Shown here: piece by piece, positions 1-64,000 of the stretch
How the letters are laid out: each line of letters begins with the position of its first letter
How positions within the stretch are numbered: the stretch's first letter is position 1
Source: Podarcis vaucheri
Lineage: Eukaryota
DNA: 64,000 nt
Assembly (NCBI GenBank): GCA_965113315.1
Contig: OZ220364.1
Direction: 5' to 3' (one strand)
The notes under the pieces: model-generated
What the model saw: only the letters and a program-made list of their open reading frames with translations
What the model was told of the DNA's origin: nothing
The model's database searches: none
Program-made: the position numbers and the translations under genes

Positions 1-1364
1 AGTGCTTTGGAGAAGAATTGGAAGTAGAATGAAGTATGTGACCTTTAAAAAAGGGTACATCCTAGTCTTGGTCTAGCATACCTGAAAAGATGAGCCTATG
101 CATCCTTTGATATGGGGTGGACTACTCCCAATTCTCTTATGCAAAGGTAGTGAAGTAAGCCTTATCTTTCAGAGCGCACTATCTGTAGGGATCTGTCCTT
201 CCCTTTAGAATGAATTGCAAAGCTTTTCTGCTTTTAAAAGTGCTCAGAGACTGATTATCTTATAGCAAGCCTCACGCCTCCCCTCTCATTGACACTCACA
301 CAGATACCCACTCCCCACCCCCCATAGCAGTTACTTCATTTCTAATGGTCATTTGCCATCAAGAAAATCCTTGGTCTACTTGAATAGGTGAACAGATGTT
401 CCATGTAGATGCCAGAGAACCAAGAAACATCACTGTTGCCACCTTCCCAAGGATATGTGAAGTGCCAGAATTTAAATTTCTGAAAGCTATCCAAAGGAAA
501 AGTTTTCAACACTTCCTCCCGCCCCTGAGATACTTTGCAACTTTGCAATTTAGTTTTGAATGTAAACAGGTGATTCAATTCCACAGTTCCTGACAGAATG
601 TTTGTTTTCAACAAAACTTACTTTCTGGGCCAGCTAGAATTTGGAATGGTCCCAATGGCTTGCATTTACCTCTCCCAGAAATACACATTTTCTCCTCTGA
701 AATGCAAATTTTCTCACTTTAAAAGAACACTTCTGTCTCCTACATTCTACGGAAAAAATAAATAAAGATAGAGAAAAGTCTCGTATCCAGAGAAATAAAC
801 ATGAACAGAATTATTAATCACCTCCTCTTAGGAACTCTTCATTTCTTGTCAGAAGTAAACATACAATTGTCCTATTGCAAAGAGTCCCCCATCCCCCACA
901 TCCCAACCTGACTCCCTCCCTCCCCCAGGACAGATCAGTCTATTAAGTTTCACCAAAGTCCATGATTATATTATTTCTGTAACTTAGAAAAAGAACCACT
1001 AGTAGTAAATATACCACACTAACCATTGGGGAAGTGTGACTAGTTTCACACCAAAATTCCCACTGGAGCTGCTAGATTTCAAGTCAGGTTATATTTAGCA
1101 ACATACCATTGTTATGTGACATTCTGTCAAGTGATCAAAGCTCTGTCAAACAATTACTGTGCAGAAGATAAAAGATGCTGGAGAAAATGTTATTTTTGTG
1201 ATAGCATTTTGCCTGCAGTCTTGCTTCAATTTAAGCACCTCTGCTCTTCAAACTACAGGCACAAAGAGGTAGCCAGTTCCACCAATTAAAGGCAAAAACT
1301 CATTCCACACAAGCCAAACCTGACAGCATACACTGTGCACCCAGTTGTGTTAAAAAAGACACTG

Positions 1365-1900
1365 AGTAGACATATATGTTAAAACATTTTAGTCTGCTTT
1401 TCCACCAAAGGCTTTCATGTCAACATAAAAGACAAAAGTAATTAAAAAATGCAACAATATTCATCAATATACATAAAAAGAACTTAACATAAATCTGCAG
1501 CAACATGGCACCAGAATAGCAAACTATAGAGAAAATAAAAATGACTCCAATCCAAAGGACTGATTAAACAAAGCAGATTTAACTGAATATCTGAACACCT
1601 GTAAAGTGGGGGACCCTGGGACAGTTAGGCACCACTACCAAAAAGATCCTGCCCCACTACATCGACAAGTGGAGGTGGGACACCTTTGCTGCAGATCTCA
1701 ACTGATGGGCAGGTTCACGTGGCAGAAGCCTGACATTTAAATATCCTGATCCCAAACTATGCAGAGCTTTGAAGATAATGATCAGCCCTTTGCAGGGCTC
1801 CTGGTTCATTTCCTAACACAATTCAAATTAATGGAGTTGATTGAACCATTGAACCATGCCATGAACTTCTGAGAGCAATCTCGTTGCAGGGTTATTTATA
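1365..1900 (-). mobile_element. Decayed L2-clade LINE 3' region
   Basis: A-rich block followed by L2-like C-terminal coding remnants; weak. Confidence 0.4.
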
Positions 1901-2259
1901 TACCAGTTGCATTTTCTAGACACATTTTCAGAAGACCAAATTACAAGAAATAAGCAAACCTAGTTCTTTGGAAAGTATGAGAGTTGTAACTCAGTAGGGA
2001 CTCGGGATCCCTAACAGCACCTCTTCCAACTACGATTTGCATGATTCCCCACCCCTGGGGGTTGGAGGATGAGACATCAAGTGTATAGAAGGCAGGGTAA
2101 AAATGATAAATACTGTAAATAAAGAGCCAGTGTAGTGTAATGGTTAAGAGTATTGGACTGTGATCAGGGAAAGCAGGGTTTGAATCCCTTGTGCTAGGTA
2201 GGACAACCAACCCCCCTTGTCCAGTACAGCCCCCCATGCCCCCCCTCCGATACTCCTTA

Positions 2260-2937
2260 GTATGGAAGGGGGATAAGTTCAATTCAGTTCAACTCGGTTC
2301 ACATTTAAAAGTGAACTTCCCTGATTTGCAGTTTCCAAAATGATATGCAAGCCAAAACACAGTCTTCCTTTGGAAATCTCACTTTTCTGAATGTTGAAGT
2401 ACAGTTCTGCAGTCCAGTATTCCATACAAAAAGTGCATCTTCTAGTGTAAAGTGTGCATGTTAATGCATATACAGTGGTACCTCAGGTTAAGTACTTAAT
2501 TCGTTCCGGAGGTCCATACTTAACCTGAAACTGTTCTTAACCTAAAGCACCACTTTAGCTAATGGGGCCTCCTGCTGCGCCGCCGGAGCATGATTTCTGT
2601 TCTCATCCTGAAGCAAAGTTCTTAACCTGAGGTACTATTTCTGGGTTAGTGGAGTCTGTAACCTGAAGCATATGTAACCCGAGGTACCACTGTAACAGTA
2701 AAAAATAACATACAAAAATGCAGTCTGTTGAGGGAAGTTGCCTTGCAATGGCAACACTGCGTATAAGAATGTGTATATTAATAAAAATTTGAACTAAAAT
2801 ACTGTTGTGATGAATTTTTCATGAGGACTTAAAAACACACACCAAACAAACTGGTGTAGGAGTGTAGAGAACGGAACTGAATAGTGGAATAAATAAGAAA
2901 GGGAAAGAAGCTGAAATTGGCATATTCACCCATCACT
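2260..2937. mobile_element. Old non-autonomous DNA element hosting the 2473-2692 MITE
   Basis: Ends resemble a common squamate MITE (aattcagttc...; ...gaaattggcatattcacccatcac); recalled only. Confidence 0.4.
2473..2692. mobile_element. Tc1/mariner (Tigger/pogo-like) MITE, family A
   Basis: TIR CAGTGGTACCTC(A/G)GGTTA at both ends, TA TSD; five related copies in the window. Confidence 0.88.
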
Positions 2938-3681
2938 GCTCCTGAGGGATGGTAACCATATGGAACAGTATATGATACGGTGCTGAGAGCTGCAGTAGAT
3001 GGGGGCAGGGAGAAATCAGCAAAAAGCTGGTGCCCGTTCCTTACACAAGTTGAAGTGCTTTCTGCTAACACAAAGCCACCATTGGCTACAATTCTATATA
3101 TTCCCCCATAAAATTCAGGTTTGTGCACTGAGGTTGCAAAACAACACTTGGAGATTTGTCACATATCATGTAAGTTGCTGGAAATGATTGTGTGGAAAGC
3201 AGCCTTGATAGAGGCACAGCAAGGAAGGGGGAAATGCAGGAGGAGAAGCAAACCAACATTTTGGAAGCAGTAAGAGATATGAGCTATAAGAAAAGCACTA
3301 ATAACCAAAGAGGAAAATAGTAAAGGGCACTGTGCAATGCAGAACACATTAGTTTTGATTTATTGTAATATTGCATTTTTAGATAATTGCAGCCGCCCTG
3401 CGGGCAGGTAATAAATCTAAGTAGCAGTAGTAGTGGCAATTGGTAACGACAGGGCAACTCTCCATTTCAGCACCAATCCTGCAAGGTAGGCGAACAGCCC
3501 TGAGGAACCCAGCCTAGTCCTTCCTCTCTGCTGCTGCCAACCACTCGCGTGTCCCTAGGGCAAGGGGAGAGGCAAGATTCCTACCTCACTATGGTGGTTT
3601 TCTTGAGAGTAGGGGAGCAGCCAGCTAAATTCCAGCTTCAGCTTGTCTGCTGTACCACATATTTTAACAATCTCTGCACTG

Positions 3682-3928
3682 GAGAGCCAGTGTGGTGTAG
3701 TGGTTAAGAGCGGTAGACTCGTAATCTGGTGAACTGGGTTCGATTCCCCGCTTCTCCACATGCAGCTGCTGGGTGACCTTGGGCCAGTCACACTTCTCTG
3801 AAGTCTCTCAGCCTCACTCATTTCACAGAGTGTTTGTTGTAGAGGAGGAAGGGAAAGAAGAACGTTAGCCGCTTTGAGACTCCTTAAGGTAGTGATAAAG
3901 CAGGATATCAAATCCAAACTCTTCTTCT
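3682..3928 (+). mobile_element. Squam3-like (MIR/Ther1-derived) tRNA SINE with (CTT)n tail
   Basis: Head gagagccagtgtggtgtagtggttaagagc, B-box gggttcgattcc, tail ctcttcttc; three copies in the window. Confidence 0.8.
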
Positions 3929-3964
3929 AAAAAAAACAAAACACAAAAACACAAAAACCAATCT

Positions 3965-4133
3965 GTGCACTGCTCTGGTTTCGCCAGAAGCGGCTTAGTC
4001 ATGCTGGCCACATGACCCTGAAAAACTGTCTGTGGACAAACGTCGGCTCCCTCGGCCAGTAAAGCGAGATCAGCGCCACAACCCTAGAGTCGTTTGCGAC
4101 TGGACCTAACTGTCAGGGGTCCTTTACTTTTAC
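3965..4133 (+). mobile_element. Sauria SINE 3' fragment
   Basis: Reverse complement of the 3' half of the 5666-6008 copy, ending cctttacttttac. Confidence 0.8.
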
Positions 4134-5425
4134 GTGCAGCAGCCCAAGCAGCCTAAACACGTGGGAGTTTAATTGGTGTGTGCAGAAACCAATACAGCCC
4201 AGAAATCCAATTAAGCAGTTCATTCCAAAAGGAGTCAATGCAAAAAAAAAAAAAAAAAAAAAAGGAAGGAGGAGAAATAGCAAGCATGCAGGTCAAAATG
4301 GAAATAAAACACTGTAATCAGGATATTGGTCTAACTAATCCTACACTTAATTCAGACTAACACAGAATAATTTACACTTATTGGTCAAGCTTCAGGCATC
4401 AGTTGAAGGTTGCGAGATTCAAGAGGAAGAATTCAGCACTATGGTGGAAAACCTTTGGCCCCGTTTCCTATATCTTCCAATAATTTTAAACATTGATTTT
4501 ATTGTGGACTTTCTGTGTTTTATAATAACTATTGTTGCAAACTGCTTTGAGAGTTCCTTGGGGCTACATAAACTGGGATGTAAATTTTAATTAAATTAGA
4601 CATTCAGTGTATATCTTAACACCACAGACTTAAACTGCTTTCAAAGCCATTTCCTCTCATCAGGGAATCCTGGCATATGTATTTGCTGTGACAGGAGTTC
4701 GGGATCTTTGACAGGATTTTCAACACCCCTTTTCAAACCAAAATTCTGAGGAAGCCATGACAGGATTAAAATGGATTAAAAAAATTATAGTGTGGTTAGG
4801 CTCTCAGAATGACCGTAAAGCTATTCTTAACCTTTAATTTAATTTGTGAATGCAAATAAATAACCATGTTATTAGAGGCGGGAATATAGTAAGGAAATGA
4901 TACAGAGAAGAGCATCTGTTTAATCAATCATATGTAATTCATTCAAAGTGTATGTTTATAAAGACAAGGCTGAATATCTGTATCGTATCCTATACACGCT
5001 CAGTTGACGATAATCTCCACTGAACTCAATGGGATGTGTTGCTGAGCAGATGTGAATAGGATCATGCAGTTAGATATTCAGGTAATCTGATGCATCTCTC
5101 AGTTCAAGCGTTATGCTGAAAACAATTCTCTAAATAATATATCTGCTTTGTTGGCACCTAATGCTGAACCCTAGCGAGAATGCACAAGTGTGCAGGTATC
5201 CAGAAGGAAAATTGCAGACTCTTTGCTTCTCCTTCAGTTCTGCTGCCACTGTGCTACCTTGGAGCTAAACTATGGTTTGACTGAGCATTACAGATGAACC
5301 TCGGCTCATGGTTTGTTCCTCCCCAAACTATGAGCAGTAACTTGCTCCCAGACTAAGGATGTGACTTTTAGTTTAGCTTGGCAATTGTATTTGTTTAGTT
5401 TCTACTTTGCACCTAAACTGCAATA

Positions 5426-5576
5426 GCCTGAGGATAGGTCAGCTGGATACAGCGTGGTGCCAATAACACCAAGGTTGCAGGTTCGATCCTCATATGGGAC
5501 AGCTGCCTATTCCTGCATTGCAGGGGGTTAGACCGGATGATTCTCAGGGTCCTTTCCAACTCTGTAATTCTATGAC
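5426..5576 (+). mobile_element. Short SINE with tRNA-Ile(AAT)-like head and CR1-type 3' tail
   Basis: agcgtggtgccaataacaccaaggttgcaggttcgatcc resembles tRNA-Ile; the tail cagggggttagac...ttccaactctgtaattctatga resembles the CR1 3' end. Confidence 0.65.
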
Positions 5577-5665
5577 TGAGCTAATGACGGCTGCAAATAT
5601 CTATCTTGCCTGTTCTCTCTAAGCCGTAGTTCAGCTTAGGGTTAAACTGGGCCAAGGTCTATTTA

Positions 5666-6008
5666 AAGGTAAAGGTAAAGGTACCCCTGACCATTAGGTC
5701 CAGTCACGGACGACTCTGGGGTTGCGGCACTCATCTCGCTTTATTGGCTGAGGGAGCAGGCGTACAGCTTCCGGGTCATGTGGCCAGCATGACTAAGCCG
5801 CTTCTGGCAAACCAGAGCAGTGCACGGAAACACCGTTTTCCTTCCCTATTTATCTACTTGCACTTTGATGTGCTTTCAAACTGCTAGGTTGGCAGGAGCA
5901 GGGATCGAGCAACAGGAGCTAACGCCGTCGCAGGGATTCAAACCACCGACCTTCTGATCGGCAAGTCCTAGGCTCAGTGGTTTAGCCCACAGTGCCACCC
6001 GCGTCCCC
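5666..6008 (-). mobile_element. Sauria SINE, near full length
   Basis: tRNA-like head GGGACGCGGGTGGC, (ACCTTT)n tail, TSD aaggtctattta (5654-5665 / 6011-6022). Confidence 0.9.
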
Positions 6009-6229
6009 TTAAGGTCTATTTAGGTCTTGTTTAAATATGCTAAATGTATCAATCAAGCATCTTAACAGATTTGTCAGATAAAATACTGATCATAGATGCC
6101 CATCTCTCTTTATCTGTGCACAGGCCTACATAATACCAAACAAAATGTCCCTGCTTTATCAAGAAACTGGCATAAATTCAGAAAGGTTATTGCACTTCTC
6201 TATGTTTGTGCACAAATAAGTAGTTGTCT

Positions 6230-6390
6230 GGTATTGAGTCAGCTCCACCTAGCTCAAGTGTTGCCTGACTGACAGTGGATCTTCAGGATTTCAGGTAGGG
6301 TTTTCTCCAAGCCCTACCTGGAGATGGGAGGGATTGATTCTGGGACCATCTTCATTCAAAGCAGGCTCTCCACCACTGAGCTATGGCTCT
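6230..6390 (-). mobile_element. Old tRNA-derived SINE fragment
   Basis: Minus strand begins gagccatagctcagtggtggagagcctgc (A-box-like); a related decayed copy lies near 17745-17870. Confidence 0.5.
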
Positions 6391-6987
6391 TTCAATGATA
6401 ATGCCATTTAAGATGCTCAGGAGAGTGATAAGCTATGCAGAGCAGCTTGTGCACGTAGAATATATTATACGGAAGTGGCCAGATTTTCCTCTTGCACAAG
6501 CTGTTTATACAGTGAAAATAGCTGCCATGCCTGTGGAGCAGCTTCTCTTGATCATATACTTCTTGGTTCCCTATGGCTCAGTAGTATGCTACAACTTCAG
6601 GTGACGCGTCCTAGTGGGACTGTATTAAATTTAGTGGCAACTTCCTCCGAGTGCAATAATGTCACAGCTGCTAACGCTCTCATTCTTTGGAATCCTTTCA
6701 AACGTTACCGCAAACTTATTTTACATAAGGGGTACCTTTCCAACAGGAAAATCAAACAAACTAACTGGAACTAGGGAAGTGCATGTTTACATTTCCACAC
6801 AGCCGTTGTGCTGTTTGTGTTAGGGTAGGCATGCCCTTGTCAGGAAAGGGCTGCCCAGGGACCTTAGGACCTGGAGTTTGTGACTACATTTTCATATGAG
6901 GAGTTTAAGGAAGAGGATGGGAATACAGGGAAGAAAATAAGGACAGCTTTGTGCCTATAAATAGAGGAGCTAAATCAGTGTTTCTCA

Positions 6988-7187
6988 NNNNNNNNNNNNN
7001 NNNNNNNNNNNNNNNNNNNNNNNNNNNNNNNNNNNNNNNNNNNNNNNNNNNNNNNNNNNNNNNNNNNNNNNNNNNNNNNNNNNNNNNNNNNNNNNNNNNN
7101 NNNNNNNNNNNNNNNNNNNNNNNNNNNNNNNNNNNNNNNNNNNNNNNNNNNNNNNNNNNNNNNNNNNNNNNNNNNNNNNNNNNNNNN
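6988..7187. other. Assembly gap (200 N)
   Basis: Run of N. Confidence 1.
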
Positions 7188-9774
7188 CTTGAACAAAATG
7201 CTGGACTCAACAGATGTAATTGCTGGTAGGCTTGTTTAGAATAATCAGTAATTCAGTAAAGGTTCCCATGGTAACAACTTCCACTAAGACATAGCTAAGC
7301 ACCATGTCAATTAATCTTAAACAGCTTCAGACAAGCAAGGAAGACACATTATTCTTTTGTCCTTTACTGTGACTGTATTTCAAGGATGCCAACAATGTAT
7401 GCTCAAGACTTTCCATTCTCCTACAACCACACTTAATACTATTTGCATGAAATGTGCACAAATGTTTTGCCAGACCAATGACAACTCTAGAAACGATTTA
7501 GGTAGCCCATTCATCTTGTATGGACTGTGAAAAGCCCATTTTGAGAACAAGAGTGTATAAAAGAAGGCAGCCTGATAGTTATTGTGGTGGGCGGTCCCTG
7601 TATAACTATGCTGCAGTGTTGCTGAAACCATAGAACTTTAGCTTTCATATTTAGGAATACTTAAATCCTTGCTTTATAGTCCTGCAGGCTGTTGAAAATG
7701 ACTTGCAAAATATTCTCAGAATAAGATCTTACACAAACCTAGTACAAGAGCATAAATTATATAGTGTCCATTCAGAACCAGGGTTATTCAGGCATTTCCT
7801 GTCATTGTCCTTCCCTGATGTCATATCAGGTAGCAACTCCCATCAAAACAATCTGAAGCAAGGAAGTGGGGCTGAGCATCTGGTTCTCACTCAGCCCATG
7901 ATGGAAGCTGTCTTCCCTTGTTGGTGGGTTGCCACCCCATATTGGGACTGGTTACTCTTGTTGGGTGAGGCACATACAAGAGTGTGTTAAAAAAAGAAAA
8001 AAATCTGTGGAGTGACGCACTGCCAAATCAGAGCTAAGTCTGCTATGTCACCCCTGCTCTTTACCAATAGTATTCCAATTTCTAATATTTAGAGTGCTTA
8101 GAGTGTTGGATTAGGAGTGGGAGAGAGAGAACAATGCACACCATCTTCAGTTTGAGGGCAGTAGAATATAAATGTAAGGAACAAAGCATACATTTCGTTT
8201 TCCTTGTTGTATGCATCCTTCAGAAAAACAAAAAGCCAGGTCTTGGGGTTCCTCACGAACATTTAAGTTACAGATACTTTTCTGTGTTAGGGGAGGTCAA
8301 GCTCTATATAAGTGAGCTAAAATTAAATGCGTATGATGCTTTTAAAGGTTTCAAAGCACTTCACATATGTCATCAGTAATAACTTAGAACAATAATGCTG
8401 TGAGGTTGGCCATTCTCATGATCCCTTTGCAGATAGAGGACTGATGTTATGAGGCAGTGGTTTGCTTCAGTCTACCTAGCAAGTTTATGTTTGACATGAG
8501 CTTTGAACTGAGGACTTCCTGGCTTATTGTAGTTGATGCACTTAGCTGCTACAGTAAACCAGCTCTCACATTTTTCATAGAATGAAAACATGCCTTTCAC
8601 ATTACAAAAGAATAAAATTTCTCCTTTCATGGCTGTGGCTCTCTGCTCAACCTACAGCACGGGTCCCCAAGGACTTTTTGAGCACAGCGCTTCACTCGGA
8701 AAATATGCTGAAGGTTTGAAGGTATTCTTTTGAATCATGTCATGTCTCAGGGCCATCTTCGATTAAATGGCTGCTGTCCAGCACGACAAGCAAAAAGCTA
8801 TTTCAGAGGAGATGTCTTCAGGTACTGCTACTATTTTAGTGTGATACGGCTCAGCATTCTGTGTTTTCCTGCTACACAGCATTCTTTGTCATGGTTCCCT
8901 CCTGCCTGGTGCAGATAGCTAATAAGATGCACACAGCTTCACTATATTTTACAACAGTCTCCCTGTTTCCTTAGTTGTTTCTAAGGTTGGGGCTTAGGGA
9001 GAAAATCGGAACAGACTGAGCCACATTCAGGACCAGGTCAACATACATATCATTATATCAAATTTCATTAAAAGATCAGCTCTTTTGCCATTTTCCCTGG
9101 GATGGGTATGACATTAGAAAGCATTCAGTAAGACTCTACTCATCTAGATAAGTAGCAACTCATCTGTTTGACTGTTTATGCAGCAATCTCCCCCCTTCTC
9201 TCTCTCTCCTGGTACAGCATTCTTAAATTGTCTCAATAAGAAAATGGCGTGAAATAATTTTGTACCCCTAAGAAGAACAATTATAATCCTATAAAAGCGG
9301 GGGGGGGGGAGTTCTTGCCACATAGTTAAGTCACTTATCATACAAGGAATTGTGGGAGAATTACTGTTTCCCTTTTCTGGACTTAAGGCTGCAATTCCAA
9401 ACACACTCACCTGTGAGATGTTGTTGTTTTGGAGGCAGTAGCTAGGTACTTTCTCCAGACTGCAAGGCATTTACTTACCTCCTCTATCCACCCTTTTGAA
9501 AGATGAGGATTGCCAAGAGCAGGTGCAGCTATCCAGAGATGAAGACAAGCCAGGAGTGCATTGTCTGTGCGTTGTCAGAACAGCAATTATTATCTTCTTT
9601 TCTTCTTTGTCAGGAGGAGCAGCTAGGCACTCCCTCAGGGAATTGCTTTGTTGTTCTGCAACACCCCCGACCCCTTCACTCACCCACCTGTCCACCACAT
9701 TTTCCTTGACATCTGTTCTCCAAAGTTTCCCCTCTACCTCCGTCTGATAACAGTCAGATCCCATTGACCAGAGG

Positions 9775-12035
9775 CTGTTACGGCATTTACATTTTATTAA
9801 CCATTTATTTCATTAATTGTTTTACTCTCACAGTACAATCTTGTGGTGGTTTATTATTAAATGTATATATACTTTTTTCCTTTAAATTTTGCTTTTGGAA
9901 AATAAATAAAGAGATAAGTGAACTATATAGGTAGATTACTTTCTGGAGCCTTGGTTAAACTTCATGATTGGATCTCCACATCAGACCTGTGAAAAAACAC
10001 AGCTCCCTCCCCCCCCCACCCCAATTTGGATGGAAGCTGACAGATTAAAACAGAAAAAGACCACCACAACCATAGTCCGGGCTGTGCAAACTGAGGGGGG
10101 AAGCACAAGGGATCTTGTTCTTGAAACAAAATATATAGGATATACATTACAAAAAATAATCGTCATCATCATATTCTCATTTGCTTTTAATCGCGTAGGT
10201 TAAGTCAGTTATACATGGATTTCAGACTCTGGCTTGATGCTTGTTAGCAAAATCCATCAACTATCTGCCCTTCCCTGAGTTCACTGCCACTTACAGAGGG
10301 ACAGGCATGACAATGGGGCCAAGGCTGTGGCATCTCAGCACAACTGACACTGGGGATCAGCAAACTAATGTGTCAAGTCACCTCTTGGGTTTATTCCCAT
10401 CATTTAATTTTGGCAGCTTTCAGTATAGGTTTCTAGCTATATGAGCAATCCTCCCTTGGCCTCTGCCTAGTATCTTACATGGTGGCTCTCAGCCTAGAAG
10501 GTGGGGAAGAAGGGGGAAAAAAACATATAGCAGGCTTCATAGTGAGAGCCAGGAGATGGATTTTGCAAGCAAGGAAAAGCTGACATCCACAATGCAAGAT
10601 GAATTGGATGCTATCTCTATTCTTAATGCTATCACAAGCGACAAAATTATTGGCAAGACGACAGAATTCCATGCCTCTCCACAGCTTTGTAGACAACTGA
10701 TTTTGGAGTCAGTGCCAATAGCTGCACAATGCTGGCACAACATAATGCAAAGGGGCCTTCTTGTCTTTGTGTCCCTATTCAGGCAGCCATTTAACTGGGA
10801 TTCTCTTCTCCTGGACACTGAAGAGACCGAAGTCTTTATTGTATGGGAGATGGGTGGCATGTGAGATGGAACCAGCATTCTCTAGAGAGCAGGAACATCA
10901 GTAGTTCTCTTGCAGGCAGCACACCATGCATGCAATCACAGGGTGCCAGGTATACATATAGCTTCCCCCGTGTTCAGTCTAGGGGGCAAGTGCCTGAAGT
11001 GGGGGGGGAGGGGTGAATGGGAGGAGGGACCCTCTGCACAGGCCTGTTCTGTATGTGTGCTGCAAAATCTGCATCCATTACCAAGCTGAATAATAGCACT
11101 TCTTGCAAAAGGAGAACAGGAGGGGGGGTAGGATTTAAGGCAGTGGTACAATGATAAGTGAACTCCTTGCTCTCTATGAGGAGGTAGCAGGCCATTTCTT
11201 GTGCTTATGGGGTTCTGCTGTGAGCAAAAGGAGTTATCGAGGATGGCTGGAGCAACTTATAGATTGAATGGACATCAGAGGGGAAGGTCTCCTGTCCTGT
11301 CACGCAGCTTCTCAAATGTGTCACTCCAATTTCCCCAACAGACACCCAGGAAGTGGGGGCAAGTTTCCTGCTTTCCCTTCCATAGTGGCAGCCAACTCTA
11401 TAGTATTTTCAGCAGCACTGAGAGACTCTCTCTTCCTTAGGGCTTTCCTTTCGTCTTTTACCAGTGGAACAGTAAATGCAAGAGAAGGTGGCCGGTGGCA
11501 TATAGAGTAGTAAGATACACACAGAACTATCCAAGACCGGCAGCCTGCTAGCATGCGACTGCCAGGGCCAGCACTTGGCACAAAATAGGTAGCAGCCACA
11601 GACGTTCTAGGTAGAGTATGTAGAACACTAGGTGAGTCCTGAATTAATTCCTGATTCAAAGGAAAACCCACCCCTGTTCTAGGAAGGAATCCTCCTCTTA
11701 GTTTGTAGGAGCCATAATGCCAAGCAACCAGAGAAACAGTCATGGGCAGTGGTGGTGAAACCCAGTGAGAATATATATACTCGTTTTCTGCTGCTCCTGA
11801 AGGTTCTGGCTCGGAAGAAAAGCAAGAGGCTGCTTCTCTCCCCTCCCGTCTGACTCAAAATCACCAGTAGCTAAATCAGGAGGGGAAAAAGTGTTCAAGT
11901 TACGGGGGGGTTGCACAGCAGCAGCAGCCAACACTAAACATTCAAGTCGATAGTTTCACTATGTACACCATGAGTGAGACACGGTCCCACCTGCCAGAAG
12001 ATGTCCTGCTCTTGACAGAGCAGCCACACACACTG
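9775..12035 (-). other. RPTOR: Probable RPTOR 3'UTR (~2.2 kb)
   Basis: Repeat-poor stretch after the stop codon ending in an AU-rich block with clustered AATAAA; the 3' end is inferred. Confidence 0.6.
9793..9855 (-). terminator. Cluster of three AATAAA polyadenylation signals (9793-9798, 9804-9809, 9850-9855)
   Basis: tttatt on the plus strand three times within 63 bp downstream of the RPTOR stop. Confidence 0.6.
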
Positions 12036-12104
12036 TTATCTGATTCGCTTCTCCACCGAGTACACAGAGATGTAGTAGTCATTGCTTCCAACTGCCAGGT
12101 GAGG
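12036..12104 (-). CDS. RPTOR: RPTOR last coding exon (~exon 34), PHLAVGSNDYYISVYSVEKRIR-stop
   Basis: 69 bp ending in TAA; ctttccacag acceptor; matches the Raptor C-terminus. Confidence 0.97.
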   Translation of the reverse strand, partial: PHLAVGSNDYYISVYSVEKRIR

Positions 12105-13494
12105 CTGTGGAAAGGAGAGGAGGAAATAGAATCAGTGCATACATAGCAGGGTTCTGCTGGTTTCGATTGGCTTTTGAAGCTAGTCAGAATTTATACTCGC
12201 CACCAGCCCTGCTCCTCACTCAAGAGGGAAAGGGTTGGAGTCGTTATTATTTATTTATTTATTTATTTATTTAATTTCTATAGCACCCTATACCCAAAGG
12301 TCTCAGGGCGGTTCACATAAAATATTGTGATGTCACACCAGGTTGTCTGCCTGCCTCTGAAGCCTAAGTACAGAGGCAAGCCCCTTCACCCTTTTTCTCA
12401 GCTTCAAGCTGGATATAATGGGCCAAAGCTCTTACCACTTGCTCTGAGCCCAGAGAGGTTCGGAAAGCAGCAAAACATTGACAGTTAAGGCACTAATCTG
12501 CTTTATTCTGCTTCTGTTAGGCAACATCTATGTTGCTTTTATTGATTTTAATTATTGCATTTTGTATTACGAAGTTGGATGGTTTTATTGAGTTGTGGCC
12601 ATAAAAGCTCTTACCTACCTCTGCTTCATCCTCTACAGTGACAGTCAACTTCCAGTAGTTTTTGTTATGCTGGAAATCCTTTCTCCACTAATTTCCCCTG
12701 TTTGTTTCCAGTGGATTGAAAATCCACCAATACAGTTGAGTTCCAACATATATGAGGGTACAGTTCCAAGGGTTGTGCAAACACACAAAAACTGTAAATA
12801 GGGAAAAAATGCATTTTCCTTGTCTGGCAAGGTGTGGAGAGTCCCATGGGAAGGTCTCCCCTGCGTGTGTGTCTCTGCTGCCCCCTTCCTCCAGGTGCGA
12901 ATGGCCATTGCAAGAGAGGAAGAGTGGGGCAGGCAGAGAGAGATGCAGGCAGAAGAAAAAGGCTCTAATGGATCTGGAATGGAGCTGCAGCCAAGTGTGT
13001 AAAGTTGAATTTGTGAAAGTAAAATGCACATATGATGTGACTTCACTGCATACCTAGTTGCAACTTCGTATCTACTTTGCACTATTCATCAGGCATCTCT
13101 TCCTTTGATCACCTGGAGCAGAAGCATTTGTTTGGCCATGGTCAGAAACAGGATCATGGACTAGATGGATCCATGGCTTGACCAAGTGAACTTGTAACTT
13201 GACAGCTACTAGAAAATAGTAGATTCTGGGAACCTTGTCTAAGCAAATAAAAGAACCCTACTAGAACTTGCATGTAATCTGAAATAAATAAATGCTCCCC
13301 AACCAACCAACCCCCCCCCCCCAAATGAGCTAGTTCAATGAATTTTCTCACTGAATTTGAGTTTCCGGAATTTGGAAATATTGTGTGTATCCCCCTCTCA
13401 ACAGCTTCACTAAGTCCTCTTCTTATATAATAGCTATTCAGAACAAGTTTAGGGTAACAGTTGCGATGTTCTACAGTTTAGAAACGAGACTGAC

Positions 13495-13624
13495 CCAGTG
13501 TGGATGGAAGGCTAGGCAGCTGATGGCACCCACTCGCTGGCCCATGAATCCATCGTAGTACTTGATATTGTTGATCAGCTCTCCATTCCCATTGTAGATT
13601 GCAGTAAATTGATTCATAGAGCCA
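13495..13624 (-). CDS. RPTOR: RPTOR coding exon (~exon 33), (C)GSMNQFTAIYNGNGELINNIKYYDGFMGQRVGAISCLAFHPHW
   Basis: 130 bp; ctctgcag acceptor, gtcagt donor. Confidence 0.97.
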
Positions 13625-14182
13625 CTGCAGAGGGAAACAGAGAACACAGGATATTGGTGATGTTAAACAACTGGCGGTTAAGTCCTAGAGATGAAGGTTT
13701 TCTACTCTTGTGCCATTTGTGGAGCAAGAAGCAAGTAAGCTTCCAACAGCAAATGGGATTTTCTTTAAGCCATGAAATCATCAGCACAATCTCAGCTATT
13801 AGCAGGTTCACAATGGAAAATTCACATGCTCAGTAGGAGATTTAGGGAGGCAGGATGGGAGACACAACAGCAGGCAGGGAGAATATAACTATGAGATGGT
13901 TTTGAGTGAAAACCCCAGGCACCAAACTGCTGACACTGGACAGCAAGTCCCTAGCAAATAGTGCACTTTCTGCTCTTAAGGAAGGGAAGCCCACATAATA
14001 TGGTGAGCTGCAGCACCCGCCATAATTGAAATCCATATGCTGCAGGTTCAATGAAGCATACAAGAATTGAAATACCTCAGCTGCAAACACGTGAAATAAG
14101 CCACACTGTTTATGCCAAGGAAAATAAATGCAAGTGTTTAACAATGGAGCAGGGTAGTATGCAGGCTGCATTTAGAACTTAC

Positions 14183-14299
14183 CATGCAAACAGGTTGGCT
14201 TGTGGGTGGATGTCCAGAGCTGTCAGTCCTTTTACTATCTGCAGGACCTTCACTGATTCTGGCATCCTTGGATCAAAGAAACGGACATCTCCATTAACA
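14183..14299 (-). CDS. RPTOR: RPTOR coding exon (~exon 32), (S)VNGDVRFFDPRMPESVKVLQIVKGLTALDIHPQANLFA(C)
   Basis: 117 bp; tttgcag acceptor, gtaagt donor. Confidence 0.97.
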
Positions 14300-14531
14300 C
14301 TGCAAAGAGATAAAACATGGGGCTATTACCTGTTTGCTCCAACAAGGAGAGCAGATCTACTTATCCCAGAACCTGGCTATAATTAGGAGAGTATTAGTAT
14401 CAATGCTCAATTTGCCAGCAATGTCCCTTTGCGAAAACCAGCACACTTGCCACCCACTGCAGTCTGTTTCAGGCAGCCCTAGATGCTGCAGAAGCAAACA
14501 TAAGGTTACTCATGCGCAAGGAATCAGTGTA

Positions 14532-14841
14532 CACTGGTACCTCGGGTTAAGTACTTAATTCGTTCTGGAGGTCCGTACTTAACCTGAAATTGTTCTTAAC
14601 CTGAAGTACCACTTTAGCTAATGGGGCCTCCTGCTGCCGCCACGCCGCCGGAGCACAATTTCTGTTCTCATCCTAGAATCGTAGAATCATAGAGTTGGAA
14701 GAGACCACAAGGGCCATCGAGTCCAACCCCCTGCCAAGCAGGAAAGCAAAGTTCTTAACCTGAAGCACTATTTCTGGGTTAGCGGAGTCTGTAACCTGAA
14801 GTGTACGTAACCTGAAGCGTATGTAACCCGAGGTACCACTG
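14532..14841. mobile_element. Tigger-like MITE family A with a nested CR1-type 3' tail (14675-14742, minus)
   Basis: TIRs and TA TSD; ~68-bp insert absent from sibling copies, reverse complement of ...ttccaactctatgattctacgattct. Confidence 0.88.
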
Positions 14842-17044
14842 TACACGAACCAATTCATTATTCCTCCTGTTCAACTCATTGGCATTAAATACCACTAGAA
14901 AACCACTAACTGGCTTTGCTGTTTGACTGATTTCTGGACTTTAAGACCCTTTGTATTCCCCTGGAACAAGGTAAATGATAACAGGGTTACTTTAACCATA
15001 TGCAAACATCCTGTGTCAGAGAATTGACTTTGGGCTAATGGTCCTGTGACATATTTTTGGCAGGTTGAAGACCTTTTAACACTGGACTAGATGCTTTATA
15101 GTGGCATCAGTGAATGGTTAAGATCACATTAATTGGTGAAGTGAAATTTCTAACTTTCAGCTTGATTACTGTCTTGCCATAAATATAATGGATTCATAGC
15201 TCATGAAGCTGGCCTTCCGTCCTAATCCTTTAAATGCTGTAAGGTGTGTCCAAGTGATGATTCTATGAGGAAAACAAGGTCGAAACATGGGGTCCACTCA
15301 CTGAGCAGATTGTTTCTTGAGCAGAGGATTTGGGCAAAATGTAAGGGAGATGGATAAAACCAGGTCTGCTAAGAAACTGAAGGAATTACAGTCCCTGTCT
15401 GTAGTTTTCAGAGCAGAGAAATCAATGAAAAACTAGTAGAATAAGGAAGGCAAATGAGAAAACGTTGCTGAGAAAACTGTAGCCAAAGCCTGATCAGCTG
15501 AAGTTATTTTAATTCAGTCAAATGACTGTATTTTACTGAGAATTTACTATTTTATGTACAATGCTTAAGGGTTTCTTTTTCTTTTTATAATGCAGTTTAT
15601 AAAATTTCTTCAATAATTTTGATTACAGAGAATGGCTACTAAAGTGTAAAAATCTAGTCGGAGGCCCTGCATTACAACAATTGCTGGTCTGAGGATGTAA
15701 CAGAGCCCATTAAGAAGCAGCATTTGGGTAACTGGGATCTGGATCTCATTAGGTAACCCTATAGTCTATCTCATGCTGCTCTTCCCTACATGACTTCCTT
15801 AGTCTCCAGCTGCAGCATTTCATAATGAGGACTCAACATGGGGCTTCCCTACTGCAGTTCAGATCCTTCCGCTCTCTCTTGTGATACTTCAAATATCTGA
15901 CCTGCATGCCCTGTCTCTCTTGGAACTTTCCCTTCATTTAGGGTTCATTATATCTCTCTTGTTTCTGGAACCTTGTAATTTAATTAAAGACCTAATAGCC
16001 TTCGTAGTGTGACCCATGGCTGGTTACAGCCTGTGGAGCCTGACAGTATAAAAAAGGGCAAAGGAAAACAAAAAAAAAGAATAGTGAGCAGGGCTTTAAG
16101 TTGCACCAACTTCTGGTTGGTGCAAGGAGAAGACTCTACTGCTGTACTGCCAAACAAAACGGCAACGAAGACACAGCAATAAAAAGACTGAAGATGAAAG
16201 CACCAATATTTGATTCCTTGTATGCATCCAGCTAATGGAGCTGGTGAAAGCTAATGGAGACTGGTGAAGATCCACTTGAAGGCTGAGTGTTTACAGCCCA
16301 GCTGCAATACGCACAGCTGGAAAGTGCAGACCATGTTCTAAGATCTGATTCCAAAAAAAAAAGCTGTGGGTGCAGAAGAGAAACTAATACCTCACAGACA
16401 GTCAGATCTAGAAAGCCAAAGGTCAATACCAAATGCTACAAAATGAAGAACTACAGAGAAAAGCACTCCAGCTGTCACTCCCTAGTGTTAAGCTGTCAGA
16501 GATGCAGCAGGATCCTCAGGAAGCATCTACAGCACCACTTAGAGAGGGCAGAACCAGGGTTAAAATATCCAAGAGAGGCAAAGCTTCAAATTATTACTCA
16601 ACATAAGGAAACATTCTAAAAAAACACACACAAGGAAACATTCTGATTAAAAATAAGTCTTCAGGTTTACTGTAAATTAATGTATGTGAAATCTAATCAT
16701 GAAATGATTTATTCCATGTTCTTAATTCCTGCTGCCCTTTATTTATCTTATAAAAATTGCTTTTATTGTATTTTCTTTTATATCCATTAGTGTGCATTAA
16801 AAGTAAGTGAAACAATATAAAAGTAATGAATGGAATAATAAACAACGTGAAAGGTTCGTTTCAGGGTATAAAATATGCAATTAATAAGATGTTAAACTTG
16901 CTGAGGGGACAGAGACAGAGCACTTAGTGATATTAACTGTATTTATTTTTTGGGTAGCAGATTGCTGCTGCTCTTTCTTGATTGGTCCAGCTGCTCCTAA
17001 TATTACTCTCATTCATATGTTGGCCCAGCTAAATATTATTCTCA

Positions 17045-17400
17045 TTCACATGCAGTGCTAAGCTGAACCATGGCTGAGCATCAACAAGCAAACCTATGGG
17101 CTTCCAGAGATGAGATGATGGTCAGTTGATTCCTCCCTGGTCTAGGTCTCCCAGACAATCATGAGCTGTTTAAACCATAGGAGACACCTTGGTTATAGCT
17201 TGTGGTTTGTCTGGGAGAGCTAAGCCATGAACCTGGGGTATGGATGACACACAAAACCATACTATGGCTTAGCTCAGCATAGTGTAGCAGCAAAATGACC
17301 AAGGAGGAGCAATGTGGTTATAGCCTCCTCTCTGGGAGCCCATGTGTTTCCTTGTTCATGCTCAGCCATCGTTTGCCTTAGCATTACACACAAACTAGGC
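17045..17400. mobile_element. Long imperfect-palindrome MITE (AAACCATGG/CCATGGCTTAG motifs)
   Basis: Self-complementary halves; related copies at ~63640-63980 and ~5150-5360. Confidence 0.55.
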
Positions 17401-17405
17401 CACTA

Positions 17406-17702
17406 CAGTGGTGCCTTGCAAGACGAAATTAATCCGTTCCGCGAGTCTCTTCGTCTTGCAGTTTTTTCGTCTTGCGAAGCACAGCTATTAGCGGCTTAGC
17501 GGCTATTAGCGGCTTAGCGGCTATTAATGGCTTAGCGGCTTTAAGAAAAAGGAAACAAACTCGCAAGAACTCGCAAGACGTTTCGTCTTGCGAAGCAAGC
17601 CCATAGGGAAATTCGTCTTGCGGAACGACTCAAAAAATGGAAAACTCTTTCGTCTTGCGCGTTTTTTGTCTTGCGAGGCATTCGTCTTGCGAGGTACCAC
17701 TG
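17406..17702. mobile_element. Tigger-like MITE family B with internal (TTCGTCTTGCGA) repeats and a GCGGCT(AT)TA array
   Basis: cagtggtgccttgcaagacgaa ... ttcgtcttgcgaggtaccactg, TA TSD, CpG-rich. Confidence 0.85.
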
Positions 17703-19707
17703 TATCTCCTACTTGATTGGTCCAGCTACCCTAACAGTATTGCTTCTGCAGCAGCTGTCCAAGGCTTCAGGCAGAGGCCTTAACAAACGTTGCTACCTGG
17801 GATCCTTTGGACTGAATAGGCTAAGGGACTGAACCTGAGACACCATCTGCATGTACTGTGCCATTAGGCCTTACGGTGTGCTGCATATGCCTTTTGCATT
17901 GGGACAAAGGAAGTAAGAACAACTAAATCAGGACGGATTCAAGGTGGACCACGGAGAAGATCTAGAAGCAGATCCTGAGTGTGCCAGCATAATCAGCACG
18001 CACATCAGTAATGTAGAATCCCAACAGTTGAGTTTAACGAAGTTGCCTGTGTGCTGAAGTAATCGAGGAAACTCAACAAACTTCTCAAAGGGATTAAACA
18101 GGATGAGACAGCACCATGATTCATCCTTCAGCTTCTTCAATGAGTTCTGACCACAGCAGTGCCTGAGGCTGAGATGTTGGATGGAATACCTGTGCCTGCT
18201 GCTACATTTTATTTTAGTGATGAGAAACTTGCACGACCTCAGAGGGCTACTATTACTAGAAACATCCTGGAACTGTTCTAACCACAGAAAGGGGAAGAGT
18301 ACAGAAGCATCTTTTTTTCCAGTCCTTCAGGAACAGATGTACGTGCAAGAAGGAGGAAAGGGTGTCCTTAAGTAACAAAAAGATGAACCCAAGCCAACAT
18401 CTGTAATGTGCCCATGCTATGCAAATCAAGACCCCAAAGTTAGAACCGACCTTCAGAGAGCTGCTTTTGTTGTGAGAAGAGCAGAGTTTAGACTTTTATC
18501 TGCAATAATTCATCTCTCCGTTTCCTGGTACATAAACCATTTGTCAAGCTTCTGCTGGCCTTCTTAATAACACCATTCACGACCCTATTCCCTACAGATG
18601 TTCTTTGGGTTCTTAGTGTTAGTGTTTCAGTATAAAGGTTTATCACCCACTGTATAAGCCTTATAGTAAGTATGCCACTCACTCTTGAACAGAATTCATG
18701 GAGTGTGCCTGATGTATGAGTAGAAATGATCACATTTTACATATGCACCCTCTGCAAGAGGGTGATTCAAATAGGCTAGTGCTGTGAAGGCCAGTTACTC
18801 CAACCTAGCCAATACTCTGTTTGCTGAACGGCTATCTGACAATAGATTACTGCCTTCCATGTTAGTTTATTAGTTTAATTATAAACTAAATCAATGCTCA
18901 AAGCATTATACTACATAGGTTCCTAGCTACTCTCATATCCAGGCACAAACTAACCCAGGTCTTAGCTTTAGTAAGGCCATTGCATCATGCTTCTTTAGGC
19001 CATGCAAGCTGAATTAATCTAAAACTGAAGTGCATAATCTTTTGCTGAAACATCAAACTACATACTGCATGCTGTTGAGAGTCAATATGGCTTGCTAGGC
19101 TGATCTAATTGATGTGGAACATGCCCAGTTCCAGGTAAAATTCCAATCCCTTTCTGAATCTGGTGAGAAGCACCCTTTGTTTGAAAGATAAGATAATTAT
19201 CTAATGTCAGGTGGGGCCTACCAAAATAAATTCAGAGTCAAATAGATTCTCATCTGGCAAGAAGAACTACTTCAACCAGCTTCCAGGAGAAACAGAAGTT
19301 ATAACATTTGCTGCCCCTTCTTTGGGGGTGGAAAAGCATTACCTCTTACAGCATTATATTTTCTTTCAATTCTGTATACAAGGAAGAAGTTCTCTGGAAA
19401 CAAACTATGACTTAGTGGTAGTAAATTATAGTCTGCTGTCCTTTGAATGGGGTAATAAATAAACACAGTGCTCCTCCACCATATTTATGAAGCATGAGAA
19501 ATGGATTTATGCACAGAAAATTGCTAGATGGGGAAATAATTCTGCATAGCAATAAGCCCAGAACATGCAATACAATCTATCCCTTGGTGTTTTTTAAGCA
19601 TTTTGTTTCAGTAGCAAGTCTTGCTCTAGCCAGTTGCTTCCTACCTTTTACTTTACAGCTATCAGATAAGTATTTCTGTTTAAGATTAGGATACTTATCT
19701 CCAGTAT

Positions 19708-20691
19708 TGTTACCAGGCCCTGATCCCACCTTGGTCCCCATCTAGACCTTCCAATGATCAATGACCTAAGTGAGTAGACAAAGCCCCACAATGCCAGGGC
19801 CCTGAGGTCTGTGAAGGGGCCTCCTCAGGTCTACCTCCAAGGGATGTATTAGAAGATTCCTTGGAGTGGATTCCTGATCCACCTTGGCTAACTCAAGTGA
19901 GGAAGGTTGAATCATCACCTAGTTCTTTGGGAACACCAGCACCAGAAGGTCCAAGCCCTGGCAGCTGGTCAACATTGGAGTCCATGCCTGAGAGTCCAAT
20001 GTGGCAACATAACTCTTGCATAAAGGGCTATTTCTGAGTAACAACCTTCCTCAACAATAAAGGCTCTTAAAGCAGACTCAAGCACCTGAACTGGTATAGG
20101 ACATGGCCTGAGACACTAGGCTATACAGTGGTACCTTGAGTTACAAACGCCTCAGGTTACAAATGCTTCAGGTTACAAACTCCGCTAACCTGGAAGAATT
20201 ACCTCAAATTGAGAACTTTGCCCCAGGATGAAAATGGAAATTGTGTGCCGGCAGTGCAGTGGCAGCAAGAGGCGCCATTAGCGAAAGCACACCTCTAGTT
20301 AAGAACAGTTTCAGGATAAGAATGGACCTCCAGAACGAATTACGTTCGTAACTAGAGGTACCACTGTATATCAAGCTTCACTTGGAGTCTGCTAGTTACT
20401 GGAAACAACACAAGCCAGCCAGCTCCCTCCTCCCAGACCCAACTCCTTTGCCTGCCTTGCTTTCTTAAGAATCTCTTCAGTTTTTGACCCCTAGACTCCT
20501 GCTTATCAATGCTGACCCTTGATTACATTTGGATCCAGATTGGATTTCTCTGACCTTGGTTTGACCTGAGCCTTGCTTTCTGGACTCTCTTTCCAAACTT
20601 TTGGTGATAGTGTATGTGGGACTAAGGCTGCAGTGGGTTCCACTGGGGACCTGCCTCCACTTAGCTCACAAACTCCAGCCAGAGCATGGCA
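19708..20691 (+). mobile_element. Possible solo LTR (TG...CA) interrupted by a MITE
   Basis: Starts tgttaccaggcc, ends cagagcatggca, TA-rich box at the MITE site, pyrimidine-rich U5-like part; no clean TSD. Confidence 0.3.
20126..20366. mobile_element. Tigger-like MITE family A (diverged variant)
   Basis: cagtggtaccttgagttac ... gtaactagaggtaccactg, TA TSD. Confidence 0.85.
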
Positions 20692-21318
20692 TGATCTTAT
20701 TTAGGATCCTTAACTTTACAGTGAAGGCTGACTATTCAGAAGATAATGCCACAAGTTTATGGGTGACTCTTCCCAAAAGTCAATAGAAGCTGACTTAGAA
20801 CACAGTGCCCTCACTCACAGGATTAAGCCATGTAAGAAAGGAAGCAGAGTAAATTTTGCACTCCCATTTGTGTACATATAATGACTCACAATGCACTGCA
20901 TCAAGCGTTAAATTTGTGGGGTTTTGCTTTCTTTGAGGTACCACTCCTACAATATTATGCAGTTCCCACACTCAGTTCTTCCAGTCTGGTGGGCCGCAAC
21001 CTGAAATGGTTGATCATCATCAGAAGAATGTATCTAATTTGAGGAGGATTGTTTTGTTTTTCCTGACTGAAGTTTGCTGTGACCAAGTTTGAAAACCCTT
21101 GCTCTAAGGAACAAGGTTACCCGTTCATCCGCTCTCCCATCTTGGGAGCAGGAATTAATTGCAGAGTAGAAATGCCAAAGTGAAGAGCTCAAATCTCATC
21201 ACTGTTTAAATACCAGAGACAGATTTTTAAACAAGAGAGGGCAAAATACTGTTTTGACAGGAAAATGTCGCATAAATATTCAGAGGCCCTTGTTCCTTTT
21301 CATTTCGTTTTCTTTTAC

Positions 21319-21405
21319 CTGACACTCATGATGTTGCCTTCAGGATGTTTCTGCAAATATGCTTTCACCACCCAGGCTGTGTGCTCTCGATAGGTCATCA
21401 CTCGG
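21319..21405 (-). CDS. RPTOR: RPTOR coding exon (~exon 31), (C)RVMTYREHTAWVVKAYLQKHPEGNIMSV(S)
   Basis: 87 bp; ctcttgtag acceptor, gtaaaa donor. Confidence 0.96.
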
Positions 21406-22156
21406 CTACAAGAGAGAGAGGCGAAACTTTGTAAGACAAAGCTGGAAAAAGGCCAGAAACCAACTCATGAACCATAAATGTGAAAGGGAAACCATCTGCT
21501 TGGTGTGGCTAGGTTCCCAGTTAGGTAAGTTGCAAGACTTTGAACCAGAGATTTTGAGTACGGGCATTATATTTTACAATGGCATGTTCCAAAATCTACT
21601 CTGGTGTGTGCTGTAATTGGTCAGATAAAGCATAAGAGGAAATGAGAGGGGAGGAGAAAAGGAATGGGGAATGACTCCATGTTTTTGCTTTAGGACATAA
21701 TAAGCAAATGTCTTAGTAGAAACTTAGCTCTGCTGTCTTTTACAACTTATGTATTTCAGGAAGAAGAAAAATCAATGCAATATTCTTCTCCCCTTCTTTA
21801 AAAAACAAAACAAAACTGTAAAAAGTTATTTCTCTTGCAGCTCAAGTTGATAAAAATTGCATCACCTCATAGCATTTGTTTCCAGGTCATAGCTTTTTTG
21901 AAATGAGTAGGTGAGAAATATAGAGTCCGACAGGTAATCCCTGAGCAAATGGTGATAGAAGGTTATGGTAGGGTTTGAATAATGTTGGTGCTAGAGGACA
22001 CATGGAGCCTTGAACTGAGGTAAGTTATCATGAGTGCTTAACCACAGAGCCATCAAATGATAGACGTGCTTCACACAATTGCAGGGGGTTGGACTAGATG
22101 ACTATCGTGGTTCTTTCCAATTCTACAATTCTATGATTCTATTTATTTATTTATAA

Positions 22157-22510
22157 GGGACGCGGGTGGCGCTGTGGGTAATACCTCAGCGCCTAGGACT
22201 TGCCGATCGCATGATTGGCGGTTCGAATCCCCGCGGCGGGGTGCGCTCCCGTTGCTCGGTCCCAGCGCCTGCCAACCTAGCAGTTCGAAAGCACCTTCGG
22301 GTGCAAGTAGATAAATAGGGACCGCTTACTATCGGGAAGGTAAACGGCGTTTCCGTGTGCGGCTCTGGCTCGCCAGATGCAGCTTCGTCACGCTAGCCAC
22401 GTGACCCGGAAGTGTCTGCGGACAGCGCTGGCTCCCAGCCTATAGAGTGAGATGAGTGCACAACCCTAGAGTCTGTCAAGACTGGCCGGTATGGGCAGGG
22501 GTACCTTTAC
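22157..22510 (+). mobile_element. Sauria SINE, full length, inserted at the tail of a CR1-type 3' end
   Basis: Head gggacgcgggtggcgctgtggg, B-box ggttcgaatcc, tail acctttac, TSD gattctattta (22135-22145 / 22511-22521). Confidence 0.9.
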
Positions 22511-23048
22511 GATTCTATTTAGACAATAATGTAAAGATTCTAGAAATTAAGACCCTCAGTATTGTGCCCCTTGTTTAATGTAATCTACAAAATATGGGAA
22601 GACATCCTCTTAAGGTGCTGCAAACCAGAAGATGGGATGCGATGGGGGAAAGAGCCTCTAACCAGAGAAGATTCATATAGCACAATTTCTACTATGCCAT
22701 CACAAAGTTTTTTTAAAAAGAGAAGTTCTGCAGTGGTGCAAGGGAAATTGCCCAAACATTAGAAATGGACTCCCCACCCCCTACTCTGCACTCCCTAGAA
22801 AAAAATGGATGCATTCAATAGGTTGTATTCAACCACGTTGAACTTCATGCACAGAACAACTCCAGTGAGTGCAATGGAACTTCCCCTTCCTCTCCTACCA
22901 TGCCATGTGATCCCCAAATTTGCTCTAGGGATTCCCCTATCTCTCTGGAGCATACCTGGGAGTAGAAGTTCCACTGCACTTGCACGCACACAATAATTTA
23001 GCTGGATTCAACCCAATATCCTTTTCACATTACGTTTTCACACATGCT

Positions 23049-23049
<1 letters not shown>

Positions 23050-23097
<48 letters not shown>
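23050..23097. repeat. (AAT)n microsatellite
   Basis: About 16 perfect units. Confidence 0.98.
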
Positions 23098-23100
<3 letters not shown>

Positions 23101-23228
23101 GGATGGGGTTTCCAAGAACAGCCAGATCTCTAGCGTGTTTGGAGGCATTGAAACAACGACAAGAAAAGTAGTAGTGAATGCAAAGTGAATGCAACTTGCT
23201 AGTTGTAAAAATTAGATAAGTCTCTTAC

Positions 23229-23356
23229 CATTCACTCAGAGCCATCCGCCGGTCATAAACACGAACCGAACCATCACCAAGCCCTGCTACAATGAGCGAA
23301 CGATGCGAGTCACAGGACAGGCTGGTGACACAGCTGTCAGCCCCCGTGGGAATATC
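23229..23356 (-). CDS. RPTOR: RPTOR coding exon (~exon 30), DIPTGADSCVTSLSCDSHRSLIVAGLGDGSVRVYDRRMALSE(C)
   Basis: 128 bp; ctcctag acceptor, gtaaga donor. Confidence 0.97.
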
Positions 23357-23845
23357 CTAGGAGAGAAAAACACAGTCCTAAGCTAAGACAGCTGGGAGAT
23401 TTTAAGTGCACTGGCCATATATATAGCCCGTGGAGTCCACACATGAGCATTGATGCTGAATAATGGTAACAAGGTGGTTGTGACAGCTTTACCGTGCAGG
23501 CTCAGATTTTGGCTTAAGACTGGGGGTGAACAAATTGCCTCTGGAAACAAACTAACTTCTGGTAGTGAAAAGGGCTGAAGTTTTTAAAATAAGCACAGGA
23601 CATGACTGTGCAGGACCAGGGCAATGAAGACATCAAGGACACCTATTCTGAGCTGCAGCACCCGGCTAATTGGTTCTTTTCTTCTAGCAAAGAGGAAGGC
23701 ATAAATATTATCAGAACAGCATTACCTCCACGGTGAGATTCAGGAACTTGTGTGGGTCTATGCCTTATTATGTATTAAAATTTCTATATTGGATAATACT
23801 AATTTTAATACAAAATGTCTTAGGTCTGTTTCACATGGTTTAAAT

Positions 23846-24103
23846 CAGGGGTCAGCAAACTTTTTCAGCAGGGGGCCGGTCCACTGTCCCTCAGACCTTG
23901 TGGGGGGGCCGGACTATATTTTGAAAATAAAAATAAAAATGAACGAAATTCCTATGCCCCACAAATAACCCAGAGATGCATTTTAAATAAAAGGACACAT
24001 TCTACTCATGTAAAAACACGCCGATTCCCGGACCATCTGCAGGCTGGATTTAGAAGGCAACTGGGCCAGATCTGGCCCTTGGGCTTTAGTTTGCCTACCC
24101 ATG
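23846..24103. mobile_element. hAT-type MITE
   Basis: Imperfect TIR caggggtcagcaaac / gtttgcctacccatg; degenerate 8-bp flanks gtttaaat / gtttgttt. Confidence 0.7.
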
Positions 24104-27100
24104 GTTTGTTTTGGAAAATGTAATCTGGGCTACTTTACACCTATATGCATACTGGTATATATGAAAATTGGGTCATGAGTTTCCTTTTGACTGTGGTATG
24201 TATTTCACACAAGTGTTCATCAACTTCCTGATGGTGTCTACTCACTAAAGCAAACTTTTGCATTGGAACAAGTAGCATGTGATCTTAGCCCTTCAGTTTC
24301 AAGGGAAGCCCTGATTAACCACATTAAAAAGTCCTAATTAACTAAGATAAATGTCCAGGAGGAGATTCTTTTCCGCAAAAACATATTTGTCCCTGACCAG
24401 CCATAAATACTACATTGAAGGGCAGGATGGATAGGTGAGTGCTGTTTAAACAAACACACACCATTTCCCTGGAGAGAAATAAATCTGCTGCAGCTGAAAA
24501 TACACCTGGCAGCTACCTAGTGCATGTAGGAGAGGTATGTTATGGCAGCCATTGCTTTCTAAATAAGTACCTATTAAAGGAAGAACTCTGCAGGGCAATA
24601 GCTGTTTATTGGGCATTAGATCAGGCCACAAATGCCACAAAAGCAGATTAAATATATATTTAAGAGCAGAAAGCGCTGAGAAGGGAACTAACAGCAGGAA
24701 GGCCTGGTGAGAAGGAGACACTTCTTATGCACCCAGTCAAATAGCAAAGGTGAATTACTAAAAGTGGTAGAACTACAAAGAGAACTGCAAATGCAACTAG
24801 CCTTTCTACTTCACATTTTTTTGTGCAGCATTTTAAGGGTGATTATAAAAGTACATAGCCTGCCATGAACTCTAAAGCCCTGCATTTCCTCTGGGGATAA
24901 AGACGTTACCAAAAAGTGTTTCCTTTTAAATGATGGAAGCTGTTCCACTTTGACATGTTGCTGCTCCCCGAGCCTTGCAGCAAAAAGGTTTACAGCCCTT
25001 TATAATCTCTTTGGAGTCAGGAATTCTCCCTCATATTTTTATGGAAAGTAAACTGTGCAAGATGAAACATTGCATGCCCATGGTCAAGGTTGAAATAGAA
25101 ACCTGCAGTCCTGACAGGCTGCAACAAGATTCTATGCTGCATGTGTTCATGCTCTGCAGAAAAATGGTAAGAACAGAAACCAAGGGCAGTGTACTTTATG
25201 AAAGAACAACTCTGGAAAATAATAAACACAAAGAGCAATGCTGGTATATTGTTGGAAAGACACCCGACAACGTTATTCTAAGGCTATAGCCCTTTCCTCT
25301 TTATGTGCTATGCATAACAGAACTGCGTGGAATAATAAGAGTGCAGCTGTGAAAAAGAAAAACAGTTTCAATTAAGCAACCAAAAAATTGAGCAACATTT
25401 TCAAACTAGCATAATAATCAGAACTGGCTCTGCAAAATTATGTTAGCTAATTTCACACCTCCTTCCTATTTTTGCTCCTGTGAGCCTATCCGCCTTCTCT
25501 TGATGTTATTTTTTGCATTTGCTTCATAAAAAAATATTAGATTAAAAGTTTACTGGAGATAAAAATCTGGCAATCCTAGATTGAAATGGAACTGTAGCTG
25601 CATAGAGGCTCTGCAAGTTAAGATACTTTTGTGTCTCCAAATCAACTCTCTTGTAGACTCCCAGAGGGTTGAGATAGGGCCACAATGGTGTCTATTAAAT
25701 TCTTTCAAATCAGACTATAATCCAGATTAGAGTTCCATCCACAGCATGCCACAGGCAAAAAGCAGAATCTGTGGATAAAAGGTGCTTAAGGAACAAATAG
25801 TTCCAGTTGACTGACATTACTGAGTGAAGTTTCAGGTTGCAAAGGAAAGCAATTTTGCCTTGAGCGGCGGCGGGAGTATTTCTGCAATCTGTTTGCCAAC
25901 AAGATCTTTTCTGCACCTAATGTTGCATGTAGAATTCCAGCTCCATCCAACAACTGAGTTTAGTAATATGTAAACAGCATCTTGGCAGCTATTCAGGTAA
26001 CTTGTCAATTTGGAACGCGATGACACTTGGGGGAAGTGAGTGAATTTTCTACCATGAAGCTCATATGCAAATTAGTGTTCCATCCAATTAGTGGAGTGGA
26101 GCCTTGAACTAGAAGTCTGGCAAGTGGACCCAGGCATCTTTCTCATTGTGGTAACCTGCCAAATGAGAAAGTGTTCAGATTTGACCTGTTATTTGCACTA
26201 ACAGCCGGTATCGGTAAGGATTGGATGTCTCAATAGGCCAAGAGGATTCCCTCTGGTCCCAAGAAGCTTCCAAGTCTACCCTGGCTCCGCAGCATGAGAA
26301 ACCCAATGCACAGACGCACTGCTTTCACAGTGCTTATCCCTGCTTACCCATGTGCCAACTTGATTTCCTGTTTGAACCCTTAGCTTGGCTTAGTTGGTGC
26401 CTGCTTGCTGCAGACCACCATTCTTGGCAGATATCTAATAACCCAGATAAGCTATGGCAGCAGTAGCTAACCCCCAAGCACTCTTCCAAGTCCTTGGCAG
26501 CAAAAAGAAGGGGGAGGGTCAAATTAAACACAGTGCTGGGGCAAACAGATAGGTTTAAGCTTCTCCCCATCCCCCAGTCCAGTTCCCTGATGGAGATGCA
26601 AACTGTGTCCACCCTGGTGATCAGGTCAATCATTTAATGGACGGGGAGGGGGCATGGCCTTGCTGTGAAGACAGCATCACACATGGGAGTGTGGTCTAGC
26701 TGCACCTGCTGCTGCCTTGCAGTTTTAGGAGGGTTGGGTCAAGAGTGAATGCAGACCTTGGGCCAAAAAAAGTCATCCACTCCTGGGATGCAGACTCGTT
26801 CAGTTGAGATTTTATTGTACCAACTGTGATAGATCATCACAGCTATTGAATCAATAGAAGTGTCATTCCAAATTCTCCCTTTCTGCAAGGAAACCATTAA
26901 ACTAGTAACAAACTATTCTAAAATTGCCCCCCCATCTGTTTCAAGTATATAAGCCCATGCACCCACTCACAATCTATGATGATTCTCACCATCTCCTACC
27001 AACCTAGTACCCAACATATTATCAGTGGCTCAAATAATGGGCAGTGGCATTTCTGAATATGACTACTATGCTTCTGCTGCTCTGGGTTTTGCAGTATGAT

Positions 27101-28437
27101 TAAGTCTTGATCCCCCGAATCACTGCAAAAACCAATTTGCACTGTTTAAGAAATAAAATGCCTTTAAGATGCTCTCCGTACAATCATTAATCATTCTAAT
27201 TTAAAATATTTTCACCCTGCTGATTTCTGATGTTCTCTAATTTGCACAGATAAAATAATATTTGAAAATAATTAAGATTAGCATAGGCTTAGTTGTGCTG
27301 CATTGCTGGGTCAAAGTGCCATAATTAATGTTCATCCAGAGGTAATTAATTTCCAAAAGATTTGTAGACTAGACTTTATTTCCCACAGCAGCTTAGACAG
27401 AGATGTTACCTCTCATTATGTGGCTGAAGAGGTGGCTTGATTTAATGGCAACTGACGTGAATGTACATGGTTTTTTTGCTAAGGTGAGTGGCACGATAGC
27501 TCAAGCAACAAGGCAGCTAAAACTGCTCTGTTCCTTTGACAGTCTCCATGCCTTTAGAATAGGAGGAACAAGGCCGGCTCTGTCATGATGTGAAGTGTAG
27601 TAGGTGACTTTAGGTGGCAGATAGAGAGGAATGGCGTTTGGGGGGCTGCCAAAGGCAGATAGATGCTATAAGGGACTTTTAGGCTTGCCAACTAGTCAGT
27701 TTCTAGCACACATAGACAGGGTTGGCCCAGACACTGCTCTGTGCATTCAATATAGTGAATTTAAATTTGCTGTCACTCAGCCTCTGCCATTGTAAGCTGG
27801 ATCTTCTTAGTCCTGGCATTGAATGACAGTCAGGAAAAAGCTTGGCTGGCTTGTTGTTCCACTGTGGGATGTGTCAGCTGCCTGCACTCCTAAAGTTTCC
27901 TTGGATCATGGTTAGAGATGCATGTGAAGAAAAGGATGGGAGCTTACCACTGCCAAGCGAGAGGAGGAAGAACAGCTCAAAGAAAAGCTACAGCCAGCAA
28001 CAGCCAATCAGGGCCAGCTTCCTCTGCCATTGTGTGCATGTGTGTGAATGCATACATGAGAGAAAGTGCTTGTCTGTATGCTTTTTGTCTGTGTCTGCAT
28101 GAGAGATGGTATTAGTGCATCTTTGCTTCTTTTATCTGTCATGTGCACAGTGTTGGTTTTTTGCTAGAAAAAAAACCCACAGAATGTGCACATATATGTA
28201 AGAGAGAATGCAATTTTGGATTGTGCCTGTGTAAATGAGTAATGGGTCTTTGCAACATTTCCTACATTGTTGAATTCCTTGATCACATAATGCATGATCT
28301 GTAGTTTGAGGGTTGGTTGACTTTCTTGAGCTATGTATTCTGCATGTATTTCCTTCAGTACTCTAAAAGGGATTCACTTTAGATTGTCCTTGGAACTAGT
28401 TTCAGTGTTCCTCATATGTGAATGTCAGATGGCCTTA

Positions 28438-28789
28438 AAGGTAAAGGGGACCCCTGACTGTTAGGTCCAGTCGCGAACGACTTTGGGGTTGCAGCACTTA
28501 TTTTGCTTTACTGGCCGAGGGAGCCGGCGTACAGCTTCCGGGTCATATGGCCAGCATGACTAAGCTACTTCTGGCAAACCAGAGCAGCGCATGGAAACAC
28601 CATTTACCTTCCCGCCGGAGCGGTACCTATTTATCTACTTGCACTTTGATGTGCTTTCAAACTGCTAGGTTGGCAGGAACAGGGACCGAACAATGGGAGC
28701 TCACCCCGTTGCGGGGATTCAAACCGCCAACCTTTTGATCGGCAAGCCCTAGGCTCTGTGGTTTAGACCACAGCGCCACCTGCGTCCTT
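28438..28789 (-). mobile_element. Sauria SINE, full length
   Basis: Same family as 5666-6008; TSD tcagatggcctta (28425-28437 / 28790-28802). Confidence 0.9.
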
Positions 28790-29180
28790 TCAGATGGCCT
28801 TATGAATACAAATTTGTCCCCACGGTCCAGATGTTCACAGGAAATGATGTTTCAAGGCTCAGGCTGAAAGTGCTTGAGGTGCACCAAGCATTTTATCTTT
28901 GCAAGGTATCTGGTACTTCAGCATGCTTTTTAAACAAAATGTATCACAGGTACACAGGCATGACTCACCCCATTTGTAAGTAACGCTGGTCCCACATTCC
29001 ACCCCACATAAACTTTTTGACATCCATGTAGAAGCATTTCCACAGACACCTTCTGTATTGAGTTCAGGAATTATCTCATTAACAAGTAGCCTTTTGAGTG
29101 GCGAAATTAGCAGCACAAGACATTTCTCTGTTACGGATTGCTTAAATACCGGATCCATAAGCAATATATATTGTGCTTAC

Positions 29181-29287
29181 CTGAACTTTCATTTCTCGGT
29201 CTGTATCCCAGATTCTTATAATCCGTACATCTCCAGAAGTCATGAGAAGGCCAGTTTCCTGTTCCCAGTCCACCACCATCCCTGCTC
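29181..29287 (-). CDS. RPTOR: RPTOR coding exon (~exon 29), (G)AGMVVDWEQETGLLMTSGDVRIIRIWDTDREMKVQ
   Basis: 107 bp; ttcctcag acceptor, gtaagc donor. Confidence 0.97.
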
Positions 29288-29496
29288 CTGAGGAAAGAAA
29301 AAGGTGTGCCATACAAATTTATTCTTGGTACATGTGGACAGATGAAATAAGTCAGAACATTGTGGGAATGAAATCTTCTGGTCAAGCAGAGCAATCCAAC
29401 ACAATGAGTGCACTGTGCATCAATGTTAGAATGTGGTAGGTACTGTGGACTTTGGGAAGTGGCAAGTTTTGAGAAAAATATATAACGTGGTGCAGG

Positions 29497-29521
29497 GTGG
29501 TGGTGGTGGTGGTGGTGGTGG
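29497..29521. repeat. (GGT)n microsatellite
   Basis: Direct read. Confidence 0.95.
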
Positions 29522-30214
29522 CAGCCTTCAACAGTGGTTTCTGGTTGGTTTCATTTGAATGGTTTTATTCACAGGAGTCACAAACTGCTTGTATGATACA
29601 CAAAAGTGAGGGGAAAGTGTTTTAGTAATTATCTGTCCCCCTGTTTTTGTTCCCAGGGAAGAAAAAGACCATTCCTCTCCAATATAGCCATAAGGTTTTT
29701 GTTTTGCTTTGCTTTTTTAACATAGAGATAACCAGTAAATTGCATTAGGCATGGAAATACTCAAATGAATTTGTTGCAGTGATACGACCTTCTCTTGTTT
29801 CTAATCAACAAAATCCAATGCAACATGTGTTTTTTCTCTGGTTTCTGTACCTGGGTTCCTTTATAAGGAGGTTGGGCTGCGATGACAAATGACTCTGAAA
29901 CAATTTAGGATTCATAGCAGTCTCTCCCTTAACCCAACAAGGCAGCAGTTGATTCTTCCTGCCACCCTCACTATGACTTCCACCAGAGCCTTTTATAGGA
30001 TAACGAAACAGAACCCAAATAATGACTAATGCACCAATCTTCTGAAAGGGAAGTACTATGAAAAGTACCCAGCCCCACCAAAAGACCAGATATCTAGTCA
30101 AAAGATAAAAGCAAATTCTTGCATTTTTTAATCTTTTAACAGCAAAAACATGTAGCACTCCCTTAGATACTAACTGCCACCGTAAGGGCAGTAGCACCAT
30201 AATGCAGGGGGACA

Positions 30215-30540
30215 TTTATTTCTTATTTTAATGCATTTCTATAATGCTTTGTACTGAGTAAGTTTTTGAAGCGGGGTGCAGCAAAATAATAAAATCATAT
30301 AATAAAAACTATTAGCTGTATCCAACCAAGGTCTATATGCAACTCTATATAAACAGCAAATGGTATTGAAAGTCAATGAGAGATCATGCAGAAGTTGCAG
30401 GGTCGTAGATCCCATGCCCCTCTCCTGATAAAGATCCATCAGGGCAACCAAGGAAGATTCAGTCCCCATAACAGGCCTGAGTCCAGACTGGAACGTGTCT
30501 AGAGATAATCAGTATCCTCCAAGAGTGCCTGCAGCTGGGA
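30215..30540 (-). mobile_element. L2-clade LINE fragment (RT remnant + 3' tail)
   Basis: QLQALLEDTDYL..FQSG.RP..GTESSLVALMDL...LLHDLSLTFNTI resembles L2 RT. Confidence 0.7.
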
Positions 30541-33500
30541 CATCAAGACATCATAACAGCAGCACAAACGTTCTCCTAGTGCTATAAACACAAGCACCTA
30601 TTAAGGGTATTGTAGGACAAAAAAAAGGGTGAAGCTACTTCTCTTGCCCGCCTTGGATCGTCACCTGCTAGAGGTGCTGTTGCTGCACATCACATTGCAG
30701 ATCCTGATTTTATCAGGGGGTTGGATTGCATGACCCCCCCCGGTCCCTTTCCAACTCTATGAGTATGATCAAGGTATATGCTCTGAAAGCATCTTCCTAA
30801 TTATCTTTGTCTTCATTCCCTTCATCCAGTGGCCACGCCCAGGCCCACTTTAATGTTTCTTGTGGCCTGCTGGAAATGCCGGCTGCCAAAACACCTGAGC
30901 AAGTATGGAACTTGGGGGCTGCCCTGGGGCCCTTCGTTTGCTCTTACTGCAAGCAATGGGGGCGCAGGGTGGGAGGGAGAGAATGGCAGCAAAACGGACA
31001 GTGCATATTTTTATCTGGACATACAAACTTATTGTTTCTTCAGCTTCCTTGGCAACTTGGAGGGGTGCTACAGATTCAGAGCAAGCAAAAAGGCGGCAGT
31101 TTAGATTATAAGCACCTCTAAAGCATTTTGCGTTTGTCATCCTGTTTATGGTCCGTATGACAAGATAAACCCAGCAGGCTTGAGATGGATGATGCCTTTT
31201 CATCTTAAGCAGGCAGCACTCTAGGAAGAGATGCTTAAGCTGCCAGTTTCTCAGTCATTCATACTTACATTTCAGCACAAGAATCTTAACACTGTTTCAG
31301 CAGCAACATAATCTGCAGACCACACATACACAATATGTGGGTTTTTCTCCTTGCTTGTATGGCATGGCACCTTTGTTTACTTAGTGTCTGGAGGAAGTTG
31401 TCAGGTAGATGAGTCTGACTTTAGACTAGACGGACCGGTGGGTAATCACAATGTCCTGGGAGGAACTAAGCTGCCTATGACTGATGCTTTTATAGCTTTT
31501 TGGATCAACTACTCTAATGTCTCTTTGTGGGGCTCCATGGAGGTGTGGAGCTATTCTGCTCTCACATCTTCCCAGAACACAAAATAAAGTGTTCAACATT
31601 TAACTGCCTCGTGAACAGAATGCTAAATAAAGGAGGAAGGATTTAAATTCCTGGCTCTGCCATAGTCTGACTGACCTTGAGTAAGACATCTGTTCTTGCC
31701 CAAGTCTCACTTCTTACAACTGTGAAATGGGGTTAATAAAGTAATTCTCTCTCCTTTGTGGGAAGGGAAGCAGAAAAAGAATGTTCATCATACATCACGT
31801 AAAAGGAATTGGCTCTCTTGAAAGGTTTAACTGTGTGGAATGAACAAGACTCTACTCTTTAGTGGACGATATACAGATTTCTTCCTGAAGACTAATGAAA
31901 AATGTAAGCCTCTGCAAATGGGTGAGAAGGACTCCCTTCTTTATGCTGCTCTATAAAAATGGAAGCAGTCACTGTCTGAGCAATGGGGGTTCTGCTGAAT
32001 CTTTAGCAGTTAATGACAAATATTGCTTCTCAATATGCTTATTTGCCTTTTGTCTCCTTCCCCAGTCACTTGTGTTTTATGAAAACTGCCTTCCTCTGTA
32101 AGTAGTGTGCTCTGGATTCTCAGCTGCTTCACTAAATCTTGACAACTTCCTTGGCAACTATGCTCAAGAGGAAGTGACCTGGCCTGTTCCCACATAGTTC
32201 CAGGCAAACGATGCCGTCAGTGATAACAACCATTTTACAATATAAGGAAGCAGGGGAACCCTTTTTGGCCCTTGACAGAATATAGAATACGCTCTTCCTG
32301 CATGTAGTGACATGGAGGTTTATGTAGCTCTTGCCACCAGAGGGTGCCCATGTGCTGAGAACTAGGATGGCACAGCATCCCTCCACTCTCAAAGGATTGC
32401 AGCAGACAAACAGAATCTGAGATGTTTAAGATGTGTTTTTAAACCCATTCATGAGACATGAAAAGCAAAAAAAGATCTATGGAGACAGCCGCCCTTTGCA
32501 TTAAATCTAACTCATTCATAAGTGCATAAATATATAGAAAGCTATGAAATGCTAATAGAAAATGCTACATGATGATGAGCAAAGTAGCTTGTGTGCATTA
32601 CCCACTTCAGGGCAAACTAATGTTTATTAAAGTAGGCCTGAGGTTTCTGGTGGTTTTCAAAGAGGGAACTATCATAACATTATTGACTCATGTTTACATC
32701 TCAAGTTCCTTGCGGATCAGAGGCTCGTTGACGACTCTGGATTTCATTTTAATTAAAAAAAGAAAACCAACCTTGCCATGGGATTGGGGGATCTGGGGCA
32801 CAGAGTCAAGAAGACAGATCTTTTGGAGCCTTTCCAAACAATGTTCTTGCAAACAATAAAATCTGTGTGCAATTAGTTGTTTCTTATTTGTTCCAGGAGT
32901 CCAAATGCCTGTTTGCAAAGCAGTGCTCTCTGTTGCAAGAATATTGCATTTTTTCAGCACTCAAATAGCAGTATTTGTTCATGTGAAAATGCATCCATAG
33001 TTGCAAGCACAGTGCGAAGTGTGGCAGCATAAGCGTCACAGTCCTGAAGAGGACTAGTAACGCCAACAGAAATTATTGCTCTTTCACTTCCTTATATGCT
33101 AAACGTTCCTCTGCTGTACAACTCAAATGCACAAACGCCATCCCTTCCTCTTCTAAGCAATGTCCTCCCATGTTGTGAACTGTCTTTACATAGTTATTTA
33201 TTTATCTCCTGATTTTACACACACAGCAGCACAACACAACACAAACCAACCTTTGAAACTGGTTGTTTAAGATCTTTGTCAGACACCTCTCTCTGGATAC
33301 CCCTATCTTTGAAGGTGAGGAGGGTGCCTACTGGCAATAGGGCTCTCTCAGCAGCGATGCTTCAGTTGTTTTTCTCCCCTTATCCATTCATGTGGTGCTA
33401 GATTTGATGGTCTTTACTCAGCATCCTTTTGCTTTCCAGTGTGTTTTGTGTTACAGCTGGTTTAACATCTATCTGCTGATGATGTTTGATTGCATTTGTT

Positions 33501-33765
33501 AGCATTTTAATATTTGTTGTGGTTTCTGATCATGATGTTGTGAAGCTCCCCCAGATCCAACGGTCCCCTCCATGACATTCTCACAGGGCTCATGATGCAA
33601 GGTACTGCTCAGGTACTAGAGAGCTTGCTGCTATGTGCTCATGAGGAAATCTGTAATGGAGCCTACTGCCACAATTTGTTCCCAAAGAGGCAAGGTTCAT
33701 GACAGCCGACATATTCTCACAGACACCACGTAAAATAACTTCCACCTTATTCCCATAAGGCATTA

Positions 33766-33974
33766 CAGTGGTACCTCGGGTTACATACGCTTCAGGCTAC
33801 AGACTCCGCTAACCCAGAAATAGTACCTTGGGTTAAGAACTTTGCTTCAGGATGAGAACAGAAATCGTGCAGTGGCGGTGCAGCGGCAGCAGGAGGCCCC
33901 TTTAGCTAAAGTGGTGCTTCAGGTTAAGAACAGACCTCCAGAACAAATTAAGTTCTTAACTCGAGGTACCACTG
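33766..33974. mobile_element. Tigger-like MITE family A
   Basis: TIRs, TA TSD, opposite orientation to 2473-2692. Confidence 0.88.
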
Positions 33975-36900
33975 TACATAAAGTTGAGTGCATAAGACAC
34001 ATGGCAGAAAGCTAATTTTAAAAATGATTCCTCTTGGCTTCTTCACGCAAGGACTAGCAGTTCTGCGTTATATGGAAGGGTATTTTTAAAATATGTCAGA
34101 CACTGGAACTTTCCTTGTAGGATTCCCCCTAAGTCAGAGATGCATCTCAGTGGAATAGTTCCCTGCATATGTTTCAGCAAAGAATCCTGGCATCAGAAAC
34201 AGCTGCATTCCAAATACATTCTATTTAAATCATGTCCCCCCCCCATCCCCTCTCCCAAAATCACTGCTGTATCACAGTCTTTGTCTAACTGGCGTTTTGA
34301 TTAGTTCAGAAATGTGTGCACAGGCCACAACACAACAGTATCCAAGAAAAGGAAAGCTGATCTTCTATACACCGCCCCCCCCCCCGGCTGATAAATGAGC
34401 CATGCCCCTGTTTTAATTTCCAGGCAGCAGTGGGGAGGCTGCATTACCTCATTATTCATTAATTCCTGAAAATGCCCCTTCAAGTGACACTCCTGTGCCA
34501 AGCATCACCCAAATGACAAGAGAAGACTCTCTAGAACACCGGGAGCCTTAATTTACCAAGTGAAAAGTGCCTCAAAATAGAGCTGCTGCTCCCCTAATTA
34601 CTTTATTTTCATAAAAGACCTGACCTCTCTCAAGGCATCATGCTCTGTCTCTGACTACAGAGGCACAACATAAGTTAATCCCACAGACCAATCAATGCTG
34701 GGATTCACCTACTGCCTTTTTAAAAAGAATAACACATCACCTCCTCATGAGACTCCTTCTGTCTCATCCATATCGTGGTGGATAATGAATGCACTTGGAT
34801 GCTGGTTCTGAGGCAGCACAAATGTGGCATGACATGCAGTTCTCCTAGACGTTTTCCGCCCCACAAAGCAGAGTTACTAAGGTCTCTCCTAGATGGAGCT
34901 TTAACACTGCCTTTTAAGTTCAAAATGTCTCCCTTACCAAAACAAAACTCCTTATTGTGTTCATTACTTAGTAGTATTCCTGTTCTCTGCCCTGCTTCTC
35001 TCCTTGCCCCCCCCCAAACTTCATCCCTCCAACTTTCTCACCCCTTACTCTTTAAAAAAAAAAAGGTACAAGACCTGATAACTTTTATGAGCTCCTGGGT
35101 TGGGGGAAGCTCCTAATCCCGCCCCAGGCCTTGCCTGGAGCTTCTTTGATTTGAACATTTATTTAATTATAAATTGGATTTTTAAGCACTGCTTACTTTA
35201 AGTGTCAGATTGAAGGGAATAAGACCCTCAGACTTGACCAGGGAAATCTGTCATTAATGTCTTTTGTGGCTTTTGTTTTGCTAATCAGCAGCCTCATGGG
35301 ACTGCTCTGAAGAGTGTGGAAGTGGTGCTCAGGGAGATTTGTAATTTTTTCCTTCCATACCCTACCCCTAAAGCAAACTCCCCCCTCCCTACATAAAGTC
35401 TGCTATAACTGGCATGGAGAAGACAGATGTGGACAGCAGCTCTCCCCCTAAGCTAATAGTGATAGGAGAAGAATTACATTGGAGAAAAAGCCATGGGATA
35501 GTGTTTAATAAATCTCTTTCTCCTGGAGTACTACTTCCCCACTCTTCAAAGCAGCCCCATGGGACCGCTAATTAGCAAATAAACTACAAAAGGTCCTAAT
35601 CACAGTTCTTCCAGGTCAAGTCTGGTTTGGACCTTAGAATGCATTAATTTCCCAGAAGCAATTGATGCAGTGGTATTTCCCTGGTAAATTTCTAAGGTTG
35701 TGGGAAGCAGGAGTGGGAGGTCTGGAGCACACTTTCTGTTAGTTGTGAGACTGAGGCAAGATGGAGGATAGCCTAAGAGGACACATTTACCACATTTGCT
35801 AAACTCCTTCAAATATCAGTACAACAACAAAAAGCAAACCCATTTACAGACAGCCCTGCATTGCCTTTAGCCATCATCCAGCGAGTGAGGAGAAATGAGG
35901 CTGGACCACATGGTTATGCTATTGTGATAGATACTATTGGTTGGCAATCTCACATCCCCAAATGGACCTTTTCTCACTTTTTTTGTTACATTTGACATAG
36001 AATAATGAATCAGAGACAAGGTTAGTCACATTTATCAGATGGGATGGCAGTGTCTTTGCACTTTATAATCTGGAGCAAATATTTCTGTGCTTTTTGCAGT
36101 CATTTTGCCACTCTGAAACTCTCCAACTCCTCACAGAAAGAAATGTGTTCTCAAAGACCTCAACAGGTGTGCCAGGCTGGCTCTGAAGCGGAGCTATCTA
36201 TCCGTGTGCTCCTGACAGATTGTTGCTTCCAAAGCATCATCAGTATTGATTCTCTATGGTGGTTGCAATAAGCTGGTTTGGTCCCCAGCCTATCAAAAGG
36301 AAACCCCTTCAGCCTCCACCCTTCCTAATTTTAGCTTTGTCAGCTTGCCAGCAAGTTTCTACAAAAGATGGGATGCTCATAGTAATCCATTGTATTTGCA
36401 CGTTCTTCTCCACTGCATCCCAATAACCAGAGAAAGTTTAAAGGCCCCCACCTAAGAGAAGCCTGAATCACAGAACACACAGCCACCTTTGTTCTGATAA
36501 TCACTGCAGACACATTCCAGCCCTTATCAACTAGTGAATATTAATAATTCATAGAGCGCCTAAGAAGATTACATCAGCTTTCTGACACATACCACACATA
36601 CCATGTCCTGTTGTGCCAGCCATCTGTCACTATCTCAAAAGCTGAAGCAACAGAGAAGGGTTTCAAGTCCCATCCCTCCACAGGTTTTTTCCCCCAGTCT
36701 CAGTCTAAAGAGCTAAATACATGCTTTACTGTAGGTTGGAAATGTTCAAAACCTTTTCCAGACAATTAATTGCCAAAGGCGGAAACCAACTTTCCAGATT
36801 GAAACAAGGTCACGCTTGCCATTTACTTCCACTCAGCATCCCATAATTACAAATCAAAGAAACGTAGCAGTCAACAAAGACGGAGGCATTTCACGAAGAG

Positions 36901-37369
36901 ATGCTCCAACATTCCAGACCATCTCTTGAACTGTTTAAGAGTAATGGTGGTGGCCGAGAAGCTGCTGTACCCTGAGCATGGCTGGCCTGCTGCGATCCTT
37001 GTATAAAGTGATCACACAACAATATTGCCTCTGCATATCTTGAAAACACTTTTTAATTCCCACATTTTGTGATCAGGCTCCCAAAGCGAAGGAAAATGCA
37101 CGAATCTCCTCTCTTTGCCTTTCTTCCACGTGGACACTTGAGGCCCATCTTGACAGAATATCAGATGTAGAAGCCCACACTGCATAGTACAGACAAGCAA
37201 TACAAAGCAAGGAATGGGAAGGCCAGGAGAAGCTAAGCTGCCTTCCAAGAATTAACAGGACCCAGGAGATGTTAGAAGGAATGCCATTTTAAAAACAACA
37301 ACAACACATATGATTAGAAGGACCACCCCTCCCGCGCTGATTGTAGGTAAGAGGAAAGAGAGCACTCAC

Positions 37370-37417
37370 CTCCCTGTTTACTTCTGTCAAGATAGATTGA
37401 AACCCTTCGGGCCAGAC
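37370..37417 (-). CDS. RPTOR: Candidate 48-nt alternative RPTOR cassette exon adding LARRVSIYLDRSKQGG
   Basis: tgtcttctcacag acceptor, GAG|gtgagt consensus donor, length divisible by 3, open in the phase-1 frame between exons 28 and 29; no transcript evidence available here. Confidence 0.65.
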
Positions 37418-38500
37418 CTGTGAGAAGACAGGGATTAAGGGGTTGATGCTAAGGGTAAGTTGGTCAGCCAAAGCAAAACAAATCTTAAAAAAAAGGATTA
37501 GGAAAAGCAACCCAAAAGGAACAGAAAAGAACACAGTTAGAGAGAAGCAGTAGCGGCAGAAAGGCCTCCATTCAGGGAAGGAAGGAAGGAAGGAAGACGA
37601 GTAGGTGGATCACAGCAGCCATCTTAGGAAGCCATTAGCCATGAGGAGGAAAGCAAGACCGGTCTTCTTTTGCTCATGTGCTCAAATCCCACTCAGAAGG
37701 GCCCTGCTATACTCTACCTAGAATGAAAGGCACCTTGCTGTCAGCGGAGGAGCGAGAAATGAAAGCTGCGCTCCAAATGACCCCTCACCAAAGAAAAACC
37801 CACAAAGAAACCCAACACCCTGTGAGGGGAGAGGTGAATCCAAACAGCCAAGCAATGTGCTGCTCAGGCCTCACTGAGCCACCAGCTCAGCTGTGAAGCA
37901 ATACAGTAGGCAGCAACAAAGCACACTTCAATGATTTGCTAATGAGCACTCATTCAGAGAGGAAGGACAATTTACAGAGGACTCTGCTCAAACAACTGTT
38001 TAAGTGGGGGAAATTAGCAGTACAAGGGGATTCATTTGAAGTCATCAGGAAGAAGGCTGGATAATGAGAGGAGCTGCAGGGTGGCGGCAGCAGCTCAGTT
38101 GTTAAGGACAGGGCAACTTAGGCACATTCCCAGCCTAGCTGCCCTTGGTTTGCCCAAGGAACTCTAGAAAAAGAACCTGCTTGACCTTTTCCAGGGCAGG
38201 ACTTGCATAGGCCACTCTCAAACACCATGGGCTCACCTTTAAAACAAGCCCCAAAACTGGGAGGAAGTAAAGCAGTGGTGATGGATGCCCTCAAAGAGCT
38301 CAAAGATGCACCAGTTGGAGGTGGCAGCCCATTCTCTACATTGCAAGGCATCACTTGTTCTGTACAGTGGTCTGAGAGCACCAGCCAGAGTACTTTATTT
38401 ATTTACATTTATATGCCACATTTTTTCTCCTTGGCTAGATGGACTGCCTCTCTGACCTCAGTGAAAGATGTTCCTTATGCTGTTGTTTTTCTTTTCTCTT

Positions 38501-38743
38501 CAGTGTGGTGTAGTGGTTAAGAGAGGTAGTCTCGTAATCTGGTGAATCAGGTTCACTTCCCCGCTCCTCCATATGCAGCTGCTGGGTGACCTTGGGCTAG
38601 TCACACTTTTTTGAAGTCTCTCAGCCTTACTCACCTCACAGAGTGTTTGTTGTGGGGGAGGAAGGGAAAGGGGAATGTTAGTAGCTTTGAGACTCCTTTG
38701 GGTAGTGATAAAGCGGGATATCAAATCCAAAACTCTCTTCTTC
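38501..38743 (+). mobile_element. Squam3-like SINE
   Basis: Closely similar to 3682-3928. Confidence 0.8.
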
Positions 38744-41101
38744 ACTCTTCCTAATTCTAACTGGTAATACACAGGATGTGGTTATGCTGATGGGAACTGC
38801 CATTGTCCTTCCCCTACCAGTCCACAGTCTGACCTAGGAGCCTGCATTATGCTTTCTGTTAAACCACTCATCTTAAACATCCTCTTTGTAAAAAAGAAAA
38901 GAAAAAAGTCACTCTGCCTATTCCATGTGAAACCTCGCATGCAATCTACATAAACCAGGACCTTTTGAAATAGTGTCTGAATCACAAAACTGACACCTGT
39001 GGGAGTAGCATCCTCTCAGGAATCACCTTGAGACTGTAACCTACTGAAGCACTAACTTGCACAAGGCTTGCCCTGCTTTTATATCTTTCCTATTTCTCCA
39101 TGTCACCGTTCTCACTGGTTCAACTGCAAACAAAACCATCTAAAAGAGAACCACTCCATGCACACACAAAGAAAACCCTGGAGAATAAAGGGGCTTGCTT
39201 AGTACTGGTACATCTCTTGTTATGAGGAACAGACCAAGTCAGAATGACAGATCTGCTTGGCCAAAACAGCCAAGTGCTGAATTTATTCGGATGTTCATTT
39301 CAGCAACTTCCCTCCACCTCCTTCGGAGTGGTACAATATGAACTGTGCCTGCACTATTTCTGGTGGTGCCTGGGTGCTTTCATTAAAATGGTCATTATAT
39401 CAGCACCAATTCAGCACCAACCTGGAGCTGACTCATAATAATGTGCATAGATGGTTCCCTCCACCCCCTGCTAGTAGTGCTCACACAGCTGTTCTAATCT
39501 TCACATGATCCAAAATATTACAACTTTGCATAATGTGAAATTTGCTCCTGTCTTTCTTAGACCTAATCCTTTTTAACTTTTAGATGGACAATGAATGTAT
39601 TTGGTAGATTTGAGCCAGGAAAGGGCATAACCAATGCTAAGAAAAAAAACCTGTTTGCTGTTGCAGTACGTAGTCAGTACAGAGCTGAAGCCTTTGGGTT
39701 TCCTATATATAGGCACATGAATGTTTTGCTGGAGAATTACACACACTTTTATAAGATTCCTTTCCTTCCATCCCTCTTAATCCACTCCAGCCTGTTCTTC
39801 ACAAATGAGAAAGCTTGCACAAAGAGGTCAGGTCCACCCACTCCTTTAAGTGTGTCCTCTACTCCTGCTGTTCATTCAATCCCCTTGTGAGGTCAGTGAC
39901 CCATTTTTCATCAAGATGATTACATCACCAATTGAGGATTAGAAGATGGAGGAGAAAGATGGAGGAAAAACAACCAACAGCAGAGGATGCTAAAATTCAG
40001 GTATCGTTCCACTAGCATGTAAAAAGAGGAAGGAAGAGGAAGCACCATACAGAAAATCGAGGCCACAAGCACAATGGTCTCAGAGAGACAGGAGTCAGAT
40101 TACAGCCCTGTGCCAAACTGCACCAGCAGTCTCCACAGCAAAGGCCAGGACTTCTAACAACAATCTCATTTCTACAGAGGACTCATTTAATTTACCCTGC
40201 ACCTTTGCACAGAGTGAATTTAACTAACCCTCTCATTCCCACAGCAATATGCATAGGTAGTAACAAAATCAAGGACCGAAAGAGAAATTTAATAGTTCTG
40301 TAAAGGAAGCACAATCACTCTCCCTTAGTGCTGTTTCTTATTCACCGAAAGAGTGAGGAAATTACCGGGAGAAAATCCAAGCCATAGTGGAAATCAGAAA
40401 CAACAGTCACAAGGGACCTGGGCAACTCTTCTCTACAGAAATCATTTGCTCATGCTATAGAAAAGTGTGAAAAGGGGATGATCAGGAACAGCTGTTCTTT
40501 ACTATCAAAAAACAAACCATTGCCCATTACCCAGGGTAGGCTGTATTTGTAAATCAATGCTTCATGGGTATATTTTTTATGTCAACATGTTGGTTTGTTC
40601 TGCTCTCATTACTCTTACACGTTTTATTTTTTTATGATGCCTGAATGTTGTTTAAAAGGAGTTGTTACGTGGGCAGGTTTTTCTTGTCTTCTCATCTTCT
40701 GAACTGCAGCCACAGACAACAGCAGTGGCAGACACTTCAAAGGAAGAGCCAAAGATACAATTGGATTTGACTGCACACACCAGCCTCTGCTGGAGTCCAA
40801 GGGTTAAGGCAACATTTGCTTGTACACATTTTATTGAACTGAATCAATGAAATGCCACTTCTCTTCAGCCTCAAACTTTTTTTTGTAGTGACTCAAAACA
40901 ATAAAAATGAATTATTTTAAGATAAGAGATGATAGCTAAACAGAGTATATTTTTAGCCAAAAACAGTCACTATCATTCAGAATTTATAACAAAGGGCTTA
41001 TAGGGTGTTAACATCAGAAGTGAGGATATCAGAGTACAGCAACACATATCAAGTTGTGTCCATGTGATAGCAGGTTCTCGCCTTACCTTAAACCTTTTAA
41101 A

Positions 41102-41238
41102 GCAGGATTAGGGAACCTATGACCCTGCAAACATTGCCACACTACAACTCCCATCATCCCTGAACCATTGGTCATGCTGGCAGGGGCTGATGGGAGTTGA
41201 AGTTCAACATTAACTGGAAGGCCACAAGTTCTTCACCT
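41102..41238. mobile_element. Small palindromic non-autonomous DNA transposon remnant
   Basis: Internal inverted repeat caactcccatcatccctg ... caggggctgatgggagttg. Confidence 0.6.
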
Positions 41239-41653
41239 ACTTCAAAGGAATTACACGGGTTAGAAAACTACATTTCCAGTTTAACATATTGATTGTTGAG
41301 AGAAGCAATGTATTGGCTATCAGACTACGAGTGTCTCAGACGAATATTTTCAAAATTTAGTTATGGAGTTTGCTTGTCTATTTTTGTGAAGCAAAATGTA
41401 ACACAGGATTTATCCCACTTTCTTTGGACTTCAAAGCCAGCTCTCAAATATTATTGCCAGCGTTGGACGCAGTATCATTAATATCAGCCTCCAGCGAACT
41501 GGTGCCCTCTACATGTTTTGCACTACAGTTCCAATCACCCCTAAACCTTGGCCACATTGATTGGGGATGATTGGGTTGGCTGCTTTATATGTATTCCATT
41601 TAAATTAGCCTTTTTGCTTAGTGCATTTGTACTTGAAGTATTTGCTAATGTAA

Positions 41654-41697
<44 letters not shown>
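41654..41697. repeat. (GT)n(GA)n compound microsatellite
   Basis: Direct read. Confidence 0.98.
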
Positions 41698-41962
41698 CAA
41701 ACCTTACAAGTATGCTAAAGTTAAGATAATTTCTTTCTAGATTTTCTGATTGCAAATTCTGGATAAATTCATTGGTTTTGGTGGGGATAAGCAATAAAAA
41801 TAACAGAAAAATGGGAGAAGAGCATGTAGTGGCGCATAAGGAAGTCTAACAAAGTTCTAATTTTTCCTACGATGATTAATTCAGTGCTTGTTTTGAAATA
41901 CACGCACACACAACCCTCTGCCTACTGGGTAATCCAGCACTGGCTATGCTGATTCTCAAATA

Positions 41963-42188
41963 CAGTGATACCTCGGGTTACATACACTTCAGGTTACAGA
42001 CTCCGCTAACCCAGAAATGGTACCTCGGGTTCAGAACTTTGCTTCAGGATGAGAACAGAAATCGTGCTCCGGCAGCACGGCAGCAGCAGGAGGCCCCATT
42101 AGCTAAAGTGGTGCTTCAGGTTAAGAACAGTTTCAGGTTAAGAACGGACCTCTGGAACGAATTAAGTACTTGACCCGAGGTACCACTA
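41963..42188. mobile_element. Tigger-like MITE family A
   Basis: TIRs, TA TSD. Confidence 0.85.
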
Positions 42189-42231
42189 TATGTGCTTTCA
42201 AGATGATTTAGGGTGAGATGTGTGTTTAATG

Positions 42232-42840
42232 GGATGGAATAGAAAGGACTGACAAAATCCGGGACCAGGAGGAAGAGACGTTGGATGAAGATTGGAAGAA
42301 AGTTTTAATTTTTTTTTATTTAGGATTGTTTTGTAAAATTAATGAGTATTAGAAAAATGTTGGAACGAAATTATTTGGCTTTAGCAGAAATGTTAAAAAG
42401 AACTATGCAAGAATATGTTATGGTTATGAGAAATTGGTATAAATAAGATTTAAGTTTTAAGTTTTAGGGTTTTTTATAGTAAGATAAGGTTAAAATAGAT
42501 TAAGGTAATTTAATGACATAATATTATGAAAAATGGGAAGGATTTGCTGTGATAATTAATAACTAGAATACAAAAAAGGGAGGTGTGAGGAGGTTGATGA
42601 AATAAGGTAAAGAATTTGAGAATATTGGATCTGTTTTTAAATTTTTGTGGTTTACTTTTGTTTTTTGATTTTGATGTGTTATGTGTTTTGGTTTTGCTTT
42701 TTGCTTTTTATTTTTATCGATTTGTATTGTTTGATTGCTGTTTGTTTTTCCTTGTTTTTTTTTTCTTCTTTGTCTTTTTGTTTTTTCTGTAATTTTAAAA
42801 TGCTTAATAAATATCATTTAAAAAGAAAAAAGAAAAAAAA
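42232..42840 (+). mobile_element. 5'-truncated L1-clade LINE 3' end with poly(A)
   Basis: ORF2 C-terminal remnant (KIRDQEEETLDEDWKK), T-rich 3'UTR, AATAAA at 42806-42811, A tail, perfect 17-bp TSD gagatgtgtgtttaatg (42215-42231 / 42841-42857). Confidence 0.85.
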
Positions 42841-44366
42841 GAGATGTGTGTTTAATGAACATCACGTAAGCTTTAAAGCTTGGTAAAGGGACTGTGAAGA
42901 CAAGACCTGGAGAGATCAACAAGATTTGACTTTGGTACTCTACTCTTCACCCAAAGCAGCAGAGGGAGTTCAAGAACTGCAAGATAAGCATCTCTTAGCT
43001 GCTTTTATTGACAATATTCCTGTAAATGGCAGGATTTCACTCACAGCAATGTTTATAGCAAACATCTAACTGCCCATACTTTATGATCGGTTCTGTGCAC
43101 ATGTAATGGTGCGCTACAGAAGCTCGGGTTTGCAGCAGCTGCACCTCAAATTTCAGGCTACCTGGCCGAAAAGGAAGAGGAACAGAATCACCATAATATT
43201 CTTTTCATGGAAAGAACCAGAGGAAGGTCTGTCAAAGTTTTACGATCTGAGTGAGACATCGTCTGTGAATTCCAATGAATAGCTAGAAGGCACATTATAC
43301 AGGAAAAGCAGGGCAATGTGAGGGAGGAAGAGGACATTAAAGGAAAACATGTAGGCAGCGCTACTGAAATGTAAAACCCTTAATGTTCAAAGGGCAGAGA
43401 TTTTTATTTTGACGTATCAAACCACTATCACTTACTGGCTATGCCAGCACAAATATTTTAAATGGAATGCAAAGTGCTAGTTTAGCAACAGGAAGTTTTC
43501 AAATAAGCGGTTGTCAGGCTTCAGTGCTGAGATGCACAGGTTCAGAAATGAGAACTGTCAGAGCATTAATGACTCCTCGTGTCTTGGAAGCAGAGCAAGT
43601 ATCCTTCATTATCACATCCGGCATAGTGGGGTTTTTTTTGGTCACCTAACACTGCACCTCAGTCTCTCAGCCGGGCTTGTTAAGTGATGGGTTTCTTGTT
43701 GACACCTAACCCTGCCTGGATTCTCAACATGTTCGGGACACTCAAACTACTTGCACTACCATCCTGTAAATGTGACATTTCACTTGACCTTCCATCCTCC
43801 CTCCACAATGAACAGCAGGAAATACTGCAAGCGGTGTGCCCAAGTCAAGGCAGGCTGAGCAAGGTAATATGGGAAGCATGCAGAGCTGGGGCAAAAGGGA
43901 ACAAGCAAACCAAAAAAAGGATAGTGGCAAGAGGTGAGTTTTTGGGGTAAAACCCCAAAGTGAGAGGAGAAAACCAGCTGCAATAATGAGTCCAAGGAAG
44001 GGCAGTGCTTAGAAAAGCCTCACACAACAATTCTCTATCTAGAAGCAAAAAAGTTAGATCTGACCTCCAGTGATGAAACTCCAGCGCAGTCCAGGAAGGG
44101 AACTCACCTGTACTCCTCTGTTCAGCACTATGAAAAAGATTGCATCTATTCCCCATCTGGCATCTCTGCTTAATCTTACATTTATTTTTTGTTTTTAAAG
44201 TATCGCGGGGCAGAAATTTCTCACCGGCTCCATCAAGACCAAAACATTGTTAACAAGGTATTACTGTAGACAGCGAAGACCACTCCATGTTACCTAACCC
44301 TGTTCCAAATGATGGCAAACTACTTTTGCCCCTTCAAATCCAGATAGAATGCTAGGTCATACCTAC

Positions 44367-44471
44367 CGCGTGTTGTTGGTAGCATGTCTGACAAGCCCTG
44401 CCAGGCCGTTACCATCTCTGGATTCTTCTCCAAGTCAGCAAAGTTTTTCCACACCCTTATAGCACCATCAT
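44367..44471 (-). CDS. RPTOR: RPTOR coding exon (~exon 28), (D)DGAIRVWKNFADLEKNPEMVTAWQGLSDMLPTTR(G)
   Basis: 105 bp; ttcaag acceptor, gtaggt donor; visible in ORF 44320..44559. Confidence 0.97.
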
Positions 44472-47315
44472 CTTGAAGGAATGACAGAAAGAAAACTATA
44501 AGGCAATTCAGCTCAGAAGGGTAAGCTGGGCTTACCCAGTACCGTAAATTAATCACCATTACTGATTTGGCTCCAGCAGAAAATTCATGCTGCTTCAGAC
44601 AGATTCCACTAAACCATGGTTCTCCAAACAGGAAGCAGGCATCCTTATGGAGAGATCAATTGTTACTATGGAAAGCTTGATCTGACACTTTCTAATCATA
44701 TTGTTGAGTCCGTTTGCCTCTTAAGTAAGGGAGTAATATGCCAAGCTCCACTATCCTCTGCCACATTCAGAGTGACAGGCAGCAACCTAGCTTGACAGCA
44801 ATATAGATTATGTATTTCCAGACGGCCTTACTGGTAATTAAGTCAGCCATTTTGGAAGGAATTTTGCTTCCTGCGGTCCTAGTATTATCCCAATTTTGAT
44901 TTTGAATTGGATGATCACTGGGTGCAAATAGCATCTTACTGTGTACTCTATGCTGTCCATGAATGTAACAGTTCTGCAGCATCCGCACAAAATTGCTCTC
45001 ATCAAAATGCCACCCCACATTTCCCCCCATTTAATCTGGATTTACCTGTTCTGTGGAAATTCTGATAGGTTAAAAAAAGGAGGGGGGAAACAATCAATCT
45101 GGATTAAATGGGGGAAAATAATATGGGGTTGCATTTTGATGAGGATGAGACTGCAGGAGTAACACAGAGTTTCCAATAAACTGCCATGTGGAAACACCCA
45201 CTGAGGGTTATAGTACAAGAAGAGATGGGGACTGGATCTCCCATTGGTGTAACAGTAGCCACTAAAGGAAGGGGAAAGGATCTGATCTAGGTTGCGTTGC
45301 AGCATTAAGGTCAAATTCTGATAGGTTAAAGTTTTATCCATGCAACACTTTCCTAAGAAATATTCTCCCAAACCATTATTTGCCCTATAGGCAAAACATA
45401 TAGGTACCATACAGGAAGCTCTTTTTGATTTTAAATTAGAGGCACACATTATGAAAAAAACTGGAGAACATGTAATATAAAGATTCTGTTGGCTTTCTAT
45501 TTTATTCTTTTCCTCGAAGTGTTCTTTTAGTGTGTTTTCGCCTGAAAATGAGCAAGGATCTTATGAATGATTCTAGCCTGGCATGGCAATCTTTAAGACC
45601 AGTCTGCTTGCAGCACCTTATTTCTCCAAACCTTCATCTTATTTGTTGCTCCCTCTTGTCATTCAGCAAACATTTCCCCCCACTGTTTATGGGAGCAATG
45701 CTTTAGCTGTCTCATAGTCCGTGGCCCAATTTTCCTTATTAAGTCAAACACTACAGCAATAAAAAAATCCAGTTGTTTAAGGAAACAGGGAAAACAGCAC
45801 TTTATGCTGCTGCTGCTGCTACAACAACAGTATATAGCAGCACATGTTTTATTAGTTTATATACTTGAGACTAGACAGGAACATTGAAGATGCTCTAATC
45901 TAAAAATAGTACAGTGCTGACTCCCCACCATCCCCATATCTATCTGTAGAGGGACTACTGAAATGGAGGTATTATAGGAAAACATTTCAGCTTCCACTTT
46001 CTTCACCTGCTCTCATATAAATCAAGGGTGCTATAGTCAAGGTGGTAAGACGACTACAGCACCCTTTGACCGACATGAGAGTCAAAGGGAGCCACAGAAG
46101 GCAGAAGCCAAAACATTTTGCCTTAATATATCTGTTTCAGTAGTCACTGTAAGTGCTGTTTGATGCTTTTTTGTGTGTTTTTTTAAATCTCTGTCTTTCT
46201 AAATTGGTGATAGCAGCAGTATTCAAACATGGTTAATGAAAATAGACTCAGTAGTTTAGCTTCTTCCTGCTTGTTATGGACAAAGCTTTATTCATTAACT
46301 GTATCATAAACTTAGATAGGGCTGGAATAAATACAGATTATTATCTATAAAGGTTTTGTGATTACCTTGGCTATAGACTCAAAGCAAGAAGGCTAAAACT
46401 GAAAACATTTGTAGTATGCACAATAATTTCCAAATGAATTCCACATACCAAACCCTCAAATGTATTGTTTATTGGGGGGGGGGGAGAAGAGAGAATCGGG
46501 CCACACTTTGCTGAGGTGGATGTTTCTCTGAATGGATGCACAGTTTTTCATTTGCATACGCATACACACATGATTCCCACTGCAGTTCATGGGAGCCTGG
46601 AGTCTTGCTTATGCACTCAACATTAGTGTTGTTCACTAGCACAACAATGATATGCTTAGGAAAAATATGCTGGGCAATAGACTGCACAAAATAATGCTGC
46701 TTTTGGAAGGGATTGTCACATAGCACAATATTCCTGAAGACACACCCTGCAAGAATAATGGTCTCTGGAGAAGCTTACTTTATCTGTTAACCCGGCCTGA
46801 AGTCCTATGGAGCAGAGGATTACTCTGGAGTTGTGACGGCCAAAGAAAGTGCACAGGGGTTAAAACTGATGGTTAGGATTCCTGATATCAGGATGAGAAA
46901 AACTGGTATGAGGGAACAGGCTAGTGCTAGACTGTCCTGATTCCCAAAGCATTTTCTGAACTTGGGGTGAAATGAAGGTGAGGGCAACAGACATGGTAAG
47001 AGATAGCTCACAGGAAGATTCTCAAACAGAGAAGCTCCAGTGTGCTTGAAGAGTTTTGTGAGTGACTCAATAAGTTTGTTGGCAGGGTGCACTGAAGACA
47101 GTGCAAAATAAAAGGCTACGGAAGTTTTCACTCTTGGTTCAAAAAAATACAACCTTTATTAAAAGGTGGTCCCTTTACTAAAACAGATTAATAAAATAAG
47201 GAAGCATGTATAACAATACACCTCTGTGTGACTGAAATGCAAGATGAGGTCCATAGACTGGGCAAAAAACACTTTCTTAGCCCTCCCTTAAAAATATATA
47301 TCAGGCTATACCCAC

Positions 47316-47440
47316 CTGTAGCAGTCAGGAGCAGAGAACAGTCTTGTCCATTCAGATATTCCATGGCAGTGATCCTTGTGTAGCGTGGGTTCCCATTGTG
47401 AAAATAGTCCAGCTTTTCTCCCTTTTCCCAATCCCAAAAA
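47316..47440 (-). CDS. RPTOR: RPTOR coding exon (~exon 27), (C)FWDWEKGEKLDYFHNGNPRYTRITAMEYLNGQDCSLLLTAT(D)
   Basis: 125 bp; ttccag acceptor, gtgggt donor; frame continuous with both neighbours. Confidence 0.97.
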
Positions 47441-47779
47441 CTGGAAAAGGCGGGGGGGGGGGGAACAAATAGGTAAGTTGGATTCAGGTTCCAAGTGGAT
47501 TTAAGTTCCCAGGATTAAAAAAAATGTTATTCTATACACTGGCTCCAAATCAAATGTATTCCTCCAGCCCACCCACCCCATTTTGAGTATTTAACAACTT
47601 TTGATTAATGTCTCTTCATTACACCTCCGGCTTCCGCAGAGAAAATAATAAGGCTGAAATTCTATTAGCAGGGTCTGTAACAAATCCAGGCACAACAAGA
47701 CGACTGCATGTATGAGGCTTTTGCTTAGCAGCAAGAACAGGGCACCAGCTCAAGGGTGTTTAAAATGCCAGTGCCTTAC

Positions 47780-47894
47780 CAGATGCTGTCCTTGTCAGCC
47801 ACCGCTATACATGGGGTGAATGGGTGAAACTTGACCACTGACGGCATGCCAGGGTTCCTGTTCAGGAAGATTTGATCATCTAGTCGTGAAATAC
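47780..47894 (-). CDS. RPTOR: RPTOR coding exon (~exon 26), (G)ISRLDDQIFLNRNPGMPSVVKFHPFTPCIAVADKDSI(C)
   Basis: 115 bp; ccctag acceptor, gtaagg donor; start of the WD40 region; visible in ORF 47776..48030. Confidence 0.97.
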
Positions 47895-48034
47895 CTAGGG
47901 GGGAAAGAAAGAGAAAAACAACATGAATAGTGGTATCAGGACCTCTCACAATGCCAGCCACCCTGAGCCCTAAGACTGGCAGGGGAGGTCCTATCAGTGG
48001 GACTGCCAATATATGCTGCCTGATTGGCATTAAG

Positions 48035-48355
48035 CCATGAGAAGGCCTTCTCCTGCTAGTGGTTTTCTCTTTGTGGAATGCCCTCCCTTGGGAGGAGCAT
48101 CTCCCTCATTAGTAACTTTCAGTAAGGACTTAAAAACACTCCTGTTTACCCAACTACCTGATTGCTGAAAGACTGTTCATGGCAACTTTGAAATTATTAA
48201 GCTGTGAGGATATGTGATTGTTTTAAGTTTTAAAATATTTTAAATTGCTTATAAATATGTTTTATTTTTATTGTATTGTTTTAGGACTTTGGTGTGTTTT
48301 TTGTTTGCTCTGGGTTCCTTTGGGAGGAAGAGCGGGGTAGAAATGTAATAAATAT
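48035..48355 (+). mobile_element. L2-clade LINE 3' end
   Basis: gccttctc...tgtggaatgccctccc...ttaaaaacactcctgttt, T-rich UTR, gagcggggtagaaatgtaataaata tail. Confidence 0.6.
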
Positions 48356-50142
48356 TCATAATCATAAAAAATAAATTCTGATACTCAAGACTACATTGAA
48401 TGTACATAATTTAGTATTCTACAAAGGAGGTTCTTGAAATATGCTATGCTTGGTCTCCTCAAATTAAAGGAGGGAACCCACCCTGTTTCTGTCCAGGCTA
48501 TCTTTATTTGTCCTCGGTCCACACAGAAAATGAAAACATCACTCAGCAAGTGCCCAACTGTTGTACTTGATTCCCTCCTGCATTACATGTCTATTTTCTG
48601 TGTGAGAGCACAGGGGAAGACTGCCAAGTTGTCTTCACTGTTTGATAGCCTCTCCTGACATTGCATTGCATTCCTGACAAATTGGAGATCTCACAAATCT
48701 TTTCAGATTTTGATAGCAGCACTCTAAGGAGGTTAAGACGAGAACAGATTGGATTAAGCAGGCAAAATGTTTGTGCCTCGTTAAATACTTATTGCACTAT
48801 GCCAATAAAGGCTGAATGGGCAGGTGAAAAAAGAGATACCTTTACAATATAATGTGCAACTACGAAAAGAGCCGAAGTTTCATACTTAAATAGGGCTCAA
48901 AGCCCCCAAATATTAATGGCAATTTCACACAAGAACATCATTTTCTGGAGTTCCAGTGTAAAGCAAATCTGACTATATTCTTGTGACAAAATGTTTTTTG
49001 CAGGTAAGTGGAGGCAGATTTCCAAAATGGACAGCATCAAAAAAATTCTCCAGTGTTTCCACCACTGCTAAGAGTATGCAAAATAAAATTCTGAAACTGG
49101 CATACTTAACTGTTTGCAGAGTTGTATGCATTGTTCCTTTAAAATAAAAATGTAAGGCTCTCTTCTCTGCTGACTCAAGCCTACTAGGTCTCAAAGGACT
49201 GAGCTATATGTGAGAGACAGACCATCTCTCTCGACAGATTAATATTTCACACTAATCTTTCCCCAGCTGACATCTGTAGACGGAAAGTCCCCCCAAATTT
49301 TCTCATCCCTGGTGAGAGCAATCTTGAGTCACGCTGAAAATGGCAGTATAGGTGAACAGCACAAATTTACTCTTATTCACTGGCCAACCAAGCTGCAGAA
49401 AGAGTAGAAATGTCAATTCTAACCACAGCTATGCAAAATTAAGGGGCCACTTCAGCAAGATACAGGGAATTCAAATATCCTCTGTCATTAAACAATAAAG
49501 CCCACAGCCTGACTGCTGCCTCGTAAATGAATAAAGAGTTATAAATAAGCAAGATGCGCTTTCAGTACAGTACTGAATATATATGCTGATGAAACGTGAG
49601 TCCAATGTATATGAAGGGAAAGAAGCTGTAAGTGTAAAACAGGCCACACATAAAAAAGCATTGCAGAAACATGACAGGATATGAATAAACAATCATTTAT
49701 GGGGCCCCATAAAACCAAAGGATACAGAAACCCTTTAGGTGCCTTGTGAATGTGAAGGGGATACAGCAGGCTCTTGCAGATCACAAGCTAATTTGCTGAA
49801 AACCCCAGCAGTATTAGACACCTATCAAACTCTGACTCTGCTCTTTGGAGAAGGTGAAAATGCTGGCATTTCGCCTGCAACACCATCTCTTGTAAACAAG
49901 CTGCCGCATCCATCTAAACTTTACCGGATGGAAGAAAAGCCTGGCTATGTTCAGCAGCATATGTTCAACGTCTTTGAGCAATTCATTTTATCTCGAATAT
50001 TTTGCTTTTGGTGGGGCATGCCATTTTGATCAGCATAACTGTCCAGAAGCTCTGCTACTAGCATTCAGTGTTAGCAAGCTTCCTCGGTAGGCACATGTTT
50101 CACATACGCACCCCCCCACCCCCCACCCCAGAATCCCACCTT

Positions 50143-50440
50143 TAAGGTAAAGGTAAAGGGACCCCTGACCATTAGGTCCAGTCGTGGCCGACTCTGGGGC
50201 TGTGGTGCTCATCTTGCTTTATTGGCTGATGGAGCCAGGATACAGCTTCCGGGTCATGTGGCCAGCATGACTAAGCCACTTCTGGCGAACCAGAGCAGCA
50301 CACAGAAACGCCGTTTACCTTCCCGTTGGAGTGGTACCTATTTATCTACTTGCACTTTGATGTGCTTTTGAACTGCTAGGTTGGCAGGAGCAGAGACCGA
50401 GCAAATGGGTGCTCACCCTGTCGTGGGGATTCGAACTGCC
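50143..50440 (-). mobile_element. Sauria SINE, 5'-truncated
   Basis: (ACCTTT)n tail and body match the other copies; ends at the B-box. Confidence 0.88.
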
Positions 50441-50989
50441 TATAGACAGCGGCGATAGAATTACATGGGCAGATTTAGCTAGTTACTTAAGTTTACACAC
50501 AGATCTTAATATGGGATAATGATTACTGAGCACAATCAAAATATGCACATGCTTTGAATGTCAGCGGGGAATAGCTCAGCTACAATATGCACATTTCCTG
50601 GGTTAGGGAGAATTAGCTAATTAATTCTAACCACTACTAAACTATTGCACCCACGCAACATACGTGTGAAAAGGAGCATGTACACAGGACGCAAGAGGAG
50701 ATGGGGTTGGAGGGCAAGTGTCCTGCATTAGTCTCACATTAGTCTTCTCCCTCTGTGTCTGTCTGTCTGTCTGTCACTCTCTCTCAGCTCACATTAAAAA
50801 CCAGACCTCAGTGATGCAAAGTGGAATGAATGTAGTGAAAAGCTGACTTAGGCAAGGACTAAAATACCTATTTAAAACACAGGCACACAAGGATAGGAAG
50901 AAGGGGCTACAATTTGCAGGGAAAGAACTTGCCACCCCAGGAAAACAATATAATTGGGGCACACTGAAACTCCTGGGTTAGTCAGGAAA

Positions 50990-51052
50990 CAGTCAGGAGC
51001 AGAGAACAGCCTTGTTCATTCAGATATTCCATGGCAGTGATCCTTGTGTAGC
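50990..51052 (-). repeat. 63-bp intronic duplicate of part of RPTOR exon 27 (source 47322-47384)
   Basis: 61/63 identical by direct comparison, same orientation as the source. Confidence 0.95.
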
Positions 51053-51392
51053 TCCTAAATTCCTGGGTTAGGAAACAGTGGGACAACCACAAATCATATT
51101 GGCAATATTGGAGCAGAGTGTCTCCCAGACTCTTGTAACTAGCAGCCTGCTGACTCCACATGCATATGCTTTACCCAAGGAGAAAAAGGCTGTCTAACTC
51201 TCAAAAGCAAACAACCCCATTACAACAAAACAAGTTGAAGTTGTGAGCAGAAGCTCACACTAAAGAGGTCAACACTGGCCAAACAAATGGTTTATGAACA
51301 GTGTTCTTCTTCATGGCCTCATGTAAAGAGTGGATAAGCATTCTTCTTGGTGCCAGGAGATGTATAAAGGTAAGGGAGAAAAAGTTGACCAC

Positions 51393-51498
51393 CTTTTTGG
51401 ATGATTTTCTGTGCTTGCTTTCGGACTCTGGCATTGCGCAGAAACCGCCACTCCCTTTCTTTGCGGACCTGGCTCTCCAAATCATGTTCTTCTGGAAT
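51393..51498 (-). CDS. RPTOR: RPTOR coding exon (~human exon 25), IPEEHDLESQVRKEREWRFLRNARVRKQAQKIIQK(G)
   Basis: Manual reverse-complement translation matches Raptor; 106 bp; acceptor ttggcag, donor G|gtggtc; phase 0/1 joins the next exon in frame. Confidence 0.95.
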
Positions 51499-52829
51499 CT
51501 GCCAATAAATAATAATAATAATAATGAATACAACAGGAGAATGGCAAAAAAGGCTTCTTGCGATTCCAAATGCCTGCTAATTTAAACCAGAACAGGGACC
51601 CTTCAGCCCATGCAATCTGACCAAAACCAGCAAGGGGCAGATGAGGTTTTTCTGTTCTTATACACTTCATTACCTTCTGAACTGCACATCATCCACCACT
51701 GGGCCCCAGGGCTGTCAAGTGATCAAAGCCTCAGTTGTTTCTTTTAACCAATTAAAATAAATATGATAAAATGTCTACACAGGCAATATTTTCAAGAAAT
51801 CTAATGCAGATAATTTTTCATTGACAAACGACAGGGAATTCAACTGGAATGCACTGCCTGAATGCAGATGTATACATAGATCAATGCAAAAATAATATTG
51901 GCACTGAAATCCTCTCACTCGGGACATTTATTTTAAAATGCACATTTTAAGCCCATGGCTGATAAACCGTATCCGTTATTTGACAAATATTCCAAAACCT
52001 ATTCTTTACTCACTCTTTTGAAAAGGTCTATTTGTTTTTGTCTTGTCTCATTCAGGCTGCAAGTTCTCACAGAAAGCAAATGAATACCCCATTTTCTTAA
52101 ACAGCAACGTAAATTTATGAAGCTCATATAAATGGCTTGTCACAGCAGATATATTTGAATCTTGTGGCTGCTGTTACGAACCCGCAAGCTCATCCCTAGT
52201 ACAGGACGATTTTTACACTTGTCTCCAAGGCTTTCTTCTGTTTAGATGGAAGGAGTGCAACTTCTGCATAATTCCTTATGAATAAAAGGCTCCATAAAGT
52301 ATGTGGCAGGGAAGTGTAAACACAGAAGGTATAATTCAAAATTGGAGACATGTGGAGATCCTGTACTTCTTCCTGTCGAGGGCCTGAGCTGCTAGGGGAT
52401 CGTAAAGATTCTGCCCCGTTATTTAAGGAAGCAAGCACACTCAATTGCAAGAAGTTGATGCTGCTCATATTTTGGGAATGGCTGCTGAAAACAATTAGGC
52501 AGAAGTGTAACGGCATGAAAACATACATATTAAATGTCAAACGTGAGTTGGCTTTCTGTGCAGAGAAAGGTGTACTTTGGATTTTCAGAGCCAGGCCTGC
52601 AGTTTTCAAACCAAGCACTCACTCAGCTCAGGTGTTTTGCTTTCATGGCGACATCCTTTGAAATTATTATTCATGCCATGATGAAGACTCTGCTGTTATA
52701 AAGCAGTGCTGCTAATCAGTTGGTACTGTAGCCTGAGAGACCAGGCATTGGTTACCACTGAGAAAAGAGGCGTGGTAGCTGTTAAATTTGTTCTAGACCA
52801 ATAGGAATCCAAGGAAGAACATTTCTTTT

Positions 52830-53079
52830 AGAAGAAGAAGAGTTTGGATTTGATATCCCGCTTTATCATTACCCAAAGGAGTCTCAAAGCGGCTAACAAT
52901 CTCCTTTCCCTTCCTCCCCCACAACAAACACTCTGTGAGGTGAGTGGGGCTGAGAGACTTCAGAGAAGTGTGACTAGCCCAAGGTCACCCAGCAGCTGCA
53001 TGTGGAGGAGCGGGGAAGCGAACCCGGTTCCCCAGATTACGAATCTACCGCTCTTAACCACTACACCACACTGGCTCTC
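52830..53079 (-). mobile_element. Squam3-like SINE
   Basis: Reverse complement of 3682-3928; begins (GAA)n on the plus strand. Confidence 0.8.
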
Positions 53080-54189
53080 TTAGACTGGTTATCAGAACCC
53101 CCCAGTTCACAACAGAAAGAAAGACATATCAATAAAGACTGAAAGGGCACACTTAGTCCCTATCAGTCCAGAAAAAAAGTATGCCAAATCATATTGTCAT
53201 GCAAAAAGGATTCACAGCAGCCCATCCTCTGGAAACAAATCACAACAAGATTACAAAGCTAGACAGCATTTATTTTATTATTTAAAAAATAACAATTCTC
53301 CTTCACTCTCCCCAGTAGTTTCTTTGGCAACAATCCAAGGTTTGTTAGAAGGAACATGAGAAATGAACAGCAATGTACAGCAATAAGCAAACCCAAGATA
53401 AAATACATTAAAATATTTTCAAGTGGAGAGATATCCTTTGATAAAAATGTCATTTCAAAGGAATAAATTGGAAGAAGATCTTAAAGGACTCTGTATCAAG
53501 AAAAGAAGACAAGGAGCATGTACAGAATCTAAACATTACCAGTTGGCATCTAGAATGGCTTTTGTAGGTATGGATTAGGGAAAGCTGCTTCCCTGTGTAA
53601 CAGCTCCCATAGAGTTAGTCTGTCCATATCAGAAACTGGCTGCACCTAAGTGCCTTCAGTACATTTGTTGCGTTGGCCTACAATGCCAAATATGTTCGTA
53701 TGTTCATTTGTTTCACCTTATCTGCTCTACCATGCCAAATTATGGAAAGGAAGAGCTACATGGTTTTCTCTATGTAGTCATATGAGGAAGTATCACATAC
53801 ATAAACAGAAAATAGGTTGCATCCAATGAAGTTGTTCCTTTACTGCAAGGAATTTAGAGCAATTTATGCCGGAAACCAGATGAGGACCAGGGCATTAGCT
53901 TCCTGATCACAAGCTTCCATACTGTGCAATGTACTAGAGCAAGCTGATATACTTTGTCACTTTGCAATGAAACTTCTCCTCTCTTAACCCCCCCTCCCTG
54001 TGCACCCCCCATATTTATTCTGGCGGTTCCTCAACTTTCTAGGGCAGATTTGGGAGAGGCACAGGAGGGTATGTAGAGAGAGGAGGAGGAGGAGAAGTTC
54101 TGCTGCACTAGCAGAACAGGACAGCTTCATTGGGAACAACTCCGTATTTTTGGCCTCATACTCTGGCTGTAGTGGAATGCACTGATGAA

Positions 54190-54387
54190 CAGGACTGACC
54201 CACAACATTTTGGCACCCGAGGCTAACCACAAAATGGTGCCCCTATCCCCATCAGGGGAGACGGGTGAGTGAAGATCTGCATCAGGAACAAGGATGGAAG
54301 GAAGATCTACATGAATATCTGCTGCCCCTATGGCTCCTGCCACCTGAGACGGTTGCTTTACCCTGCTTCATGGGTAGGCTGGTCCTG
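54190..54387. mobile_element. hAT-type MITE (decayed)
   Basis: caggactgacc ... aggctggtcctg ends; flanks ctgatgaa / ctagtgaa. Confidence 0.5.
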
Positions 54388-54654
54388 CTAGTGAATGATG
54401 TTGCTAAAACCAAGGCAGTACTTGGTTCTAGCAACTCGGGAGGGGAATGGAATAAACCATCTACACACAAATGGGAGCAACCTGAGATCAGTACATGTGC
54501 AAATGTCTCAATTAGTGGCCAATTATCAGCAAGGGATTAAGAGTGTGATCCGAAATAAGTGATTTAAGAATAACATTAATTCCTTTCCCAGAAATAAGGA
54601 CTCGCTAGAGTATTTGCATTTTTTTCAGCTTAGGTGACTGGGTTACAAAGGTGG

Positions 54655-55750
54655 GGCAGGATGGAGTCTTATAAAATTATGCATAGTGTAGAGGAAGTGG
54701 AATGAATGATACTCCCTCTCTCATAACACTTCAAATTAGAGGTCATCCGATGAAACTGAAAGGCACAAGATTAAAGATAAACAAAAGAAAGCACCTTCAC
54801 ACCATGCAATTCATAATGGCTTAGATGGCTTTATATGCCTGTTGTCTTTGTCCATGGAGTTTTCTTGGCAGGGATACTGGAGTGGCTTGCCGGTTCCTGC
54901 TCCAGGTGGATCACGTTTGGTCAAAACTCTCCACTATGACCTGTCCATCTTGGGTGGCCCTGCACAGCATAGCTCATAGCTTCTCTGAGTTATTCAAGCC
55001 CCTTCGCCATAGCTTAGTATACATACTAGTATACATACTTCCATACATACATAGTATACATACTTCTATACATACTAGTAGTGATGTATGGAAGTGAGAG
55101 CTGGACCATAAAGAAGGCTGATCGCCGAAGAATTGATGCTTTTGAATTATGCTGCTGGAGGAGACTCTTGAGAGTCCCATGGACTGCAAGAAGATCAAAC
55201 CTATCCATTCTGAAGGAAATCAGCCCTGAGTGCTCACTGCAAGGACAGATCCTGAAGCTGAGGCTCCAATACTTTGGCCACCTCATGAGAAGAGAAGACT
55301 CCCTGGAAAAAACCCTGATGTTGGGAAAGATTGAGGGCACAAGGAGAAGGGGACGACAGAGGACGAGATGGTTGGACAGTGTTCTCGAAGCTACCAGCAT
55401 GAGTTTGACCAAACTGCAGGAGGCAGTGGAAGGCAGGAGTGCCTGGCGTGCTCTGGTCCATGGGGTAACAAAGAGTCGGACACGACTAAACGACTAAACA
55501 ACAACAGATGGCTTTAAAAAGACAGGACAAATTCATTGAGTGTTAGGACTATTAATAGCCATTAGTAATGAAATCTACTGCGATCTCTACCTTCCGAGGC
55601 AGTAAAGTAAGTGTAAACCAGTTTTTGCTGTTGGGGGGCAATCAGTGGAGGATGGCTGTTGCGCTCATGCCATACTTGTGGGCTTCCCAGATGGAGGATG
55701 ATAGACTAGATGAACCATTGGCTCAATCCAGCAGGCCTATTCTCACACTA
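54655..55750 (+). mobile_element. Old CR1 LINE 3' end interrupted by the Bov-B insertion
   Basis: YKIMH...RGHPMKL...LDGFK..DKF remnants continue across the TSD; 3'UTR gactagatgaaccattggctcaatccagcagg. Confidence 0.7.
54834..55505 (+). mobile_element. Bov-B (RTE) LINE: inverted 5' piece (54834-55009) + filler + 3' end (55077-55505)
   Basis: ORF 55081..55497 is the Bov-B C-terminus (YGSESWTIKKA...RRIDAFEL..WRRLLRVPWTARRSN...LMLGKIEG.RRRGRQR.RWLD); (CAA)n tail; TSD agatggcttta (54823-54833 / 55506-55516). Confidence 0.92.
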
Positions 55751-57059
55751 CGTTTGTTCTCTCCTTGCAGTCATTTTTTTTTTTACTTTAGAAAAGACTT
55801 TCTATAGTAAACAAAAGACAAGCTTCTGTTCTGTTCTATTCACTTCTATGTGGGTCTCCCAGAGGTGTGTGGGTGTATGGAATAGTGTTACATGATTAGG
55901 ATCATGACACACTACAGATTTCTAACACCTCTTGGCTTCCACTCAGACAGAAACCAATTACAATTCAGAAGTATCCCACTGAGCAGTGCCATGTGAAAGC
56001 CAATGAAGTTGTTCTCCGCTTTATCCATATCAAGATGGAAACAGTCAGCAAGGGGTTGTGGAAATAAGGACAGAGGATGGATTTTCTCCTTGCAGCAATA
56101 AATAATGTTATAGGGAGATCTCTGCTGGTTTCACAGTGATGAAACAGTTTCCTAAGGGGCTAAATCCTCCATCAGTTGAACAGAGCCAGAGCCACTGTGG
56201 AGCTGAGGTGGCAACCTGTGACTATTGAGGCGAGGGTGTGAGTGTATATTTCTGTTCATATGTTGTCTGCATTAAACATAAAAAGATCCTAAAAGTTGCA
56301 GTCAGACACAGGGGCAACACCAATACTGCACTTCCCCGACTTTAAACGTTTTCAGAACTCTTGAGGTGGGAGTGGGGCTGGATCTATGATTACCTGAGCA
56401 TTGCTATTAAGTATCAGTTAAAGCACTACCAGCTAAAGCACTACACTCTTTTCTGAAACAAACCTTGTTCTGCTTTTCCATAAATCGAACACTGACTGAT
56501 GCCAATGATTTGTAATGCCACCAGTCAGTGCATAGAAGCATAATGCCTATTTCTCAGGGAAAGAATGTTCCCTTCCACACCAAACCTTACAGAAATTAGG
56601 TGTACTTGCAGCCCCTTTTGCATGTATTCCTCACAAGAGCATCTACTCGGTCACCCTGCCTGCTGCATGTGTTTCCTAGCAGAGTCTTGGCATAAGGATC
56701 TAGGCTCTCTCTCCTATCTACATTTAGTTCACATTTCATGGAATAACCAGGAAAACAGCACAGCTGCAACTGATGGCATATACCAATTTTGCTCCTTGGA
56801 TATGTGCAGTGCTAGCTTTTGTTTCATAGACACTAATTATTGTTCAGTGTAGCGTTAGGATTTTTTTAAATTTTTTTTTTACTATCTTTGGTGAAGAACA
56901 CCCTGTAGGATAAAGCATGTGCGGTGTCCATGAAACCTCTGTTAACAGGCTCCCAAATTGACTTTTTATGCAACATGAGCAAAATGCAAAAGATAGTGGT
57001 AGGTAGAGAAAGAAGCAAGCATAAAGGTATACTGCACATCCCTTGGATGGGATCTTTAA

Positions 57060-57182
57060 TACTGGATTCTAGAGGTTTTTAAGCAGAAGTTGAATGGCCA
57101 AATGCCATGTAAGATCTAGTTGAGATTCCTGGACTAGATGACCCTCAGGGTCTCTTCCAACTCTACAGTTCTATGATTCTAT
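57060..57182 (+). mobile_element. CR1 3' end fragment
   Basis: ggactagatgaccctcagggtctcttccaactctacagttctatgattctat; similar tails at 22079-22141 and 30715-30770. Confidence 0.75.
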
Positions 57183-60100
57183 AAGGAATCACAGGTTTTT
57201 CCACTGGAAGCACAGGTCTAGAACTCCTCCTAGGAGAAAAGCAGTTTGGGGGATGAAGAGTTATGGGGCAGGGAGCAATGGATGGTGAAAGAGTGATGGA
57301 CTATTGTTCCCCATAACATTTCATTTTTGAATGCCAGGCTGTAACTTTGGCCAGGTGGCGTTTGGATTCAGAGTTCACCAGTATTGTGTAAAAACTGCCA
57401 ATACACCTTCCCAAAATTGGATAAGCATTTTCTAATGTTTCCTGAATTAGAGCCAAACCTTTGTGCTGGTATGCTTATATTGATCGTGAGGTCTTGTCAT
57501 GAACAAGACCTGCCTTTGTGTGTGAGAGAAAGCAAGCAAGTGGGGATGAGCAATTGTGTGGTAGGAGAGAAGAAGAGAGATGGACAGTAGAGTGGAGAAG
57601 TAGTGAGTGGACTCATGAGAGATTGTGGGGGTGGTGATGGAAGGGCAAAGAAAGGGGATGGTTGAGGGTGAGGATTGTGCAGGGGAGGGAAAGATGGGCA
57701 GAGAGAGTGTGAGGAACAGATTCACCCTTGATTTGGGCTATTTGTGTACATGGGTATTTAAAATCAGCCACATTGTTGGCTGCAGGTTTCTAAGGTGGCA
57801 ATCCTAAGTACACTTACCTGGGAGCAATCCCCACAGAACAGATGGGGCACACTGCATAGGAGCAGACTGCAGACCAAATTCTATTTCCAATAAAGCAAGT
57901 CAAATGATGGGGCAGCCCTATGAGTATGATCTGTGAGATATCAATCCACCTGTTTTATTTCAAACATCTCAGCAAAATTCAGTTCCGGGGGAAATGCTAT
58001 AACTCTTCAATATTAGTGGTGATGGGGAATATGAGGTAAAAATGAACACGTTATATAGGATCACAGTAATTTTAAAATATGGATGTAATTCTCTTACTAC
58101 CCAAAACCCTTTTGTATATATATATATATTCCTGTAAACCCTGATGAAAGAAATGGGACATCTATTTCCAGTGGAGCTTGTGGAAGGAAAATTCTTGCTG
58201 GAATGTGCCTCATATCTATGGTAGTAAATAGTTATTGCTGGACAAATCTCTCTCTAAAACTGTGTTGTAGTTCTCCATTCAGCAACAAGTAATTATTCAA
58301 AGCACTCCAAATATTCTTAAACTTCTGCTTAAAAAAACAACAAACTGAAGTACTCACACTAAAAACACACACCCTGTGTGCACAGAATGATGCATTTTGA
58401 TTGGCCATCTGGAGTGATTTATTAGATTAATAAGGCACCACTCTGGCGAACAGCTATTCTCAGAAAGTAGATAAATGTTTTTAATAATCATTGGGAGTTA
58501 ATATATTACCCACTCTGAATGGTAAAATAAAGATAGCATTATCCTAATTCTTTTATTTTTAAAACATCTACGTACTGTTCTCTAGACTTGGAAACAAGCA
58601 CATAAAAGTCAGTTTGGCCAAAGTAGTTGGACCAACAGCTTGAAGCTAATTAGTAATTAAAGTAGTAACATTTCCAAATGTTTCAATGCCTGTGTACCTA
58701 TGGGTATCAAGAGAAAATTAATTGCATTTGTGCTGTAGTTGATGAAGTACCAAATGTTTTACTACCTGGCAAATTCTCTTGGTGGTTCAATTAAAAAAAC
58801 AACAACTGGGGAACTGCAAATCCACCTGTAAAACATGTTGTGATTAAGAAAAAAAATTGCTTGAATATAGAGCCAGTTAGTGTTTTGCTTTGATGACCAA
58901 TAGGGCTCTTGGGTATACAGAAAAAATATTGACAGAGATCTCAGTAACAGGTTTTATGTTCTTAAAAAAAGGGGGTGGGGTGTTAGCCATTGTTTCTTTA
59001 TTCCAAAACCCAGGTATAACCTGATACCTGCAGCACCTAGCAGAAACTAATTCAGTCTGTAATTTCAATCTTGGAATAGAAATGAAATGCTGATCACGTG
59101 ATTAAAACATGCAGTCTAATTTTTGTACTTTTAAATCTTGTTTCCCTTGCCCTCACCTCCCATTTGGATACCACCTAGCCAGATGAAGAGCTAGAACTAA
59201 AACTTAGCTCACTAGTTCGTGATATTTTGGCTGGTGCTTATAAATGCTGGTTTTGGAGAAATACATGGATTATTCACATGTCCATTCTGGGCCTCCTGGA
59301 GGCACTAAGCGCACACAGGTCTGTTGGGTGTCCGTGTCTTTGTTACTTCACAAAATATTTCTCCCCCAGAAAGCCCAGCAAGAGCTATGTGTGCTCACTA
59401 CCAACAAGGTAGGTTACTGTAATGAAAAGAAAAGAAGAAGCTGGAATAGAGGACTGAAAATGGGATCAGCTAACAGAGGCCCTCAGGTACATAGCCCCAC
59501 TTCCGCCCCCCTTTGCTGAACTCTTCTGTACATATCATACCACACAGCTCTGGGATTTGTTGTGTTGAAGCATGAAAATAGAGGGTTTCATACTCACACA
59601 ACACCCACCTACCCACCATACAACTGTATATGAAGTTTTAGGGCCAGCTTGGGGGGGGGGAAAGCTCTCTCAACCCTGAGCCTATAAAGTACAGCACTAT
59701 TCAAAATGCACGGCAATATTTTGTTTAGTTGTCCGCTGCCACTTGTTATCTTATTATGCCCTCCTCTGTTCGTTCGTTTTTTAGTAAGTATTTTCTGGAG
59801 CAGCAGCAGTGGCTGTTCAGTGCCTTACACTGCTGCACTTTAACATTTTTGAACCCAAGACCGCAGTCACTGATTGCGGACATGAACCAACAGCCTTTGC
59901 CGATTTGTGGCTCCACAGAAATTTAGGGGGAAGCTTATCTTGAACCTGGAGGTTCTATATTGCCCTCCATTGATAAGACTCATCCTCCATGAATCTGCCT
60001 GTTCAAGTGGTTCTCAAAGCACTGGGAAGGGGGGCACGTTCAGCGGACCAGTTAATACCACCCCCTGACAACTCAAAGTACATACATAATTCTTATTTTA

Positions 60101-60322
60101 ATAACTGTAGTCTTGCCTATCTAATGCGATGAATGTGCCTGCTTCTTGCAAGCAAAGTTATATGAATTCATTGCAAGACATATTTCAGCCTTTTTACATT
60201 ACCCAGCATGCAAGAAACCTATTGTACTGCCTATAGGGAGACATTTATTTCTGCTCCCTCTTCAGCTGACAGACTGTGCATAAAATACTGTAGCAGAGTA
60301 ATTTTGGAAGATATACATGTGT

Positions 60323-60327
60323 ACACA

Positions 60328-60361
<34 letters not shown>
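60323..60361. repeat. (AC)n microsatellite
   Basis: Direct read. Confidence 0.98.
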
Positions 60362-60367
<6 letters not shown>

Positions 60368-60679
60368 ACACAGGAAGTTGTCATGCCAGTATGAATTGGC
60401 ATGAATTTCTGGCAACTCATCGCTATGAACACAACCTCTAACTAAGAACCTTACATCCAGAAACTTGTGCTGCTTTGGATGGATGCTCACAATTCAAATT
60501 TCAATTGCCTAGTCTAATTCATGAGAACCTTCAGCAAGTCTCCTTAGTTTTGTTCTATAAATGCATCTGTGATGCATGAGGATATGTTATTATGGGGGCG
60601 AGAAGGGTGCTTTTTATGTTCTTGTGATTTTAAAATGAGGCCAAAGAATACCAGCCCTTGAGTTTCCTGAGTTCTAATT

Positions 60680-61490
60680 CAGATTGCATAGACCTGATGA
60701 AGGGCTTTGACCTTGTCAGCTGAAAAGTACTCTTCACACTGCTCAACATGATAGGATGCCCATCTAAACATGATAGGATGCCCACTGCTCAACATGATAG
60801 GATGCCCATCTAAGCGCCACAAAATGGCCATGTCCTTCCACGAGAACATGTGTGGCACAATCCAGTATGATGCTTCATCCTCAGACACCTTCCCTTTAAA
60901 GAGCAGTATGAAGGAGGGCTGTGTTCTTGCCCCAACTCTCTTTGGCATGTTCTTCCCTCTGTTGCTCTTGACAGAAGATGGGGAGGGGGTCTGTTCAATG
61001 TGGCATGTCTCCACACCAAGACAAAAGTGTGGCGGGTTCTTATCCGAGAGATGTTGTTTGCAGATGACAAAGACTTGAGGAAGCTCTGCAGAGACTCATC
61101 AAATGTTTTTACAAGCCTGCATGGAGTTTGGCCTGACCATTGGCCTGACATCTTGGGCCAGGGTCTTGCTAGCACACCATGCACCAGCATTTCTGACCCC
61201 AGGCTTGAGGTGGTAGACAGTTTTGTTTAACTGGGCGCCACCATAACCAGCAACCTTTTCCATTGATGCTTTCCACATGCGCTGTATCAGGAAGAACCGG
61301 GGTACCACATGGCAGGACAGTCTCAAAGATGTGTTGTTCCAAGGTTACCTTCCCAGCATGTTCACACTTCTGTCTCAGTGATGTCTACACTAGATTGGTA
61401 ATGTCCACAGATGAAAGATGGCAGGAACCCCAATTCTATAGGGAATTGGCTTCTGGCACCAGGCCCATTGGTAGACCAACTCTGTGTTGT
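60680..61490 (+). mobile_element. Decayed RTE-clade LINE reverse transcriptase fragment (not Bov-B)
   Basis: DL.K.FDLVS, SFHENMCGT..YD.SSSD.FP.KS.MKEGCVLAPTLFG.FF, REMLFADD, ELASGTRPIGRP in shifting frames. Confidence 0.85.
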
Positions 61491-63022
61491 TCTCTACAGC
61501 CACAGCAAGCACTGTAACTCTCTAAGACATATGGATGCCAATGAATTCAGATTGTAGATAAACACCCTGGTGACAAATGGAAACCCTAAAGATGCATGAA
61601 ATAAAGCAGGGTCAACTCTTGGTCCTAGAAGATTATGTGACTTGCTGACCTCCCTTCTGGATTTTACTTAGCTTTTACTTAAGGCAAAATGTTCCAGTGT
61701 TGCTTCAACATTAATACATCTAGAAACAGCAAAGAGAGTGAGACACCAACAGTTCTGCCCTTGCTGTTGAAAAGCAGAGGCTTTAATTACACAGCAAGCA
61801 AAAACTGGCATTTTTTTAAAAAGTTTGTTGTTGATGTCCCTCTGGGACAACAGACAGGCAGAATACTTAATCACTGCAACTCTCCCAGGAAGCTCAAGTG
61901 GTATCTGGATCAGAGAAAAATTGTTTGTTAACCCTCATGGCACACAAATAAAATATGAACATAACGTTGCTCAACATAGCATGTGAGCTGAAAGATTGTG
62001 CTGTATTTGGCCTACATTCTTGTGTTCAAATCTTGAACCCAGCCCAGCCCAGCTCTCTTCTTCAGCCTTCCCACTTCACCTTGTTTGTGTGTAGGTTAGA
62101 TATAATGTGCAAAATGCACAATGAAGGTTTGGCATTTTCGGTAACAGTCAGAGGCATAGCATTAGCTTGCTCACGGTATTAAATGTAATTCCAGAATCAT
62201 GAATTCAGCACTGCCTCTTTACTGTGGAGATGAATAGAAGCATGATGAGAGGGGAGGGAGCAAGTTTTTCTTTGAACACAAACCTCTGTAGTAATTAGCA
62301 AGGAAAGATACAGAAAACACAGCTGTTTGCAGCAAGTATGCAGACAGCTGCTTTAGAAGCTGTCCTTCCCTGTACCATTGTGATGATTTTGGTGTCATTA
62401 TTATACATAATTTATATAGCATTGTTTGGCATACAACCCACCTCTCATTCATATTCTGTGAGGCAGGCTGCTATTATTCCTGTTTTTACTAATGGAAATA
62501 CGGGCTGAAAGGTTGTCATCCAAGGTCCATGGCTGAATGGGACTAGAGCCCTCATTCTCGAGGTCCAGAAAGCAAACTGATTGACTTGCACTGTAAAATA
62601 GCTGGGCTCTTTCTCATGAGGTTTTCTTCATTTTTTACTTTGTTTCCTACTTGGTGGGCCATCAAAAATGGCTGGAGAACACTGCCTCCAAATGACTTGT
62701 TTACAGGCCAGTTCATCAGAGGGGCTTGCCTACCCTCACTCCTGCAAGCCATCTATCACTTTTACACCTTCTCTGATGCTGCTGCGACATTTCCTCCCTT
62801 GCAATCTCTCTCTGTCCTGGTGTCCTCTTACCCCTCGCTGTCCTCCTTGGCATTTTCTGCTGATTATAAAAGGGAAACGGTCCCTTCCAGCTCATCTCCT
62901 TTCCAACCCCCCACCCCCATCAATCCACCTGGAAGCTGGCAAGCACAAGGAGCCAAACTGCCTTGTTGTCTTTCCCATACGCATGGTACCAGGATTAGCT
63001 GCAGCTCTCTATTGAATGCATA

Positions 63023-63372
63023 AAGGTAAAGGGACCCCTGACCATTAGGTCCAGTCGTGGCTGACTCTGGGATTGCAATGCTCATCTCGCTTTATTGGCC
63101 GAGGGAGCCGGCGTACAGCTTCCAGGTCATATGGCTAGCATGACGAAGCCGCTTCTGGCGAACCAGAGCAGCGCACGGAAACGCCATTTACCTTCCCACC
63201 GGAGTGGTACCTATTCATCTACTTGCACTTTGACGTGCTTTCAAACTGCTAGGTTGGCAGGAGCAGGGACCGAGCAACAGGAGCTCATCCCATTGCGGGG
63301 ATTCAAACCACCAACCTTCTGATCAGCAAGTCTTCAGCTCTGTAGTTTAACCCACAGTGCCACCCGTGTCCC
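63023..63372 (-). mobile_element. Sauria SINE, full length
   Basis: Matches the other copies; TSD tgaatgcata (63013-63022 / 63375-63384). Confidence 0.9.
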
Positions 63373-63639
63373 ACTGAATGCATACTTGATGGTAAATTTG
63401 GCTTACATTTTCTGTGAATTCTGCGGCCTCCTGCCTGGTGTGCTTCCTGCACAGTGGGGCAGCTGTGATAGTGTGGAAAGGACTAGTTTCCTCTGGTGGG
63501 TTAGGCTCAGGGGACAGCATATGTGAAGCTTTTGCCTTAGGCTGTGTGGGCTCAGGACCACCAGCCTCAGATTATACGTGCTCCAAACCACCAGCTTTGG
63601 GCCCTGTGAGCTCTGAATCACCAGCTTCAAAAACAATGG

Positions 63640-63980
63640 CTTACGGTGAATGTGTGAGCCCTAAGAGAGGAGATTGCAGCCACTTTGCTCCTCACTGGTC
63701 ATTCTGCTGCTGCAGCTAAGCCATGGCTTGGTATGTCTACTGAACTTGAGTTTATGGTTTATATCTCTCCAGACTAACCATGAACCAAGGTTTGCCCTGT
63801 GGTTTATAGCTCATGGGTTGACTGGGAGAGCTAAACCATGAGTCCAGGTCTGGAAAACACACTATGTCATGCTTAGTTCTGTGCAGCACAGCAGGAAAAC
63901 AACCAGAGAGGAGCTAAGGGGCCGCAATCTCTCTGGGAGTCTGTGCATTTGCACTAAGCCACATTTTGGCTTATCATTAG
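63640..63980. mobile_element. Long imperfect-palindrome MITE, same family as 17045-17400
   Basis: Shared ctgggagagctaa(a/g)ccatga and ctctctgggag motifs. Confidence 0.55.
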
Positions 63981-64000
63981 GTACAGAGGATGTGCAAGTC

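What the first reader, a model, noticed from the sequence alone, without database searches (positions are those of the whole stretch)
37370..37417. Candidate 48-nt RPTOR microexon adding a basic RRxS-containing loop to the Raptor WD40 region
Seen: in the middle of the 15-kb intron 28 the minus strand reads ...ggctgaccaacttacccttagcatcaaccccttaatccctgtcttctcacag|GTCTGGCCCGAAGGGTTTCAATCTATCTTGACAGAAGTAAACAGGGAG|gtgagtgctctctttcc. It has branch-point-like motifs, a long U/C-rich upstream region, a perfect gtgagt donor, 48 nt, and no stop in the phase-1 frame. Inclusion turns ...MLPTTRG-AGMVVDW into ...MLPTTRG-LARRVSIYLDRSKQGG-AGMVVDW. The flanks lack recognisable repeats and a UG-rich tract follows. 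Established: canonical 1335-aa human Raptor lacks this peptide; RRxS is the PKA consensus; PKA is known to phosphorylate Raptor at Ser791. Inference: a tissue-regulated microexon could act as a splicing switch that adds a phospho-regulated loop to mTORC1. I cannot tell whether it already appears in predicted isoforms of other vertebrates.
Basis: partly seen in the sequence, partly recalled or inferred. Interest (0 to 1): 0.8.

Follow-up and report, generated by a model that had tools for sequence, protein, structure and literature searches.

The report
Conserved 48-nt alternative RPTOR exon
The 48-base segment is a genuine alternative exon of the Raptor (mTORC1) gene, conserved across bony vertebrates and already present in public gene annotations as a 1351-residue isoform, but its function has apparently never been studied.

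Summary
On the minus strand, 37417..37370 is a 48-nt open segment with an AG acceptor and a GTGAGT donor. It lies in the 15-kb intron between two Raptor WD40 exons (44471..44367 and 29287..29181). Read in phase 1 it inserts LARRVSIYLDRSKQG plus a rebuilt Gly.

It is not a chance pseudo-exon. Of the 411 proteins retrieved, 90 carry this peptide or a conservative variant, and 89 of them have it directly after ...DMLPTTRG. Carriers are the annotated 1351-aa isoforms of lizards, snakes, alligator and birds, one cetacean (LARKVSIFLDRSKQG) and a teleost gene model (16/16 identical). Forms with and without the exon are annotated in the same species, so it is an alternative cassette exon. A 6.5-kb contig encoding a full 1352-aa Raptor with the insert can only be spliced cDNA.

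AlphaFold2 places the insert in a low-confidence loop between two propeller strands.

The exon is therefore real and deeply conserved, but already annotated (for example XP_028570571.2), so it is not new. Tissue regulation and the PKA/RRxS phospho-switch idea remain untested. The one reads test gave no usable data. No paper in the library describes the isoform.

The parts
37370..37417 (-). 48-nt alternative cassette exon of RPTOR (phase 1 to phase 1). It encodes (G)LARRVSIYLDRSKQG(G).
   Evidence: Sequence and frame. The identical peptide sits at the same junction in annotated 1351-aa Raptor isoforms.
37418..37441 (-). Acceptor region: pyrimidine-rich tract cccttaatccctgtcttctcac followed by AG (37419-37418), with yUnAy branch-like motifs at -21 and -7.
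   Evidence: Acceptor score in the top 9 of 4497 AG on this strand. Motif positions.
37364..37369 (-). Donor site GTGAGT; with the exon end it reads GAG|GTGAGT.
   Evidence: Donor score in the top 5 of 3450 GT on this strand.
37349..37362 (-). CU-rich tract (CTCTCTTTCCTCTT) at +8 to +21 after the donor. It is a candidate site for a pyrimidine-tract-binding splicing regulator (inference only).
37290..37308 (-). UG/U-rich tract (TGTGTTGTTGTTGTTTTT) at about +62 to +79 after the donor. It is a candidate intronic splicing element (inference only).
44367..44471 (-). Upstream constitutive RPTOR exon (105 nt), ...DDGAIRVWKNFADLEKNPEMVTAWQGLSDMLPTTR + first base of Gly. Equivalent to human Raptor 1089-1124.
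29181..29287 (-). Downstream constitutive RPTOR exon (107 nt), AGMVVDWEQETGLLMTSGDVRIIRIWDTDREMKVQ. Equivalent to human Raptor 1125-1159.

Best explanation
This is a genuine, evolutionarily old alternative cassette exon of RPTOR. When it is spliced in, via acceptor 37419-37418 and donor 37369-37364, the reading frame is kept. Sixteen residues, LARRVSIYLDRSKQG plus a rebuilt Gly, are inserted between the equivalents of human Raptor Gly1124 and Ala1125. That position is the loop linking the last strand of one WD40 blade to the first strand of the next. The result is the 1351-aa Raptor isoform that public annotations already list beside the 1335-aa form. The loop is predicted to be flexible and exposed. 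Its invariant core, R-[RK]-V-S-I-[YF]-L-[DE]-R-S-K, has the form of a basophilic-kinase site or short linear motif. The most likely role (inferred, not shown) is an isoform-specific regulatory or docking site on the Raptor propeller, not a change to the core mTORC1 architecture.
For: Shown:
- Canonical, top-ranked splice sites and an open frame.
- Of 411 retrieved proteins, 90 carry the peptide, and 89 of them have it directly after DMLPTTRG. Counts: 84 with the identical peptide, 3 LTRRV... (Sphaerodactylus), 2 ...YLERSKQG (Crotalus tigris), 1 LARKVSIFLDRSKQG (Pseudorca crassidens XP_067571980.1).
- Carriers include Podarcis muralis X3 XP_028570571.2, Apus apus X1 XP_051491087.1, Alligator mississippiensis X2/X3/X6 and Crotalus adamanteus A0A0F7Z7I6.
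- The teleost model KAI4894127.1 (Prochilodus magdalenae) has the identical 16 residues joined to the downstream exons. Its neighbouring exons are only 94%, 88% and 71% identical to the window.
- Isoforms with and without the insert are annotated in the same species, for example P. muralis X3 (1351 aa) and X4 (1335 aa).
- P0299 is a complete 1352-aa Raptor ORF with the insert on a 6498-nt Logan contig. That can only be spliced cDNA, because the last 363 codons alone span about 39 kb in this window.
- All 11 peptide segments encoded in the window, the exon included, are exact substrings of annotated squamate isoforms.
- In the AlphaFold2 model the propeller has pLDDT about 80-93. Residues 687-707 (insert 692-706) are below 50, between strands 674-680 and 711-715.
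Against: - There is no direct RNA evidence from this organism. Two bulk RNA runs of a sister species laid 0 reads on 36400-38400, and the tool calls that 'no test'.
- Many bird entries ('RPTOR protein, partial') are probably homology-projected models, so the count of 90 overstates the number of independent observations.
- Whether the exon is used in mammals beyond one predicted cetacean model, or in amphibians and sharks, was not tested.
- The functional part (phospho-site or docking motif) rests only on motif form and conservation.
- No orthologous DNA was available, so selection on the peptide could not be separated from selection on an RNA element.
Confidence: 0.93

Rival explanations
1. 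It is a chance pseudo-exon: an intronic AG...GT pair with an open frame that is never used.
For: Introns hold many decoy sites. No reads were laid on it.
Against: The identical peptide occurs at the identical junction in 89 database Raptor proteins, from teleost to cetacean, and in a cDNA-type contig. Neutral intron sequence would not keep 16/16 residues between a fish and a lizard.
Confidence: 0.01
2. It is a real exon with little protein-level function. Its conservation reflects an RNA-level or regulatory role, or tolerated low-level inclusion, and the RRxS resemblance is incidental.
For: No paper describes a function. The loop is predicted to be disordered. R-R-x-S motifs are common by chance.
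Against: The frame is kept. The only substitutions seen (A>T, D>E, R>K, Y>F) are conservative at the amino-acid level and keep the basic-basic-x-Ser core. The insert is at least as conserved as the flanking constitutive WD40 exons between fish and lizard.
Confidence: 0.25
3. In reptiles and birds the exon is effectively constitutive, so the 1351-aa form is the main one. The 1335-aa models would then be minor or annotation artefacts, and there would be no regulated switch.
For: Many single-model bird annotations and transcript-type entries (P0299, Crotalus adamanteus) carry the insert.
Against: RefSeq lists both forms for many squamates, birds and alligator. Some species are listed with only the 1335-aa form, such as Ahaetulla prasina.
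Confidence: 0.15

Closest known systems
Annotated 1351-aa Raptor isoforms of sauropsids (e.g. Podarcis muralis isoform X3 XP_028570571.2; Apus apus isoform X1 XP_051491087.1; Crotalus adamanteus A0A0F7Z7I6)
   Same: They have the identical 16-residue insert at the identical TTRG|AGM junction. All the window's C-terminal exon peptides are exact substrings of several of these proteins.
   Different: Nothing differs at the protein level. This window is simply the genomic locus of the same exon in a squamate whose species name is coded.
Raptor isoform lacking 158 residues (the 1177-aa form listed for many birds, reptiles and mammals; from memory, called RAPTOR_v2 in human)
   Same: It is another alternative-splicing product of the same gene that changes the protein without breaking the frame.
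   Different: That form skips several exons in the HEAT/linker part and is described in the literature (own knowledge). This exon is an inclusion event in the WD40 propeller, with no paper found.
Neural SRRM4/nSR100-dependent microexons
   Same: Both are short, frame-preserving, deeply conserved cassette exons that modify a surface loop of a signalling protein.
   Different: This exon is 48 nt, not 3-27 nt. There is no UGC within 57 nt of the acceptor and no GCAUG within 400 nt. Tissue specificity is unknown.
PKA site Ser791 of Raptor (PMC6529218)
   Same: Both are an R-R-x-S type basophilic motif in Raptor. PKA phosphorylation of Ser791 inhibits mTORC1 signalling without changing in vitro kinase activity.
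   Different: Ser791 lies in constitutive sequence outside the insert and has been shown experimentally. The insert's Ser is only a sequence match.

Membership tests
Alternative cassette exon of RPTOR (1351-aa isoform) | Canonical AG acceptor and GT donor flanking the segment | tested here: met
   cag|GTCTGG...GGGAG|gtgagt. Both sites rank at the top of the window.
Alternative cassette exon of RPTOR (1351-aa isoform) | Length divisible by 3 and no stop in the frame set by the upstream exon | tested here: met
   48 nt; phase 1 gives G-LARRVSIYLDRSKQG-G.
Alternative cassette exon of RPTOR (1351-aa isoform) | The same peptide at the same exon junction in orthologous proteins | tested here: met
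   89 proteins have DMLPTTRG + insert, and the teleost model has the insert joined to the downstream exons.
Alternative cassette exon of RPTOR (1351-aa isoform) | Both inclusion and skipping forms exist in one species | tested here: met
   At annotation level only. Examples: P. muralis X3/X4, Eublepharis X1/X2, Grus americana X3/X4, Alligator.
Alternative cassette exon of RPTOR (1351-aa isoform) | Spliced RNA containing the exon | tested here: met
   P0299 is a 1352-aa full ORF with the insert on a 6498-nt contig, so it is cDNA from a gecko-like relative. It is not from this organism.
Alternative cassette exon of RPTOR (1351-aa isoform) | Junction reads in this organism or its sister species | tested here: inconclusive
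   0 reads laid from two RNA runs; the tool states 'no test'.
SRRM4-type neural microexon | Length of 27 nt or less | tested here: not met
   48 nt. The length limit is from my own knowledge.
SRRM4-type neural microexon | UGC motif just upstream of the acceptor | tested here: not met
   The nearest UGC is at -58. The defining motif is from my own knowledge.
SRRM4-type neural microexon | Neural-specific inclusion | not testable with these tools
   No usable tissue RNA-seq.
Poison (NMD) exon | Introduces a stop codon or a frameshift | tested here: not met
   In frame, with no stop.
PKA/basophilic kinase substrate site | R-[RK]-x-S/T followed by a hydrophobic residue | tested here: met
   RRVSI. 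The variants keep it (RKVSI in Pseudorca). This is a sequence match only.
PKA/basophilic kinase substrate site | The serine is actually phosphorylated | not testable with these tools
   No paper in the library prints the peptide.

The most novel reading that the evidence does not exclude
The 16-residue insert is an ancient, isoform-specific regulatory module of mTORC1. It would be an exposed loop on the Raptor propeller whose invariant R-[RK]-V-S-I-[YF]-L core is phosphorylated by a basophilic kinase (PKA, or an AGC/CaMK-type kinase) or docks a partner. Splicing would then decide whether mTORC1 in a given tissue can receive that input. It would have been overlooked because the reference 1335-aa form used in nearly all work lacks it.
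Probability: 0.25. Interest if true: 0.6.

Novelty: already known. Interest (0 to 1): 0.3.

Why it matters
As a discovery it does not hold: gene annotation pipelines have already found this exon in dozens of species. It still flags a gap in knowledge. A Raptor isoform whose insert is identical in a teleost gene model, lizards, snakes, alligator and birds, and near-identical in a cetacean, has no functional literature in the library searched. Structural and biochemical work on mTORC1 uses the 1335-aa form (the PDB Raptor chains are based on it). An isoform-specific, kinase-motif-bearing loop on the propeller would be a cheap hypothesis to test for anyone working on mTORC1 regulation in non-mammalian models or in specific mammalian tissues.

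Tried and rejected
- Reads: the look-up of sequencing runs found no holder on record as RNA. Read laying laid 0 reads from two bulk RNA runs of a sister species, which the tool calls 'no test'. Two small runs of guessed kind showed only scattered 170-250-nt genomic pieces at depth 3-5, none over the exon. I first suspected those runs marked a conserved or captured element; the laid pieces reject that.
The fish contig and orthologous introns could not be fetched, so there is no DNA-level conservation or dN/dS.
- First isoform searches: the search with the fish fragment found only that fragment, because of the length filter. Ranking on the junction region showed only canonical forms, because insert-bearing forms score lower there. 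Ranking on a variable region solved this.
- Literature: nothing on this isoform or its peptides.
- Motifs: no RBFOX GCAUG within 400 nt, no acceptor-proximal UGC and no QKI site.
- Repeats: no repeat or transposon origin was found within the window.
Exons were searched one by one, by reference. The only joining was a 51-nt local translation inside my own scripts to check the frame.
- Human sequence: no human DNA was searched. Human Raptor appears only as PDB chain numbering.

Full report
**1. The observation**

In the frame imposed by the upstream exon (phase 1) it translates to G-LARRVSIYLDRSKQG-G with no stop.

The flanking exons are also as stated. The upstream exon, 44471..44367, ends ...MLPTTR plus the first base of a Gly codon, with donor gtaggt. 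The downstream exon, 29287..29181, begins GA GCA GGG ATG, which reads AGMVVDW.... Searched separately against solved structures, they match human Raptor residues 1090-1123 and 1125-1159 of chain 5h64_B. The insertion point is therefore the equivalent of Gly1124|Ala1125 in the WD40 propeller.

tblastn with squamate Raptors maps residues 973-1335 onto the window's minus strand, from 51501 down to 12039.

**2. Is it more than chance?**

I used a rough splice-site matrix, with frequencies from my own memory, only to rank sites inside this window. The donor is among the top 5 of 3450 GT dinucleotides and the acceptor among the top 9 of 4497 AG on the minus strand. It is the only pair of that quality within 9-300 nt on either strand.

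That alone would not be convincing. No tandem repeat or intra-window repeat covers the segment.

**3. Expression test**

The single sequencing-run search found DNA holders:
- One organism holds 100% of the sampled words and is probably the source.
- Sister organisms hold about 70%.
- No holder is on record as RNA.

The single read-laying run used two bulk RNA runs (raw reads) of the sister organism and two small runs of guessed kind. The RNA runs laid 0 reads on 36400-38400, which the tool itself marks as 'no test'. The small runs held scattered 170-250-nt genomic pieces at depth 3-5, none over the exon.

The 6,000-letter limit prevented laying a flanking exon together with the candidate, so there was no internal expression control. 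This line gave nothing either way.

**4. Conservation and annotation: the decisive line**

*First hit, a teleost.* A profile-free search of 1.84 billion representative proteins with the downstream exon's 35 residues returned many short fragments. Inspecting what precedes AGMVVDW in each showed one, P0024, that reads ...SASCFS-LARRVSIYLDRSKQG-G-AGMVVDWEQETGLL... and continues through the next Raptor exons. It is NCBI KAI4894127.1, a partial hypothetical protein of the characiform fish Prochilodus magdalenae. tblastn against the window gives these identities:
- the candidate exon: 100% (16/16)
- the three downstream exons: 94%, 88% and 71%

Its first 40 residues match nothing in the window and look like a model artefact of a partial contig.

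A search restricted to fragments of similar length found no further carrier. A search ranked on the junction region showed only canonical forms, as expected, because an insert lowers that score. Many squamate 1335-aa forms there were labelled isoform X2 to X4, which implies longer isoforms exist. Ranking instead on the most variable part of Raptor (residues 860-960 of Podarcis muralis X4) brought up the closest relatives with all their isoforms. Many of them were exactly 1351 aa.

*Counts.* Of the 411 proteins then in hand:
- 122 have the canonical ...DMLPTTRGAGMVVDW junction.
- 90 carry the insert:
  - 84 have LARRVSIYLDRSKQG.
  - 3 have LTRRVSIYLDRSKQG (Sphaerodactylus townsendi).
  - 2 have LARRVSIYLERSKQG (Crotalus tigris).
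  - 1 has LARKVSIFLDRSKQG (the cetacean Pseudorca crassidens, XP_067571980.1).

*Carriers* include:
- Lizards: Podarcis muralis X1/X3 (XP_028570571.2), P. raffonei, Zootoca, Anolis carolinensis and A. sagrei, Sceloporus, Tiliqua, Varanus, Salvator, and geckos.
- Snakes: Pantherophis, Pseudonaja, Naja, Thamnophis, Vipera, Crotalus.
- Crocodilian: Alligator mississippiensis X2/X3/X6.
- Birds: many species, for example Apus apus X1 (XP_051491087.1), which represents a 950-member cluster.

*Alternative, and seen in cDNA.* Both forms are listed for the same species, for example P. muralis X3 (1351 aa) and X4 (1335 aa), so the exon is annotated as alternative. All eleven peptide segments encoded in the window, this exon included, are exact substrings of several annotated squamate isoforms. 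P0299 is a complete 1352-aa ORF with the insert on a 6498-nt Logan contig. Its nearest relatives are geckos, at 99.6%. The last 363 codons alone span about 39 kb of genome here, so that contig must be spliced cDNA, which is direct transcript evidence from a relative.

*Caveats.* Many bird 'RPTOR protein, partial' entries are probably homology projections, so the count overstates independent support.

**5. What the insert looks like in the protein**

I folded a 918-aa partial bird Raptor that carries the insert (P0370), using a 66-sequence alignment (A1). The propeller strands have pLDDT about 80-93. Residues 687-707, which include the insert at 692-706, are below 50 and lie between strand 674-680 (EMVTAWQ) and strand 711-715 (VVDWE).

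The insert therefore lengthens an inter-blade loop and is predicted to be flexible. By general knowledge of WD40 repeats this is the loop from strand D to strand A of the next blade (inference). I could not determine which face of the propeller, or which mTORC1 neighbour, it points to.

**6. How it probably works**

Shown: it is a frame-preserving cassette exon whose peptide is almost invariant from teleost to mammal. The only changes seen are conservative (A>T, D>E, R>K, Y>F), and all keep the basic-basic-x-Ser-hydrophobic core.

Inferred: a flexible, exposed, strongly conserved loop with an R-[RK]-x-S-hydrophobic motif is most simply a regulatory phosphorylation site or a short docking motif present only in this isoform. 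PKA is a reasonable candidate, because it phosphorylates Raptor Ser791 and thereby dampens mTORC1 signalling (PMC6529218). Any basophilic kinase would fit the motif equally well.

Splicing control is unknown. There is no GCAUG within 400 nt and no UGC within 57 nt of the acceptor. A CU-rich tract lies directly after the donor (37362-37349) and a UG/U-rich tract at 37308-37290. These suggest pyrimidine-tract or UG-binding regulators, but that is speculation.

**7. Comparison with what is known, and novelty**

The exon is the one already present in RefSeq, Ensembl and UniProt models of many species, so as a sequence feature it is already known. It is not an SRRM4-type neural microexon by length or motif, and it is not a poison exon.

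Five literature searches, including searches for the tryptic peptides, found no paper that describes this isoform. Its function appears to be unstudied. That absence applies only to the library searched.

**8. Procedural notes**

Exons were searched singly, by reference. The only joining was a 51-nt local translation in my own scripts to check the frame. No human DNA was searched. The N run at 6988-7187 was left alone.

**9. Verdict**

The exon is real, alternative and deeply conserved, but already annotated. The phospho-switch idea is plausible and untested. Interest is modest.

Noticed in passing
window 50990-51052 compared with 47322-47384: A 63-nt copy, 96.8% identical, of the 3' half of the RPTOR exon at 47439..47317 lies in an upstream intron. 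It translates to YTRITAMEYLNEQGCSLLLTVS.
   Followed up: partly
window 33764-33933 and 41961-42130 (extending to about 33976 and 42190): Two copies (91% identical over 170 nt) of a dispersed repeat lie on either side of the exon in the same intron. The sequence recalls a squamate SINE (recollection only, not tested).
   Followed up: no
P0160 (Salvelinus sp. Raptor isoform X3) and P0322 (Bubo bubo): Different short inserts are annotated at exactly the same TTRG|AGM junction: QPSSSAHS in the salmonid and RFPLR in the owl. They may be alternative acceptor use or model artefacts.
   Followed up: no
Raptor residue ~840 (outside the window); P0212, P0305, P0398 and others: A second alternative insert of 25 residues (IMQVRVRLDYRLKSQQLPSAGDLVH in Salvator) would account for the 1360-aa and 1376-aa squamate isoforms. 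By length, it combines freely with the 16-residue insert.
   Followed up: partly
   Followed up: no
cluster of P0336: A 298-aa 'endonuclease V isoform X1' of Muntiacus reevesi (P0384) sits as a member of the 90% Raptor cluster. It is probably a clustering or annotation oddity.
   Followed up: no
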